IMG/VR virus record: IMGVR_UViG_3300033076_001223 | Span: 1-55,749 of that record | DNA length: 55,749 nucleotides | Reading direction: 5' to 3' (one strand) | Source of the DNA: a virus | Lineage: Duplodnaviria; Caudoviricetes | In this document: piece after piece, positions 1-55,749 of the stretch | How the letters are laid out: every line of letters begins with the position of its first letter | Position numbering within the stretch: position 1 is the stretch's first letter | The notes under the pieces: model-generated | What the model was told of the DNA's origin: nothing | Database searches by the model: none | What the model saw: the letters and a program-made list of their open reading frames with translations, nothing else | Made by a program: the position numbers and the translations under genes

Positions 1-135
1 TCGAAGGGGCGGCCGTAGTAGTTGTCGGCGCTGCCACGGTCGAAGGGGCCGCCGTGGCGGGCGTCGATGGCAGCGGGGTGGAGGGTCAGGGTGGCGGTCA
101 TGTCGGTTGTCCCTTGGTTTCAAATCAGTGAACTA

Positions 136-164
136 AGGATAGGCCTGCAATCAGGCAGTTGCAA
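136..164 (-). promoter_or_regulatory. Early sigma70-type promoter with palindromic spacer
   Basis: Minus strand TTGCAA-N17-TATCCT; spacer holds GCCTG-N4-CAGGC; followed by AAGGGACAACC leader and ATG at 101. Confidence 0.75.
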
Positions 165-206
165 TAGGGTGCGTGCAAAAAAGTGCAAGTCAGCCCGACT
201 ATTTTA

Positions 207-219
207 TAAGTCACTGATT
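207..219 (-). promoter_or_regulatory. Putative IHF site upstream of early promoter
   Basis: AATCAGTGACTTA matches IHF consensus WATCARNNNNTTR. Confidence 0.45.
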
Positions 220-399
220 TCCTTGGTTTTCTTCCGACCAGCGCCGGGCCAGATCCTTGGCGTTTTCGAGCTTGGCGGCCTCCCCGACGTAGTCCCCATT
301 GGGGGCGCGCACGACCCAGCGAGGGTAGTCCTCGCCGGCATGCTCGCGGCTGATGGTGGGCCCGGCGGAGAGGGGCGCGGGCGTCTTGCGAAAGGTCAT
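211..399 (-). CDS. Small early hypothetical protein
   Basis: GAGGAG RBS, 62 aa, early strand. Confidence 0.7.
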   Translation of the reverse strand: MTFRKTPAPLSAGPTISREHAGEDYPRWVVRAPNGDYVGEAAKLENAKDLARRWSEENQGNQ

Positions 400-419
400 G
401 GCTCAATTCTCCTCGGGGC

Positions 420-869
420 TTAGTCCAGCCTGCTGTTGGCGTAGGCCTGCAGGCCGCCCTGCCGCAGGACGGCGGCCATGGCCGCGGCGCAGGCCTCCTT
501 GCGCTCGACGCTCTGGTTGAACAGGCTGATCCAGATCTCCAGCCCGCCGCCATAGGCCTTGCGCGCGGCGCCGGTCTTGAGGGCCCAGCGGCCGAAGGAT
601 GAGTTCGCCGGGTAGATGTTGACCCACGCGAAGCCGCAAGGCCCCTCCGGCTCGATCCACTGTTGGCGCACCGGCGAGTTGTCGTCGAGGGGGTTGGCGC
701 GTTCTTCGACGATCATGACGCTGGGCCGGGCGGCGTTGCCCGCGGCCACGCCCGCCTCCCACGCCTTGGCCATCAGAGCCTCGAAGTCGGCGTAGCGCTG
801 GGCGCGCTCGGCCTTTTGAGCGGCGATCTTGGAGCGGAGGGTGGGGTATTCCTGAGCGTTGGTGTTCAT
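420..869 (-). CDS. Conserved phage early protein (CGFAWV...QS..RKE...SRLD type), function unknown
   Basis: Own promoter and AAGGGACAACC RBS; motif pattern typical of a widespread phage family. Confidence 0.8.
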   Translation of the reverse strand: MNTNAQEYPTLRSKIAAQKAERAQRYADFEALMAKAWEAGVAAGNAARPSVMIVEERANPLDDNSPVRQQWIEPEGPCGFAWVNIYPANSSFGRWALKTGAARKAYGGGLEIWISLFNQSVERKEACAAAMAAVLRQGGLQAYANSRLD

Positions 870-903
870 GGCGGTTGTCCCTTGGTTTCAAATCAGTACA
901 GAA

Positions 904-932
904 ACCCTACGCCTGCAATCAGGCGGTTGCAA
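904..932 (-). promoter_or_regulatory. Early promoter with operator-like palindrome
   Basis: TTGCAA-N17-TAGGGT; spacer CGCCTG-ATTG-CAGGCG. Confidence 0.75.
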
Positions 933-973
933 GAGCCTCACGCGCTTTTTTTTCAGGATCCGGGCCGGCGGGG

Positions 974-1234
974 TCAGTCCCTAGGGGCTAGGGAACGAAT
1001 GGCGGTGGCGGCGTCTATAAGCCCCTGCTGGTAATCGGGCGGATCGCCCAAGACCAAAAGACCATCCGCCACCTTCGCCGCTTCCTCCACCGCCTCCTGT
1101 ACTGCGCGGGTCATGGCGGAGAGGGCGGCACCGGAAAAAGCATCATGCGATGACAGCATGGCGTAAGTCGCCCCCTTTGGCGTCTTGAGTATTTCCTCCG
1201 ACAGCAACTCTCTCATTCTCTCTTGTGTCAGCAT
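974..1234 (-). CDS. Hypothetical protein
   Basis: MLTQERMRELLSEE..., 86 aa; start trimmed from ORF track. Confidence 0.6.
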   Translation of the reverse strand: MLTQERMRELLSEEILKTPKGATYAMLSSHDAFSGAALSAMTRAVQEAVEEAAKVADGLLVLGDPPDYQQGLIDAATAIRSLAPRD

Positions 1235-1244
1235 GGGGTGGGGC

Positions 1245-1391
1245 TCAGTGTTCGTCGTCTTGTTTAGCGCCGCAACGGCACTCACGCCTGAATAGGCGGG
1301 GGTTAAACCAATCGCCAGTGTAGGTGATAAGTTCCCATTCGCCCCACTCATGCTTGTGGTTCGGGTCGCCGCCGTATGGTTTCTCTTCCAT
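1245..1391 (-). CDS. Small hypothetical protein (48 aa, H...CxC)
   Basis: MEEKPYGGDPNHKHEWGEW...ECRCGAKQDDEH; GGAG RBS; fills the gap between neighbours. Confidence 0.6.
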   Translation of the reverse strand: MEEKPYGGDPNHKHEWGEWELITYTGDWFNPRLFRRECRCGAKQDDEH

Positions 1392-1595
1392 CTATCTCCC
1401 CTTTCCTTCGGGTTGGGATTGAAAACGGCGCTGCAACGGTACGCCGGGTTTTTCACGTTGGGCCTTATCCCATCCACGCTGGTAATATGGCAGCCTAATG
1501 GCGTCATAACCGGCGCAATCGCGCGGATGACCGTACAGGTAGCCGATGCGGCCTTGCGCCTCTGCCATTTTTAATTCGCGGGTGCTAACGGCCAT
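1392..1595 (-). CDS. Hypothetical protein
   Basis: MAVSTRELK...YYQRGWDKA; AAGG RBS. Confidence 0.6.
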   Translation of the reverse strand: MAVSTRELKMAEAQGRIGYLYGHPRDCAGYDAIRLPYYQRGWDKAQREKPGVPLQRRFQSQPEGKGR

Positions 1596-1600
1596 AGAAA

Positions 1601-1885
1601 TTACTTTCCTTCGGGTTGGAGGGCGGCGGTGAGGGCGGAAAATGCCTCTTTCACATCGTCGGGTGCGCCGTTGCTCACAAGCCACCGAAAAACCTTTGCG
1701 ATGCGAAGCGTTTCAACCGTGCCGTACGTCATCACCTCTGGCGCGGCCTTGGCTTCGAGGGCGTCGGCGGCTTGCTCCCATACGGCTGCGGATTTTGCGT
1801 CACCGCCAAAATACTCGCGGTACAGCTTCGTCATTCGGCGCAACTCCGCCACCAGCGCCGCTATGTCTGTTTGAGATTGGGTCAT
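1601..1885 (-). CDS. Hypothetical protein
   Basis: MTQSQTDIAALVAELRR; AGGA RBS. Confidence 0.65.
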   Translation of the reverse strand: MTQSQTDIAALVAELRRMTKLYREYFGGDAKSAAVWEQAADALEAKAAPEVMTYGTVETLRIAKVFRWLVSNGAPDDVKEAFSALTAALQPEGK

Positions 1886-2037
1886 GGGGATTTCCTGGTG
1901 TTGAGACAAATGAAGCTGAGGCACGCCTTCGAATAACGACTGTCAAACTCGCCGCCACAATGCGGACACTTCTTGGGTTTCCATGCCGAATTGCCGCCTT
2001 TACGGTAGCTCCCGATGATGATTGCTTTGCTAACCAT
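1882..2037 (-). CDS. Small Zn-ribbon-like protein
   Basis: MVSKAIIIG...CPHCGG...CLSFIC; coupled to both neighbours. Confidence 0.5.
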   Translation of the reverse strand: MVSKAIIIGSYRKGGNSAWKPKKCPHCGGEFDSRYSKACLSFICLNTRKSP

Positions 2038-2399
2038 CACTTCTCTCCTTCGCTCTGCGCCTTGAAGGCGTGGTAGTCGGTGAGGGCGGCTTTGCCTTTG
2101 CGAATGCGTTTACACCCCGCGCACTCGCAGTCCTCATGGTAGCTAACGTTGTCTGTGTGTTCCCGCAACGCCTCCCCTAGCTTCTCGACAAGGGCGCGCA
2201 ACCGTTCATTCTCTGCCTCAAGGTCTATGACGCGCTGGGCGATGGTGGCCTCTAAATACTCCGCTACTTGCCGTGATAACTGCTTTGCAAGAATAAAGTC
2301 GGGCGTGTTGAGAGAGGCATCTATTCCGTGAAAATTAATTGCCTTGGCGAGGGCCATCTCAAGCAACCCTCTAAGCGCATCTGGTGATAGGTTGGTCAT
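2037..2399 (-). CDS. Hypothetical coiled-coil protein with HxxCxCxxC
   Basis: GGAG RBS; LEAENERLRALV. Confidence 0.65.
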   Translation of the reverse strand: MTNLSPDALRGLLEMALAKAINFHGIDASLNTPDFILAKQLSRQVAEYLEATIAQRVIDLEAENERLRALVEKLGEALREHTDNVSYHEDCECAGCKRIRKGKAALTDYHAFKAQSEGEK

Positions 2400-2408
2400 G
2401 GGGGCTCC

Positions 2409-2615
2409 CTATTGCGGCCTGGCCGCTTTGGCGGTTTCCAGTCTTTCGATGGCGTCGGCGGCGACCTGTTGCGGCTCCGCTGCACCGTTGGCGATCAGCA
2501 GCATGGAGACGGCCAGCTTGTCGCGCTGCTGCTCAAGTGCCAGTTCGCGCCGCGACTTCACGCTGGGCGGCAACGTCGCGGCCAGTTCCAGATACAACTT
2601 GCTCAAGATTTCCAT
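2409..2615 (-). CDS. Hypothetical protein
   Basis: GAGGAG RBS, 68 aa. Confidence 0.65.
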   Translation of the reverse strand: MEILSKLYLELAATLPPSVKSRRELALEQQRDKLAVSMLLIANGAAEPQQVAADAIERLETAKAARPQ

Positions 2616-2627
2616 TCGTGGGACTCC

Positions 2628-2843
2628 TCAGGCTTCGGGGTCAGTAACGAAAGGAACGTCGCGCCACTCGCGCCGCTCGCCCTTCAGGTTCCCGCCCTCA
2701 TAGGTCCAGATGGACCATTCCTGTTGCAGCACGATGCCGGGCATACCCTCGGAAGGAAGGCGGGGACGATAGCGCAGCGCGCCGGACGGGTTCTCGCGCG
2801 TGATGGTGGCGAGCGTTCCTGTTTCACAAAAGCCGGTTTCCAT
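2628..2843 (-). CDS. Hypothetical protein
   Basis: METGFCETG...VLQQEW...EWRDVP; GGGAG RBS. Confidence 0.6.
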   Translation of the reverse strand: METGFCETGTLATITRENPSGALRYRPRLPSEGMPGIVLQQEWSIWTYEGGNLKGERREWRDVPFVTDPEA

Positions 2844-2856
2844 GATGGGCTCCCTT

Positions 2857-3099
2857 CTAAACGCCGACCGCAGCGGCATCTTCATCCGCCACGAACCCGC
2901 TGCACCGCTCGCAGACGCGCCCCGGTTCGCCCATGGTGCTGGTGTGCGGCTTCCAGCGATGGTCGCAGGCGTCAAATTCCTTCTGGAACGCCTCCACGCA
3001 TCCGGGGCAGAACCAGCAATCCTCCATCGAGGTCATCTGCTCGATGGGCAATTCCTTGTCGCAGCTTTCGCAGCCTTGCAGGTCCGGTTTCTCGGCCAT
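2857..3099 (-). CDS. Cys-rich Zn-binding hypothetical protein
   Basis: CESC, CPGC, CDH, CERC; GAGGAG RBS. Confidence 0.65.
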   Translation of the reverse strand: MAEKPDLQGCESCDKELPIEQMTSMEDCWFCPGCVEAFQKEFDACDHRWKPHTSTMGEPGRVCERCSGFVADEDAAAVGV

Positions 3100-3112
3100 G
3101 AAATTTCGCTCC

Positions 3113-3373
3113 TCAGTGATGATCTTTGTAACGGGGCTTGCGCGCCTTGCGGTTGTTTCGGGCGCGGCGAATACCGGCATGACCGCCGCAACAGGGACAG
3201 AGCGGGTGGGGGGTGCGATGCCCTAGGCAGGAGGCGGGAGAAACCTTTTCGATAAGCGGCAGCGCTTCAAGGCGGGCGATCTTGGGGCCGCAGTTCATCG
3301 CACAGGTGCCATCATCGTGGCAGTCACCGCACGGAGGGACATTGCGGACGCCGAAAGTATCCATGCCGGTCAT
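3113..3373 (-). CDS. Cys-rich hypothetical protein
   Basis: CGDC..C.MNC; overlaps upstream stop. Confidence 0.45.
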   Translation of the reverse strand: MTGMDTFGVRNVPPCGDCHDDGTCAMNCGPKIARLEALPLIEKVSPASCLGHRTPHPLCPCCGGHAGIRRARNNRKARKPRYKDHH

Positions 3374-3471
3374 ATCCGCCCCAACAGAAAGCCGATGCCG
3401 CCAGCGATAGCGGCGACGATCAGCGCCAAGATCACTAGCATCTTCCCAAAATCGTCGAACATTTCCTGCAT
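3370..3471 (-). CDS. Small membrane peptide
   Basis: MQEMFDDFGKMLVILALIVAAIAGGIGFLLGRI, one TM helix. Confidence 0.5.
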   Translation of the reverse strand: MQEMFDDFGKMLVILALIVAAIAGGIGFLLGRI

Positions 3472-3484
3472 GGTGATGGCTCGC

Positions 3485-3754
3485 TTATTTCGGTGCCGCA
3501 GGCAGCGGCATCCAGTGGGTGACGTTCTCGATCTCGGGCGAATGAAGTTGGCGCGTCGCGCCGTTCTCGAAGGTGTAGCCAGCGGCTAACGACATTTCCC
3601 GACATGAGGAAATGAAGGCGGCGAACTCAGGCTGCCACCAGCAACGGACAATATCGCCGTTCTGGTGGCTGTTGGCCCACGGCATGTTAAAGAAGCCGCC
3701 GATGATCGGCGTTCCGTCCTTGGGCGCTGTTTCGATTGGTTGCCAGTCAGCCAT
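3485..3754 (-). CDS. DUF551-like phage protein
   Basis: WQPIETAPKDGT...VTHWMPLPAAP signature. Confidence 0.85.
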   Translation of the reverse strand: MADWQPIETAPKDGTPIIGGFFNMPWANSHQNGDIVRCWWQPEFAAFISSCREMSLAAGYTFENGATRQLHSPEIENVTHWMPLPAAPK

Positions 3755-3767
3755 TCTTGCCCCTCCC

Positions 3768-4100
3768 CTATCGCAGCTTGGAATAGGTGACGCAGACGCT
3801 ATACGTCGTCGGCACCAGCATGGTTGTCTTGCCGGTGCTGACCGGCATCATCGTGGTTTCGAGACGCGAGGCGGTGCAGGCCCATTGCCCTTTTTTCAGG
3901 GTCGCTAGGTCAGGAGATTTTGTGCCCGCGATTGCCCACCACGGCAGGACGGCCAGCACGGCACCAACCGGCAAACCGATGGCGAAAAACAGCGCAGCCA
4001 TCCAGCGACCATCGTCTTGCCAGAGGTAATAGGTGCCGACCAACGGGGCGATGACGCATCCCGCCGCCCACAGTGCCGAAAGACCGTAGATGATTTCCAT
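3768..4100 (-). CDS. Membrane protein (2 TM)
   Basis: Two hydrophobic N-terminal segments; AAGGAG RBS. Confidence 0.65.
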   Translation of the reverse strand: MEIIYGLSALWAAGCVIAPLVGTYYLWQDDGRWMAALFFAIGLPVGAVLAVLPWWAIAGTKSPDLATLKKGQWACTASRLETTMMPVSTGKTTMLVPTTYSVCVTYSKLR

Positions 4101-4112
4101 TCCTAGCGCTCC

Positions 4113-4274
4113 TTAAGATTTCATGGCGCGAAGAACGCGGGCTGCGAAATGAAAGGCCAGCGCGCGGTAGAGGCTTTCGTATGTCTCTTTGTCATCGTTC
4201 TGTTCCTCTCGCGCCTTCGCTTCCATCTCGTCCAGCTTGGCGGCGCATTCCTCTATGACGCTGTTTCGGTCCAT
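4113..4274 (-). CDS. Small hypothetical protein
   Basis: MDRNSVIEECAAKLDEME...RVLRAMKS; GAGGAG RBS. Confidence 0.55.
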   Translation of the reverse strand: MDRNSVIEECAAKLDEMEAKAREEQNDDKETYESLYRALAFHFAARVLRAMKS

Positions 4275-4286
4275 GACTGGCGCTCC

Positions 4287-4463
4287 TCAGACTTTCAAAT
4301 CGTAAAGGTGTGTGCTGCTGGCGATCAGCGCCTTGTCGAACCGCGCAATGTCGTCATCGGAAAGGCGCACGAACCGAGGCGGCTCAAGATTGCCGTCCTT
4401 GTCATGGTACAGCCCGTCTTCATGGCGTTTCAGGCAGCGGGCGCAATAAATCATTTCGGCCAT
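4287..4463 (-). CDS. Small hypothetical protein
   Basis: MAEMIYCARCLKRH...; fills gap. Confidence 0.45.
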   Translation of the reverse strand: MAEMIYCARCLKRHEDGLYHDKDGNLEPPRFVRLSDDDIARFDKALIASSTHLYDLKV

Positions 4464-4478
4464 ATCGAACGCTCGCCT

Positions 4479-4691
4479 CTAGTTGGGTTTCGTTTTGGCG
4501 CGCAGGCGCTTTTCGAGCGAGCGGGCTTCACGCTCTGCCGCCGCCTTGCTGCGATGGGTGCACCACTTCTTGCCGTCAGTGACCATCCGCCACGGACGAT
4601 CAGGCGACATGCGAGCCTCGACGTAATAAATCGGCGCCCAGTTCTTGGTGTTGACCCCGGTGCTGACTTTGGTGAGTGCCGGTTCAGCCAT
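4479..4691 (-). CDS. Hypothetical protein
   Basis: GGAGG RBS, 70 aa. Confidence 0.6.
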   Translation of the reverse strand: MAEPALTKVSTGVNTKNWAPIYYVEARMSPDRPWRMVTDGKKWCTHRSKAAAEREARSLEKRLRAKTKPN

Positions 4692-4705
4692 GACTTTTCC
4701 CTCCG

Positions 4706-5272
4706 TTATTGAGGCAGCGGGCGAGCGCCGAACAGGTCGTTCAGCGTGTCGTTCCGGTCTTCGGTGCTATAGCCGTACCCGGCATCTTCCAGACCAGCGC
4801 CGACGCCATAGCCAGACCATCCAGTCCAGACCGTTCCGTCAGGCTGGGTAAGGCGCGCATAGACGTAATAATTGTCCTCATTGCGCCAGAAGACTTCCAG
4901 CGTATGCCCGTCCACCTTGAAGATGGTCGGTTCATCATCTTCGATTGAAGCGTCGTGCGGGGCGCTGAGATACCGACGCCCCTCGTATTCGCTGATACGA
5001 TCCGGTTTGACGTTGTTGTCCAGCGTCAGCAGGTCGATACTTTCACCGAGGCGGTGCACCCCGATTGAAGATTGCTTGTATAGGCTGACGAAAATCGGGC
5101 CATCGCCCATCAGGGCGTGATAGCTGCCGCCGCTGCGGCCTTCTTCCAAAGTCCAGCCGGGCCACTGACCCGGTGTGCTCTTAATGCCTTCGGGAGATAG
5201 CACGGCGTCGCTGCGTTCTTCGACGCGCTGGCCGTTCCTGAACGCATATCCGCCATAGTCGCTATAGGCCAT
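4706..5272 (-). CDS. Hypothetical protein
   Basis: 188 aa, GGAG RBS, MAYSDYGGYAFRNG. Confidence 0.75.
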   Translation of the reverse strand: MAYSDYGGYAFRNGQRVEERSDAVLSPEGIKSTPGQWPGWTLEEGRSGGSYHALMGDGPIFVSLYKQSSIGVHRLGESIDLLTLDNNVKPDRISEYEGRRYLSAPHDASIEDDEPTIFKVDGHTLEVFWRNEDNYYVYARLTQPDGTVWTGWSGYGVGAGLEDAGYGYSTEDRNDTLNDLFGARPLPQ

Positions 5273-5286
5273 AACTTTCGCTCCAA

Positions 5287-5478
5287 TTATTTCCGCAGCA
5301 GCTTTTGAAGGCTGGCGGACTTTTTCTTCCGAATGTTCGCCTGGGTCAGCTCTACCTTGAGGCGCTTGCCGTGGCGGTCCATGCGTGGCGGCGGCTCACC
5401 GCCCGGCACGTCTAGCGCGCCAGAGCTTGCCAGCGCCGAGAGCGCTGCCATGATTTGCAGGGATCGCGTCATGCCCAT
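5287..5478 (-). CDS. Small basic hypothetical protein
   Basis: AAGGAG RBS. Confidence 0.55.
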   Translation of the reverse strand: MGMTRSLQIMAALSALASSGALDVPGGEPPPRMDRHGKRLKVELTQANIRKKKSASLQKLLRK

Positions 5479-5491
5479 CCGAACGGCTCCT

Positions 5492-5824
5492 TCACTTTGC
5501 CTTGTTGTTTCGGATTTCTGGGTGGTTTTTCAGAAACTCATTCATGGCGGCACAGACCAACTTGGCGTGATCTTCTGCATCGCCGCGCCCGACTTCCGGC
5601 CTGCCTTCAAAGTGCGCCCAATCCAGCGGGATAAGGTATTGCAGACCGGGCCCGCGCGGGCCGTCGCAGCGCACCCCTATGACCGTGTGACCGGCATAGT
5701 CGCCTTCCGTGAAGGACTTCCATTGCCACTCCCCGGCTTGCTGGCCGAAAGGCCATTTCAATTCGGAGACAGGCGGCGGTGGCTGGAATTGCTCGCTCAA
5801 GATGCGCTCCTCTAAATCACGCAC
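5492..5824 (-). CDS. Hypothetical protein (start uncertain)
   Basis: ORF 5492-5854 in track; GTG at 5824 is plausible. Confidence 0.55.
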   Translation of the reverse strand: MRDLEERILSEQFQPPPPVSELKWPFGQQAGEWQWKSFTEGDYAGHTVIGVRCDGPRGPGLQYLIPLDWAHFEGRPEVGRGDAEDHAKLVCAAMNEFLKNHPEIRNNKAK

Positions 5825-5958
5825 CAGACCACGACAGCGAGCGCCAGCGCGCACGTCACAAGTCCGATGATGCTCTCGCTAAAAGACAATGGCCGGTCCA
5901 TTCGACTGCCGCCATTACCGTTCGATCCCGCCGTTTGATCTGCGCTATCGGTGGTCAT
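5812..5958 (-). CDS. Small C-terminally anchored membrane peptide
   Basis: Leader AAAGAGACAACC; C-terminal TM IIGLVTCALALAVVVWCVI. Confidence 0.5.
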   Translation of the reverse strand: MTTDSADQTAGSNGNGGSRMDRPLSFSESIIGLVTCALALAVVVWCVI

Positions 5959-6025
5959 AGTCTGGTTGTCTCTTTGTTGTTGGTGGTGTGGGTGGCTGGG
6001 GGCCGAAGCCCCCGCCGGGGTGGGG

Positions 6026-6370
6026 TTAGAGGCTAATGATCTCGACCTTGTATTCCGCGGCCTTCGCGGCGTTCGCGGCGCTGGCGTAGGCGTTGTATTG
6101 GGCGATCGTGCTGCAGCCCGCCGGGCGGACGTAATGCTCCATGATGTACGCATAATAGCCGGGGGTCATCACGCGGCTGCGGAAGGTCTCCATCGCGCGG
6201 GGAGTGTTGCTCTTGGCGGTCTTGGCGGCGGCGTCGAGGTCGAAGCTGTGGCCGCTGTTTACGACGGATCCGTCCTCAATCTTGGTGATCAGCCAAGCGG
6301 CGGTAACCGGGCGCTTGCCCTTGTACTCGTCAGTGTGACCGTTGGAGAAGGTGGCGATAATCTTGGTCAT
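6026..6370 (-). CDS. Early hypothetical protein
   Basis: Own promoter, AAGGGACGAACC leader; followed by GGGGGC-UUCG-GCCCCC-type hairpin near 5998-6013. Confidence 0.75.
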   Translation of the reverse strand: MTKIIATFSNGHTDEYKGKRPVTAAWLITKIEDGSVVNSGHSFDLDAAAKTAKSNTPRAMETFRSRVMTPGYYAYIMEHYVRPAGCSTIAQYNAYASAANAAKAAEYKVEIISL

Positions 6371-6402
6371 CGGTTCGTCCCTTGCTTCGTTTCAGCTCGA
6401 AC

Positions 6403-6431
6403 ACCCTACGCCTGCAGGCAGGCGCTTGCAA
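6403..6431 (-). promoter_or_regulatory. Early promoter with operator-like palindrome
   Basis: TTGCAA-N17-TAGGGT; spacer CGCCTG-CCTG-CAGGCG. Confidence 0.75.
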
Positions 6432-6583
6432 TAGGCTGGATGCACTTTTTTGTAAAAAAGAACAAGGTACTGGAATTATTGGCTTTTTGGGCTCTAGCAG
6501 CCCAGCAGCCGGGTGCCGGGCCTCGGCGGGGAAGGCCCGCGCCTGCCGGGTAAAAATGGCGGAAATGCTGGGTTTTTTAGGCT

Positions 6584-6610
6584 AAAAGCCCGGCGGGCTG
6601 GCCGCCGGGC
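6584..6610 (-). terminator. Rho-independent terminator
   Basis: Minus strand GCCCGGCGG-loop-CCGCCGGGC-TTTT. Confidence 0.7.
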
Positions 6611-6632
6611 CTCGTAGCGGATCGATCGCCTG

Positions 6633-7049
6633 TCAGTAGCAGTACAGGCTGGCGCCGATCATGCGGCAGGTCGATACGCCGCCCGGGTAGGTGGTGCCGC
6701 TCTCGCGCCTCGCGCCGGTGGTCGGCGAGCTGAAGAGGGTGGAGCCGCCGACCTGACGCGACGTCGACCCGTCGCTGAAGTAGGTGGATCCTCCCGCCTG
6801 CCTCGAGCTGGTGCCGTCGCTGTAATAGGTCGAGCCGCCCACCTGACGTGAGGTCGATCCGTCGCTGAAGTACGTCGTGCCGCCCACCTGCCTCGAGCTG
6901 CTGCCGTCGCTGCAGTACGTCGTTCCGCCCACCTGCCGGCAGGACACCTGCGCCGCGGCGCGCGTCGGCGCCAGAGCGATCAGGGCGGCTAGGATCACGG
7001 CGAGGGCCAGCGTCGCGGCCATAATCAGCCGGGCAGTTGCGTTGCGCAT
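6633..7049 (-). CDS. Secreted/periplasmic protein with five 15-aa repeats (moron-like)
   Basis: Signal peptide ending AAA-Q; repeats RQVGG[TS]TY[CFY]SDG[ST][ST]S; own terminator. Confidence 0.8.
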   Translation of the reverse strand: MRNATARLIMAATLALAVILAALIALAPTRAAAQVSCRQVGGTTYCSDGSSSRQVGGTTYFSDGSTSRQVGGSTYYSDGTSSRQAGGSTYFSDGSTSRQVGGSTLFSSPTTGARRESGTTYPGGVSTCRMIGASLYCY

Positions 7050-7159
7050 TGGATCTAAATCTCCCCAGAGTGGATTTGTATAGTAAGGCATTCGCTTGCA
7101 GAAAACAAGGTCAGGTGGCCTTGCAAAAAAGTGCAAGGTGCGTGGGTGAGGGGCCCAGA

Positions 7160-7335
7160 TCGTGCAACCGAATGGTAGCCACCATTTGCAGCATTTGCAC
7201 CGTGTTGCAACGTGGTGCATATCCCACAACACCCCTAATCACGTGCAACACTCCTATAGCCCCTATCTGAAAGTATATAGGGCTATAGGTGTGTTGCACG
7301 TTGGATGTAACAGCTTGTTGCAGCGTTGCGTGATG
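7160..7335. other. Candidate replication origin or pac region
   Basis: Non-coding strand-switch point; ~25-bp inverted repeat (7241-7266 / 7277-7301) around an AT-rich loop; dense TGCA/GTTGCA repeats. Confidence 0.5.
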
Positions 7336-7457
7336 CGTTTCCTGCTATGGGTAAATTAGGTGTATTGCCCCGTTTTTCTTTTTGTCGTATAGCATGGGGG
7401 TGGGGCGCTCGTTTTCGCCGAGCGCCCCGACACAGAACCGAACGGAGAAACGATCCT

Positions 7458-8099
7458 ATGCCATCCAGAGATGATTTCACTGATGCGCGCATTGCGCAAT
7501 GTTTTCAGGAAGCCAAGGCCGAGCGCGGCGTGAAGTTTGACCCGCGCGTTTGCAAGTTCACGGCGCGCGTCTACGATCCGGTCACGCGGCGCCAGCGTTG
7601 GCTGGGGTCGTTCGACACGGCGGCCGAAGCCGGTTTGGTTTATCGTTCGGCACCGGAGACGGTGAGGCGCGCCGAGAAGCCCAAGGGAAACGTTTTTTCC
7701 CGAAACTACGAGCAGTGGTTGGGTGAGCAGCCTAAAGACCGGAAGGGCTACCCAGCTCCCGTGCCCGGTTCGACTTTTTGCCCGGATGACGATGTTGACG
7801 GCCCCGCTTTTGAGTATAAGGGGCTCGCCGTCCGTAGGCTTCGCGGGAAGAATTGGTATTTTCACGAGTTCAACGGTCTGTGCGCCACTTGCGAAAAGGG
7901 CTACGACACGCTGGTCGCGCGGCAAGCACAGTACGCGCGGGGTATTGCAAGAAAATGCAAAAAGTGCCGCGAACCGAGCTTCTTTCAAAAGCGCCCCGAT
8001 GCGACTGGTAAAAAGCTGCAAGATGCAACACAAGCTCAACGTGTTGCAGATGTTGCAGATGTTGCGCACGAGCCGGAAGACGGCAGCGATCTGATCTGA
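7458..8099 (+). CDS. AP2-domain DNA-binding protein with C-terminal CxxC...CxxC
   Basis: KFTARVYDP...RWLGSFDTAAEAGLVY is an AP2 signature; CATC/CKKC; GGAG RBS. Confidence 0.75.
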   Translation: MPSRDDFTDARIAQCFQEAKAERGVKFDPRVCKFTARVYDPVTRRQRWLGSFDTAAEAGLVYRSAPETVRRAEKPKGNVFSRNYEQWLGEQPKDRKGYPAPVPGSTFCPDDDVDGPAFEYKGLAVRRLRGKNWYFHEFNGLCATCEKGYDTLVARQAQYARGIARKCKKCREPSFFQKRPDATGKKLQDATQAQRVADVADVAHEPEDGSDLI

Positions 8100-8164
8100 G
8101 CATTGCTTGAAGGCTGATGCTGCTGGTGCTATGTGCTGTCCTGCAGAGCGATGCGGGACAGCAT

Positions 8165-8680
8165 ATGCCAGACAAGCCCAGCCTAGTGAAGCGCCGCCCA
8201 CCGGTGGCGCCCAACGTCGAGCAGATTGATATCGTTCTGCAGCGCATATCCATGGGTGAAATGCTTGCGCCGATCCTCTCAGAGCCGGGCATGCCGCATT
8301 ACACGACGTGGTATGATTGGTGCCGCTCCGACCCCGACCTAGGCCTCGCGTATACGCGCGCGCGAGCCGCGGGTTATGATCGCATCGCCATCAACGCTCG
8401 CGAGACGGCGCGCGGCCGGGGCGACAGCACGCAAGACACGCAGCGCGACAAGCTGATCATCGAGACCGACCTGAAGCTGCTGGCCAAGTGGGATCCGGCG
8501 CGCTACGGCGACAAGCTGGCGCTCTCGGGCGACGCCGACAACCCCATCGTCGTAGAGGACAAGGGCAGCGAGCTGGCTGGCGAGCTTCTCAGCCTCCTTC
8601 GAAACCGCAAGCGCAACGCCGCCCAGACGATCGACGCCACGCCCAAGAGCCCGGCGCTGCCGGCCAAGGGCAAGGCGTGA
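8165..8680 (+). CDS. terS: Terminase small subunit (Sf6-like)
   Basis: MP..TT..DW...D..L...Y.RAR and RDKL.IET..KLLAKW.P.RYGDK motifs; precedes TerL. Confidence 0.85.
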   Translation: MPDKPSLVKRRPPVAPNVEQIDIVLQRISMGEMLAPILSEPGMPHYTTWYDWCRSDPDLGLAYTRARAAGYDRIAINARETARGRGDSTQDTQRDKLIIETDLKLLAKWDPARYGDKLALSGDADNPIVVEDKGSELAGELLSLLRNRKRNAAQTIDATPKSPALPAKGKA

Positions 8681-10176
8681 TCGAGCGCCTCGAGGATCTG
8701 ACGCAGGAGCAGCTCGCCCGCTTGCCGCCGGACACGCTGCAATTCCTGCTGTGGCAGGAGCGCTGGATCGACACGGCCCGCCCCAACCAGATCCCGCCCG
8801 ACGGCGACTGGACCGAGTGCGGCTACATGGCGGGGCGCGGCTTCGGCAAGACGCGCGTCGGCGCTGAGTGGCTGGCGGCCGCCGCCATCGAGGACGAGCA
8901 GGCGCTAGACCGTGCGGTCATTGCCCCTACCTACAGCGACGTGAAGTTCACCTGCATGCAGGGCCCGGCTGGCCTGCTCAAGGTCATCCCGCCCGAGCTG
9001 GTGGTGAACTACAACAGCACCGACCTGATCATTCAGGTGCGCACGCTCTCCGGCAAGACCGCCACGATACGAGGCTTTACGGCCGAAAAGCCCGAGAGGC
9101 TTCGCGGCCCGCAGCACGCCGACATCTGGTGCGACGAGCTTGCTGCATGGCAATATCCGCAAGAGACGTGGGACATGGCGCTCATGGGCCTGCGCCTCGG
9201 CCGGCGGCCGCGGATCCTGTGGACTACGACGCCCAAGCCGATCGAGCTGGTGCGCAAGCTGACCGAGCCCAAGCCCAACCGCGTGCTGGTGCGAGGCAGC
9301 ACTTACGAGAACCGCGCCAACCTGCCCGAAAGCTTCTTCGACCAGTTGCAGCAGTTCGAGGGCACTGTGCTGGGCAGGCAGGAGCTGGAGGGCGAGCTGA
9401 TCGACCCCGAGGAGAGCGGCATCATCAAGCGCTCTTGGCTGCGCCTCTGGCCCGCCAAGCAGCCGCTGCCCGCCTTTGACTGGATCGTCATGTCGCTCGA
9501 CACCGCCTTCACCGAGGCGACCACCGACCGCAAGAGCCACGACCCGGACTACAGCGCATGCACGGTCTGGGGCGGCTTCCGCCACAAGGTCAAGCTGGCC
9601 GGAGGCGGCATGGACGAGCGCGCCCACGTCCTGCTGCTCGACTGCTGGCAGGAGCAGCTCGGCCTGCCGGAGCTGGTCAAGCGGGTGAAGCGCGAACTGA
9701 ACGTGGCCTATGGCGATGATCAGGACACGGCCCTCATCAAGCCGCTGATCGGCCCGAACAAGCCGCTGACCAGCGGCCGCAAGCCCGACATCGTGGTGAT
9801 CGAAGACAAGGGCAGCGGCATCAGCCTGCGCCAAGTGCTCGACCGCGAGGGCGTCGCGTCCTACGCCTACAACCCCGGCCGCGCCGACAAGCTCACGCGT
9901 CTGCACATCGTCTCGCCAATTTTTGCAAGGCGCCAAGTCTGGCTGCCCGAGAGCGACAAGTTTCCGGGCAGGGCGCGGACGTGGACCGATCCGCTGGTGC
10001 ACCAGCTCTGCAGCTTCACCGGCAGCGGCAGCCTGAAGCACGACGACTTCGTCGACAGCACGACGCAGGCGATCCGCCTCATGATGGACAAGAACATGCT
10101 CTCTGCGGTACAAGCGCAGCCAGCACCACGCGAGCCGACGCCACCGCGCACGGTCGTGAACCCCTACGCGGCATGA
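8677..10176 (+). CDS. terL: Terminase large subunit
   Basis: AGRGFGKTR Walker A, LRGPQ, WCDELA Walker B, TTTPK, nuclease DTA..DYSA..HDDFVD; GTG overlaps terS stop. Confidence 0.95.
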   Translation: MIERLEDLTQEQLARLPPDTLQFLLWQERWIDTARPNQIPPDGDWTECGYMAGRGFGKTRVGAEWLAAAAIEDEQALDRAVIAPTYSDVKFTCMQGPAGLLKVIPPELVVNYNSTDLIIQVRTLSGKTATIRGFTAEKPERLRGPQHADIWCDELAAWQYPQETWDMALMGLRLGRRPRILWTTTPKPIELVRKLTEPKPNRVLVRGSTYENRANLPESFFDQLQQFEGTVLGRQELEGELIDPEESGIIKRSWLRLWPAKQPLPAFDWIVMSLDTAFTEATTDRKSHDPDYSACTVWGGFRHKVKLAGGGMDERAHVLLLDCWQEQLGLPELVKRVKRELNVAYGDDQDTALIKPLIGPNKPLTSGRKPDIVVIEDKGSGISLRQVLDREGVASYAYNPGRADKLTRLHIVSPIFARRQVWLPESDKFPGRARTWTDPLVHQLCSFTGSGSLKHDDFVDSTTQAIRLMMDKNMLSAVQAQPAPREPTPPRTVVNPYAA

Positions 10177-10180
10177 GGCT

Positions 10181-12739
10181 ATGATGGCTGACGACGACCT
10201 GCCCGACGACCAGACGGACGACGCGCCGCAGGGCGAGATGGTGCCCGCGCCGGCCGAAGAGGGCAATGGCGTCGAGGACACCGAGGACGGCGGTGCCATC
10301 GTCACGCTCGACGAGGACGAGAGCGAGCAGGCCAAGTCGCCCGATTTCTACAAGAACCTCGCCGAAGAGATACCCGAGCCCGAGCTTGACCGCATCGCGA
10401 CGCAGTTCCTCGAGCTGGTCGACCGCGATCGCGAGGCGCGCAAGAAGCGCGACGAGCAGTACGAGGAAGGCCTGCGCCGCACGGGTCTGGGCAACGACGC
10501 GCCGGGCGGCGCGCAGTTCCAAGGCGCGAGCAAGGTCGTGCATCCCATGATGACCGAGGCGTGCATCGACTTCGCGGCGCGCGCCATGAAAGAGCTGATG
10601 CCCGCCAGCGGCCCGGCCAAGGCCTTCATCCCCGGCGAGCTGACCATGCCGCGGCTCAAGAAGGCGCACCGCAAGACTGAGTTCATGAACTGGCAGCTCA
10701 CGGTGCAGGCGCCGGAGTTCCGCGCCGAGCTGGAGCAGCTCCTGACGCAGGTGCCGCTGGGCGGCGCGCAGTACCTCAAGCTGTCGTGGGACGAAACGCG
10801 CAATCGCCCGGGCTTCTTGTTCGTCGCCATCGACGATATGTATCTGCCCTTCGCGGCGACGAACTTCTACACGGCGCAGCGCAAGACGCACGCGCAGTAC
10901 CTGACGCAGCTCGACTACAAGCAGCGCGTGCGCAGCGGCATGTACCGCGACGTCGACGTGGTGCCAGCCAGCGCCGAGCCTGACTTCAGCAGCGCCAGCA
11001 CCGCCAACGACAAGATCGAAGGGCGCAGCGAGACGAGCTACAACGAGGACGGCCTGCGCACCGTCTACGAGATCTACGCCATCGCCAGCGTCGAGCAGGC
11101 CACGGGCAAGGACGCCGAGGCCGACATGGACGTCGAGCCCGCGCCGTACATCATCACGATCGACAAGATCTCGCGCAAAGTCCTGAGCATCTATCGCAAC
11201 TGGGACGAGCTGGACGAGAGCAAGGAAGAGCTGCAGTGGTTCGTCGAGTTCCCGTTCGTGCCGTGGCGCGGCGCCTACCCGATCGGCCTGCCGCACATGA
11301 TCGGCGGCCTGAGCGCGGCGGCTACCGGCGCCCTGCGCGCCCTGCTCGACGCGGCGCACGTCAGCAACTCGCAGACCATGCTCAAGCTCAAGGGCGGCAC
11401 GCGCGGCGGCCAGACGCTTGAGATCCAGCCCACGCAGGTGCTCGAGATCGAGGGCGGCCTGAACGTCGACGACGTGCGCAAGCTGGCCATGCCACTGCCC
11501 TACAACCCGCCCAGCGCGGTGCTGTACCAGCTCCTCGGCACGCTGATCGAGGCGGGCAAGGGCGTGGTGCGCACGACGCTGGACGACACGGCCGACGGCA
11601 ACCCGAATGCGCCCGTCGGCACGACGCTGGCGCGCATCGAGCAGGGCATGACGGTCTTCAGCGCCATTCACGGCCGCCTGCATGACGCCATGGGCCGGAT
11701 GCTGCGTATCCTGCACCGCCTGAACGGCATGTACCTCGACGACGAGGACATCGAGGCCGAGCTGGGCGAGGAGCTGGCCACGCGCAAGGACTTCAACGGC
11801 CCGCTCGACGTGGTGCCGGTGTCCGACCCGAACATCTTCAGCGAGGCGCAGCGCTATGCGCAGGTGCAGGCTGTGGCGCAGCGCGCCGCGGCCATGCCGC
11901 AGCTCTACAACCTGCGCAAGGTCGAGGAGCGCCTGCTCGAGACGCTGAAAATCCCCAACGCCAAGGATCTGCTCAACCCGGCCGTCGAGCCCAAGGAGCA
12001 GAACGCCGTCAACGAGAACGTCAAGGCGAGCATGGGCAAGCCGGTCGTGGCCTTCCCCGAGCAGGATCACATCGCGCACCTCAAGACGCATTTGGCCTAC
12101 ATGACGAACCCGGCGCTGGGCATGAACACCCTGATCGCGCCGGCGTATTTGCCGGTGATGCTGAACCATATCCGCGAGCACATCGCCCTGTGGTACGCGG
12201 CGTCCGTGTTCGAGCTGGGCAACGAGACGGCCGGTCAGGACATCGGCGAGCTGATGAAGGGAAACAAGACGCCCGAGGACAAGCGCGCCTTCGACCGCAT
12301 GCTGGCCGAGGCCTCGCAGATCGTCTCGCAGGAGGCGGTCGGCGTGTTCCAAGCCCTGCCGCCCATCATCCAGCAGGCGCAGCAGCTCATGCAGCAGCTC
12401 GCCCCGCAGCCGGTCGACCCGGCGGCGCAGGCCGCCATGGCCGACATCAACCAGCGCGCACAGGCCGCGCAGCAGCGCACGCAGCTCGAGGGTGCCAAGC
12501 TGCAGCAGAAGGAGCAGGCCGATCAGCGCGACGCCGCGCTTGAGCAGGCCAGCCTGCAGCAGAGGGCGCAAGCCGATGCGGCGCGTCAGGAAGGCGAAGA
12601 TAAGCGCAAGGGCGCCGAGCTGCTGGCGCGCGCGCAGATGAACACGCAAGACAACATGACCGCGATGCGGATCGCCAACCTCGAAGCCGTCACCGGCGAG
12701 AAGGTCGGCGTCAGCACCGGCACAGGCATCAACCCCTAA
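10181..12739 (+). CDS. Portal protein
   Basis: 852 aa directly after TerL, Q-rich C-terminal barrel typical of P22/HTVC010P-like podovirus portals. Confidence 0.9.
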   Translation: MMADDDLPDDQTDDAPQGEMVPAPAEEGNGVEDTEDGGAIVTLDEDESEQAKSPDFYKNLAEEIPEPELDRIATQFLELVDRDREARKKRDEQYEEGLRRTGLGNDAPGGAQFQGASKVVHPMMTEACIDFAARAMKELMPASGPAKAFIPGELTMPRLKKAHRKTEFMNWQLTVQAPEFRAELEQLLTQVPLGGAQYLKLSWDETRNRPGFLFVAIDDMYLPFAATNFYTAQRKTHAQYLTQLDYKQRVRSGMYRDVDVVPASAEPDFSSASTANDKIEGRSETSYNEDGLRTVYEIYAIASVEQATGKDAEADMDVEPAPYIITIDKISRKVLSIYRNWDELDESKEELQWFVEFPFVPWRGAYPIGLPHMIGGLSAAATGALRALLDAAHVSNSQTMLKLKGGTRGGQTLEIQPTQVLEIEGGLNVDDVRKLAMPLPYNPPSAVLYQLLGTLIEAGKGVVRTTLDDTADGNPNAPVGTTLARIEQGMTVFSAIHGRLHDAMGRMLRILHRLNGMYLDDEDIEAELGEELATRKDFNGPLDVVPVSDPNIFSEAQRYAQVQAVAQRAAAMPQLYNLRKVEERLLETLKIPNAKDLLNPAVEPKEQNAVNENVKASMGKPVVAFPEQDHIAHLKTHLAYMTNPALGMNTLIAPAYLPVMLNHIREHIALWYAASVFELGNETAGQDIGELMKGNKTPEDKRAFDRMLAEASQIVSQEAVGVFQALPPIIQQAQQLMQQLAPQPVDPAAQAAMADINQRAQAAQQRTQLEGAKLQQKEQADQRDAALEQASLQQRAQADAARQEGEDKRKGAELLARAQMNTQDNMTAMRIANLEAVTGEKVGVSTGTGINP

Positions 12740-12756
12740 GACAAGGATTTACGATT

Positions 12757-12897
12757 ATGGCGAAGAAAGGTGACACCGTCGGCACCAAGGGCGAGACGGT
12801 CAAGTCGGGCGACATCATCAACCAGCACAAGCGCATGGCCATGGGTCTGCCCATCGAGCCGGTGAGCAAGATGCCGGTCAAGAAGACGCCTGCTTGA
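12757..12897 (+). CDS. Small basic protein (46 aa)
   Basis: MAKKGDTVG...INQHKRMAMG; AAGGA RBS. Confidence 0.65.
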   Translation: MAKKGDTVGTKGETVKSGDIINQHKRMAMGLPIEPVSKMPVKKTPA

Positions 12898-13088
12898 ACA
12901 TCGCAGCAATTCTTAAGGCCATCGAGGACACGCAGGCGCAGCTTGCGAAAGATGCCTTGAGTACACCTACCGGGCGTGACGCGTTCGACTATGGACGCGC
13001 CGTCGGAATGTATGCCGGGCTTGAGCACGCTAAAGACCTGATCGTAGGTCTGGTGGCGGAACGGGAACGGAAGGACTTCAACCTTTAA
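12894..13088 (+). CDS. Hypothetical head-module protein
   Basis: FDYGRAVGMYAGL; lies between portal and GroES. Confidence 0.7.
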   Translation: MNIAAILKAIEDTQAQLAKDALSTPTGRDAFDYGRAVGMYAGLEHAKDLIVGLVAERERKDFNL

Positions 13089-13109
13089 CCACTTGCAGGA
13101 GGAGCACCC

Positions 13110-13535
13110 ATGCAAGAAATAGCAAACAAGATCTCGTTCGCATACGACAGTATCGACGAGGCGTTCCCGACATGCGATCCGGGCGTGACGCCATTCGGCA
13201 GTCGCGTCCTTGTGCAGATCAGGACGCCGAAGAAGAAAACCGCCGGCGGCATCGTGCTGGTGGGCGAGACGCGCGAGATCGAGCACTACAACACCCAAGT
13301 CGCCAAGGTCTTGGCCGTCGGCAGCTTGGCCTTCAAGAACCGAAACACCATGGAGAGCTGGCCCGAAGGCTCGTGGTGCGCGCCCGGCGATTTCGTGCGC
13401 GTGCCGCGCTACGGCGGCGACAGGTGGACGGTTAAGACGCCCGATGGCGATGAGGCCATCGTGGTGATTTTCAACGATCTCGACCTAGTGGGCAAGGTGA
13501 CCGGCGATCCGCTGGCCATCAAAGCCTTCCTATAA
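13110..13535 (+). CDS. groES: GroES-like co-chaperonin
   Basis: PFGSRVLV...TAGGIVL...AKVLAVG...GDFV. Confidence 0.9.
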   Translation: MQEIANKISFAYDSIDEAFPTCDPGVTPFGSRVLVQIRTPKKKTAGGIVLVGETREIEHYNTQVAKVLAVGSLAFKNRNTMESWPEGSWCAPGDFVRVPRYGGDRWTVKTPDGDEAIVVIFNDLDLVGKVTGDPLAIKAFL

Positions 13536-13556
13536 GGCTGCAAAGGAGAGCCGGTC

Positions 13557-14558
13557 ATGGCAGACAACAAACTGACGGAAGACGACGAGGAACTGATCGT
13601 CGTAGAGACGCCGCCCGAGGGCGAAAAGCAAACAGACAAGGCGGACGACAAGAAGGCCGAGGACGAGAAGGCCGAAGACAAGGCCGGCGAGAGCGACGCC
13701 GAGGACGACGATGACGATCAGGATGATGGCGACGAACGCCTCGCTGAAAGTCAGGACGACGCCGACGAGGATATGTCGCCCAACCGCAAGCGCCGCCTCA
13801 AGCGGCGCGAGATGCGCAAGCGCGCCAAGGAGAACGCCGAGCGGGAGCTGGCCTTTCTGCGCGAGCAGAACGCCGAGTTCGCCCGGCGCCTGTCGGCTGT
13901 CGAGGGGCACGCCCTCGCCACCAACGTGCAGGGCCTCGACCAGCGCATCAACGAAGCGCTGCGCGACGCCCAGCAGGCCGAGCAGATCATGGCGCGCGCG
14001 ATCGAAGCCGGTAACGGCGACGACGTGGCCACGGCCCTGCGTCTGCGCGACGAGGCGCGTCAGCGTGCGGCGGAATTGTTCCAGTCAAAACAACAGGTTG
14101 AGAACGCCCGCAAGCAGCAGACCACGCCCGCCGTCGACCCGCGCGTGCGCAATTTTGCGCAGGAGTGGGTTCAGGCCAACCCGTGGTACGACCCGAACGG
14201 CCGCGACGAGGACAGCCGCATCACCAAGGCAATCGACGACGGTCTCGTCTCCGAGGGCTACAACCCGGCGTCGCCGGATTACTGGCACGAGCTGACGCGT
14301 CGCGTGTCGGCGCGTCTCGGATCTGCCGACGACACGCCGGAGGAAAAAGCGTCGAAGCGCGAAGCGGCGCCCGCAAAGCGCAAGGCTCCGCCCACCGGCA
14401 CGAGCCGCGAGCACGTCCCGCCGTCGACGCGCAAGGAAGTGTACGTGACACCAGAACGCAAACAGGCTATGATTGATGCTGGAGTGTGGGATGATCCCAC
14501 GCTTCGGACGCGCTATCTCAAGGCGTATCAGGCCTACGACAAGAACTCGGCACGCTAA
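13557..14558 (+). CDS. Scaffolding protein
   Basis: Acidic N-terminus, long coiled coil, W...NPWY; upstream of capsid genes. Confidence 0.75.
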   Translation: MADNKLTEDDEELIVVETPPEGEKQTDKADDKKAEDEKAEDKAGESDAEDDDDDQDDGDERLAESQDDADEDMSPNRKRRLKRREMRKRAKENAERELAFLREQNAEFARRLSAVEGHALATNVQGLDQRINEALRDAQQAEQIMARAIEAGNGDDVATALRLRDEARQRAAELFQSKQQVENARKQQTTPAVDPRVRNFAQEWVQANPWYDPNGRDEDSRITKAIDDGLVSEGYNPASPDYWHELTRRVSARLGSADDTPEEKASKREAAPAKRKAPPTGTSREHVPPSTRKEVYVTPERKQAMIDAGVWDDPTLRTRYLKAYQAYDKNSAR

Positions 14559-14571
14559 AGGAGCGAACCAG

Positions 14572-15105
14572 ATGAACGTAGATGATCGCCTTAAGAAGGA
14601 ACTCGGTGCCAGTCGCAGCAACCGCGCCAGCGAAGACCGCAAGGTTACGCAGGACCGCAAGGTTAGCGATGACGACAGGCTGGAGATGTTCCGTCAGCAA
14701 CTGTTTAACGATGCATTGCCGGATCTACCCGAATTGCCCGGGTATCACACAATCTGGCTCACGACTACGAACCCGCGTGATCCCATCCACCGCAGGATCC
14801 AGCTCGGATACGAGCCGATCAAGCCGGAAGAGATCCCGGGCATGGAGTATGCGTCCATCAAGACCGGCGAATGGACCGGTTTTGTGGGCGTCAACGAGAT
14901 GCTCGCGTTTAAGCTGCCCATGAGCCTCTACCAGAAGTTCATGCAGGAAGCTCACCACGATGCGCCGTTGCGTGAGGAAAACAAGCTGGCCGAAACCGCA
15001 GAGATTATGCGGGAGCAGGCGGCTCGTGCCGGAGCGAAGCTGATCGAGGGCGACGGGATGACGGAGATGTATGAACCCGCTCCCCATGCACCAGTTTTCA
15101 ACTGA
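14572..15105 (+). CDS. Conserved head-module protein
   Basis: P.LPGYH..WL...GYEP motif; AAGGAG RBS. Confidence 0.75.
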   Translation: MNVDDRLKKELGASRSNRASEDRKVTQDRKVSDDDRLEMFRQQLFNDALPDLPELPGYHTIWLTTTNPRDPIHRRIQLGYEPIKPEEIPGMEYASIKTGEWTGFVGVNEMLAFKLPMSLYQKFMQEAHHDAPLREENKLAETAEIMREQAARAGAKLIEGDGMTEMYEPAPHAPVFN

Positions 15106-15145
15106 GGCTTGGGGTTTCGAAACCCAACCTTAGAGGTAATGGCTA

Positions 15146-15718
15146 ATGTCTTCTGTTTCCCAGCCGTTTGGCCTCCGTCCGTCTTACTCGCCGAGTGGTG
15201 TGGTCCGTCCCACCGCTTACACGATTGAGAACGGTTACGCGGCCAACATTTATCAGAACCAGCCGGTTCGCATCGCCCCGTCTACGGGCGCCGGCGAAGT
15301 GGAAGGTACCCTTGTGGCGGCCGCCGTTGGCGACGCTTTCATCGGTACCTTTCAGGGCGTCGAGTTCACCGACAGCGACGGTCGTCGTCGCGTGTCGAAC
15401 AAGTGGACTGCTTCGCAGTATGGCACCGACGTGGTCGCCTATTCGACGCTCGACCCGAGCATCGTGTATGAGATCCAGTCGAATGCCACGCTGACCGTCG
15501 CCAGCATCGGCAAGCAGTACAATCTCACTGCCATCAGCGGTAATACCACGACGGGCCTCTCCTCGCAGATGCTCGACACGGCTACTTCCGCTTCGAATGC
15601 GTCCGTTCGCGTCATCGGCATTACGCCGGGTCCGAACAACGCTTGGGGTGACGACTACGTCATCGTTCAGGTCCAGATCAGCGAACATCAGAACGTCGCT
15701 GATAAGGCCGCATACTAA
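15146..15718 (+). CDS. Capsid decoration / minor capsid protein
   Basis: PFGLRP..., G.FQG.EFTD, DP..VYEIQ; immediately before MCP. Confidence 0.75.
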   Translation: MSSVSQPFGLRPSYSPSGVVRPTAYTIENGYAANIYQNQPVRIAPSTGAGEVEGTLVAAAVGDAFIGTFQGVEFTDSDGRRRVSNKWTASQYGTDVVAYSTLDPSIVYEIQSNATLTVASIGKQYNLTAISGNTTTGLSSQMLDTATSASNASVRVIGITPGPNNAWGDDYVIVQVQISEHQNVADKAAY

Positions 15719-15735
15719 GAAAGGGGCCCTGAACT

Positions 15736-16650
15736 ATGGCTACTCCTATGCGCAGTACGGACTTTCGTTCGATCGTCGAACCGATCCTGAACGAAGAGTT
15801 CGACGGTATCTACAACCAGCGTGCGGATGAATACGCGCAGGTCTTCAAGACCTTCAACGGCATCCCGCGTAACTACCACGAAGAACCCGTCCTGTACGGT
15901 TTCGGCGCTGCGCCGGAACTCCCGGACGGCATGCCCGTGACCTACCAGTCGGGTGGCGTGCTCTTCATCCAGCGCTACGTCTATCGGGTGTATGGCCTCG
16001 CCTTCGCCCTGACCAAGGTGCTGGTGGAAGACGGCGACCACATCCGCATCGGCCAGACCTACGCCCGTCATCTGGCGCAGTCGCTGATCGAGACCAAGGA
16101 AACCCTTGGCGCCAACGTCCTGAACCGTGCCTTCAACGCCGCGTACACCGGCGGCGACGGCAAGGAGCTGGTGGCGACGGATCACCCGATTGCCAACGGT
16201 ACCTTCAGCAACAAGCTGTCGACTGCCGCCAACCTGTCGCAGACGTCTCTGGAGCAGCTCCTGATCCAGATCCGCAATGCGGTGGACAACAACGGCAAGC
16301 GCATCCGCCTGACGCCGAAGAAGATCGTCGCTGGCCCCAGCAACGTCTTCCAAGCCGAGGTGCTGCTGAAGTCCGCTCTGCGTGCCGGCACGGCTGACAA
16401 CGACATCAACCCCGTCCGTTCGATGGGTCTGCTGTCGGATGGTCAGGCGAACCTGTCGCGTATCACCTCGACCACCGCGTGGTGGGTCGAGACCGATGCG
16501 CCGGAAGGTCTGAAGCTGGCCATGCGCCGTGGTCTGGAAAAGTCCATGGAAGGCGACTTCGAAACCGACTCCATGAGGTACAAGGCGACCGAACGATATG
16601 CGTTCGGATGGACTGACCCTCGTGGCGTGTTTGGTACTCCGGGCCTGTAA
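15736..16650 (+). CDS. Major capsid protein (Mu gpT-like / HTVC010P-type)
   Basis: 304 aa; GGDG..L.ATDHP, ADNDINP, DFETD..RYKATERYAFGWTDPRG; highly biased codons. Confidence 0.92.
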   Translation: MATPMRSTDFRSIVEPILNEEFDGIYNQRADEYAQVFKTFNGIPRNYHEEPVLYGFGAAPELPDGMPVTYQSGGVLFIQRYVYRVYGLAFALTKVLVEDGDHIRIGQTYARHLAQSLIETKETLGANVLNRAFNAAYTGGDGKELVATDHPIANGTFSNKLSTAANLSQTSLEQLLIQIRNAVDNNGKRIRLTPKKIVAGPSNVFQAEVLLKSALRAGTADNDINPVRSMGLLSDGQANLSRITSTTAWWVETDAPEGLKLAMRRGLEKSMEGDFETDSMRYKATERYAFGWTDPRGVFGTPGL

Positions 16651-16663
16651 GCCCGAAACGGAA

Positions 16664-16690
16664 CCCGGGCTGGCCTAAAGCCAGCCCGGG
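16664..16690 (+). terminator. Stem-loop after MCP
   Basis: CCCGGGCTGGC-ctaaa-GCCAGCCCGGG; weak U-tract. Confidence 0.55.
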
Positions 16691-16699
16691 CTCTGTCTA

Positions 16700-16778
16700 T
16701 ACATCCCGGGGAAAACCCAGCTTGTCAGACCGACCCGGCGGACGGTGCACAGACTGACAGGCGACTTGTGCACAAAGG
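16700..16778 (+). ncRNA. Pseudoknotted RNA, likely Mu-gpT-DE motif
   Basis: Crossing helices 16706-10/16734-38, 16720-28/16754-62, 16745-51/16767-73, just downstream of a gpT-like capsid gene. Confidence 0.65.
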
Positions 16779-16788
16779 AATTTGAACC

Positions 16789-17385
16789 ATGGCGTCAACG
16801 ACTTTTTCCGGGCCGGTCACTTCGCAGAACGGCTTCATCAGCGGTACCTCAACTGATCCCATCGCCGTCACTTCTGCCGGCAACATCTCCAGCTCTTACG
16901 GCACGACTTCTGCCGCCACTGGCGACACGCGTCTGAACTACTCCAAGCTGACCTTCACCTCGACCGGCTCGGGCGAGACGCTGCGCGCGTTCTCCGTCGT
17001 GACGGGCGCGGGCGCGGCCACCGGCGGCACTGTCAACGGCGCGCACATTTCGCTGTCGGTTAATTCTCCCGGCACGATCTCCGGCGCCGGTAACGCCCTG
17101 CGCGTCACGCTGGGTATTGGCGCCTCGGCCAACCCGGGCGGCACTATCGCCGCTCTGCAGGTCGACAGCGACTTCAACAACACCGGCACGGTTCCGGCTA
17201 CCGCCGCGGCCATCCGCATCACCAACTCCAACACCAAGATCTTCCCGAACCTGTTCAGCGTTCCGGCCCCCGCGGCTGGCGGCGTCCTGCGCGCGGTTCT
17301 GGGCAGCCCGTCTGTGACCCACACCATGCCGGTGCTGGGTTCCAACGGCACGACCTACTACATCTTGGTTTCGACGACGGCCTAA
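16789..17385 (+). CDS. Virion structural protein (head fibre-like)
   Basis: MASTTFSGPVTS.NGF start; G/T/S/A-rich. Confidence 0.75.
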   Translation: MASTTFSGPVTSQNGFISGTSTDPIAVTSAGNISSSYGTTSAATGDTRLNYSKLTFTSTGSGETLRAFSVVTGAGAATGGTVNGAHISLSVNSPGTISGAGNALRVTLGIGASANPGGTIAALQVDSDFNNTGTVPATAAAIRITNSNTKIFPNLFSVPAPAAGGVLRAVLGSPSVTHTMPVLGSNGTTYYILVSTTA

Positions 17386-17386
17386 C

Positions 17387-17560
17387 ATGCAAATCGACAA
17401 GGCTTTTCTGCAAGACGAACTCCAGAAGATGGAGAAGCAGCGCAATCATGCGCATGAGGTGGCTGTCGCGGCGCAGGCCGCGATGGACGTGCTTCAGGCG
17501 CTGATTGCGCGCTTGGACCTTCCAGACGAGCCTGCCGATCCGCCGGTTAGCGATCAGTAA
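17387..17560 (+). CDS. Small coiled-coil protein (57 aa)
   Basis: MQIDKAFLQDELQKMEKQR...; below track cutoff. Confidence 0.65.
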   Translation: MQIDKAFLQDELQKMEKQRNHAHEVAVAAQAAMDVLQALIARLDLPDEPADPPVSDQ

Positions 17561-17575
17561 TAGACTGACCTTTAG

Positions 17576-17600
17576 GCCGCTGCGTTAACTCGCAGCGGCC
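17576..17600 (+). terminator. Stem-loop
   Basis: GGCCGCTGCG-ttaact-CGCAGCGGCC. Confidence 0.5.
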
Positions 17601-17624
17601 GATGGTCTACAAAAGGATTGGCCG

Positions 17625-18293
17625 ATGCGCCCTATTCAGAAAGTTATCGACATCGCGGCGGCGGATGCCAACGGCGTCGCTACCGCTCAGACCCCGGCAG
17701 ACGGCGTTGATCTGACTATCAATGGCGCGCTTGCCTCCGGCGGCGTTGCCACGCCCGCCTACCCCACGTACGTCACGCTGACCAGCAGTGATAATCTCAG
17801 CGCGACCACGTTCACGATTATCGGCAAGGCCACGACGCCCGACACTTCTGGCTCGGTTTACCTGAGCGAGACGATCACCGGGCCGAATAACTCGACGGTG
17901 ACGACCACGAACAAGTTCGTGACGATTACCGCGGTTGAGGTCTCCACCGCTGTTACGTACACCACTCAGACGGTCGAAGTGGGTGTCGCGGCTGTCGGCG
18001 TCGGCGACGGTCCGTGGTGGCCGCTGGACATCTACACCCCCAATCAGGTGACGACGATCTCTTGCAACATTCTTGCGAGCGGCTCGGCCACCTACTCGGT
18101 GCAGTACACCAACGAGGATCCGTTCGACACCTCGATCACGCAGCTCGCCGTCGCCCATCCTGTTGCTGCGCTGACCAGCGCGTCGACTGACCAGACGGCC
18201 TTCACCACGACCCTGATGCGCGCCGTGCGCGTCAACGTGGCGTCGGGCTCCGGTCAGCTTCGCGTGACCGTGGTCCAGCAGTCGACGGTGTAA
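17625..18293 (+). CDS. Virion structural protein
   Basis: T/V-rich beta protein in the structural operon. Confidence 0.7.
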   Translation: MRPIQKVIDIAAADANGVATAQTPADGVDLTINGALASGGVATPAYPTYVTLTSSDNLSATTFTIIGKATTPDTSGSVYLSETITGPNNSTVTTTNKFVTITAVEVSTAVTYTTQTVEVGVAAVGVGDGPWWPLDIYTPNQVTTISCNILASGSATYSVQYTNEDPFDTSITQLAVAHPVAALTSASTDQTAFTTTLMRAVRVNVASGSGQLRVTVVQQSTV

Positions 18294-18296
18294 GCC

Positions 18297-19001
18297 ATGG
18301 CTGTGTCGGGTCCGACCTTCGAGACCAAGGTCCGCCGGGCGCGCGCCGACATCAACGACGCGCTGGGCATGGCGCCGCAGGTGCCGCAGCCGATGACGCT
18401 GCCGCCCATGGGTCTGCCGCCGCAAGGCATGATGCGCCAGCCCATGGCGGTGCAGCCGCAGGCCGTTCCGCTGCAGGGCGCGTATCCGGCGGGGCGGCTG
18501 CCCCTCGGCACGCCTTCCAAGGCTGTGTCGCCTCTCGGCATGCCGCCCCAGAACGGTGCGCTGCACACTGCCTCGATCCAGCAGGCGCAACAGCAGACCG
18601 CGGCGCCGCGCCAGTTCATGGTCGGCGGCTACGTCGAGGCGCCGGATCCCGGGCCGATGGCTCTGAGCAATATGTCGGTGCAGCAGTTGCGGCGCTATTA
18701 CGGCGGCGAGACCGGCACTGACGATGCGCCGCTGCGCTTCGCCAAGGGCGGCGGCGCGTGGACACGCAAGGAGGGCAAGAACCCCGAGGGCGGCCTGAAC
18801 GCCAAGGGGCGCGCCAGCCTCAAGGCACAGGGCCACGACATCAAGCCGCCGGTGAGCGCGAAACTGGCCGCCAAGAGCCCCAAGGCCGCGGCGCGCCGCA
18901 AGAGCTTCTGCGCCCGGATGTCGGGCATGCCGGGGCCGATGAAGGATGACAAGGGGCGCCCCACCCGCAAGGCGCTTTCTCTCCGTAAGTGGGATTGCTG
19001 A
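18297..19001 (+). CDS. Pro/Gln-rich protein fused via FAKGG to a basic DUF6321-like domain
   Basis: AWTRKEGKNPEGGLN.KGR...RRKSFCARM.GM...LRKWDC. Confidence 0.75.
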   Translation: MAVSGPTFETKVRRARADINDALGMAPQVPQPMTLPPMGLPPQGMMRQPMAVQPQAVPLQGAYPAGRLPLGTPSKAVSPLGMPPQNGALHTASIQQAQQQTAAPRQFMVGGYVEAPDPGPMALSNMSVQQLRRYYGGETGTDDAPLRFAKGGGAWTRKEGKNPEGGLNAKGRASLKAQGHDIKPPVSAKLAAKSPKAAARRKSFCARMSGMPGPMKDDKGRPTRKALSLRKWDC

Positions 19002-19015
19002 AAAGGACAAAGATC

Positions 19016-19699
19016 ATGGTTAAGTACGTGAAAGACTTCGAGTTTCCGAATAGCGGCAAGACCCACGTCAAGGGTTACATGCGCGGCGGTTCCTGCGGCT
19101 ACGCCAAGGGCGGCGACGTCGTTTCCACCGGCAAGACCCCCGGCAAGGGGCCCGAGCACACGCTGGGCTTCGCCAAGGGCGGCCACGCCAAGGGTGCCAA
19201 GAGCGGCAAGAGCCTCTCGGTGATGATCGCCGTTGGCCCTGCGAAGGCCATGAAGAAGGCCGCGCCGCCGGTTGGCGCCGCGCCGATCGGCCTGAAGAAG
19301 GGCGGCATGGCCAAGGTCGAGAAGGTCATGGGCGAATACGGCAAGGGCGAGCTGCACAGCGGCTCGAAGGAAGGCCCCGTCGTCAAGAACCCGAAGCAGG
19401 CCGTGGCCATCGCCCTGAGCGAAGCCCGCAAGGCTGGCGCCAAGATCCCGGTGAAGAAGGCTGAAGGCGGCTTGATGGCGAAGCCGGGCATGGGTGCTGC
19501 GACCGACGCCGAGGCCAAGCGCATGATGGCTGCTCGCGTTAAGGGCCCCAGCCGCGCTGAGTTCGACGCGAAGATGAAGGCTCTCGAGGCCGCGCAACAG
19601 CGCCGCGTCAACCCCAAGCTCATGACGCCGGCCGAGCGCGCTATGCTCGGCCGCGAGACGATGATCGGCCGCAAGAAGGGCGGCATGGTCAAGTGCTAG
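19016..19699 (+). CDS. Very basic GG-punctuated protein with DUF6496-like segment
   Basis: YMRGG, YAKGG, FAKGG, LKKGG, KAEGG, RKKGG; KV.KVM.EY..G.LHSG...KQAVAIALSEA. Confidence 0.8.
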   Translation: MVKYVKDFEFPNSGKTHVKGYMRGGSCGYAKGGDVVSTGKTPGKGPEHTLGFAKGGHAKGAKSGKSLSVMIAVGPAKAMKKAAPPVGAAPIGLKKGGMAKVEKVMGEYGKGELHSGSKEGPVVKNPKQAVAIALSEARKAGAKIPVKKAEGGLMAKPGMGAATDAEAKRMMAARVKGPSRAEFDAKMKALEAAQQRRVNPKLMTPAERAMLGRETMIGRKKGGMVKC

Positions 19700-19707
19700 A
19701 GGGGGTG

Positions 19708-19746
19708 GAGGGGCGTTTGGCTTGTTGCTAAACGCCCCTTCCTTTA
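19708..19746 (+). terminator. Rho-independent terminator
   Basis: GAGGGGCGTTTGGC-loop-GCTAAACGCCCCTTC followed by CTTT. Confidence 0.7.
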
Positions 19747-19812
19747 TAGTCTTTCAGCCAGAGATGCCTGCTTTCGGTAGCGGGCTGCTGCGATAACAGC
19801 GGGCAGGATCTT

Positions 19813-20799
19813 ATGGCTTTCTCCAACACCGTGTCTCAGACCACGTTCAACACCGGGCGCGTCATCGACAACGCGTTTCGGCGCTGCAGGATGACAGCGG
19901 AACAAATCACGTCCGAGCATATCGACATTGCCAACGACCAGCTCTACCTGTTCCTGAGCGATCTGGCGAACCAAGGCGCTCCGCTCTGGTGCATCGAGAA
20001 GCAAATCTACCCGCTCTACAACGGTGTGGGCGACATCACGACCACGGACGGCACCGTCGACATTCTCAACGCCAACCTGCGCTACCTGCAGCAGGTGACG
20101 GGCACGAACTTTGATACGTCGACCGAGCGCAAGGTGTTTTTCACCTCGCCGGCCTTCGTGACGAGCGTGGGCATCTTTTGGACAGCCTCCGCGGTGCCGA
20201 TTGTCTTTGAGCGCTCGGACGACGACATTACGTGGGTCGAGATCCAGAGCGAGACGCCTACGGCTTCGGCAGGCGAGAAGACGTGGTACGATCTCGACAG
20301 CAGCGTCGCCAGCGTCTACTTCCGCGTTCGCGCGACCAGCGGCACGCTGTCCTTCGACACGATCTATCTGGGCAACACGCCAACGCAGATACCGCTGGCG
20401 CGCATGAACCGCGACGACTACACGAACCTGCCCAACCTGTTCTTTCAGTCCAATCGCCCGCTGCAGTATTGGTTTGACCGGCAGGTCAACAATCCCATCA
20501 TGCACCTCTGGCCGGTGCCGAACGACGGCGCCGCCACCTACCAGATCGTGCTGTGGCGGCAGCGCTACATCATGGACGTCGGCACCATGACGCAGGAGCT
20601 GGAGATCCCGCAGCGCTGGTATGAGGCGATCGTCTCTGGTCTGGCGGCCAAGCTGGCGCTGGAGATCGTCGAAGTCGATCCGGGCATCATCCCGGTGCTG
20701 GATGCCAAGGCGGCGCAGGCTCTGGCCATCGCGCAGATGGAAGAGCGCGACAACAGCCCAATGATGATTGCTCCGAACATATCCGCATACACGAGGTGA
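19813..20799 (+). CDS. Head-tail adaptor / neck protein with inserted beta domain
   Basis: AFRRC, RP.QYWFDRQ, LWPVP, IPQRWYEAI..GLA motifs. Confidence 0.7.
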   Translation: MAFSNTVSQTTFNTGRVIDNAFRRCRMTAEQITSEHIDIANDQLYLFLSDLANQGAPLWCIEKQIYPLYNGVGDITTTDGTVDILNANLRYLQQVTGTNFDTSTERKVFFTSPAFVTSVGIFWTASAVPIVFERSDDDITWVEIQSETPTASAGEKTWYDLDSSVASVYFRVRATSGTLSFDTIYLGNTPTQIPLARMNRDDYTNLPNLFFQSNRPLQYWFDRQVNNPIMHLWPVPNDGAATYQIVLWRQRYIMDVGTMTQELEIPQRWYEAIVSGLAAKLALEIVEVDPGIIPVLDAKAAQALAIAQMEERDNSPMMIAPNISAYTR

Positions 20800-20802
20800 T
20801 CG

Positions 20803-21027
20803 ATGGAAGGATACATCGACACCCGAGGCATGGCGTATCTGGGCATCGGCATCTGCGATCGCTGCAGCCGCAAGTTCCCGATCGTCGAGCTGTACCGCGA
20901 CCCGAACTTTCCGGGTCTGCGCGTGTGTATCGAAGACCTCGACGTGTTGGATCCGTGGCGCGAGCCCGCTCCGTCCCCCGAGGTCATCTCCCTGCGCCAT
21001 CCGCGCCCTGACGTGGATCTCGGCTGA
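20803..21027 (+). CDS. Small Zn-binding virion protein, paralog A
   Basis: GICDRCSRKFP...PGLRVC...DP...PRPD. Confidence 0.75.
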   Translation: MEGYIDTRGMAYLGIGICDRCSRKFPIVELYRDPNFPGLRVCIEDLDVLDPWREPAPSPEVISLRHPRPDVDLG

Positions 21028-21346
21028 TGCCCAAATTTCTCAACACGCGCGGCAACACGAACCTCGCCATCGGCATCTGCGGGCGCTGCAGCCGCAAGTT
21101 CCCGATCGGCGCGCTGATGCCCGACAACAATTACCCGGGTCTGCTGGTTTGCGAAAAGGATCGCGACGACCTCGACCCCTATCGTTTGCCGGCGCGTCAG
21201 CCGGACAACATCCTGCTGCCCTTTCTGCGGCCCGACACTCCAATCGGCACGAACCCGAACGGCATGGTCACGCAGGACGACAACTACTTCATGATCGTCG
21301 AAGAAACTAACGACTTTCTCATCACCGAAGACGACGAGAACGCGGG

Positions 21347-21350
<4 letters not shown>
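21027..21350 (+). CDS. Small Zn-binding virion protein, paralog B
   Basis: [11 protein letters not shown]...PGLLVC...DP...LRPD. Confidence 0.75.
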
Positions 21351-23932
<2,582 letters not shown>

Positions 23933-23999
23933 GGCATACGGGTTTAATTTGTGAGATACTGGCCCGGCGGGCCGCAACTGAAGGACAAGGAAGCAAACT

Positions 24000-24323
24000 A
24001 TGGCAAACACTTTTAAGAACGGCATCAAGGCCAGCGTTACCACTGTAACCACGGTCTACACGGCTCCCGCGCTCACGACCGCCACCGTCATCGGTCTGGT
24101 CGTCGCGAATGCGGCGGGCGCGGACACCACCGCCACGGTCAAGGTGGTAGACAGTTCCGCCTCGGTCACGGCGAACCTGTGCCTCTCGACGTCTGTGCCG
24201 GCGGCGTCGAACCTCAACGTCTTGAACAACAACAATCGCGTTGTTCTTGAAGCTGGCGACTATATCACCGTCACCTGCGCCGCTGCGTGTGACGTGACTG
24301 TTTCTGTACTGGAGATCTCCTAA
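24000..24323 (+). CDS. Small tail/virion protein
   Basis: MANTFKN...TVYTAP...VLEAGD...VSVLEIS pattern. Confidence 0.75.
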   Translation: MANTFKNGIKASVTTVTTVYTAPALTTATVIGLVVANAAGADTTATVKVVDSSASVTANLCLSTSVPAASNLNVLNNNNRVVLEAGDYITVTCAAACDVTVSVLEIS

Positions 24324-26413
24324 TGAGCGACGGGCGCATCGGCAATAGCAATCAGTATCTGCAGATCAGCGGTGTTGTCAGCGCGCCCGCGTACTCGTTC
24401 GCGAGCGACAACGACACCGGCATCTATCGTATCGGCGCGAATAACATCGGTATCGCCGCCAACGGCTCGAAGGTGCTGGACATCTCCAACACTGCCGTGA
24501 CGATTACTCCGGCTACAACGCTGTCCGCCGCTCTGACGTATGGTGGCGTGACGTTGAGCAATGCTGTGACGGGCACGGGCAATATGGTGCTGTCCGCCAG
24601 CCCGACGCTGACCGGCACGCTAACGGCGGCGGCGGCGAATTTTAGCGGCATTGTTAGTTCGGCCACTGAATTTAGGCTGGCGCAAACTTATTTGCGCGTT
24701 GCAACAGTAGCAGACGCCGGGGGGTGGACGTTTGGCGGGGGGTACAACTTTGCCTTCAACAGCGGCGTTGGCTGGAAGCACGATAGCACCGGAGCACTTT
24801 CCGGTGTCGCTTATAACAACGTCGGATCAATAGGGTTTTTTGCCGCTGGCTCTGCTGCGGCAGGAACTGCTGCTGCTCAAGTTGCTACGTTTGCTTCTAA
24901 TCTTCTTACGTTGTCCCAGCCGCTCAACTATGGCGGCGTGACGCTATCCAACTCCGTCACCGGCACCGGCAGCATGGTTCTCTCGGCCAGCCCGACGCTG
25001 ACTGGTACGCTGACGGCTGCGACGGCGAATTTTAGTGGCGTTGTGAATGTCGGGGCCACTGGTGGTGGCACTTTTTCACTCAACATCAGCACGCCGTCCG
25101 GGACAAACGCCGTTTGCGGCACATACGTCAACGGCACTCGCTACGGTATTTTTGGTTCATCGCAGGGCTCTAGCTCAATCATTACAGGTGATGCTCTAGG
25201 TGAGTTTGGTATCCGCGCTGAAGGTAAAGCTATCAATTTCTCCACAGACAGCGGCACCACAATCAGCGTGCGCATCGGTACGAGTGGCAACCTCGGCATC
25301 GGCATGACGCCGACCAACATTCTGGACATTACGCAAACGCAGAACGCAGCGTCATTGGGTTCTATTTACAACGCGAGCAATGGAGCGTCCGCCAACGCGC
25401 AATGGAGCGCAAAAAACGATAGTAATCAAACCACCCGCATGATTATGCGCGGTTCTGCGAACGCCGGTAATTTTGGTATGAGCGCAGGCGCGGGTGAATT
25501 GTCTACTAATTCCACTGTTGCTTTAGGCGTCGGAACTACAACGGCAACTCCGCTTATTTTCGGCACAAACAACGCCGAGCGTATGCGGCTGGACAGCAGC
25601 GGCAACCTTGGCATCGGTACGACCAACCCCGTACGCAAACTACTTATTTCAAACGGCGGCGCGGAAGGCTTTGAGTTCGGCCCAGGCGAAACTGCGGGCT
25701 ACAATTACATTTTGAATTACAATCGTAATACCAGCGCGTATGTCATCAACCGCCAGTACGCCGCGTCGTATGAGTTCTTGATAGGCGGCACCGAAAAGAT
25801 GCGGCTTGGCTCCGACGGCAGCTTCCTTGTCGGCACCACGACGAACGGCGGGTGGGCCGGTAACGCTATCGGTGAATTTAATACTTCTGTTCAGGGAGCG
25901 TCTTTTTACAATACTGCCAACGGTAGCAATAATTGCGCGGCTCTTTTCAGAACAGACTTTGACGCTTCTCCGCTTTTGCGTTTTTACAAAGGAACGGCTG
26001 CCGCCGGTCAGTTTATTTCCACTGGCGGCGCAACGCCTAATATTCAATGGCTTGCCAATAACGAGGCTTATGTAATTTCCGGCGGCAGCGGAGGCGTGAA
26101 ACTTACCAGCGGCGCTACGGCGTGGGCGTCGGCTTCTGATGAAACGCTAAAAACTGATCTTGCGGCTATTCAGTCTGGTGCCGAAAAGGTTTCGTCGCTG
26201 CGCGCCGTCACTGGTCGATACAAGAGCGATGCAGAGGGCGTCAGCCGTTCTTTCTTGATTGCCCAAGATGTTAAGGCTGTTTTGCCGGAAGCTGTATCTG
26301 AAGACGCAGATGGCGTTCTGTCGCTGCGTTATACAGAAGTGATCCCGCTTCTTGTCGCTGCAATCAAGGAACTGAACGCCCGACTGGCAACTGTTGAAGG
26401 AAAGGTAAACTAA
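24323..26413 (+). CDS. Tail fibre with C-terminal peptidase S74 intramolecular chaperone
   Basis: ERMRLDSSGNLGIGTTNP repeats; SDETLKT...IAQDV..VLPEAV...LRY...LVAAIKEL. Confidence 0.9.
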   Translation: MSDGRIGNSNQYLQISGVVSAPAYSFASDNDTGIYRIGANNIGIAANGSKVLDISNTAVTITPATTLSAALTYGGVTLSNAVTGTGNMVLSASPTLTGTLTAAAANFSGIVSSATEFRLAQTYLRVATVADAGGWTFGGGYNFAFNSGVGWKHDSTGALSGVAYNNVGSIGFFAAGSAAAGTAAAQVATFASNLLTLSQPLNYGGVTLSNSVTGTGSMVLSASPTLTGTLTAATANFSGVVNVGATGGGTFSLNISTPSGTNAVCGTYVNGTRYGIFGSSQGSSSIITGDALGEFGIRAEGKAINFSTDSGTTISVRIGTSGNLGIGMTPTNILDITQTQNAASLGSIYNASNGASANAQWSAKNDSNQTTRMIMRGSANAGNFGMSAGAGELSTNSTVALGVGTTTATPLIFGTNNAERMRLDSSGNLGIGTTNPVRKLLISNGGAEGFEFGPGETAGYNYILNYNRNTSAYVINRQYAASYEFLIGGTEKMRLGSDGSFLVGTTTNGGWAGNAIGEFNTSVQGASFYNTANGSNNCAALFRTDFDASPLLRFYKGTAAAGQFISTGGATPNIQWLANNEAYVISGGSGGVKLTSGATAWASASDETLKTDLAAIQSGAEKVSSLRAVTGRYKSDAEGVSRSFLIAQDVKAVLPEAVSEDADGVLSLRYTEVIPLLVAAIKELNARLATVEGKVN

Positions 26414-26736
26414 TGACAAACACCTACACATGGATCGTTGAATGGATGTCCTGCTACCCGCAGGCCGAGGGCGAAACGGATGTCGTCTTTCAGGTCGGCT
26501 GGCGCTGCAACGCCACGGACGGCACATATAACGCCACGCAGTATGGCTCAGTTGGCGTATCCTATGTGGCTGGCGACCCGTACACCCCTTATGCCGATCT
26601 GACACAGGATCAGGTGCTGGGTTGGATTTGGGCGAACGGCGTCGATCAGGCTGCTGTTGAGGCGGCTCTTGACACCAACATTGCCAATCAGGTCAATCCC
26701 CCTGTCGTAACCCCACCCCTTCCTTGGAGCGCATAA
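26413..26736 (+). CDS. Tail-fibre-associated protein (DUF7936-like)
   Basis: PYADLTQDQVLGW...NP.....LPW. Confidence 0.75.
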   Translation: MTNTYTWIVEWMSCYPQAEGETDVVFQVGWRCNATDGTYNATQYGSVGVSYVAGDPYTPYADLTQDQVLGWIWANGVDQAAVEAALDTNIANQVNPPVVTPPLPWSA

Positions 26737-26891
26737 TGACTCTCGATCTTACCGTTGAACAGATTAACCTGATCCTTGCTGCTCTCGGCAACGCGCCATA
26801 CGCGCAGGTTGCGCCGCTGATTGCGGAAATCCAGAAGCAGGGGCAGAGCCAGTTGCCCGGCGCGCAGGATCCGGTTTCCCCGGAGCCGTAA
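26736..26891 (+). CDS. Small tail-associated protein (51 aa)
   Basis: LTVEQINLILAALGNAPYAQVAPLI; TAATG coupling. Confidence 0.7.
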   Translation: MTLDLTVEQINLILAALGNAPYAQVAPLIAEIQKQGQSQLPGAQDPVSPEP

Positions 26892-26915
26892 AGAACAGAG
26901 GTTTGGAGAGCCGCC

Positions 26916-27188
26916 ATGGCATGGTCTGATGTACTCAAAGCAGTCATTCCTGTCATCGTGGCGGCTCTAGCTTGGCTTCTGGGGCAAGTGTCTTCGACTA
27001 ACGATCGACTTATCAAAGTCGAAAGCGCTATGCCTGCACTCATATCTTCTGAAGGTGTCCCGACCGACAGTCCTCTTTCGGCTGAAAAACGCATGGTGAT
27101 GAAGGAAGCACTGCAGCGGGAAATAAACGATCTGAATGTACGCGTGATGCTTCTTGAGCAATTAAGCAAAAGGCCGCCTGCGCAGTAG
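26916..27188 (+). CDS. Membrane-anchored coiled-coil protein
   Basis: N-terminal TM; GGAG RBS. Confidence 0.65.
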   Translation: MAWSDVLKAVIPVIVAALAWLLGQVSSTNDRLIKVESAMPALISSEGVPTDSPLSAEKRMVMKEALQREINDLNVRVMLLEQLSKRPPAQ

Positions 27189-27227
27189 CGCAAGCGCGCC
27201 AATGATTTCTGTGAAAAGGGACAGCTT

Positions 27228-28295
27228 TTGAAGATAGCCGTTTATGCCATAAGCAAGAACGAGGAGCACTTTGTAGAGCGCTTTTCGAACTCCGCAAAAG
27301 AGGCTGACTATGTTCTCATTGCAGATACCGGAAGCACGGACGGCACTGTCGCCGCTGCGCACGCTTCTGGCTGTATCGTTCATAGTATTTGTATCAGCCC
27401 TTGGCGTTTTGATCTGGCTCGGAACGCCGCTCTGGCGCTTGTCCCGGCTGATGTGGACATTTGCATCTCGCTTGATCTGGACGAGGTCTTAGAGCCCGGT
27501 TGGCGACAGGAGATCGAGCGTGTCTGGCAGGACGACACAACGCGCATGCGCTACTATTTCGACTGGGGCTGCGATATTCGCTTTCGAGCCGAAAAGGTTC
27601 ACAGCCGCAAAGGCTACCTGTGGCATCATCCCTGCCACGAGTACCCGGTGCCGGACGGCCGCATGAAAGAGGTCTGGGCCGAGACAGACATGCTGCTGGT
27701 CCGCCACCTCCCCGATCCGACCAAGAGCCGCGGGCAGTATCTCGACCTGCTGGAGCTCTCGGTCAAGGAAGACCCCGCTTGCCCGCGCAACGCCTTTTAT
27801 TACGCGCGCGAGCTCTACTTCTACCGGCGCTGGGACGAGGCCATCGCCGCCTGCGAGCGCTATCTGGCGATGCCCGCAGCCGTTTGGCCGACCGAGCGCT
27901 GTTACGCCTACCGAGTTCTGGGCAAGTGCTACGAGGAGCTGAAGCGCTTCCGAGACGCAGAAATTGCCTATCATCGAGCTTGCGCCGAGGCCCCGGACAC
28001 GCGCGAGCCGTGGTGCGCCATGGCGCTCCTGATGTACCAGCAAGGACGCTGGGCGGAGAGTTACGCGGCCGCCATGCGCGCCCTGTCGATCCAACATCGG
28101 GATTTGGTCTACACCAACGATCCGGCGGTTTGGGGTTCGCAACCGCACGATCTGGCCAGCATCGCCGCGTGGCACCTCGGCTTGCGCGGCGTGGCTATCG
28201 AACAGGCGCAACTGGCTATCTCGCGCGACCCTACCGACCAGCGTCTGCAAAACAATTTGCAGATCATCCTACAACCCACTGAAAACGCAGCGTAA
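27228..28295 (+). CDS. Glycosyltransferase family 2 with C-terminal TPRs
   Basis: I.KNEE, DTGSTDGT, F..ARN.AL, LDLDE (DxD), HE, then TPR helices. Confidence 0.9.
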   Translation: MKIAVYAISKNEEHFVERFSNSAKEADYVLIADTGSTDGTVAAAHASGCIVHSICISPWRFDLARNAALALVPADVDICISLDLDEVLEPGWRQEIERVWQDDTTRMRYYFDWGCDIRFRAEKVHSRKGYLWHHPCHEYPVPDGRMKEVWAETDMLLVRHLPDPTKSRGQYLDLLELSVKEDPACPRNAFYYARELYFYRRWDEAIAACERYLAMPAAVWPTERCYAYRVLGKCYEELKRFRDAEIAYHRACAEAPDTREPWCAMALLMYQQGRWAESYAAAMRALSIQHRDLVYTNDPAVWGSQPHDLASIAAWHLGLRGVAIEQAQLAISRDPTDQRLQNNLQIILQPTENAA

Positions 28296-28309
28296 AAGGA
28301 GATAAGCGC

Positions 28310-28804
28310 ATGTTTGAGCTATTGGGCGGCGGCATCTTCGGCAGCCTGCTGGGCGGCGTCTTTCGGCTAGTGCCGGAAGTTCTGAAGTGGCTGGACAAGA
28401 AGAACGAGCGCAGCCACGAGCTGCAGATGTTCCAGTCGCAGTGCGCCTTGGAAGAAAAGCGCGGCGCGCAGAAACTGGCGGAGATCGGCGCGCAGCGCGA
28501 CGCCACGCTCGACATCGGCGCCATGTCAGCCTTCCAGTCCGCCATCACGCAGCAGACCGAGATGGTCAAGGCGGCCGGCGGCTGGGCGGCGGCGCTCTCC
28601 GCCTCGGTGCGCCCGGTCATGACCTACTACCTGCTGGTGATCTACGGGCTGGTAAAACTGGTCGTTGTCTCGTCGGAACTCTCGGCTGGGCACACGCTTG
28701 TCCAGACAGTCCCTACACTTTGGTCGAACGACGACATGGCTATTTTCGCCGGCGTCGTTAACTACTATTTTATTGATCGTACACTGGCCAAGCGAGGCCT
28801 GTAA
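28310..28804 (+). CDS. Holin-like membrane protein (3TM/GTA type)
   Basis: W...LSASVRP.MTY...YFIDR; upstream of lysozyme. Confidence 0.65.
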   Translation: MFELLGGGIFGSLLGGVFRLVPEVLKWLDKKNERSHELQMFQSQCALEEKRGAQKLAEIGAQRDATLDIGAMSAFQSAITQQTEMVKAAGGWAAALSASVRPVMTYYLLVIYGLVKLVVVSSELSAGHTLVQTVPTLWSNDDMAIFAGVVNYYFIDRTLAKRGL

Positions 28805-29301
28805 TGGGTGCGGCGCAAAGCTACGTTCGCGGGTCTTTGCCCGAGCGTTTTTGGGTTAAAGTCGATGTTCAAGGCGACGAAGACTGCTGGAACTGGAAAG
28901 CCTCTTTAGACACAAAGGGCTACGGTAATTTTGGCGTCCCGCGCGAGGACGGAACCGGACGTTTTGTAATGAAGCGGGCGCATCGTATTGCGTGGGAGCT
29001 TCTGAACGGCCCGTTGGACGGCTCGCACGTGTTTCTCTGCCATACGTGCGATAATCCAAAATGCGTCAATCCTAGGCATATGTTCCTAGGAGACCACAAA
29101 GCAAATTCGCTTGATTGCGTGGCTAAAGGGCGTTTAGGCGACCGTAAAGGCAAAAAAAACCCGCGCGCTAAACTGACCGATGAAGACGTTCGAAATATCA
29201 GAAAGTCGTCGCTGTCATTGTCCGCTCTTGCCGATTTGTACAAAGTGGCCAAATCCACCGTTGCCGTAGCAAAAAACGGCAGTGGATGGAAACATTTGTG
29301 A
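28804..29301 (+). CDS. HNH homing endonuclease
   Basis: RFW.KV..CW.W..GYG..AHR.AW..CHTCDNPKCVNP.H plus C-terminal HTH; lower GC. Confidence 0.92.
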   Translation: MGAAQSYVRGSLPERFWVKVDVQGDEDCWNWKASLDTKGYGNFGVPREDGTGRFVMKRAHRIAWELLNGPLDGSHVFLCHTCDNPKCVNPRHMFLGDHKANSLDCVAKGRLGDRKGKKNPRAKLTDEDVRNIRKSSLSLSALADLYKVAKSTVAVAKNGSGWKHL

Positions 29302-29756
29302 TGGATCTGGCCGTTGCCACTGAGCTGGTGAAGCAGTTCGAGGGCTTTCGGGCTCGGCCGTACCTGTGCCCGGCCGGCGTCCCTACGATCGGGTACGGCT
29401 CGACGCATTATGCCGACGGGAGCTCCGTAACGCTGGACGATCCGCCTATCGGCCGTGAGGCGGCTCAGGAGCTGGCCGAGCTTGAACTCCGGGCTCGTTG
29501 CCTCCCGGCTGTTCTGCGCCTCTGCCCGGAGGCTTTCCGCAATCCAAACCTCGCAAACGCCTTGGCGGACTTTTGTTATAACCTCGGTACTGGTAGGCTA
29601 CAGACCAGCACCTTGCGCCGAAAAGTGAACTCCCGAGACTGGACCGGGGCGCGAGAGCAGTTGAGGAGGTGGGTCCGCGGAGGCGGCCGCGTCCTTCCGG
29701 GTCTTGTCGCGAGGCGTGAGGCTGAAGTAGCCCTTCTGCCCTTGGGGAGTGAATGA
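29301..29756 (+). CDS. Endolysin, GH24 lysozyme
   Basis: FEG...PYLCPAGVPTIGYG, F.YNLG, L.GLV.RR..E. Confidence 0.93.
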   Translation: MDLAVATELVKQFEGFRARPYLCPAGVPTIGYGSTHYADGSSVTLDDPPIGREAAQELAELELRARCLPAVLRLCPEAFRNPNLANALADFCYNLGTGRLQTSTLRRKVNSRDWTGAREQLRRWVRGGGRVLPGLVARREAEVALLPLGSE

Positions 29757-30109
29757 TGATCGAAGTTCTGATTAGCCGGGTCTTCCATAGCCGCAATCTG
29801 GCGCACTGGAACCACTGGCGCACCAAGTCCTACGCCCAGCACAAGGCGCTGGGCAAGTTCTACGACGACGTGATCGGCGCGCTGGACGACATCGTCGAAG
29901 CCTATCAGGGCGCCTTCGAGCTGGTCGGAACGATCCCGGCGCCGGAAAAGACCGACAGCGACATTCTCAAGCACCTCGAAGCCGAAGCGGCTTGGATCGA
30001 GGAGCACCATGACGAAATCTGCAAGGGCAATCGAGCCATCGCCAATCTCATCGATGCACTCGGCGACGTATATCTTGGCACCATCTACAAGCTGCGGAAT
30101 TTGAAATAG
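29753..30109 (+). CDS. Dps/ferritin-like four-helix protein (DUF5856-like)
   Basis: H..HW.T.SYAQH.AL..FYD......D...EAYQG...YKL. Confidence 0.8.
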   Translation: MMIEVLISRVFHSRNLAHWNHWRTKSYAQHKALGKFYDDVIGALDDIVEAYQGAFELVGTIPAPEKTDSDILKHLEAEAAWIEEHHDEICKGNRAIANLIDALGDVYLGTIYKLRNLK

Positions 30110-30111
30110 CC

Positions 30112-30333
30112 ATGGATTACCAAGTTCTTTTCAACTCCGCCGTCTGTGTTGCTGCCTTTTTCGGGGGGTGGATATTGAACAATATCTACAAAGCAGTAGA
30201 GCGGCTGGACAAAGACGTCCGCAACATACCGCACGATTACGTGTCGCGCTCGGACTACAGAGACGACATGAAAGAAGTCAAACAGATGCTTGGCAAGATC
30301 TTCGACAAGCTCGATGGGAAAGTAGATAAATGA
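30112..30333 (+). CDS. Small TM + coiled-coil protein
   Basis: GW.LN.I...YV.R.DY..D...IF.KLD.K.DK. Confidence 0.7.
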   Translation: MDYQVLFNSAVCVAAFFGGWILNNIYKAVERLDKDVRNIPHDYVSRSDYRDDMKEVKQMLGKIFDKLDGKVDK

Positions 30334-30992
30334 CCCACAGCGCCGTTGCGATGACCTTCACGACGTTGCAGCAGGACATCCGGCGCTACCTTGAGCGCGG
30401 GGCGACGCTGGCGTCTGACGCTGTCGTCTATGAGCAAATCCCGCGCCTTATCAATCTGGCCGAGCGCCGCATCGCGCGCGAGCTGAAGGTTCAGGGCTTC
30501 ATTAACGTGGTCACCGGCACCATGACGCCGAGCCTTTCCGTCTACGACAAACCTGACCGCTGGCGCGATACGATCAGTATCAACATCGGCACCGGCGAAG
30601 ACAACAACACGCGCCAGTTCCTCTTCACGCGCAGCTATGAGTACCTGCGCAGCTACTGGCCCGACAGTACGCAGACCGGCACCCCGCAGTTCTATGGCGA
30701 CTATGATTACAGCCACTGGCTGGTCGTGCCGTCGCCTGACGCCGCGTACCCGTTCGAGATCCTGTACTACGAGCTGCCGCCGCTTTTGAGCGAAGAGGTT
30801 CAGACCAACTGGATCACGGAATACGCGCCGGAGCTTCTTCTCTACGCGTCTCTGCTAGAGGCAACGCCTTTCCTCAAGGCCGACGAGCGCATACAGGTCT
30901 GGCAGGCCATGTATGATCGCGCCGCTGCCATGCTGAACGGCGAGGATCTCAAGAAAATCTTGGACCGTTCGACGGTTCGCAAGGAGGCTTAA
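30330..30992 (+). CDS. Tail adaptor (tubular protein A-like)
   Basis: LINLAE.RI.RELK, P.PD.AY, TNW....AP.LLLY..L.EA. Confidence 0.8.
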   Translation: MTHSAVAMTFTTLQQDIRRYLERGATLASDAVVYEQIPRLINLAERRIARELKVQGFINVVTGTMTPSLSVYDKPDRWRDTISINIGTGEDNNTRQFLFTRSYEYLRSYWPDSTQTGTPQFYGDYDYSHWLVVPSPDAAYPFEILYYELPPLLSEEVQTNWITEYAPELLLYASLLEATPFLKADERIQVWQAMYDRAAAMLNGEDLKKILDRSTVRKEA

Positions 30993-32204
30993 ATGTCCGT
31001 CTACACGCAGGTTTTTGGCGGATCTACCATCTATCCGTCGGACGTGTCTTATCTCGCTCTGGCCCTCACCGAGGACACGGCGCTGGCGTGGCCTCTCGAG
31101 GCCAACGTCGGCCCGGACATCGTGGCGCGCATCGTCGACGTCACGCCGTCGGGCGCGTATTCCATCTTCATGCCCCCGGCCGACGAGACCGGCGTGGGCC
31201 AGACGGTGCTGTTCAACAACCTCGGGCCCAGCACCATCACGATCAAGGACAGCACGGGCGGCACGCTGATCTCCATCGATCAGGGCCAGCAGTGGCAGCT
31301 CTACCTCACCGACAACACCACGGCGGCCGGGTCTTGGCGCACGTTCCGTTATGGCGCGGCCACCGCGCAGGCGCAGGCCTCCGCCCTCGCCGGCTATGGC
31401 CTTGTGGCGCAGGGCAGCGTGCTGTCTCAGGCCTACCCTACGGTCACGTTTAACGCTAACTACACGGCTGGCGCGGCCGACCGCGCGGCTCTGTATGTGT
31501 GGGAGGGCGGCGTTGGCACCCTGAGCCTGCCCGCCGCCGCCGGTGTCGGCAACGGCTTCTTTATCTCCGCGCGCAACGGCGGCAGCGGAAATCTCACCAT
31601 CGACCCGGCTGGTTCGGAGCAGATCAATGGCGCATCGACGCTGACCCTGCGCCCCGGCGACAGCGCTGTCCTGAACAGCGACGGCATCGGTTGGTTCACC
31701 GTGGGCTTCGGTCAGGACGCGGTTTTCGCGTTCGACTACACGTCCATCGACCTGACCGGGCAGAGCAGCCCCTATGTGCTGTCAGGCGCCGAGCTGAACC
31801 GCATCGCCTACAAGTTCATCGGCACCTTGCTGGCCGACATGGTCATCGAAGTCCCGGGCACGACGCAGCAGTACTGGGTGGACAACTCCACCACCGGCTC
31901 CTACACGCTCGGCCTCGCTACGGCTTCGCAGACCCCGGCCGTGAACGTCGTGCAGGGGTCGCGCGGCATCTTCTACTGCGACGGTACCGAGGTCGTTAAC
32001 GCCGACACGGCGGCTATCGCCACGCCCATTTCCATCGCCGACGGCGGCACGGGCGCGACGTCGGCGGGCGGCGCGCTCATCAATCTGGGCGGCACGACGA
32101 CCGGCATCGCAGTGTTCACGGCAGCTAACGCCGCAGCCGCGCGCGCGGCCATCGACGCCGTAGGCACCGACGACAGCTACAGCTTTGCGGTGGCGATCAG
32201 CTAA
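30993..32204 (+). CDS. Tail structural protein
   Basis: Beta-rich; LP.A..., IADGGTGAT motif. Confidence 0.7.
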   Translation: MSVYTQVFGGSTIYPSDVSYLALALTEDTALAWPLEANVGPDIVARIVDVTPSGAYSIFMPPADETGVGQTVLFNNLGPSTITIKDSTGGTLISIDQGQQWQLYLTDNTTAAGSWRTFRYGAATAQAQASALAGYGLVAQGSVLSQAYPTVTFNANYTAGAADRAALYVWEGGVGTLSLPAAAGVGNGFFISARNGGSGNLTIDPAGSEQINGASTLTLRPGDSAVLNSDGIGWFTVGFGQDAVFAFDYTSIDLTGQSSPYVLSGAELNRIAYKFIGTLLADMVIEVPGTTQQYWVDNSTTGSYTLGLATASQTPAVNVVQGSRGIFYCDGTEVVNADTAAIATPISIADGGTGATSAGGALINLGGTTTGIAVFTAANAAAARAAIDAVGTDDSYSFAVAIS

Positions 32205-33985
32205 TGGCCGAGAACATCGTCCGCATAGCGTCTCAGCCGGGTATCAAGCGAGACGGCACCAAGTTCGAAGGCGACAATTACGTCGACGGACGCTGGGTGC
32301 GGTTTCAGCGCGGCCTTCCGCGCAAGATCGGCGGCTATCGGGCGATCAACAAGTATCTGCAGGGTCTGGTTCGCTCGCTGGACGTTTACACCAAGAACCA
32401 GCTTACCTACGTGCACGCGGGATCGGCCAGCTTGGTCGAGCGCTTTTACATCGACAGCTCGAACAACACCTCTGTCATCACAGACAGAACGCCCAGCACG
32501 CTGGTCCTCGATGATCGTAACCTTTGGCAGTTCGACACCGATCACGACGGCAATGGCGATTTGCAGCTCATCGCGCAGGTCGCGCCCAATCTCAACTGCA
32601 TTTGCAACAACGAGGGCGGCCAGCTCTTCTACGGCGATCTTTTCGGCACGGGTGCGCTCACGGAGCTGACCGTTGGCGGAGGCGAGCTGCCCACCGGCGT
32701 AAGCCTGACGGGCGGCGTCGTAGCCCTGCACCCCTACACGTTTGTCTTTGGAGATCAGGGCTACGTCGCGTGGTCCGTTCCGGGCGACCCCACAGACTTT
32801 ACGGGCGCCGGATCCGGCGCGGCAAACATCACCAGCCAGAAGCTCGTTCGTGGCATTCCTCTGCGCGGTGGCCCGGGCAACGCCCCCTCGGGGCTCTTCT
32901 GGTCCGCTGACAGCCTGCTACGCGCCTCGTTTGTGGGCGGCGACGCGGTTTTTCAGTTCGACACGATCTCCACGCAGTCGTCGATCCTGTCGGCGCAGTC
33001 GGTCATCGAGTACGATGGAATTTTCTACTGGATCGGCACCGACCGTTTCTTGATGTTCAACGGCGTCGTGCGCGAGGTCGAGAACAACCTCAACATCAAC
33101 TTCTTCTTCGACAACCTGAACTATCAGTACCGCCAGAAGGTCTTCGCGACCAAAGTCCCGCGCTTCGGCGAGATCTGGTTCTGCTTTCCGTTCGGGACGT
33201 CCACGGAGCCCAACTGGGCGGTCATCTACAACGTCCGCGAAAACACATGGTACGACACACCCCTGCCCGAAGGTGGGCGCGGCGCTGGCGCCTTCGCGAC
33301 CGTGTTCCGCAAGCCGCTGATGAGCGGCGTGCAGCCCCAGAATTACAACGCGCAAAGCGTTGAGATAGACGACCCGGGCACTGGCTACACCGCTGGCGAC
33401 GTCCTGACGCTGTCCGGCGGCCAGTACGCCATCCCGGTCGAGCTGACTGTCACGGGCGAGACGGGCGGCGTCATCGACACGGTCAGCATCACGAATGCCG
33501 GCAATTACACCGTCACGCCGGCGGACCCGGTGGCCGCCACGGGCGGCACGGGTGTCGACGCGGCCTTCAACGTCACTTTCAACCAGCCCTATAATTTCTG
33601 GATCCACGAGGTCGGCACGGACGCCATAAACGGTCAGAGCCAGCAGCCGATCCTCTCCTACTTCGAGACGGGCGACATCTCGATGCCCGTTCAGCAGCAA
33701 ATTAACAAGGCGCTTCAGGTACTTATTCTGGAACCGGACTTCGTGCAGTCCGGCCCCCTGACGGTGCAGGTGCGCGGCCGTGCCAACGCCCGCGCGCCCG
33801 AGGTCAACGGCGAGAGCAAGACCATCGTCGAGACGCCTCAGACGCCACAGGAACAAATCATATACTTCAAGGAACAGCGCCGCGAATTGCGCTTTTACTT
33901 CGAGAGCAACGCGCTCGGCGGCGACTACCAGATGGGCCTCGTGCTGGCCCACCTGCAGCCCGGCGACGGCACGGTGATCGGATGA
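32204..33985 (+). CDS. Tail nozzle (tubular protein B / P22 gp10-like)
   Basis: WVRFQRG.P.KIGG, F.EIW..FP, YN..E..WY. Confidence 0.8.
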   Translation: MAENIVRIASQPGIKRDGTKFEGDNYVDGRWVRFQRGLPRKIGGYRAINKYLQGLVRSLDVYTKNQLTYVHAGSASLVERFYIDSSNNTSVITDRTPSTLVLDDRNLWQFDTDHDGNGDLQLIAQVAPNLNCICNNEGGQLFYGDLFGTGALTELTVGGGELPTGVSLTGGVVALHPYTFVFGDQGYVAWSVPGDPTDFTGAGSGAANITSQKLVRGIPLRGGPGNAPSGLFWSADSLLRASFVGGDAVFQFDTISTQSSILSAQSVIEYDGIFYWIGTDRFLMFNGVVREVENNLNINFFFDNLNYQYRQKVFATKVPRFGEIWFCFPFGTSTEPNWAVIYNVRENTWYDTPLPEGGRGAGAFATVFRKPLMSGVQPQNYNAQSVEIDDPGTGYTAGDVLTLSGGQYAIPVELTVTGETGGVIDTVSITNAGNYTVTPADPVAATGGTGVDAAFNVTFNQPYNFWIHEVGTDAINGQSQQPILSYFETGDISMPVQQQINKALQVLILEPDFVQSGPLTVQVRGRANARAPEVNGESKTIVETPQTPQEQIIYFKEQRRELRFYFESNALGGDYQMGLVLAHLQPGDGTVIG

Positions 33986-34215
33986 TCGATCCTCGCGGCA
34001 TGTCTTTGCGCGACTGGGCCGATAGTGTAATACTGTCCGTCGGCGACGCTTGGTCTTTCGGCCGTCTGGACGACGAAGATCGCTGGCAAGACTGGGCGGT
34101 TGGTTTTGTACGCGCGACACCCTTTTCGCAGCGCAACCCGCCAGACCCATATCAATTCAAGGATTGGCGGGAATGGGCCATGCGCGCGTATCCTATGCTT
34201 GAGGGAAGTGGCTGA
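33982..34215 (+). CDS. Small Trp-rich virion protein
   Basis: P.PY.F.DWREWA. Confidence 0.7.
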   Translation: MIDPRGMSLRDWADSVILSVGDAWSFGRLDDEDRWQDWAVGFVRATPFSQRNPPDPYQFKDWREWAMRAYPMLEGSG

Positions 34216-36029
34216 TGGCCGACGATTTCTACTCTCCCGGCGGCTATACGCGCGAGCAGGAAGCCTACCTGCAGTCGCTGCGCGACGCTTTCAACGATCT
34301 CGCCGGGCGCTACCCGGGCGCGGCGCTGATCATGCCCGACTTCATGAACCCGACGTACAATCAGCCGTCGGAAGATCCCAACGTCGAGGTCGACACGTGG
34401 ACGCCGCACTACGCGCCGGGCTCTGAGATCGACACGGCGATGGCCTCGGGCCTGACGCCCGAGCAGATGATCTCCAACCTCGGCTATGGCGTCGTGAACT
34501 ACGGCGACGTCAAGACGGGTGGCACGAAGACCGGCACGCCGGGCGTTGGCTACCAGTACCTGACGCCGGGTCAGACCTATACGCTGATCGACAATGTCAC
34601 TGGCAAGCAGATGGGCCCCTCGGCGACGACGCCCGAAGAGCTGCGCGCCCTGTCTGATCTGGCCAATCTCACTTCCAGCTCGCGCGGCAACAAGGCCAAC
34701 TGGTCTATCGTCACGGGTTACGGCACCGACGCGCAGAAGCCGGTGGCGTCGGACGTAAAAGATCCCGACAAGAACCTAGACTGGCTGTACATCCTCCCCG
34801 CCATCGCGGCAGCCGCGATCGGCGCGCCGTACCTGCTGGGCGGCCTGTCCAGCTTGGGTGGTGCTGCTGGGGCCGCAGGCGCCGGAGCTGCCGGGGCGGC
34901 GGGCGGCACTGCGGCGGGCTCCGTTCTCGGGGCGCTCGCTCCTTTTGCGGGAGAGACCGCTATCAGCACGGCACTGGCCCCCACGCTTGCGTCGACGCTA
35001 GTTCCCGCGGCTGTTGCCGGCGGTGCTCTTGGCGCGGGTCTTTCATCGCTATCGAGCGGATCCGCGGCTACTCAGCCGCCGGTGAGCCCGGGTGTCGAGG
35101 AGGTAGTAACTACCGCTCCGGTGTCCGTCCCGTCGTACGTCCCTCCTGCTGTCGCCAGCGGGGGTTTGGCGGCCGCCGGAACGTCAGCCGCGCCTATCGA
35201 AACCACGACATCCACGGCGGAAGCGCCTGCCGGAAGCAACATAAACGACATTCTAGACACGCTCGCGGCTGGCAGCACTTTGCCGCCTATCGTCGGAGGC
35301 GAAACGACTACGGTGACCGGGAACGCGTCGCCCACGGACCAGCAGACCCTTCAAGGCGACCTAGACGCAAAGTTGGCGCTTGAGCTGGGCGCTATCGGCG
35401 CCACTGTCCCCGCGCTTTCCGGGGCAACTGCTCCTGCCACACCCGCGCCCTCTTCGCCCGACTACCTGAGCTACATTCGCACGGCACTCGGCCTCGCCTC
35501 GCTCCTCGGCGGTGGTTCGGGCGGCTCTGGCGCGGGGGCAGGAACCGGCACGGTGCCCGGCGGCGCGGGGCAGATGCCTGCGGGTTTCGGCGGTACCGGC
35601 CCGCTGCCGACCGGCTCAAACATTCCGTCTTTCGGCGGCGGCACGTCGGCTGCTGATCGCGCGCCCCGCGACATGAGCGACGTAGACTGGAAGCGCTACG
35701 GTTTCGGCCCGGAGCGCAGTTTCTTCGCGAACGTGCCGCAGCGCTTTGCGGCTGGCGGCTCCACGCCGGCACCGAAGCGGGCGTTTGCCGTGAAGGGCCC
35801 CGGCGATGGGCGCAGCGATGACATCCCCGCCGTCCTGAGCGACGGCGAATACGTTATCGACGCCGAGACCGTCGCGCTGCTGGGCAACGGATCCAACAAG
35901 GCGGGCGCCGCCAAGCTGGATCGTTTCCGCGCCAACGTGCGCAAACACAAGGGCAAGGAGCTGGCCAAGGGCCGCTTCAGCGCCAATGCTAAAAACCCGC
36001 AAGCCTACATGGCCGGAGGACGTTCGTAA
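34215..36029 (+). CDS. Ejection/internal virion protein with C-terminal GPG.GRSD.IPA.LS.GEYV domain
   Basis: G/A-rich hydrophobic middle; FAAGG followed by the conserved domain; ends YMAGGRS. Confidence 0.75.
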   Translation: MADDFYSPGGYTREQEAYLQSLRDAFNDLAGRYPGAALIMPDFMNPTYNQPSEDPNVEVDTWTPHYAPGSEIDTAMASGLTPEQMISNLGYGVVNYGDVKTGGTKTGTPGVGYQYLTPGQTYTLIDNVTGKQMGPSATTPEELRALSDLANLTSSSRGNKANWSIVTGYGTDAQKPVASDVKDPDKNLDWLYILPAIAAAAIGAPYLLGGLSSLGGAAGAAGAGAAGAAGGTAAGSVLGALAPFAGETAISTALAPTLASTLVPAAVAGGALGAGLSSLSSGSAATQPPVSPGVEEVVTTAPVSVPSYVPPAVASGGLAAAGTSAAPIETTTSTAEAPAGSNINDILDTLAAGSTLPPIVGGETTTVTGNASPTDQQTLQGDLDAKLALELGAIGATVPALSGATAPATPAPSSPDYLSYIRTALGLASLLGGGSGGSGAGAGTGTVPGGAGQMPAGFGGTGPLPTGSNIPSFGGGTSAADRAPRDMSDVDWKRYGFGPERSFFANVPQRFAAGGSTPAPKRAFAVKGPGDGRSDDIPAVLSDGEYVIDAETVALLGNGSNKAGAAKLDRFRANVRKHKGKELAKGRFSANAKNPQAYMAGGRS

Positions 36030-37066
36030 TGGCTCTGCTTGATTTTCTGACCGAAGGCACGCCGATCCCGGCAGGCTCGGCCCCCGTCGCCAAGACCACC
36101 ACGTCTGCGGTACCGGACTGGTACACGAACTATGCGCAGGAGCTGCTGGCGGGCCAGAAGAACATCTCCACAACGCCGTATCCGACGTATCAGGGCCCGC
36201 GCATCGCGGGGTTCACGCCGGTGCAACAGCAGGGTATGGAGCAGACGATCGGCGCCGCCGGACTTGCTATGCCCGCCATTCGGCAGGGCATGAGCGTCGC
36301 CGAGCAGCAGATCGGCAAGTCCGGCCTGTCCGCCGCGCAGCCCTATCTTTCGGGCGCGGCGGCGCCTGCCTACAGCAACATCGCCAGCTACATGAACCCC
36401 TACAACGAGGCGGTCGTCAGCCGCATCGGCGAGCTGGGCGCTCGTACTCTGCGCGAGCAGCTCCTGCCGCAGATCAGCGACAAGTTCATCGGCGCCGGTC
36501 AGTTCGGCAGCACGCGTCAGGCCGAGATGGTCGGTCGCGGCTTGCGCGACGTCTACGAGAGCACGCTGGCCAAGCAGGCCGAGGCGCTGCAGAGCGGCTA
36601 TGGCGGGGCCTTGACCGCGGCACAGGAAGACCTGCGTCGTCAGGCGCAGCTCGCTCAGACCGCCGGCGATCTGGGGACCGAGGGCGTCACCTCCGGCTTG
36701 AACGTCGCCAAGACCCTCGCCGATCTGGGCACCACGGCTCAGACCTCGGGTCTGGCGGGCGCCAAGGCCGTCACCGACGTCGGCGCGGCGCAGCAGGCTC
36801 TCGACCAGCAGAACCTCACGCTGGCCTATCAGGACTTCCTCAAGCAGCAGGGCTACCCGCAGGAGCAGATCGACGCGGCGCTCAAGACCCTCACCGGTGT
36901 TGGTGGCGCTGGCGCGGTGCCCAAGGCCACGACGGAAGTCGGCGTGCAGCCGACATCGTACCCGCAAGAATACACGCCCAGCGCCCTATCGACCGGCCTG
37001 AGCACGCTTACCGCGGGAGCAGGCGCGTTGAAGCTGCTTAAAGACGCCGGTATCAATATCTTTTAA
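36029..37066 (+). CDS. Ejection protein
   Basis: PDW, Y.G.RIA.FT..Q, YMNPY...V, AG.FG.TRQ; Q-rich. Confidence 0.8.
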   Translation: MALLDFLTEGTPIPAGSAPVAKTTTSAVPDWYTNYAQELLAGQKNISTTPYPTYQGPRIAGFTPVQQQGMEQTIGAAGLAMPAIRQGMSVAEQQIGKSGLSAAQPYLSGAAAPAYSNIASYMNPYNEAVVSRIGELGARTLREQLLPQISDKFIGAGQFGSTRQAEMVGRGLRDVYESTLAKQAEALQSGYGGALTAAQEDLRRQAQLAQTAGDLGTEGVTSGLNVAKTLADLGTTAQTSGLAGAKAVTDVGAAQQALDQQNLTLAYQDFLKQQGYPQEQIDAALKTLTGVGGAGAVPKATTEVGVQPTSYPQEYTPSALSTGLSTLTAGAGALKLLKDAGINIF

Positions 37067-37076
37067 GGAACGAGCC

Positions 37077-37751
37077 ATGAGCAGCCCCGGACTGTCCTAT
37101 TTTGACGAGGATGAAAACGCCGAAGACATCTCCATGCTGTCTCCTGATATGCAGGCGGCTTATAGCCAGCTCGAGGCAAGCAATCGTGCCCGCGCTGCCG
37201 CGCTGGAGAAAAACGTCTACGCGCCGCAGCGCGAGCTGTGGGACAAGTACACGAAAGACTTGGAAGCGCGTCGCGCGGGCCCCAGCGCCGCCGAGAACCT
37301 GCTTGCTCTTAGCGCTGCTCTTTCCCAGCCGACCAGATACCGCGGTTTCGGCGGGATGATTGCAAACGTCGCGCCTGTGCTGGCGGAACAGCAGAAAGCT
37401 GCGCGCGCTGCCGAAGATGCCAAGCGTGATTTGCTGATGAAATACAGCATGGAGACAGGCAAACTGGGCCTTGAGCAAAAGAGAGCAGAGATCGATGCTG
37501 CTCAGGAACTTGCTCAAGCTCGGTTCAAGGCGTTGTCGGATCAGTATCGCATCGCGAATACGCCGAAGTGGGTACAGGTTCCTGACGGGCGCGGCGGATT
37601 TACGCTCATGCAGGTGACGCCCAGCTCGATGCAGCAACGTACCAATGCCCGTCCGCCGGGTGTGGGGCCCGACTGGACGCTCGAGCAAGACGCTGCCGGC
37701 AACACCGCGTGGGTGAGCCCTGACCGTAAGCAGCACGTAGAGGTGAAGTGA
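37077..37751 (+). CDS. Ejection protein
   Basis: Helical, A/Q-rich; position in ejection cluster. Confidence 0.65.
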   Translation: MSSPGLSYFDEDENAEDISMLSPDMQAAYSQLEASNRARAAALEKNVYAPQRELWDKYTKDLEARRAGPSAAENLLALSAALSQPTRYRGFGGMIANVAPVLAEQQKAARAAEDAKRDLLMKYSMETGKLGLEQKRAEIDAAQELAQARFKALSDQYRIANTPKWVQVPDGRGGFTLMQVTPSSMQQRTNARPPGVGPDWTLEQDAAGNTAWVSPDRKQHVEVK

Positions 37752-38398
37752 TGGCGTTTGATCTTAAAACTGCTCGTCCCGTCTCTGAAAGCGCTACACC
37801 CGGAATGCTTAAAGTTCCGGGCAATCCTTTGGCGGAGAAAAAAGATCTTGCGGATCTCGCCATCAAATACCAGCAGCTCGCAGACGCAAAACGAAAGTCA
37901 AAAAAGCCGACATACGCCGAAGTCGCGGGAGCGGCCGCGGCAAAAGCCGAGGGACAGGCTGTGGGCAAGGACCGCGCGAATGCTAGGCAAAACCTGCCGT
38001 CTGCCGTCGCGGCCGCCAAAGCCACTACCGCCAAGATACAGCAACTGCTTTCGCATCCCGGTTTCGAGGCGTTGGTTGGCAGACCCAACCCCTTCAAAGG
38101 TGGTTTAGGCGTATACACAATCCCCGGTTCTAGCGCCCGCGGTGCTGAAACGCTTTTCAACCAAATAAAAGGCACAGCGTTTCTTGCGGGTGTTCAGGCC
38201 TTGCGCGGAACCGGTCCGGTGTCCGAACGCGAAGGCAAGGCGGCCGAAGCGGCTATTCAGCGAATGAGTACCGCGCAAAGCGAAGATGAGTTTAAGCAGG
38301 CCGCGCAAGAGTATGTCGACGCCATGGAGCGCGGCATCGCGGCCATGCGAGAAAATGCTAAAATGCCCGCTACTTCTGTCGCCGAAGGGGATGAATAA
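37748..38398 (+). CDS. Ejection protein (P22 gp20-like C-terminal pattern)
   Basis: QIKG.AFL.....LRG.G.VSE.EG......A...L...QSE.EF. Confidence 0.65.
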   Translation: MMAFDLKTARPVSESATPGMLKVPGNPLAEKKDLADLAIKYQQLADAKRKSKKPTYAEVAGAAAAKAEGQAVGKDRANARQNLPSAVAAAKATTAKIQQLLSHPGFEALVGRPNPFKGGLGVYTIPGSSARGAETLFNQIKGTAFLAGVQALRGTGPVSEREGKAAEAAIQRMSTAQSEDEFKQAAQEYVDAMERGIAAMRENAKMPATSVAEGDE

Positions 38399-38401
38399 CA
38401 T

Positions 38402-40489
38402 ATGGCCGGTAAAAACGAGCCCCTCTTCAAAGCGCCAAAACTGGTGCCAGAAGGCCCGAAGCCCCTGAGCGAAGGAGATCTTTGGGCTGGTCGGGCTCGC
38501 GCGGTTGGCCAAGGCTTGTTTTCGCTCGGAGACGAGGCGGAGGCTGCTTTGCGCGCCGCCGCAGGCGAAAACTATAGCACGGTGCTCGAAGACATTCGGC
38601 GTAAATACGCTCGTTACAAGGAAGAAGAACCCGGCATCTCAACAGGCATAGAACTGGGCACAGGATTGGCCAGCTCGCTTATACCTGTTGCCGGAATAGC
38701 CGGACGCATACCCATGGCGGTTCGCGCGATGAAGACCGCCGCGCCGCTTGCCAGCCGTGTGCGCGCAGCTTTGCCCGCGATTGCTCCGGTTGTGGGCCAA
38801 GGAGCGCTTGCCGGCGGCATTTCTGGTTTTGGTGCCGGTGAAGGCGGGTTAGAAAACCGTCTTGCTACTGGCGCCGTAGGCGCGGGTTTGGGCGGCGCTT
38901 TAGGCGCGGCTATTCCAGCGGCGGGGGCCACAGGACGCTACGCGGCCGACGTGTATCGGGCAGCTAGGGGCCGAGTTTCGCCTGAGCGCGCGTTAGAACA
39001 AGCCCAAGGAATAGTTTCTCGCGCGGCCGAGCGGGGGCAAGCCACGCCGCGCCAGCTTTACGCTCGCGCCTTGCGGGACGAAGAACTGGGCACGCCTGCG
39101 GTAATGGCGCAGCTTAACCCTGAACTTATGTCGCTTGCTGAAACTGTGGCGCAGCGCCCCAGCGCGGGACGCCGCGAGCTTGTCGAAGAAATCGCAGGGC
39201 AGCAGGTAAGCGCGCCTGAAAAATATAAAGCCGCCATTCAGAAAGCCATTCCGTCGCCAGATTATTTTGCTCGGCAAGAACAGGTTATGACGGGTCTGCG
39301 CGCGCGGGCTAATAATCTGTACGAAAAAGCATACGAGCAGGGCGATGTTCGTGATCCCGCGTTGTTGGGTTTGCTTGACAATCCCGACGTGCAAAAAGCC
39401 TTTCAGGATGCGTCGCTGAACTCCGAACGTCTCGCCGCCGCAGCAAAAGCCCGGGGCGAAGATGCCAGCAAGTACGCCCTGAAACCTATTTACGATCCAA
39501 TCTTGGATGTTCAGGGCAATTTGGTAGGAGCAAAAAAGACTGGCGAAGCGCCCGATGTGCGCACGTTGGATTTTGTAAAGCAGGCGTTAGATAGGCGCAT
39601 ATCGTCTTTGTACGCCGGAGGCCAAGGGGGCGAAGCAACCGCGCTCAAGGAAATGCGCGACGCCATGGTCGAACGCTTGGACGATATTGCGCCCGATTAC
39701 AAAACAGCCCGCAAGGCTTATGCGGGCGATATTGAGGTGGCGAACGCACTGGAGCTGGGCCGGAAGGAATTGCCGAACATACGCTGGCAGGAAGTGAAAC
39801 AGCTTTGGTCTGGTAAAAAAGCTCTGTCTTCCGGCGAGAAAGAAGCCGCCAAGACCGGGTTGCTTCAGCATCTGTTGGAACCTGCAGAGGACGCCGCTGG
39901 CAACCGTAACTTTGCGCAACGCGTTATAGGCTCCGAAGATTGGCGCAATAAGCTACAGATTATTCTGGAGCCGAAAGAATATCGCGTCCTCGACAAAGCC
40001 TTGCGTCGCCAGAGCGAGCTTTTTACAGGCCGCTCGCAACTTCTTGGTGGTTCAGCCACTGCCAGACGCGTGGCCAGTAAAGAAGATCTGGACGCAGCCA
40101 TATCGGCCGGTGACGTAAACACAATCGCAGACGTCATAAGCCGCGGCCGTAACGGCTTGCTTGGAGCTGGTATAGCCGCGTTGGATTACGCAAAACGCGC
40201 AAACGTCTCAGATGCGGTTTATACACAAGTGGCCCGGATACTTAAAACCAAAGGCCCCGCAGAAATAGCGCAGACGCTTCGTGGTCTGCGCGATGCTGCC
40301 GCACGCCGCGCTGCCGAGACACAAAAGCGTGTAGGAAAACAACAAAAGATCGCGGGAGGAGCCGCTGCTGCTATCGGACCGGCACCGGGTGAAGGTGTGG
40401 ACACAGCGGCGCCTGAACAGCCTTTTGTGCTTCGCGTGCCAACCTTCGAAGAAGAACCCACACTCACTCCCGGCCCGGATCTGCAGTAA
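38402..40489 (+). CDS. Large ejection / DNA-transfer protein
   Basis: A.GQGL...DEAEA, G/A-rich TM-like segment, LY.KAY, Y..AR..YAG, GGS.TARR. Confidence 0.75.
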   Translation: MAGKNEPLFKAPKLVPEGPKPLSEGDLWAGRARAVGQGLFSLGDEAEAALRAAAGENYSTVLEDIRRKYARYKEEEPGISTGIELGTGLASSLIPVAGIAGRIPMAVRAMKTAAPLASRVRAALPAIAPVVGQGALAGGISGFGAGEGGLENRLATGAVGAGLGGALGAAIPAAGATGRYAADVYRAARGRVSPERALEQAQGIVSRAAERGQATPRQLYARALRDEELGTPAVMAQLNPELMSLAETVAQRPSAGRRELVEEIAGQQVSAPEKYKAAIQKAIPSPDYFARQEQVMTGLRARANNLYEKAYEQGDVRDPALLGLLDNPDVQKAFQDASLNSERLAAAAKARGEDASKYALKPIYDPILDVQGNLVGAKKTGEAPDVRTLDFVKQALDRRISSLYAGGQGGEATALKEMRDAMVERLDDIAPDYKTARKAYAGDIEVANALELGRKELPNIRWQEVKQLWSGKKALSSGEKEAAKTGLLQHLLEPAEDAAGNRNFAQRVIGSEDWRNKLQIILEPKEYRVLDKALRRQSELFTGRSQLLGGSATARRVASKEDLDAAISAGDVNTIADVISRGRNGLLGAGIAALDYAKRANVSDAVYTQVARILKTKGPAEIAQTLRGLRDAAARRAAETQKRVGKQQKIAGGAAAAIGPAPGEGVDTAAPEQPFVLRVPTFEEEPTLTPGPDLQ

Positions 40490-40887
40490 TGGCCCACACT
40501 GACGAAGCGAAGTGGAAGCGTATTGTCGCCAGCGTCAAGGCTGGCGACAAGGGCGGCAAGCCGGGGCAGTGGTCGGCCCGTAAGGCCCAGCTCGCCACGC
40601 AGCGCTATCAGAAGTCGGGCGGCGGCTATACGGGGCCGAAGACCGAGGCGCAGAAGTCTCTGTCGCGCTGGACACGCGAGGATTGGGGCACCAAGTCCGG
40701 CAAGCCCTCGGTGCAGGGGCCCGAGGCCACCGGCGAGAGGTATCTGCCCAAGGCGGCGCGCCAAGCCTTGAGCGCCAAGGAGTACGCCGCCACGACCCGC
40801 GCCAAGCGCGAGGGCATGGCCAAGGGCAAGCAGTTTGTGCCGCAGCCGCGCTTTGCGGCGAAGAAGACCGCCAAATACAGGGGCTGA
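40489..40887 (+). CDS. Basic DUF5872-like protein
   Basis: GG..GQWSARKAQ....Y...GGGY, L..WT.EDW.T, RYLP. Confidence 0.8.
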   Translation: MAHTDEAKWKRIVASVKAGDKGGKPGQWSARKAQLATQRYQKSGGGYTGPKTEAQKSLSRWTREDWGTKSGKPSVQGPEATGERYLPKAARQALSAKEYAATTRAKREGMAKGKQFVPQPRFAAKKTAKYRG

Positions 40888-40891
40888 TGAG

Positions 40892-43039
40892 ATGGCCGAC
40901 GCATACGCTTACGAACCCACCCTCCGCGATGAGCTGGCCGCGCTTCTGCTCAAGAACGCCCCGCGTCACGGCATGCGCGAGCGCTTGGTGCGCGGCATCA
41001 TAGGATCTGGCGGCGCAGGCAACACGGGCGGCGCGCTGCCGCTCGTAGACTTCACGCCGCTGGGCATTCCTTTGGCGGCTCAGGAAGCAGGCCGAGAGAT
41101 CGGTCGCGGCGCGAAAAACAAGAACGCCTTGGAGGCGGCGGGAGGTCTGACTGCCGCCGCGCTGACCATGTTGCCGGGCGGTAAGGCGGCCGCGAAGGGC
41201 GCCAAGGCCGCGGAGAAGAAACTCGCGGAAAAAACAGCCAAAAAAGTTCGAGGCATCGTCAATACGCCGGATCTTCGTACCGTCTCGCCGGATCTCGCCG
41301 TGAAGATCGCGCGCGAGGAGCCTCACATCATGCGCGACGCTTCCGGCCAAGTTATCGGCGCTCCTAGAGGCGTAAAAAGTGCATCGGACATAGAGGCCAT
41401 GCGCGCCGCCTTCGATAGAGATGTCGAGGCGGGCGCTCCGGGCGGCGACTGGTACACCCGCGCGCGTGCCACCAATCGAGAATGGGCCGGATCCGATCCG
41501 GCGAGGCAGAGACTGCTGGCGCAAGAAGAAGCCCTGTGGTCGGCGCAAGCAAGCCCCGATACTAATCTCAATTTCGCGCTTCAAGGACATAATGCCTACG
41601 AGATGGGCGTTCCTTTGGCAAAAGTGCGCACCGGGGCGCAGGCGTTTACCTATAACAAGGCCCGAGATCTTGGCGTCGAGATACCTCTCGGGAAAAAGAC
41701 GGGCGTCTATGGCCAGCATCTTGACCCGACGATGGAGCACGGAACGACCGGCACGAATGATATTTGGCATGCGCGCGGTTTCGGCTACAAGAACGCTGAT
41801 AATTCTGCGTTCTCGCGTGCTCTAACGCCGCAAGAGCATCGTTTTCTTGATTACGAAACGGTGCTGGCAACTGATAGAGCCAATCAAAACAAGCTCGCCG
41901 GGCGTGGTAATTGGCAAGCTCACGAAGTTCAGGCGGCGCCTTGGGTGGCTGGCAAGGGCCGCGGTTTGGCAAAGCAAAGAAATCTCAGCGAGGCGGAAGG
42001 CATCGCCGAAGCGTCAAAGACGTACCCCGACTACGCCAACAAATACTCGGTATTTGCGACGCATGAACAAACGCCGGGCGTCATGACCGGCCATCTGCCC
42101 GGTTTGGTCGACAGCGACCTCGCTGTTCGTCGCGCTTACGCCGCTGATCCGCGTTCATCGTGGACGGACGCAGAGGGCCGCGACGCGATCTACGACGCGC
42201 TGGGTTTCTATCAACGGCCGACTTTGGAGGCCACGGGCGTTTACACCCCTCCGGGCGGCGTCCTCGAGATCAATCCAGCACGCGTGGCAAGACCTCTCGT
42301 GGGGGTAAAGGCCGGCGGCGCGGGTGTCGACGACGCTTCTAGGCAAGGTCTTACGGCGGCTGAAAGCCTTCGCGCTTATATCGACGCGCAGGGCGCCGGC
42401 GCTTGGCATAAGCCTATCCTTAACGCCAAACCGGGCGCCATGGGCTCTGTGTTCGTACCGAACGAAGGGCCGATGAAGTACGATACGATTTTGGCGCTCA
42501 AGGAACTGGGCCGAAAGCACGGTCTTGGCGACATCATCGACAGTGGGCAAGGTGTGTCGCTTACGAGTTTTGCAGACAACGCGCCCACTGGCGCCCAGAC
42601 GAGGGCCGCGCTCAAGGGCAGCTTGGGCCGCGGCATACGCGATATTTTGCCGTCGGCCGGCGCGCCTTCTCGGACTTTCCTCGACACTGGTTACGCGCCG
42701 ATGTTCGAGGTGGCGACCCGCCCGGGGTCTGGCGAAGTCACGCAAGAACTCTTGCGCACTTTTGAAGCTCTCCCCGCGCGCGCTCGCAAAAACCTTCAAG
42801 AAAGTTTGGCCGTTCGCGCCAAAGCGAGAGGCAACCTAGAGCGCGACGCAGAACTTGCGGTGAAGCTGAAACAGCCCGTGCGCGAAGACATACAACGCGC
42901 GCGAAAGCTGCTCGCCGAGGGCGGCATAGAAGCGTTGAAAGCCGCAGTGAAGCGCGGAGAAGTTTTGCCCGCTACTGCTGGGGCTCTTCTGGGCGGGAAG
43001 GCTTTGGCGGAACGTCAGCCTTCGGATCAGGGCGCGTAA
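40892..43039 (+). CDS. Large probably ejected protein with DNA-glycosylase-like (HhH-GPD/DUF7178-like) domain
   Basis: N-terminal virion-type targeting region, then DWY...A.WSAQ.SP..N...K...Y...T.D.WHAR...QA..W. Confidence 0.6.
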   Translation: MADAYAYEPTLRDELAALLLKNAPRHGMRERLVRGIIGSGGAGNTGGALPLVDFTPLGIPLAAQEAGREIGRGAKNKNALEAAGGLTAAALTMLPGGKAAAKGAKAAEKKLAEKTAKKVRGIVNTPDLRTVSPDLAVKIAREEPHIMRDASGQVIGAPRGVKSASDIEAMRAAFDRDVEAGAPGGDWYTRARATNREWAGSDPARQRLLAQEEALWSAQASPDTNLNFALQGHNAYEMGVPLAKVRTGAQAFTYNKARDLGVEIPLGKKTGVYGQHLDPTMEHGTTGTNDIWHARGFGYKNADNSAFSRALTPQEHRFLDYETVLATDRANQNKLAGRGNWQAHEVQAAPWVAGKGRGLAKQRNLSEAEGIAEASKTYPDYANKYSVFATHEQTPGVMTGHLPGLVDSDLAVRRAYAADPRSSWTDAEGRDAIYDALGFYQRPTLEATGVYTPPGGVLEINPARVARPLVGVKAGGAGVDDASRQGLTAAESLRAYIDAQGAGAWHKPILNAKPGAMGSVFVPNEGPMKYDTILALKELGRKHGLGDIIDSGQGVSLTSFADNAPTGAQTRAALKGSLGRGIRDILPSAGAPSRTFLDTGYAPMFEVATRPGSGEVTQELLRTFEALPARARKNLQESLAVRAKARGNLERDAELAVKLKQPVREDIQRARKLLAEGGIEALKAAVKRGEVLPATAGALLGGKALAERQPSDQGA

Positions 43040-43145
43040 ACGCGGCCACGCCGTCCATGCGCTTGTACAAATCTGCCTGCTCAACCTCTGAATAGGGCGG
43101 CTCGTTAAAAAGCACGTTGCCGTGCTTGTCGCGAACGGCGACCAT
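42972..43145 (-). CDS. Unannotated 57-aa protein overlapping the 3' end of the previous gene
   Basis: TAAGGAG RBS; MVAVRDKHGNVLFNEPPYSEVEQADLYKRMDG...; last gene of the replication operon. Confidence 0.65.
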   Translation of the reverse strand: MVAVRDKHGNVLFNEPPYSEVEQADLYKRMDGVAAFTRPDPKADVPPKPSRPEEPQQ

Positions 43146-43175
43146 GGGCTTGTCTCCTTATGACCAGCCGACAAG

Positions 43176-44564
43176 CTATTCGCTTTTCCGCTCTTGTGCA
43201 ACCCCTTGCTTGCGCTTCATAGCCTCGACCAGCACCTCCTGCACCGTCTTCTTCGACTGCAGGCGCTCCAGCACCATGCTGTCAACGGTCTGGCGCGCCA
43301 TGATGTAGTGCACGAAAACCGGCCGGTTGTGGCCCGCCTGCTTCTGGCGCAGGGGACCGATGCGCTCGATGATCTGCATGTGCTCCTCGAGGTTCCAGTT
43401 CAGGCTGAAGAACACTAGAATGTTGCCGCCGTCGGCAAGATTGAGGCCATGGCCGGCACTGGCGGGATGGGCCAGCAGGATGGGGATCTCGCCCCGGTTC
43501 CAGCGGGCGATCGTCGCCGGGTCTTTGTCCAGCACCTGCGCCTTGGGAAAAGCCTTGCGCAGGCGCTGCAGGTCGCTCTTGAAGTGGTAGGCCACCAGCA
43601 CCGGGGCACCCGCCGCCTCCTCTATGACGCTCTCCAGCGCCTCCAGCTTGGCGTCGTGGACGCCAGCCCAGTTCCCCTGATCGTCGGTATAAACGGCCCC
43701 GTTGGCGAGCTGCAGACATTTCAGGGTCTTGGCCGCGGCGTTCAGGGCCTCGACGCCGTGCTCCTCGATCTGGGCGAACATCTCCTTTTCCATGTCCCGA
43801 TAGAGCTTGCGCGCCGCCGGCGGCAGGTCGACCCGGATCTGGTTGTGAACCGGCTCGTCCACCGGCAGGGCGTTCACGGTCAGGCAGATGTCCTTCAGGC
43901 GCCCCTCGATGTCGGCCTGCGCCGTGGGCAACGGCTTGAGGCTGTAGCCGTCGTAACCCTTGGAGAACCAACGATCGCTGAAGGCGCTGTAGGTGCGCCC
44001 CAGCCGCTTGCCCTGATCAAGGAACCACGTCTGGCCCCAGAGATCTTGCAGGCCGTTGGGGCTGGGCGTGCCCGTCAGGCCGATGAAGCGCTGCACCTTG
44101 GTGTGGGCCACCTTGCCGAGAGCCCCGGCGCGCTTGCTGCCCTGCCGGATCCTGAAGCTCTTCAGGCGCGTGAACTCATCGGCAATGACGGTCTTGAAGG
44201 GCCACGCCTCGCCCAACTCCCCCACCAGCCACTGCAAATTGTCGTAGTTGCAGGCGTAAATATCGGCTGGGGAACGAATAGCAGACTGCCGTTCTTTCGC
44301 GCTGCCGGTGATGACGCTGACGCGCAGGTGGGCGAGGTGCTCCCACTTCGCGACCTCCTCGGGCCACGTCGTCTTGGCCACGCGCAGGGGCGCCAGCACC
44401 AGCACCGGGAAGACGTCCTCGACGAGGCTCAGGTTGTTGAGCGCCGTGAGCGTGCTGACGGTCTTGCCGCCGCCCATGGGCATCCAGAGCGCCGCGCGCG
44501 GCGTGCTGTAGAGATGCTCGATCGCCTCGTGCTGATAGGGGTGAGGCTCGAAGGTGCGGCTCAT
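43176..44564 (-). CDS. SNF2-family helicase
   Basis: MGGGKT, DE, GLTGTP, SAGHGLNL, Q..ERI...RQ. Confidence 0.93.
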   Translation of the reverse strand: MSRTFEPHPYQHEAIEHLYSTPRAALWMPMGGGKTVSTLTALNNLSLVEDVFPVLVLAPLRVAKTTWPEEVAKWEHLAHLRVSVITGSAKERQSAIRSPADIYACNYDNLQWLVGELGEAWPFKTVIADEFTRLKSFRIRQGSKRAGALGKVAHTKVQRFIGLTGTPSPNGLQDLWGQTWFLDQGKRLGRTYSAFSDRWFSKGYDGYSLKPLPTAQADIEGRLKDICLTVNALPVDEPVHNQIRVDLPPAARKLYRDMEKEMFAQIEEHGVEALNAAAKTLKCLQLANGAVYTDDQGNWAGVHDAKLEALESVIEEAAGAPVLVAYHFKSDLQRLRKAFPKAQVLDKDPATIARWNRGEIPILLAHPASAGHGLNLADGGNILVFFSLNWNLEEHMQIIERIGPLRQKQAGHNRPVFVHYIMARQTVDSMVLERLQSKKTVQEVLVEAMKRKQGVAQERKSE

Positions 44565-44863
44565 ACTTCAGCCATGAACCTGTCTACAGCGCCGGTGCTA
44601 TCTACCACCCAGACCTCAAAACCATCGGCGCGCAAGCGATTGTGCTCGCGCTCTTGCTGCTTGGTGGGTTTCTTTCCCGGGGCCTTCACTTCTACAAACA
44701 CGATGTGCGGCGCCAGCACGCCAAAAAGACCTTCTTCCAGAGGCCACCACACCAAACGATCAGGCGCGCCGCGCGTGCCGATCCACTTCAGCTTGCGTAT
44801 GCGCCCGCCGGACGCCAGCACGCATTTCTTGAGATAGGCTTCGATCTTGCCTTCGGGGGTCAT
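44561..44863 (-). CDS. VRR-NUC nuclease
   Basis: E..IE, G.PDR, FVEVKAPG..P...Q. Confidence 0.9.
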   Translation of the reverse strand: MTPEGKIEAYLKKCVLASGGRIRKLKWIGTRGAPDRLVWWPLEEGLFGVLAPHIVFVEVKAPGKKPTKQQEREHNRLRADGFEVWVVDSTGAVDRFMAEV

Positions 44864-44865
44864 CG

Positions 44866-46812
44866 TCACTCCTTGCGATATCGGCTGCACTCGAAGCCCG
44901 CAGCGGCCAGTGGCAGGCCCAGCGACCAGCCGGGGCCCTTGGCCATCAGTGCCGACAGGCCCTCTGCGGAGTATGCAGGGTCGTCGGGCGTTTCGGTGAT
45001 CAGCTCGTCGTGAACGTGCAGGCAGACTTCATAGCCCGCCCTGTCGGCCAGCATCATGCCGTGCGCCAGCACGTCACGCGCCGTGGCCTGCACGATGTTC
45101 TCGACGAGCTTGCCGCCGTAGGTCTCGAGCGTCTCCCACTTGCGCGTGTACTGGTTCACGCCGGAGTAGGTGATCTTGTCCTCCTCGTTCTCGCGCGCGT
45201 CGGGATAGCACAGGTAACGCTCTGACGGCAGGCGGATGCGCAGCCAGCCATCCTCCACGTCGATCATCAGATCGCGCACCTTGCGCTTGGCATCGGGTTC
45301 GCGCAGTACCTGCCGCACGGCGTACTCGACGTCGTACCAAAAGGACACGATGCGTGGGTGCGCCTTGCGCCACGCTTTGACGATCGACGTCACCTCGTCC
45401 TCGGCCTTCTCAATGCCGTACAGGCGCGCCATGCTCTGGAAGGCGCCCACGCTGCCCTGATAGCCCAGCGCCAGTTCCATGATCTTGCCAAGCTGGCGCA
45501 TCATGCCGTCGCCGCTCTTCTTGTTTTCGAGCACCTGCTCCGGCGTGACTTTGAATGATCGGCTGTAGGCAAGCACGTACAGATCGTGGCCCACGCCGCG
45601 GTCAAAGTCCGTGAATGCCTTCGTCTTCCAGTCCTCGCCCGCCAGCCAAGCCAGCACGCGCCCCTCGATATTGCTCAGATCGGCCACGACCAGCTTGCGA
45701 CCGGGCGACGCGATCAGGCAGCCGCGCACGGCGGAGGCGCACAGCTCCATGACGTTGCCGACGACCAGATCCTCGGCGTCGGCCTTCATGGCGGCGATGC
45801 CCAGCTCGATCACCGGCTGCTTGAGCGTAGGACGCGGGAGGTTCTGCGGCTGGAACAGGCGCCCGCCCCAGCGCCCAGTGCGAGCCGCGCCGCAGAACTG
45901 CAGCGTGCCGCGCAGGCGGCCATCGGGCGACGTGGCATTGACCAGCACCTTGTACTTGGCCGGGGACGTGGCGCTGGCCTGCTGGCGAATCTCCAGCAAC
46001 TGTCGCACGGCCGGGTCCAGATCGCCCTTGAGAGCCGCCGTCACCGTGCCCTTGGTCATGTCCTCGGGGATGTAGTCGTACTCGCTGGCCAGATAGGACA
46101 GCAGCTTGTCGCGCTGCGTCAGGGAGGCCACGGCCCCGCCCGTGGCGGCCTTGGCGCGCTCGGCCAGATCGGTGCCGGCCTTCGCCGCAGCGCGCAGGGC
46201 GGCGCGCGCCAAATCCAGATCGACGGCGATGCCGCGGTCATTGATGCGTTGGTCCAGCGCCCAGAGATTGCGCTCGGCGAGAGTGCTATTCCAGCTCGGC
46301 AGGCGCTTGTGCACCTCGCGCATGGCCTCGACGTCTAGGCGGGCGTATTCGACAAATTCCGCCCATTCCTCTGGGTGCGTGTCCTCGTTGGCGCGGCGCA
46401 GCTTCATGTTCTTGGGGCGCGGCTTGGTGAAGAGTTGGATAAGCTTCTTGCCGCGCTTGTCCTTGGCCTTGTCGGTCGGAACGCCAAGAATATCGCAGAG
46501 CTGCCCCAAAGAGCCCGGCAGGCCGTGCGCCAAGGCGCGCACCATGGTGTCGTTTATGCGATTTAAAGGTATGAAGACGTTGTTATGCGCTAATATCGTG
46601 CGGTCAAAAGCACTGTTATGAATTACGACAAAGTCGGCTTCATCTACCAGACTTTGTAGAAAATCGTAGGTAGGATACGACACGTCCTGAACAGGATCTT
46701 CGTTCCACGCCCACGTAGCGAGCAGCACTTCCGCATTTTGCGCGTAGGCGTGCGTGCCGTGCGTGATCGGCACGTCGCTGAACGTCTCAAGGTCGAGATA
46801 CAGGGTGGTCAT
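44866..46812 (-). CDS. polA: DNA polymerase family A (APSE-like, Leu762 type)
   Basis: DLET exo I, HNSAFD, DLSNIEGR motif A, RQLGKIMELALGY motif B, VHDE motif C. Confidence 0.95.
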   Translation of the reverse strand: MTTLYLDLETFSDVPITHGTHAYAQNAEVLLATWAWNEDPVQDVSYPTYDFLQSLVDEADFVVIHNSAFDRTILAHNNVFIPLNRINDTMVRALAHGLPGSLGQLCDILGVPTDKAKDKRGKKLIQLFTKPRPKNMKLRRANEDTHPEEWAEFVEYARLDVEAMREVHKRLPSWNSTLAERNLWALDQRINDRGIAVDLDLARAALRAAAKAGTDLAERAKAATGGAVASLTQRDKLLSYLASEYDYIPEDMTKGTVTAALKGDLDPAVRQLLEIRQQASATSPAKYKVLVNATSPDGRLRGTLQFCGAARTGRWGGRLFQPQNLPRPTLKQPVIELGIAAMKADAEDLVVGNVMELCASAVRGCLIASPGRKLVVADLSNIEGRVLAWLAGEDWKTKAFTDFDRGVGHDLYVLAYSRSFKVTPEQVLENKKSGDGMMRQLGKIMELALGYQGSVGAFQSMARLYGIEKAEDEVTSIVKAWRKAHPRIVSFWYDVEYAVRQVLREPDAKRKVRDLMIDVEDGWLRIRLPSERYLCYPDARENEEDKITYSGVNQYTRKWETLETYGGKLVENIVQATARDVLAHGMMLADRAGYEVCLHVHDELITETPDDPAYSAEGLSALMAKGPGWSLGLPLAAAGFECSRYRKE

Positions 46813-46813
46813 C

Positions 46814-46941
46814 GGTTGTCCCAGTTCTCTCCTCCGGTGAGGCGCCCACCACCAGCCTTACAGGGAAGGTGGGACAACCATTCGGAAGGCAGCAAGCGCC
46901 TCGCCGGAGGAGAGACCCCGGCGGCCGCAAAGCCGCCGGGG
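46814..46941 (-). promoter_or_regulatory. Structured cis-regulatory RNA in the polA leader
   Basis: 10-bp hairpin plus 20-bp stem (46826-45/46896-915) whose loop is complementary to the polA RBS. Confidence 0.7.
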
Positions 46942-46947
46942 CTTAGT

Positions 46948-47205
46948 CTAGATCAAATCAAGGCCGATGGCCTGCGCGTAAAGGTCAAGCATCGCCTGAG
47001 CCTCCTTGCGCTTGTCATCGTCCACGCGGCGCAGGGCGACGATCTTGCGGATCGTCTTGGCGTCGAAGCCGTTGCCTTTGGCCTCCGCGTAAACCTCTTT
47101 AATGTCGGTTGCGAGGTCGGCCTTCTCACCTTCGAGACGCTCGATGCGCTCGACGATGCTGCGAAGCTGATCGCCCGCGACGCTGTTGTGCCCCGCGCCC
47201 GCCAT
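46948..47205 (-). CDS. gapR: GapR (DUF2312/UPF0335) nucleoid-associated protein
   Basis: QLRSIVERIERLE.EK..L..DIKEVYAEAKGNGFD.K..R.IV..R. Confidence 0.93.
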   Translation of the reverse strand: MAGAGHNSVAGDQLRSIVERIERLEGEKADLATDIKEVYAEAKGNGFDAKTIRKIVALRRVDDDKRKEAQAMLDLYAQAIGLDLI

Positions 47206-47771
47206 TAGACCAGATCCTCTTCGGCGCTGGCCAGATCGGCGAAGGCGCTGTCGGTGGCCACGCTAGAGCCGCCGAAGTTCTCGCCGTCGTTCGCGAACAT
47301 CACGCCCTGCAGCGTGCAGTTGATGCGCCGGCCCCACTTGTTGTCCTGCGCCCAGATGTCGACAAGAGCGTGGACGTAGCAGCCGGAGTAGATCAGGCTC
47401 TTGATGTCACGCGTGTCGTCCAGCTTGACGTTGGCCTTGTTGTAGACCGTCGGACGGCTCTTGGCGTTGCGCGCCGAGAGGTAGTGCATGCCCTCGAAAC
47501 CGGCATACGTCTCGCCGGACTTCTTGTTGCGGTAGGGTGCCTCAACGAAGGCAATCTTCTTGTCCTCGACGAGCATCTTCAGCACCTCGGGCGCCTTGTC
47601 CTTCCACTGCTCCTTGGCAGCGGCGGCGATGGCGTCCTTGATGGTCTTGGCCTGCTCGGACTTCGGCGGGATGATGAACTTGGCCTGATAGGCTGGCTCG
47701 CCATCACCAAAGGCTTCCGGTTCGGCGAGAGCCGGAAACGAGATACGCACGTTCTTGATACGGATTTGCAT
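47205..47771 (-). CDS. ssDNA-binding protein (DUF2815 / Enc34 type)
   Basis: NVRISFP.L, IYSGCYV, L.GV.F..DGE.FGG; acidic tail. Confidence 0.9.
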   Translation of the reverse strand: MQIRIKNVRISFPALAEPEAFGDGEPAYQAKFIIPPKSEQAKTIKDAIAAAAKEQWKDKAPEVLKMLVEDKKIAFVEAPYRNKKSGETYAGFEGMHYLSARNAKSRPTVYNKANVKLDDTRDIKSLIYSGCYVHALVDIWAQDNKWGRRINCTLQGVMFANDGENFGGSSVATDSAFADLASAEEDLV

Positions 47772-47796
47772 TTCGTAGTTCTCCAATTAGCAGTTT

Positions 47797-48975
47797 TCAG
47801 TCTGCAGTTAATCTGCGGAGAACATCCTCCGCAGAGTTCGAGGCGGGCATTTCCGGCCGCCTATCAGTGGCGGGTGCCACCGATGGTTTGCCCTCGGCGC
47901 GGGAGGTCAGAGCCTCGATCTTCTCCCAGCGCCCGGGGTTATTCTTCAAGAGCTTCTCGGCCTTGGTGGGCGAGATCAGCTTGAAATCATACATCTCGTC
48001 CTTCTTGAAGCGGAAGCTCTTAAATAGCTTCTCCACCGCCTCCTCGTCGGTCCATGCGCGATTGCCGCGCCTGCCCTCGACCAGCTTGAAGCCCGCCACC
48101 GGCTCTCCCGCCAGCAGGCGGCGCTCCACCTCGGCGCGGATCGCCTTGCACCACTGCTCGACCAGCTCAACGCGCTCCATGGCGCGAGACAGCTCGTCCT
48201 CTGCGGCCACGGCCAGATCCGCGAAGTCGCTCGGGCTGGCAACGCCGCCCACGGTGTTGCTGATCTCGGCCTGCAGCGCAGGGCACGTCGCCTTGGCCTT
48301 ACAAAAGCGGCACTGCTTCTCGCCCGGCTCCAGACGCGGGTTGCTGTGATCCAGCGCCTCGATGGCCGCAAGGCGCGCGTTCTCGCGGAACTCCTCCAGC
48401 TTAACGGCCGGCACAGACCACTCACTGACGTGGTTCAGGCGCGGCTGATGCACGACCATGACGATCTCACCAAAGTCGCCCATCATGCCGTAGTCGTGCA
48501 GGGCGCCCAGCGCGTAGAGCTGGAGCTGCTCGTTCTCGGTGGCATCTACCTTCACGCCCATGCCGTACTTCAGGTCGATGACGGTGATGCGATCCGGGTG
48601 GATGATGATGGCGTCGGACGTGCCCGTGCCCGTGCTATTCGGCGCGCCTATGGCCTCGCTGAAGTCCACGCGGCGCTCGACCAGAAGCTGGCCGCCCTCG
48701 GCGTACTCGCGCACCAGCTTGCAGTAGTCGTTCACGTGATGCGCCATATCCGCCGTGACAGTGATCGTGAAGCCGTCGATCTCCATGGTATCGCCGATCA
48801 CCGCTTCGGCGTTGGCGCCCAGCTCGAGGCACTTCGACGCCAGCTCATGCGCCGCCGTACCCTCGGCGGCGTACTTGCTGGGCGTGTCGGGCAGGCCGCT
48901 CTCGGCGGCAATGCTGCCGGGGCAGCGCATCCAGCGATGCGCGCCCGACGGCGACAGGACAGAGTGCTGTGCCAC
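47797..48975 (-). CDS. DUF2800 Cas4-like PD-(D/E)xK exonuclease
   Basis: LSPS.A.RW..CPGS, EGT.AH, GT.D, DLKYG, QL.LYALG, C.FC.....C. Confidence 0.92.
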   Translation of the reverse strand: MAQHSVLSPSGAHRWMRCPGSIAAESGLPDTPSKYAAEGTAAHELASKCLELGANAEAVIGDTMEIDGFTITVTADMAHHVNDYCKLVREYAEGGQLLVERRVDFSEAIGAPNSTGTGTSDAIIIHPDRITVIDLKYGMGVKVDATENEQLQLYALGALHDYGMMGDFGEIVMVVHQPRLNHVSEWSVPAVKLEEFRENARLAAIEALDHSNPRLEPGEKQCRFCKAKATCPALQAEISNTVGGVASPSDFADLAVAAEDELSRAMERVELVEQWCKAIRAEVERRLLAGEPVAGFKLVEGRRGNRAWTDEEAVEKLFKSFRFKKDEMYDFKLISPTKAEKLLKNNPGRWEKIEALTSRAEGKPSVAPATDRRPEMPASNSAEDVLRRLTAD

Positions 48976-49416
48976 TTAATCCTCCATCGCCGCGTTCACG
49001 GCGTCCATCAGGCTGGGATAGTGTGACGCGTCGAGCTGCGACGCGCGCGTGACGTTGTACTTGGCGAGCAACTCCTTCACAGCGTCACGGCCGCACTTGC
49101 CGACCATCTCCAGAACGCGCGGCGCGACTTCGCTGTTGTAATCATAGACGCGTGAAGAGCCCGTCTCCTTGGCCCATCCATTGTCCACCTCGCGGGGCGC
49201 TGTTCCGTCTACGGGCGCAACAGGCTCGTCCTTGACTTCAGGCTGGGGTTCAGGCTGGGGCGGCGGTGCTGCGACTTTGGATGCCGCGACTTCGGCGGCC
49301 TCGATGCGTGGCACGTCAAACGTGCTGGGCAATCCCTTGAGCTGTGACGCCAAGGCGGCGAGCTTGCCCGACAGCTCGTGAATAGTGGGCGCAGTAATTT
49401 CTACGCGGTACGTCAT
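48976..49416 (-). CDS. Conserved replication-module protein preceding DUF2800
   Basis: AAGGGACAACC leader; C-terminal G.DAVK.LL.KY......L....Y. Confidence 0.75.
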   Translation of the reverse strand: MTYRVEITAPTIHELSGKLAALASQLKGLPSTFDVPRIEAAEVAASKVAAPPPQPEPQPEVKDEPVAPVDGTAPREVDNGWAKETGSSRVYDYNSEVAPRVLEMVGKCGRDAVKELLAKYNVTRASQLDASHYPSLMDAVNAAMED

Positions 49417-49442
49417 TTCGGTTGTCCCTTTTCGTTTACAGT

Positions 49443-49664
49443 TTAATGCTTCTTGGTTCTCAGCTCTTCCAGCTCTTCCTGCAGGCTGTTCATCTCGCGC
49501 CGCAACTCGTCTATAAGTTCCTGCTGATCGGCCAGTTGCTCGTCCAGAGAGATGGCGTCCTCCAGACGTTCGGCGAGAACAATGCACAGCTCGTGGGCGC
49601 TGCTCTTGCCCTCTTCGATCAAATAAATGTCGTCCATCTGACGGTAATACGTCCGGTCTTTCAT
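49443..49664 (-). CDS. Small coiled-coil protein
   Basis: AAGGAG RBS. Confidence 0.7.
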   Translation of the reverse strand: MKDRTYYRQMDDIYLIEEGKSSAHELCIVLAERLEDAISLDEQLADQQELIDELRREMNSLQEELEELRTKKH

Positions 49665-49687
49665 GTGCTTTGCTCCTTGTAGAAAAC

Positions 49688-49716
49688 CCCATACACGCAA
49701 AGAAACGCCTTTGCAA
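49688..49716 (-). promoter_or_regulatory. Promoter of the replication operon
   Basis: TTGCAA-N17-TATGGG. Confidence 0.55.
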
Positions 49717-49720
49717 GCAT

Positions 49721-51805
49721 CTATTTGCAGAATGCCACGCGGCCGTGCTCAATCATCAGAGGCGCGTCCGCGCCCTTGGTTAGACCCTTCAGAGCGCGGT
49801 GTATCGCCTGACGGCGCGTGTCGCGCTTGCCATCTTCCGGCTGCGGCATGCCCTCGACGCAGAGGTTCACGAACTTGTCCAGAGACATAGTCGTGACGCG
49901 GCTGTCGACCAGCTCGATGGTGTCGAGGATATGCGCCTCGACGCGGCCGATCTTCTTGGCGCCCTTGCGGTCCTTGTCACTGGCCGCAGCGGCGGGCGCA
50001 TCAGTCTCGATCACGACGCAGGACGTGATGACGTCACCGTCGCCGTCGATGCCCACGTCGACGATGTCCAGCTTGAAGCCCCAGCGCAGGTTGTCGTCGC
50101 CGTCCTTCATCTTGCTCGTGCGCATCTCGCGCACTGGGTTCTCCTCCTCCTCGCGGCTGATCTCGATCTCGACGTCGGCGGCGGCCTTGATGCCGCTCCA
50201 ACCGCGCGCGCCCTTGCTGACGTCCTTGCCCGCGTGGTGGATCAGCAGGCACATGGCTCCAGTCGCCTCGCGCAGGCCGCGCGCATTCTTGAGCGCCAAG
50301 CCCATGTCCTCGCCCGCGTTCTCGTTCGCGCCCGGCGTCACCTGCGCGAAGGTGTCCACGATCAGAAGCGACGCGCCGCCCGCGGCGACGATCGCGGCCA
50401 CCACTTCGGAGATGTCGTCGGCCTCGAGGAAGTTGGGCGCGGCCGTGATGACGCCGATGTTCAGATCGCGCGGGTCGATGTTGTGCTGCTGGCAGTAGGC
50501 CTTCAGGCGCTTGCCGTATCCCCCGCCGCCTTCCGCCGCGATCACGATCACGCGCCCCTGCCTGACGCGCCTGCCCCGCCAATCCACACCGCGAGCAATC
50601 GCCCCGGCCATGTCGAGAGCCGCGAAGCTCTTGCCGGATCCGCTGGCGCCAAACAGGACGCCTAGATCCGCGTCCGGGAGGACGCCCTTTATCAGCCAGC
50701 CCACAGGAGGGCGCTGGGCGAGGTTCTCGGCGCTGTAGACCCGGAAGCGACCAGAGAAACCCTCGGGCGTGCAGACCCCCTCGGACGGAGGCAGCTCGGC
50801 GATTTGTTCAGCGATATCGGCGGCGACGGCTTTAAGGTCTTCGGCCGCGGCCGCCAGCGTAGGGCGCGGCAGGGGCACGCCCGCCGCCTTCGCCATCTTG
50901 AGCACCGACGCCATCGTGATCTGCCGGCGGCCGGGGCCCATGCGCCGGGTGAAGCTCTCCCACTGGGCGCGCAGGGCCTCCTCCGAGGGGTACTTGCCCC
51001 CGCCCTCGCTCCACTCGTTCCACAGGTCGAAGCCAGTATCGTCGCCCTCGCACTCATGGTGCAGGGCCATGCCGACCCGGATCCAGTCATCGCGCCCCAT
51101 ATCCGGGTCGAGGCCCGCCAGCAGGGTCTGCATCTGCTCGACGCTCAGGCCGATCTGGGGTTCAAGGCCCGCGAAAGGGTCGTCGTTGTCTACCGCAGGC
51201 GCCGGGCTGCTGCGCCCGAAGCGCGCCTCACACAGGCTGCGCACAGCATCGTCAGCCTCGGCGATCGTGTTCTCGAGGCCGAGCAAGTCAACGTGTGGCA
51301 GCAGATTGCCGGTGAAGGTCACGAACCCGTTGCTAGAAAAAGTCTCGAAGCCGTAGCGCCCCGGCTCGGCGGCGCTCTTGTGATTGCCCAGCGCGCCGCG
51401 CACGAAGGCGCGCACGCCGATGCCGCTGGGGCTGAACTCACTGTATGTGCGCCCGACGATCGCCATGATCTCGGGCGGCATGTCGCGCATGCCCTCGGTG
51501 CCGATGCACTTGTCGAAGTCCAGCGCGGTGATGCCCCACTCGGGCAGCATGGCGAGGCCCACGCCGTCGAAGCCGCGCCGGGCGGCGGCGGCCGTTGCGG
51601 CGGCAAAAGACGTTAACTTGGCGCGATCTGTGGCGCTGCCTTGCTGGCCGTGCCTGCGCCCGCCGTCGGTGTAATACGGTACCTTGAGCTGCTTGCCAGT
51701 GCCCGACGCCTCGTAGCGCCAGATCAACCAGCCGGGCAACTCGCGCAAGGCGGCAGGCGCCACGAGATCGCGGTGCTGCGGCGCGATTGCGCTCACATTC
51801 GACAT
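49721..51805 (-). CDS. Primase-polymerase + PriCT-2 + RecA-like (AAA_25) helicase
   Basis: KVPY, DFDKC, E.SPSG.G; W..VGMAL..E..W..WS..KY; GASGSGKS, IVDT, HH.GK, RG.S. Confidence 0.9.
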   Translation of the reverse strand: MSNVSAIAPQHRDLVAPAALRELPGWLIWRYEASGTGKQLKVPYYTDGGRRHGQQGSATDRAKLTSFAAATAAAARRGFDGVGLAMLPEWGITALDFDKCIGTEGMRDMPPEIMAIVGRTYSEFSPSGIGVRAFVRGALGNHKSAAEPGRYGFETFSSNGFVTFTGNLLPHVDLLGLENTIAEADDAVRSLCEARFGRSSPAPAVDNDDPFAGLEPQIGLSVEQMQTLLAGLDPDMGRDDWIRVGMALHHECEGDDTGFDLWNEWSEGGGKYPSEEALRAQWESFTRRMGPGRRQITMASVLKMAKAAGVPLPRPTLAAAAEDLKAVAADIAEQIAELPPSEGVCTPEGFSGRFRVYSAENLAQRPPVGWLIKGVLPDADLGVLFGASGSGKSFAALDMAGAIARGVDWRGRRVRQGRVIVIAAEGGGGYGKRLKAYCQQHNIDPRDLNIGVITAAPNFLEADDISEVVAAIVAAGGASLLIVDTFAQVTPGANENAGEDMGLALKNARGLREATGAMCLLIHHAGKDVSKGARGWSGIKAAADVEIEISREEEENPVREMRTSKMKDGDDNLRWGFKLDIVDVGIDGDGDVITSCVVIETDAPAAAASDKDRKGAKKIGRVEAHILDTIELVDSRVTTMSLDKFVNLCVEGMPQPEDGKRDTRRQAIHRALKGLTKGADAPLMIEHGRVAFCK

Positions 51806-51845
51806 GTGTCCCTCCCCGTCTGCCATGTCCCGTGGCCTGTACGCT

Positions 51846-52049
51846 TTAAGAAATGAGCTTGGCGATCTTCGGATTTACCAGCTTCGATAGCGGGATCTTA
51901 AAGCGCTCTTTTAGCTGCAGCGCGCGCTCGGGCGGAACCCAGCCACGCCTTCTCCACTCATACACAACTTGGTGCGAAACCTTGAGCAGCTTGGCCAGCG
52001 CGAGAGGGCCGCCTGCCGCTTCAATGGCGCGGTCGATACCAGATGACAA
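51846..52049 (-). CDS. Cro/YdaS-like HTH regulator
   Basis: AIEAAGG..ALAK.L.VS.Q.V..W...G.VP. Confidence 0.85.
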   Translation of the reverse strand: MSSGIDRAIEAAGGPLALAKLLKVSHQVVYEWRRRGWVPPERALQLKERFKIPLSKLVNPKIAKLIS

Positions 52050-52068
52050 TATGTGCTCCGTGTGATTT

Positions 52069-52110
52069 GTGCCCGGCGCGGAGAATAGGCACGACGCGCC
52101 GGGCAATGCA
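52069..52110 (-). promoter_or_regulatory. Putative cro promoter with 11-bp inverted repeat
   Basis: TTGCAT-N18-TATTCT; TGCCCGGCGCG...CGCGCCGGGCA flanks the -10. Confidence 0.45.
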
Positions 52111-52125
52111 ACCTACCAGTAGCGT

Positions 52126-52353
52126 CTACCGCCGTCTACGCGGAGACTTTTTGCTTTTGACCTTCGGCTTTTTAACCCGCGCGCGAAAAGGCTTGGGTAC
52201 CTGTGGGATCTCCGGCGTGATTGGCTCTGCCAGCGCGATCTCTTCGCTGCGCCGCGACTTGCGCCACAAGTCGTAGGCCACGAAGAGCACAAGAAGCCCC
52301 ACGCCTAGGCCTGCGCCCAACAGAAGGTGGCCGAAGCCGATGATGTCAAACAT
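52126..52353 (-). CDS. Small membrane protein with basic tail
   Basis: N-terminal TM. Confidence 0.6.
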   Translation of the reverse strand: MFDIIGFGHLLLGAGLGVGLLVLFVAYDLWRKSRRSEEIALAEPITPEIPQVPKPFRARVKKPKVKSKKSPRRRR

Positions 52354-52708
52354 GACGCTTTCCTCTCTTGTTCTCTGGCAACACCACCTCGGGCATAGGC
52401 ACCGGCTGGCCCAGTTTTTCCAGCATCGCGCGCAGTTCGCGGTTCTGCAAGAATAGCGCGCGGGCAACGCTCTCCCAGTTCGGCGCGCCTTCCGAGGGGA
52501 ACAGCACCGTGATACTGCGCGCCCGGCGCGGCATGTACTCGATATGCCCCCGTTCCTTCAGCGTCGTGAGGTAGCGCGAGACGCTGGCTTTGGAGCGCAG
52601 GGAAAGGGCGTTCTGGATGTCGAGATAGGACGGCGAGACGCCATGCTGCGTGATGAACGTATCGACAAAGTCCAGCAGCTTGCGCTGGTTCGGGGACAGG
52701 CCGCTCAT
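52346..52708 (-). CDS. LexA-type winged-helix DNA-binding protein without protease domain
   Basis: LSPNQ..LL.F......G.SPS..DI..AL.LRSK..V...L..L.ERG.I...PRRARSI. Confidence 0.85.
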   Translation of the reverse strand: MSGLSPNQRKLLDFVDTFITQHGVSPSYLDIQNALSLRSKASVSRYLTTLKERGHIEYMPRRARSITVLFPSEGAPNWESVARALFLQNRELRAMLEKLGQPVPMPEVVLPENKRGKRHV

Positions 52709-52977
52709 GGTTTTGCCGCCTGACACTCGCGCAGCACGGCAGCGTAGCCCGCGATGTCGAGGGCGCTGTCGGCGTGATCTGGCGTCACCAGCAGGCGCGC
52801 AACCTTGAGCTGGATCAGACAAAGCGCGACCTGCTCGGGTGTTACGCTCGCGCCTAGCACGGTCGACCAGAGCTGCGCTGTGCGCTCCATGTTGGCGCGC
52901 ATGTCGCCATATACACGCCCGCGCTCGGCGACTGTGCGCGCTGCGTCTAGCAGCATGTCGGATCCGGGGCTGTTCAT
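52705..52977 (-). CDS. DUF6378-like (dATP/dGTP diphosphohydrolase-related) protein
   Basis: R...YG....N..R.A.LWS..L...V....VA.C...LK.AR...H.DS..D.AGYA. Confidence 0.85.
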   Translation of the reverse strand: MNSPGSDMLLDAARTVAERGRVYGDMRANMERTAQLWSTVLGASVTPEQVALCLIQLKVARLLVTPDHADSALDIAGYAAVLRECQAAKP

Positions 52978-53174
52978 TTAACGACCCGTATGTTCTTGGC
53001 AGGCGTCTCGCCGTGTTGGCGATACGGCCAGCCGTTGCTGCTCTTGGGAAAGGGTTGCGGGTAGCGCTGCAGCCAGATCAGGTCGAGGTACTCGCTCTCG
53101 CTGCTATCCGCGCGCAGCTCCTGTAAAATCTGCCGGGCGTCTTTGTCGAAGTGCCTCATGTTCGTGATCCTCAT
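52974..53174 (-). CDS. Hypothetical protein
   Basis: Coupled overlaps with neighbours. Confidence 0.5.
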   Translation of the reverse strand: MRITNMRHFDKDARQILQELRADSSESEYLDLIWLQRYPQPFPKSSNGWPYRQHGETPAKNIRVVK

Positions 53175-53386
53175 TGCTGCGGCTCGTCCAGCGCAACGCG
53201 CGCCAGCTCGGGCCCCCAGATTTGATCGATGCGACGGCGGCTCATGCCGCGCGAGGCGCTGTAGCGTATGAGCGAGATCGTCTTGCCGCGTCCGGCGCGC
53301 AACGATGCCGATCGTTCTTGGCTGGACAGAACACTGGCCAGCAGCTCTTTTCGCCCCTCGTTCGGGTTTGGCTTGCTAATGGTCAC
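53171..53386 (-). CDS. Hypothetical protein
   Basis: GTG start overlapping upstream stop. Confidence 0.55.
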   Translation of the reverse strand: MTISKPNPNEGRKELLASVLSSQERSASLRAGRGKTISLIRYSASRGMSRRRIDQIWGPELARVALDEPQQ

Positions 53387-53532
53387 AGCAGCAGCCACCA
53401 GACAATGGCCGCCGCGCCGCCGACAACAAGCGAAAACGACGTCAGCAGAATGGCGCTCACGGCGAGCTTTTCCTTCCAAGTCAGCGGCTCGTAATCAAAG
53501 TCGTCGTATTCGTCGTATTCATAACCCGTCAT
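53383..53532 (-). CDS. Small membrane peptide (49 aa)
   Basis: MTGYEYDEYDDFDYEPLTWKEK followed by a TM; GGAG RBS. Confidence 0.55.
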   Translation of the reverse strand: MTGYEYDEYDDFDYEPLTWKEKLAVSAILLTSFSLVVGGAAAIVWWLLL

Positions 53533-54056
53533 CGTGCTGCTCTCCCTTTTTTGTTGGTCTCTTCCGCTGCTCCGCGCAGCTTTGTGTAGGCTACGTCCAT
53601 GTGCGCCTCGCAGTACGGCGCGGGACGCTTGGCGTTCTTGCCGCAGAAATAATACTCGCCGCCCAGCGCATTGTTGAGGGGCCAGCGGCAGTGGTGATCG
53701 CGCAGGTCCATGATGCGCAACAGGCCCGGCGTGCTGGGATCCACGGCGTCGTAGTCCGTGAGCTTGATCTCGGCTGGCGGTATGGGAACAGTCGGCGCAG
53801 AAGCCGACGGCCCGAAGCCCAGCCTATGATTGCGTCGGGCCATGACGGCCTCGGCGGTCTTGCGCGGCACCGGCTTGCTGTCGCCGCTCGCGATCTTCTC
53901 TCCCGCCTGCCGCAGGCGCAGGGCTTTGCCCAGCACGGCATTGCGCGTGATGCCGTGGCCCAGCTTGACGGCAACCTCTCGCGCCGACAGGCCGCTTTTC
54001 AAGAGCGCCTTGAGCTTGCGCACGAGGTCGGCGGTCCAGATGTCGCGGCGGTTCAT
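53529..54056 (-). CDS. gcrA: GcrA cell-cycle regulator homolog
   Basis: WT....KL......G.SA..VA..LG..TRNAV.GK..RL and L....CRWP.....FCG......YC..H...AY. Confidence 0.93.
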   Translation of the reverse strand: MNRRDIWTADLVRKLKALLKSGLSAREVAVKLGHGITRNAVLGKALRLRQAGEKIASGDSKPVPRKTAEAVMARRNHRLGFGPSASAPTVPIPPAEIKLTDYDAVDPSTPGLLRIMDLRDHHCRWPLNNALGGEYYFCGKNAKRPAPYCEAHMDVAYTKLRGAAEETNKKGRAAR

Positions 54057-54250
54057 GACGCCACCCCGGCCAGCAAGAGCAGCTCGCGCAAGATGACCGC
54101 GCCGGCGAAGCCTGCGGCTATGACAGCGCTCAGAAGTAGAATGCCCGCAAGCATCGTCAGGGCCGCCTGCACCGGGCGCTTGGGCGCGGCGGGCTCGTAC
54201 ACGCGCTCATGGCGCGGCCTGCGCCCAAAGTTTCGGTGCGCTCCGTTCAT
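54053..54250 (-). CDS. Small membrane protein
   Basis: C-terminal TM; ATGA overlaps. Confidence 0.5.
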   Translation of the reverse strand: MNGAHRNFGRRPRHERVYEPAAPKRPVQAALTMLAGILLLSAVIAAGFAGAVILRELLLLAGVAS

Positions 54251-54345
54251 CGCGTGAACACCCACAGGAACACGCCCGCGAGCGCGGCCCAGATTAGCAT
54301 GGAGCCCAGCAGGACGCCGGCGCACCCCTGATCGACACCCCTCAT
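54247..54345 (-). CDS. Small membrane peptide
   Basis: MRGVDQGCAGVLLGSMLIWAALAGVFLWVFTR. Confidence 0.5.
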   Translation of the reverse strand: MRGVDQGCAGVLLGSMLIWAALAGVFLWVFTR

Positions 54346-54581
54346 GACCTCATCTCCTCGTTGTTGCGGCGGACGCACTCGCGCTGCAGCTCGAGTGTAG
54401 ACATGACGTGCGGGTCTCTCACGGCGATTTCGGCGAGCATGCCCTTGAGGTAATCGAATTGCAGGCCGGTGATGCACGGGTGGCTGCTCGGCCACGCCAT
54501 GGTCAGAATGTCGGCTATCAAGGCGTGCGCGCGATCGCGCACGTCGGGCATGTCGTTGTCGTTGACGGGCTCTACGTGCAT
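54342..54581 (-). CDS. Hypothetical protein with poly-G leader
   Basis: ATG preceded by G13-AACC. Confidence 0.55.
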   Translation of the reverse strand: MHVEPVNDNDMPDVRDRAHALIADILTMAWPSSHPCITGLQFDYLKGMLAEIAVRDPHVMSTLELQRECVRRNNEEMRS

Positions 54582-54612
54582 GGTTCCCCCCCCCCCCCAG
54601 TATGTGCTTCGT

Positions 54613-54641
54613 ACCCTGCGCCCGAGGGCGCAGGGTTGCAA
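54613..54641 (-). promoter_or_regulatory. Promoter-like element / hairpin
   Basis: TTGCAA-N17-CAGGGT overlapping ACCCTGCGCCC-N2-GGGCGCAGGGT. Confidence 0.5.
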
Positions 54642-54650
54642 GCGAATTGT

Positions 54651-54956
54651 TTAACGATCCGTGACGGTCAGGCGAACGCTGGCGGCGCTGACCTTGGTGT
54701 GTTTTGAAAACCAGCGGCCGTCGATGCCCAGCTCTTCGAGCTTGGCCTGCAGGGCCTTGGGATCGACGCTCTCGCGGCCGGGGATCTCGGCGACGGTGGC
54801 GCTAAACAGCTCGCCCTCGTGGCGGCCGGCGCCCCAGCCCTTGATCTCGTCGGACAGGATCTTGGCCTTCTCCTGCAGGTCGGCGATCTGGGCGTTGATC
54901 TGGCCCAGCCGATCGACGTGGGAAGTGGCGGAAATTTTACGTGCTGCGATGCTCAT
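54651..54956 (-). CDS. Early coiled-coil protein
   Basis: AAGGGACAACC leader; DRLG.I.AQIA.L. Confidence 0.75.
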   Translation of the reverse strand: MSIAARKISATSHVDRLGQINAQIADLQEKAKILSDEIKGWGAGRHEGELFSATVAEIPGRESVDPKALQAKLEELGIDGRWFSKHTKVSAASVRLTVTDR

Positions 54957-54982
54957 GGTGGTTGTCCCTTTGTGATTGACGG

Positions 54983-55156
54983 TTAGGCGGAGATGAGGCC
55001 CTGTTCGACCAGATGCTGGGCGGTGCGGCCGAAGAAGCCCTGAAGCTGATAGGCTAGGCCGGTATTGTGCAGGTGCTGCCACGCCTCGAGGATCTGCTCC
55101 TCGCTCTCGGCCTCGATGAAGCCCTCGGCCAGTCCGACTGCAGTGAAATTGTCCAT
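54983..55156 (-). CDS. Conserved small phage protein (DUF7417-like)
   Basis: AWQ.L..TG.A..LQG.FGRTA..L.E.G; below track cutoff. Confidence 0.75.
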   Translation of the reverse strand: MDNFTAVGLAEGFIEAESEEQILEAWQHLHNTGLAYQLQGFFGRTAQHLVEQGLISA

Positions 55157-55182
55157 GGTGATTGTCCCTTTTCGGTTGGTGA

Positions 55183-55341
55183 TCAGTGAAGCGTTTCGTG
55201 GCGGCGCAGGACGGCTGCGGCGGCCTCGTCGATGACGCGCAGCACCTCGTCGGTGCTGACGCCGTAGGTCTTGGCGACGTCCTCCAGAGCCCGCTGGGCG
55301 GGCGCTGAGAGGCGCTTGGGGCGGCGGGTGGTGCTGCGCAT
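55183..55341 (-). CDS. Small hypothetical protein (52 aa)
   Basis: MRSTTRRPKRLS...; fills gap. Confidence 0.55.
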   Translation of the reverse strand: MRSTTRRPKRLSAPAQRALEDVAKTYGVSTDEVLRVIDEAAAAVLRRHETLH

Positions 55342-55342
55342 G

Positions 55343-55576
55343 TTACCAAGCCTTCTTGTCGCCAGAGGCCTCGTTGTCGGCCCAACCAGCGGCGTAGGCG
55401 GCCAGCTCGACGGGGGTCATGCCCTCGGCGCCGATGCGCAGGCCCTTGCCCGTGCCGCCCGTCCAGTAGTGCGGCTCGAAGGGGCGGCCGTAGTAGTTGT
55501 CGGCGCTGCCACGGTCGAAGGGGCCGCCGTGGCGGGCGTCAATGGCGGCGGGGTGGATGGTCAAGGTGGCGGTCAT
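55343..55576 (-). CDS. Conserved early phage protein (HGGPFDRGSAD.YYGR type)
   Basis: AAGGGACAACC leader and own promoter; 5' part duplicated at 1-101. Confidence 0.8.
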   Translation of the reverse strand: MTATLTIHPAAIDARHGGPFDRGSADNYYGRPFEPHYWTGGTGKGLRIGAEGMTPVELAAYAAGWADNEASGDKKAW

Positions 55577-55749
55577 GTCGGTTGTCCCTTGGTTTCAAAT
55601 CAGTGAACTAAGGATAGGCCTGCAATCGGACAGTTGCAATAGGGTACATGCAAAAAAGTGCAAGTTAGCCCAACTATTTTATAAGTCACTGATTTCCTTG
55701 GTTTTCTTCCGACCAGCGCCGGGCCAGATCCTTGGCGTTTTCGAGCTTG
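55476..55749. repeat. Terminal overlap, right copy
   Basis: Matches 1-274 with 10 SNPs. Confidence 0.95.

Follow-up and report, generated by a model that had tools for sequence, protein, structure and literature searches.

Background

What does a long hairpin do in the spacer between a gapR-like gene and the gene of a family A DNA polymerase (polA), if its loop is antisense to the start region of polA and to the leaders of other genes of the same phage? This question is raised by a viral contig of 55,749 bp (from here: the window, i.e. the whole stretch of DNA that was analysed). Most antisense RNAs known from phages protect lysogeny and have a single operon as their target. In this study, we describe the structure of the hairpin, its distribution and conservation among related viral loci, and the relation of its apical region to the messages of the own genome. 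The best reading of these sequence relations is that of a leader-embedded phage antisense RNA, belonging to a large uncurated family, with co-varying targets at multiple genes.

Results

The hairpin and its genomic context

The minus strand of the window carries a replication module in the order primase-helicase, PD-(D/E)XK/DUF2800 nuclease, Enc34-type SSB, GapR-like protein, family A DNA polymerase and SNF2 helicase. The spacer between gapR and polA has a length of 135 nt and houses the hairpin P0, the long stem P1 with its apical loop, and the sequence complementary to this loop, called own target from here on (Table 1). Elsewhere in the window, the 861-aa ORF at 21347-23932 (plus strand) contains runs of 9-nt-periodic repeats of the GGC-CCN-ACN type at 22094-23503, translating into collagen-like Gly-X-Y, and probably encodes a tail fibre. 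Four direct repeats with a spacing of 45 nt and 63-82% alike are located at 6729-6953 within the minus-strand ORF 6633-7232, and a 22-nt inverted repeat (95% complementary, 17-nt spacer) occupies positions 7241-7301 between divergent ORFs at the early/late boundary.

The initial annotation had described a 10-bp hairpin followed by a 20-bp stem with one C-A mismatch. Both are present, and beyond chance: the fold of 151 nt had a minimum free energy (MFE) of -87.1 kcal/mol (z = -6.9), and none of 200 shuffled sequences was as stable. The Watson-Crick core of P0 comprises 10 bp, from C46941-G46916 to C46932-G46925, and P1 consists in the window of 20 positions with the single mismatch C46903.A46838. 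The extension of this stem by GCCUU/AAGGC, proposed in addition, is merely one among several weak apical alternatives, and the MFE structure extends the stem differently. The GGAGGAG sequence, 18 nt from the polA ATG, is buried in P1 with a probability of being unpaired of 0.00; the mean of this probability in the window was 0.65 for the loop motif and 0.64 for the target. A scan for intrinsic terminators in the region 46500-47300 and in two relatives yielded no terminator-like site. P0 was not called, and its pyrimidine-rich tail has too few T under the rule of the terminator scan. P0 may be read as a terminator or as a 5′ stem-loop.

Table 1 Features of the window that are relevant to the gapR-polA leader and its candidate targets
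Feature	Position	Strand	Remarks
Window			55,749-bp viral contig
Direct repeats at the contig ends	1-274 / 55476-55749		274 bp, 96% alike (not 100%)
gapR-like gene	46948-47205	minus	85 aa; Pfam GapR_DNA-bd, E 5.6e-32; directly upstream of the hairpin element
P0, GC-rich hairpin	46942-46931 with 46926-46915	minus	10 Watson-Crick pairs and 2 G.U, 4-nt loop; right after the gapR stop codon
P1, 5′ arm	46915-46896	minus	pyrimidine-rich; invariant GG 46905-46904, never-paired C46903, invariant G46902
P1, apical region	46895-46846	minus	includes the loop GGUUGUCCCA at 46879-46870, antisense to the shared start-region motif
P1, 3′ arm	46845-46826	minus	purine-rich; A46838 opposite C46903, invariant CC 46837-46836, GGAGGAG 46835-46829
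Own target	46823-46814	minus	UGGGACAACC; separated by a single G from the start codon of polA (46812-46810)
Family A DNA polymerase gene (polA)	44866-46812	minus	648 aa; Pfam DNA_pol_A and DNA_pol_A_exo1; downstream of the element
Candidate trans target	55574-55588	minus	GGGACAACC, 3 nt, ATG of a 77-aa ORF (without a family in Pfam or PHROG) that comes first behind a promoter-like repeat; second copy at 99-113, within the end repeat
Candidate trans target	54954-54969	minus	GGGACAACCA, 10 nt complementary to the loop, then ATG of a 101-aa ORF
Candidate trans target	49414-49428	minus	GGGACAACC, 3 nt, ATG of a 146-aa ORF in the replication module; phrog_408, unknown function
Candidate trans target	867-881	minus	GGGACAACC, 3 nt, ATG of a 149-aa ORF, first after a promoter-like repeat; phrog_22149, unknown function
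Promoter-like repeat and shared leader, repeat family D6	55579-55645	minus	TTGCAA, 17 nt, TAnnnT, about 30 nt ending in the motif
Further D6 copies	872-938; 104-170; 6371-6437	minus	104-170 in the end repeat; 6371-6437 more diverged

Distribution and conservation of the hairpin

For the analysis of its distribution, 80 viral loci encoding a polA relative at 55-87% identity were surveyed. A covariance model was built from 34 leaders and matched 66 of the 80 loci at E ≤ 1e-15, 30 of them outside the training set. The remaining 14 loci gave two weak matches and 12 times none, with some of these 12 being short of upstream DNA. Of the 60 loci with enough flank, 59 have a GapR homolog that ends at most 120 nt before the start of the hairpin. 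The hairpin adjoins polA in 34 of the 66 matched loci and the start of an intervening ORF in the other 32. The element therefore belongs to the 3′ side of gapR and not to polA as such. The intervening ORFs are of several kinds (L015, L026, L042-L048, L051, L053, L058, L060, L066, L071-L083 and others); one kind has a conserved C-terminal tail, ...RVSEILHGKR, and a short remnant of this type of ORF exists in L068 and L076.

The P1 stem is strongly conserved as a structure. Among 34 distinct leaders, 94.2% of the alignment cells of P1 were paired, with two-sided changes in 18 of the 23 pairs, and none out of 500 shuffles scored as high; controls with slid registers were paired to 44-57%. Compensatory support for 17 of 22 P1 pairs was found by RNAalifold. 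On the polA-sense strand, 54 G.U pairs were counted in P1 versus nine A.C pairs. This excess fits an RNA that is read in the polA sense, an argument that is not airtight because the conserved C.A is a G.U on the other strand.

A match in Rfam would have removed the novelty of the element according to the initial annotation, and no Rfam family was matched at the gathering score, neither in the window nor in the loci of 10 relatives. Sub-threshold matches numbered 14 within positions 46700-47050 at E ≤ 10, the best of which were models of microRNA precursors, i.e. generic long hairpins. No description of this element was found in a literature search. These observations support the view that the leader is a real, conserved structured RNA from a large family lacking an Rfam entry. 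Because it is large, strongly covarying and without such an entry, the family is ready for curation.

In bacterial genomes, the model matched two of 80 polA-relative loci strongly and three weakly, so few that no host can be named. The phages among which the element appears to be widespread form an uncultured and probably alphaproteobacterial group. Judged by polA (65% identity), the nearest relative in culture is Caulobacter phage RW (L005/L118), which had no match to the covariance model; its gapR-polA spacer contains a much reduced hairpin with a 5-bp remnant of P1. In this phage the order gapR-hairpin-polA is kept, polA is split in two matching pieces and a start-region tag of the GGAGAC type is found on many early genes.

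In most relatives, a conserved promoter-like sequence of the type TTGGCN, 17 nt, (C)TATAG/TATAAG is located within the 40-50 nt that precede P1 (e.g. L041:1338-1366). It overlaps the last codons of gapR and ends a few nt before P0. This type of site was called by the scan in L041 (9 of 12), not in L017, and it was not evident in the clade of the window. Because the promoter-like site ends just before P0, P0-P1 may be the 5′ end of a transcript of its own.

The loop and the start-region tag in the window

According to the initial annotation, a loop 10-mer is perfectly complementary to the 10 nt in front of the polA start codon, and both the coordinates and the pairing could be verified. A perfect complement of at least 10 nt between apical and start region was obtained with only 0.05% of shuffled start regions. 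The motif GGGACAACC within this complementarity occurs in seven exact copies in the window, compared to 0.35 expected copies, a number reached by none of 100 shuffles. Of these, six lie on the minus strand and are followed by an ATG at a distance of 1-3 nt, and the remaining one, the sole inverted copy, is the loop itself. Since the copies at 105 and 55580 sit in the 274-bp end repeat, these numbers translate into four distinct tagged genes in addition to polA, in agreement with the earlier count of at least four other genes with matching leaders. None of these four small ORFs belongs to a known family. Near-copies of the tag exist at 55160-55168 and 6372-6381; when one mismatch was allowed, the window contained 14 copies against 11.2 expected, no excess over chance.

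Two of the four tagged genes are preceded by the promoter-like repeat and a common leader of about 30 nt, and the diverged copy at 6371-6437 precedes the near-copy of the tag at 6372. As the contig ends are direct repeats, there are two copies of the early promoter-like repeat and likewise of the first gene with the tag. The promoter-like repeats are putative promoters; a sigma-70 scan called none of those in the window.

The clade of the window comprises six sequences, in which the loop and the target are invariant and the flanks vary, with TGGTTGTCCCA as the longest invariant apical block across all six. This invariance shows constraint, not covariation. Just one contig of this clade is long enough to display the other targets. 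A scan of viral contigs for the tag pattern yielded 117 stretches, nearly all of them lone chance matches. In L125, a related viral fragment of 22 kb, five consecutive small genes are each preceded by AAAGGGACAACC, and one of these tagged genes follows a promoter-like site and a leader beginning with AUCAGCGAC. Hence, the tag of the window and the leader motif of its relatives can co-occur. No hairpin was found in the covered part of this fragment.

Complementarity between the tip and the start region downstream

We compared the apical tip with the start region of the respective downstream gene in 57 distinct leaders. A complement of at least 8 nt was present in 28 of them, of at least 9 nt in 27 and of at least 10 nt in 16, while at least 8 nt were reached by 0.7% of shuffled start regions. 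The complementary segments belong to at least five different sequence pairs, and the complementarity persists when the downstream gene is not polA. In the other 29 leaders it is restricted to 4-7 nt, mostly the Shine-Dalgarno core. RNAduplex predictions for the tip and its own start region gave P values of 0.003-0.85 across 34 leaders when compared with mononucleotide shuffles, a test that is too insensitive. Together, the sequence comparisons support the view that the complementarity between loop and start region is selected. The covariation of loop and RBS that the initial annotation had asked for is thus seen in the form of several different pairs across the 57 leaders, and not among the six sequences of the window clade.

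The initial annotation had also suggested that the loop and its target form an H-type pseudoknot that occludes the RBS. The loop is placed above approximately 26 stacked pairs, a linker of 2 nt connects the stem to the target, and an alternative nested fold with the 10-bp helix of loop and target was predicted at -70.1 kcal/mol versus -87.8 kcal/mol, i.e. 17.7 kcal/mol worse. Because of this separation, the 2-nt linker and the cost of about 18 kcal/mol, such a pseudoknot is unlikely within one molecule; pairing of loop and target would therefore take place between molecules or after the opening or cleavage of P1. In most relatives, moreover, the 3′ base of P1 is the Shine-Dalgarno sequence of the downstream gene.

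Complementarity between the tip and the leaders of other genes

The apical regions of 15 genomes (the window and the contigs of 14 relatives) were compared with the upstream regions, from -40 to +6, of the genes in the same genome. Using a candidate start list that is crude, with about 150-220 starts per genome, 54 sites in these upstream windows were found to be perfectly complementary to the own tip over 9 nt or more, compared with 10.8 for shuffled tips (sd 3.8, maximum 31 in 1000), and 51 of the 54 were co-oriented with polA. The P values for enrichment in individual genomes were between 0.000 and 0.07 in 10 genomes and above 0.1 in five. Recurrent upstream 8-mers were furthermore collected blind to the hairpin; 15 of the 379 were complementary to the own tip, as opposed to none in the same-sense control and one in the reversed control. 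Counted genome-wide at any position, there were 135 complementary 9-mers in sense and 107 in antisense orientation, which is not significant overall and swamped by GC-rich chance matches in coding sequences.

The tip of most relatives is composed of two modules, one for the 5′ end of leaders and one for the Shine-Dalgarno and start region, which are ordered and spaced as in an antisense leader. The target of the leader-5′ module starts 6-8 nt after the -10-like element of promoter-like repeats and presumably represents the first bases of those transcripts, whose starts are predicted from the sequence. The second module, usually the loop of a small inner hairpin, complements the Shine-Dalgarno sequence and the start-region tag. 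The window phage possesses the second module alone, with GGUUGUCCCA facing (A/U)GGGACAACC. Variants of the leader-5′ target are accompanied by matching variants of the tip: AUCAGCAAC occurs with GUUGCUGAU (7 genomes), GUCAGCAAC with GUUGCUGAC, AUCAAGCAA with UUGCUUGAU and ACCAACAAC with GUUGUUGGU. Likewise, the start-region target GGGACAACC is found with the tip GGUUGUCCC in the window, AGGAGUACCA with UGGUACUCCU at 10 genes in one genome, and GGAGGGACACC with GGUGUCCCUCC. In sum, four compensating variants of one module and three of the other are matched by changes in the loop. At one target, the complementarity to the tip extends over 19 nt. The tip thus represents an antisense version of the phage's own standard leader and changes along with it.

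The extent of this relation is not uniform. GGGACAAC is not recurrent in five other relatives, and in five relatives no gene except the downstream one carries the own-target motif TATCAGCATG. Because the former is unshared in five relatives and the latter is gene-unique in another clade, the putative regulon size differs between lineages. Of the initial proposals, the speculative one of silencing early mRNAs in trans receives the strongest support: across 15 genomes, the tip is antisense to recurrent motifs of its own genome and changes jointly with them. Repression would be the putative effect.

Other roles of the inverted leader were considered. The opposite strand was inspected in the window and in L041 and L050; it lacks a promoter-like repeat as well as a suitably placed start codon after the inverted leader, and an opposite-strand promoter or small ORF behind it was rejected on these grounds. 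The idea of the tip as a mimic of the 16S rRNA 3′ end was dropped.

A candidate processing signature in P1

The core of P1 (46902-46905 with 46836-46839 in the window; columns 24-27 and 107-110 of alignment A4) is fixed in 57 distinct leaders: its GG/CC pairs are invariant except for one G.U at the second pair, and so is the G that follows GG and the mismatch. The juxtaposed positions between GG/CC and this G never form a Watson-Crick pair (C.A 41, U.U 13, C.C 2, C.U 1). In model hairpin substrates, bacterial RNase P reads N(-1), G(+1), N73, C74 and C75, as described in sections of PMC4919922 and PMC11143913. The P1 core of GG/CC, mismatch and G-C could therefore be a candidate RNase P-like site, with a compatible sequence signature. 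The third base after the discriminator-like position is an A in only 21 of the 57 leaders, and ARAGORN detected no tRNA-like gene. RNase III sites comprise about two helical turns (at least 20 bp). P1 offers 20 positions in the window, one of them mismatched, and 23 covarying pairs across the family, a length that suffices for this enzyme; cleavage by it would be a putative step.

Discussion

Proposed mechanism and alternative explanations

As the best reading of these data, for which we see the chances as evenly balanced, the element would function as an embedded antisense RNA, or "anti-leader", that pairs in trans with many phage messages, its own included, and represses them. This reading starts from the observed structure, its conservation, the complementarities and their co-variation. 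The 23-pair stem P1 would hold up the apical region as an antisense copy of the standard mRNA leader. After transcription of the replication operon, the tip, being exposed, would pair between molecules with leaders or start regions of these messages, the message of the downstream gene among them, so that ribosome binding would be blocked and decay of the early set probably hastened. The tip could act in either form, inside the mRNA or after excision. In most relatives there would be a second, cis-acting layer, in which the base of P1 sequesters the Shine-Dalgarno sequence of the gene that follows. The early promoter-like repeats are on the same strand, about 9 kb upstream of the element, a distance that could make it a delay timer. 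The same reading predicts that the element is transcribed, that pairing in trans occurs in vivo, that repression is the direction of the effect, and that processing may take place. An extended form of it can be put forward tentatively and with more doubt than confidence: a master antisense RNA that would be made when transcription reaches the replication module, be excised by RNase P at a tRNA-acceptor-like site (N-1, G+1, N73, CC), silence the whole early set via the shared tag and co-evolve with this tag in each lineage.

Several alternatives have to be weighed against the anti-leader. A purely cis-acting intercistronic attenuator, in which P0 and P1 bury the Shine-Dalgarno sequence of the downstream replication gene and in this way lower its expression and uncouple it from that of the abundant GapR-like protein, is in our view rather unlikely. 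Here, the start region of the same message would be the sole partner of the tip, reached either in another copy of the message or once the stem is opened, and the other matches would reflect shared motifs. This would explain the Shine-Dalgarno sequence at the 3′ base of P1 in most relatives, the covarying own-target complement of at least 8 nt in 28 of the 57 leaders, the own-target motif that is gene-unique in five relatives, and the joint movement of hairpin and start region before different genes. What it leaves aside is the leader-5′ module (GUUGCUGAU and three variants), which matches motifs 15-25 nt upstream of the starts of other genes. Moreover, the tip matches other genes only, and not the downstream gene, in four genomes (G011, G015, G016 and G017), the P2 loop of one genome matches 10 other genes and not its own downstream gene, and pairing within one molecule is disfavoured both sterically and energetically. 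We consider it improbable that the element serves RNA processing or stability only, P1 being an RNase III site of the T7/lambda type or an RNase P site that splits the gapR and polA messages, with a tip that has no role in pairing. The tracking of each phage's leader motifs by the tip would then be unexplained, even though the P1 helix of at least 20 bp as well as the invariant GG/CC, the invariant G and the non-Watson-Crick positions between them would suit such a function, the latter three fitting RNase P determinants given in parts of PMC4919922 and PMC11143913. Against an RNase P site also speak the presence of A at the third base in just 21 of 57 leaders, the pairing of CC to GG with a clamp of about 10 further pairs, and the lack of a tRNA-like gene in the ARAGORN result. 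Processing is compatible with the anti-leader reading rather than a true rival to it.

The two remaining explanations carry much less weight. An element acting at the DNA level, with the inverted leader motifs as protein operator, origin or cruciform, would be equal in both orientations as a double-stranded site; one target motif indeed adjoins promoter-like repeats, and the conserved C.A becomes a G.U on the opposite strand. Such an element is very improbable, considering that the start-region motifs have a single orientation and a fixed distance of 1-6 nt to start codons, including those of genes that lack promoter-like repeats, that the sole inverted copy is in the hairpin, that sense-strand G.U pairs are scattered through P1 (54 versus 9 A.C), and that both modules are ordered and spaced as an antisense leader. 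The initial annotation drew an analogy to the autoregulation of T4 gp43 and gp32, in which case polymerase or SSB would bind the leader as an autogenous operator. The position in the replication module near the genes for the Enc34-type SSB and polA and the conserved sequence of lower P1 are in line with this, but the downstream gene is not polA in 32 of the 66 loci, and the features of the T4 operators as given in sections of PMC3014915 (short tetraloop hairpin; pseudoknot plus A+U-rich tract) are absent here. The analogy fails on anatomy as well as on the loci without adjoining polA, and we attach hardly any probability to it.

For genomes of uncultured phages, the co-varying pairs of loop and tag could assist in the prediction of promoters and early regulons, and the invariant core of GG/CC, mismatch and G-C offers a specific candidate processing site.

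Comparison with known systems

Early-gene RNase III hairpins of T7 are long and intercistronic, have a conserved internal mismatch and can pair with a nearby ribosome-binding site. The element described here is built likewise, and it has sequences that could pair with a nearby ribosome-binding site as well. To our knowledge, the T7 sites are not antisense to a shared leader. The T4 operators mentioned above are of a different build. Sections of PMC3014915 describe the gene 32 leader as a compact pseudoknot far upstream, followed by an unstructured A+U-rich tract with cooperative SSB binding, whereas the leader studied here is GC-rich and, by prediction, P1 and the pairing of its loop with the target exclude each other within a single molecule. 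The gene 43 operator is a hairpin of 16-18 nt with a conserved tetraloop, located about 40 nt upstream, overlapping the RBS and bound by the polymerase (PMC3014915, in part); our element differs by its stem of 23 pairs, an apical region of about 50 nt and non-polymerase genes downstream in 32 of 66 loci.

OOP RNA of lambda directs the RNase III-dependent decay of cII mRNA (PMC12197685, in part), and it resembles the element in being a phage RNA that pairs with a phage message, as we propose here. However, RNAs of the OOP type are cis-antisense RNAs from the opposite strand with long complementarity, while the element is sense-oriented, situated in an mRNA leader and equipped with seeds of 9-19 nt. 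With RegA of T4, a protein from the replication gene cluster that shuts off many early messages at sites overlapping the AUG or just 5′ of it (PMC3014915, in part), it would share the principle of a single regulator from the replication genes addressing many early messages. RegA is a protein with loose A+U-rich sites; the element is a candidate RNA regulator with sequence-specific, co-varying targets. If the anti-leader reading is true, one RNA from a replication leader would address many early messages via a shared tag, as a simple early-to-middle timer made of RNA. In the extended form of this reading, the element would be an RNA counterpart of RegA.

The immunity RNA CI of P4 and its kin are derived from a leader, too, and contain a short segment for which several complementary partners exist in the transcripts of that promoter region. 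By description, CI acts on transcription termination in prophage immunity, whereas the candidate targets of the element are start regions and leader 5′ ends in several operons. The most similar arrangement is that of c4 of P1 and P7 (Rfam C4, RF01695), an antisense RNA matured by RNase P and encoded in the leader of a transcript that contains its target, too; short exposed segments of it pair with the downstream ribosome-binding region. As in c4, the element and the ribosome-binding region that it complements share a strand, the element being the upstream one; this holds for the window and, with complements of 8 nt or more, for 28 of 57 leaders. c4 has two exposed segments for two short target segments; the relatives have two modules that may correspond to them, the window one. 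The signature of GG/CC, an unpaired Y.W and G-C could play the part of the RNase P site. The C4 covariance model did not match, nor was it among the 14 sub-threshold matches at E ≤ 10 within 46700-47050. Differences also exist in the architecture, a 23-pair clamp stem compared to a small multi-hairpin RNA, and in the location, after gapR in a replication module compared to an immunity/antirepressor operon. By analogy, c4 is the closest of the known systems, and the element appears to share its logic without being a member of the c4 family: where c4 addresses one operon, the leader RNA described here has many candidate targets, at up to 10 genes.
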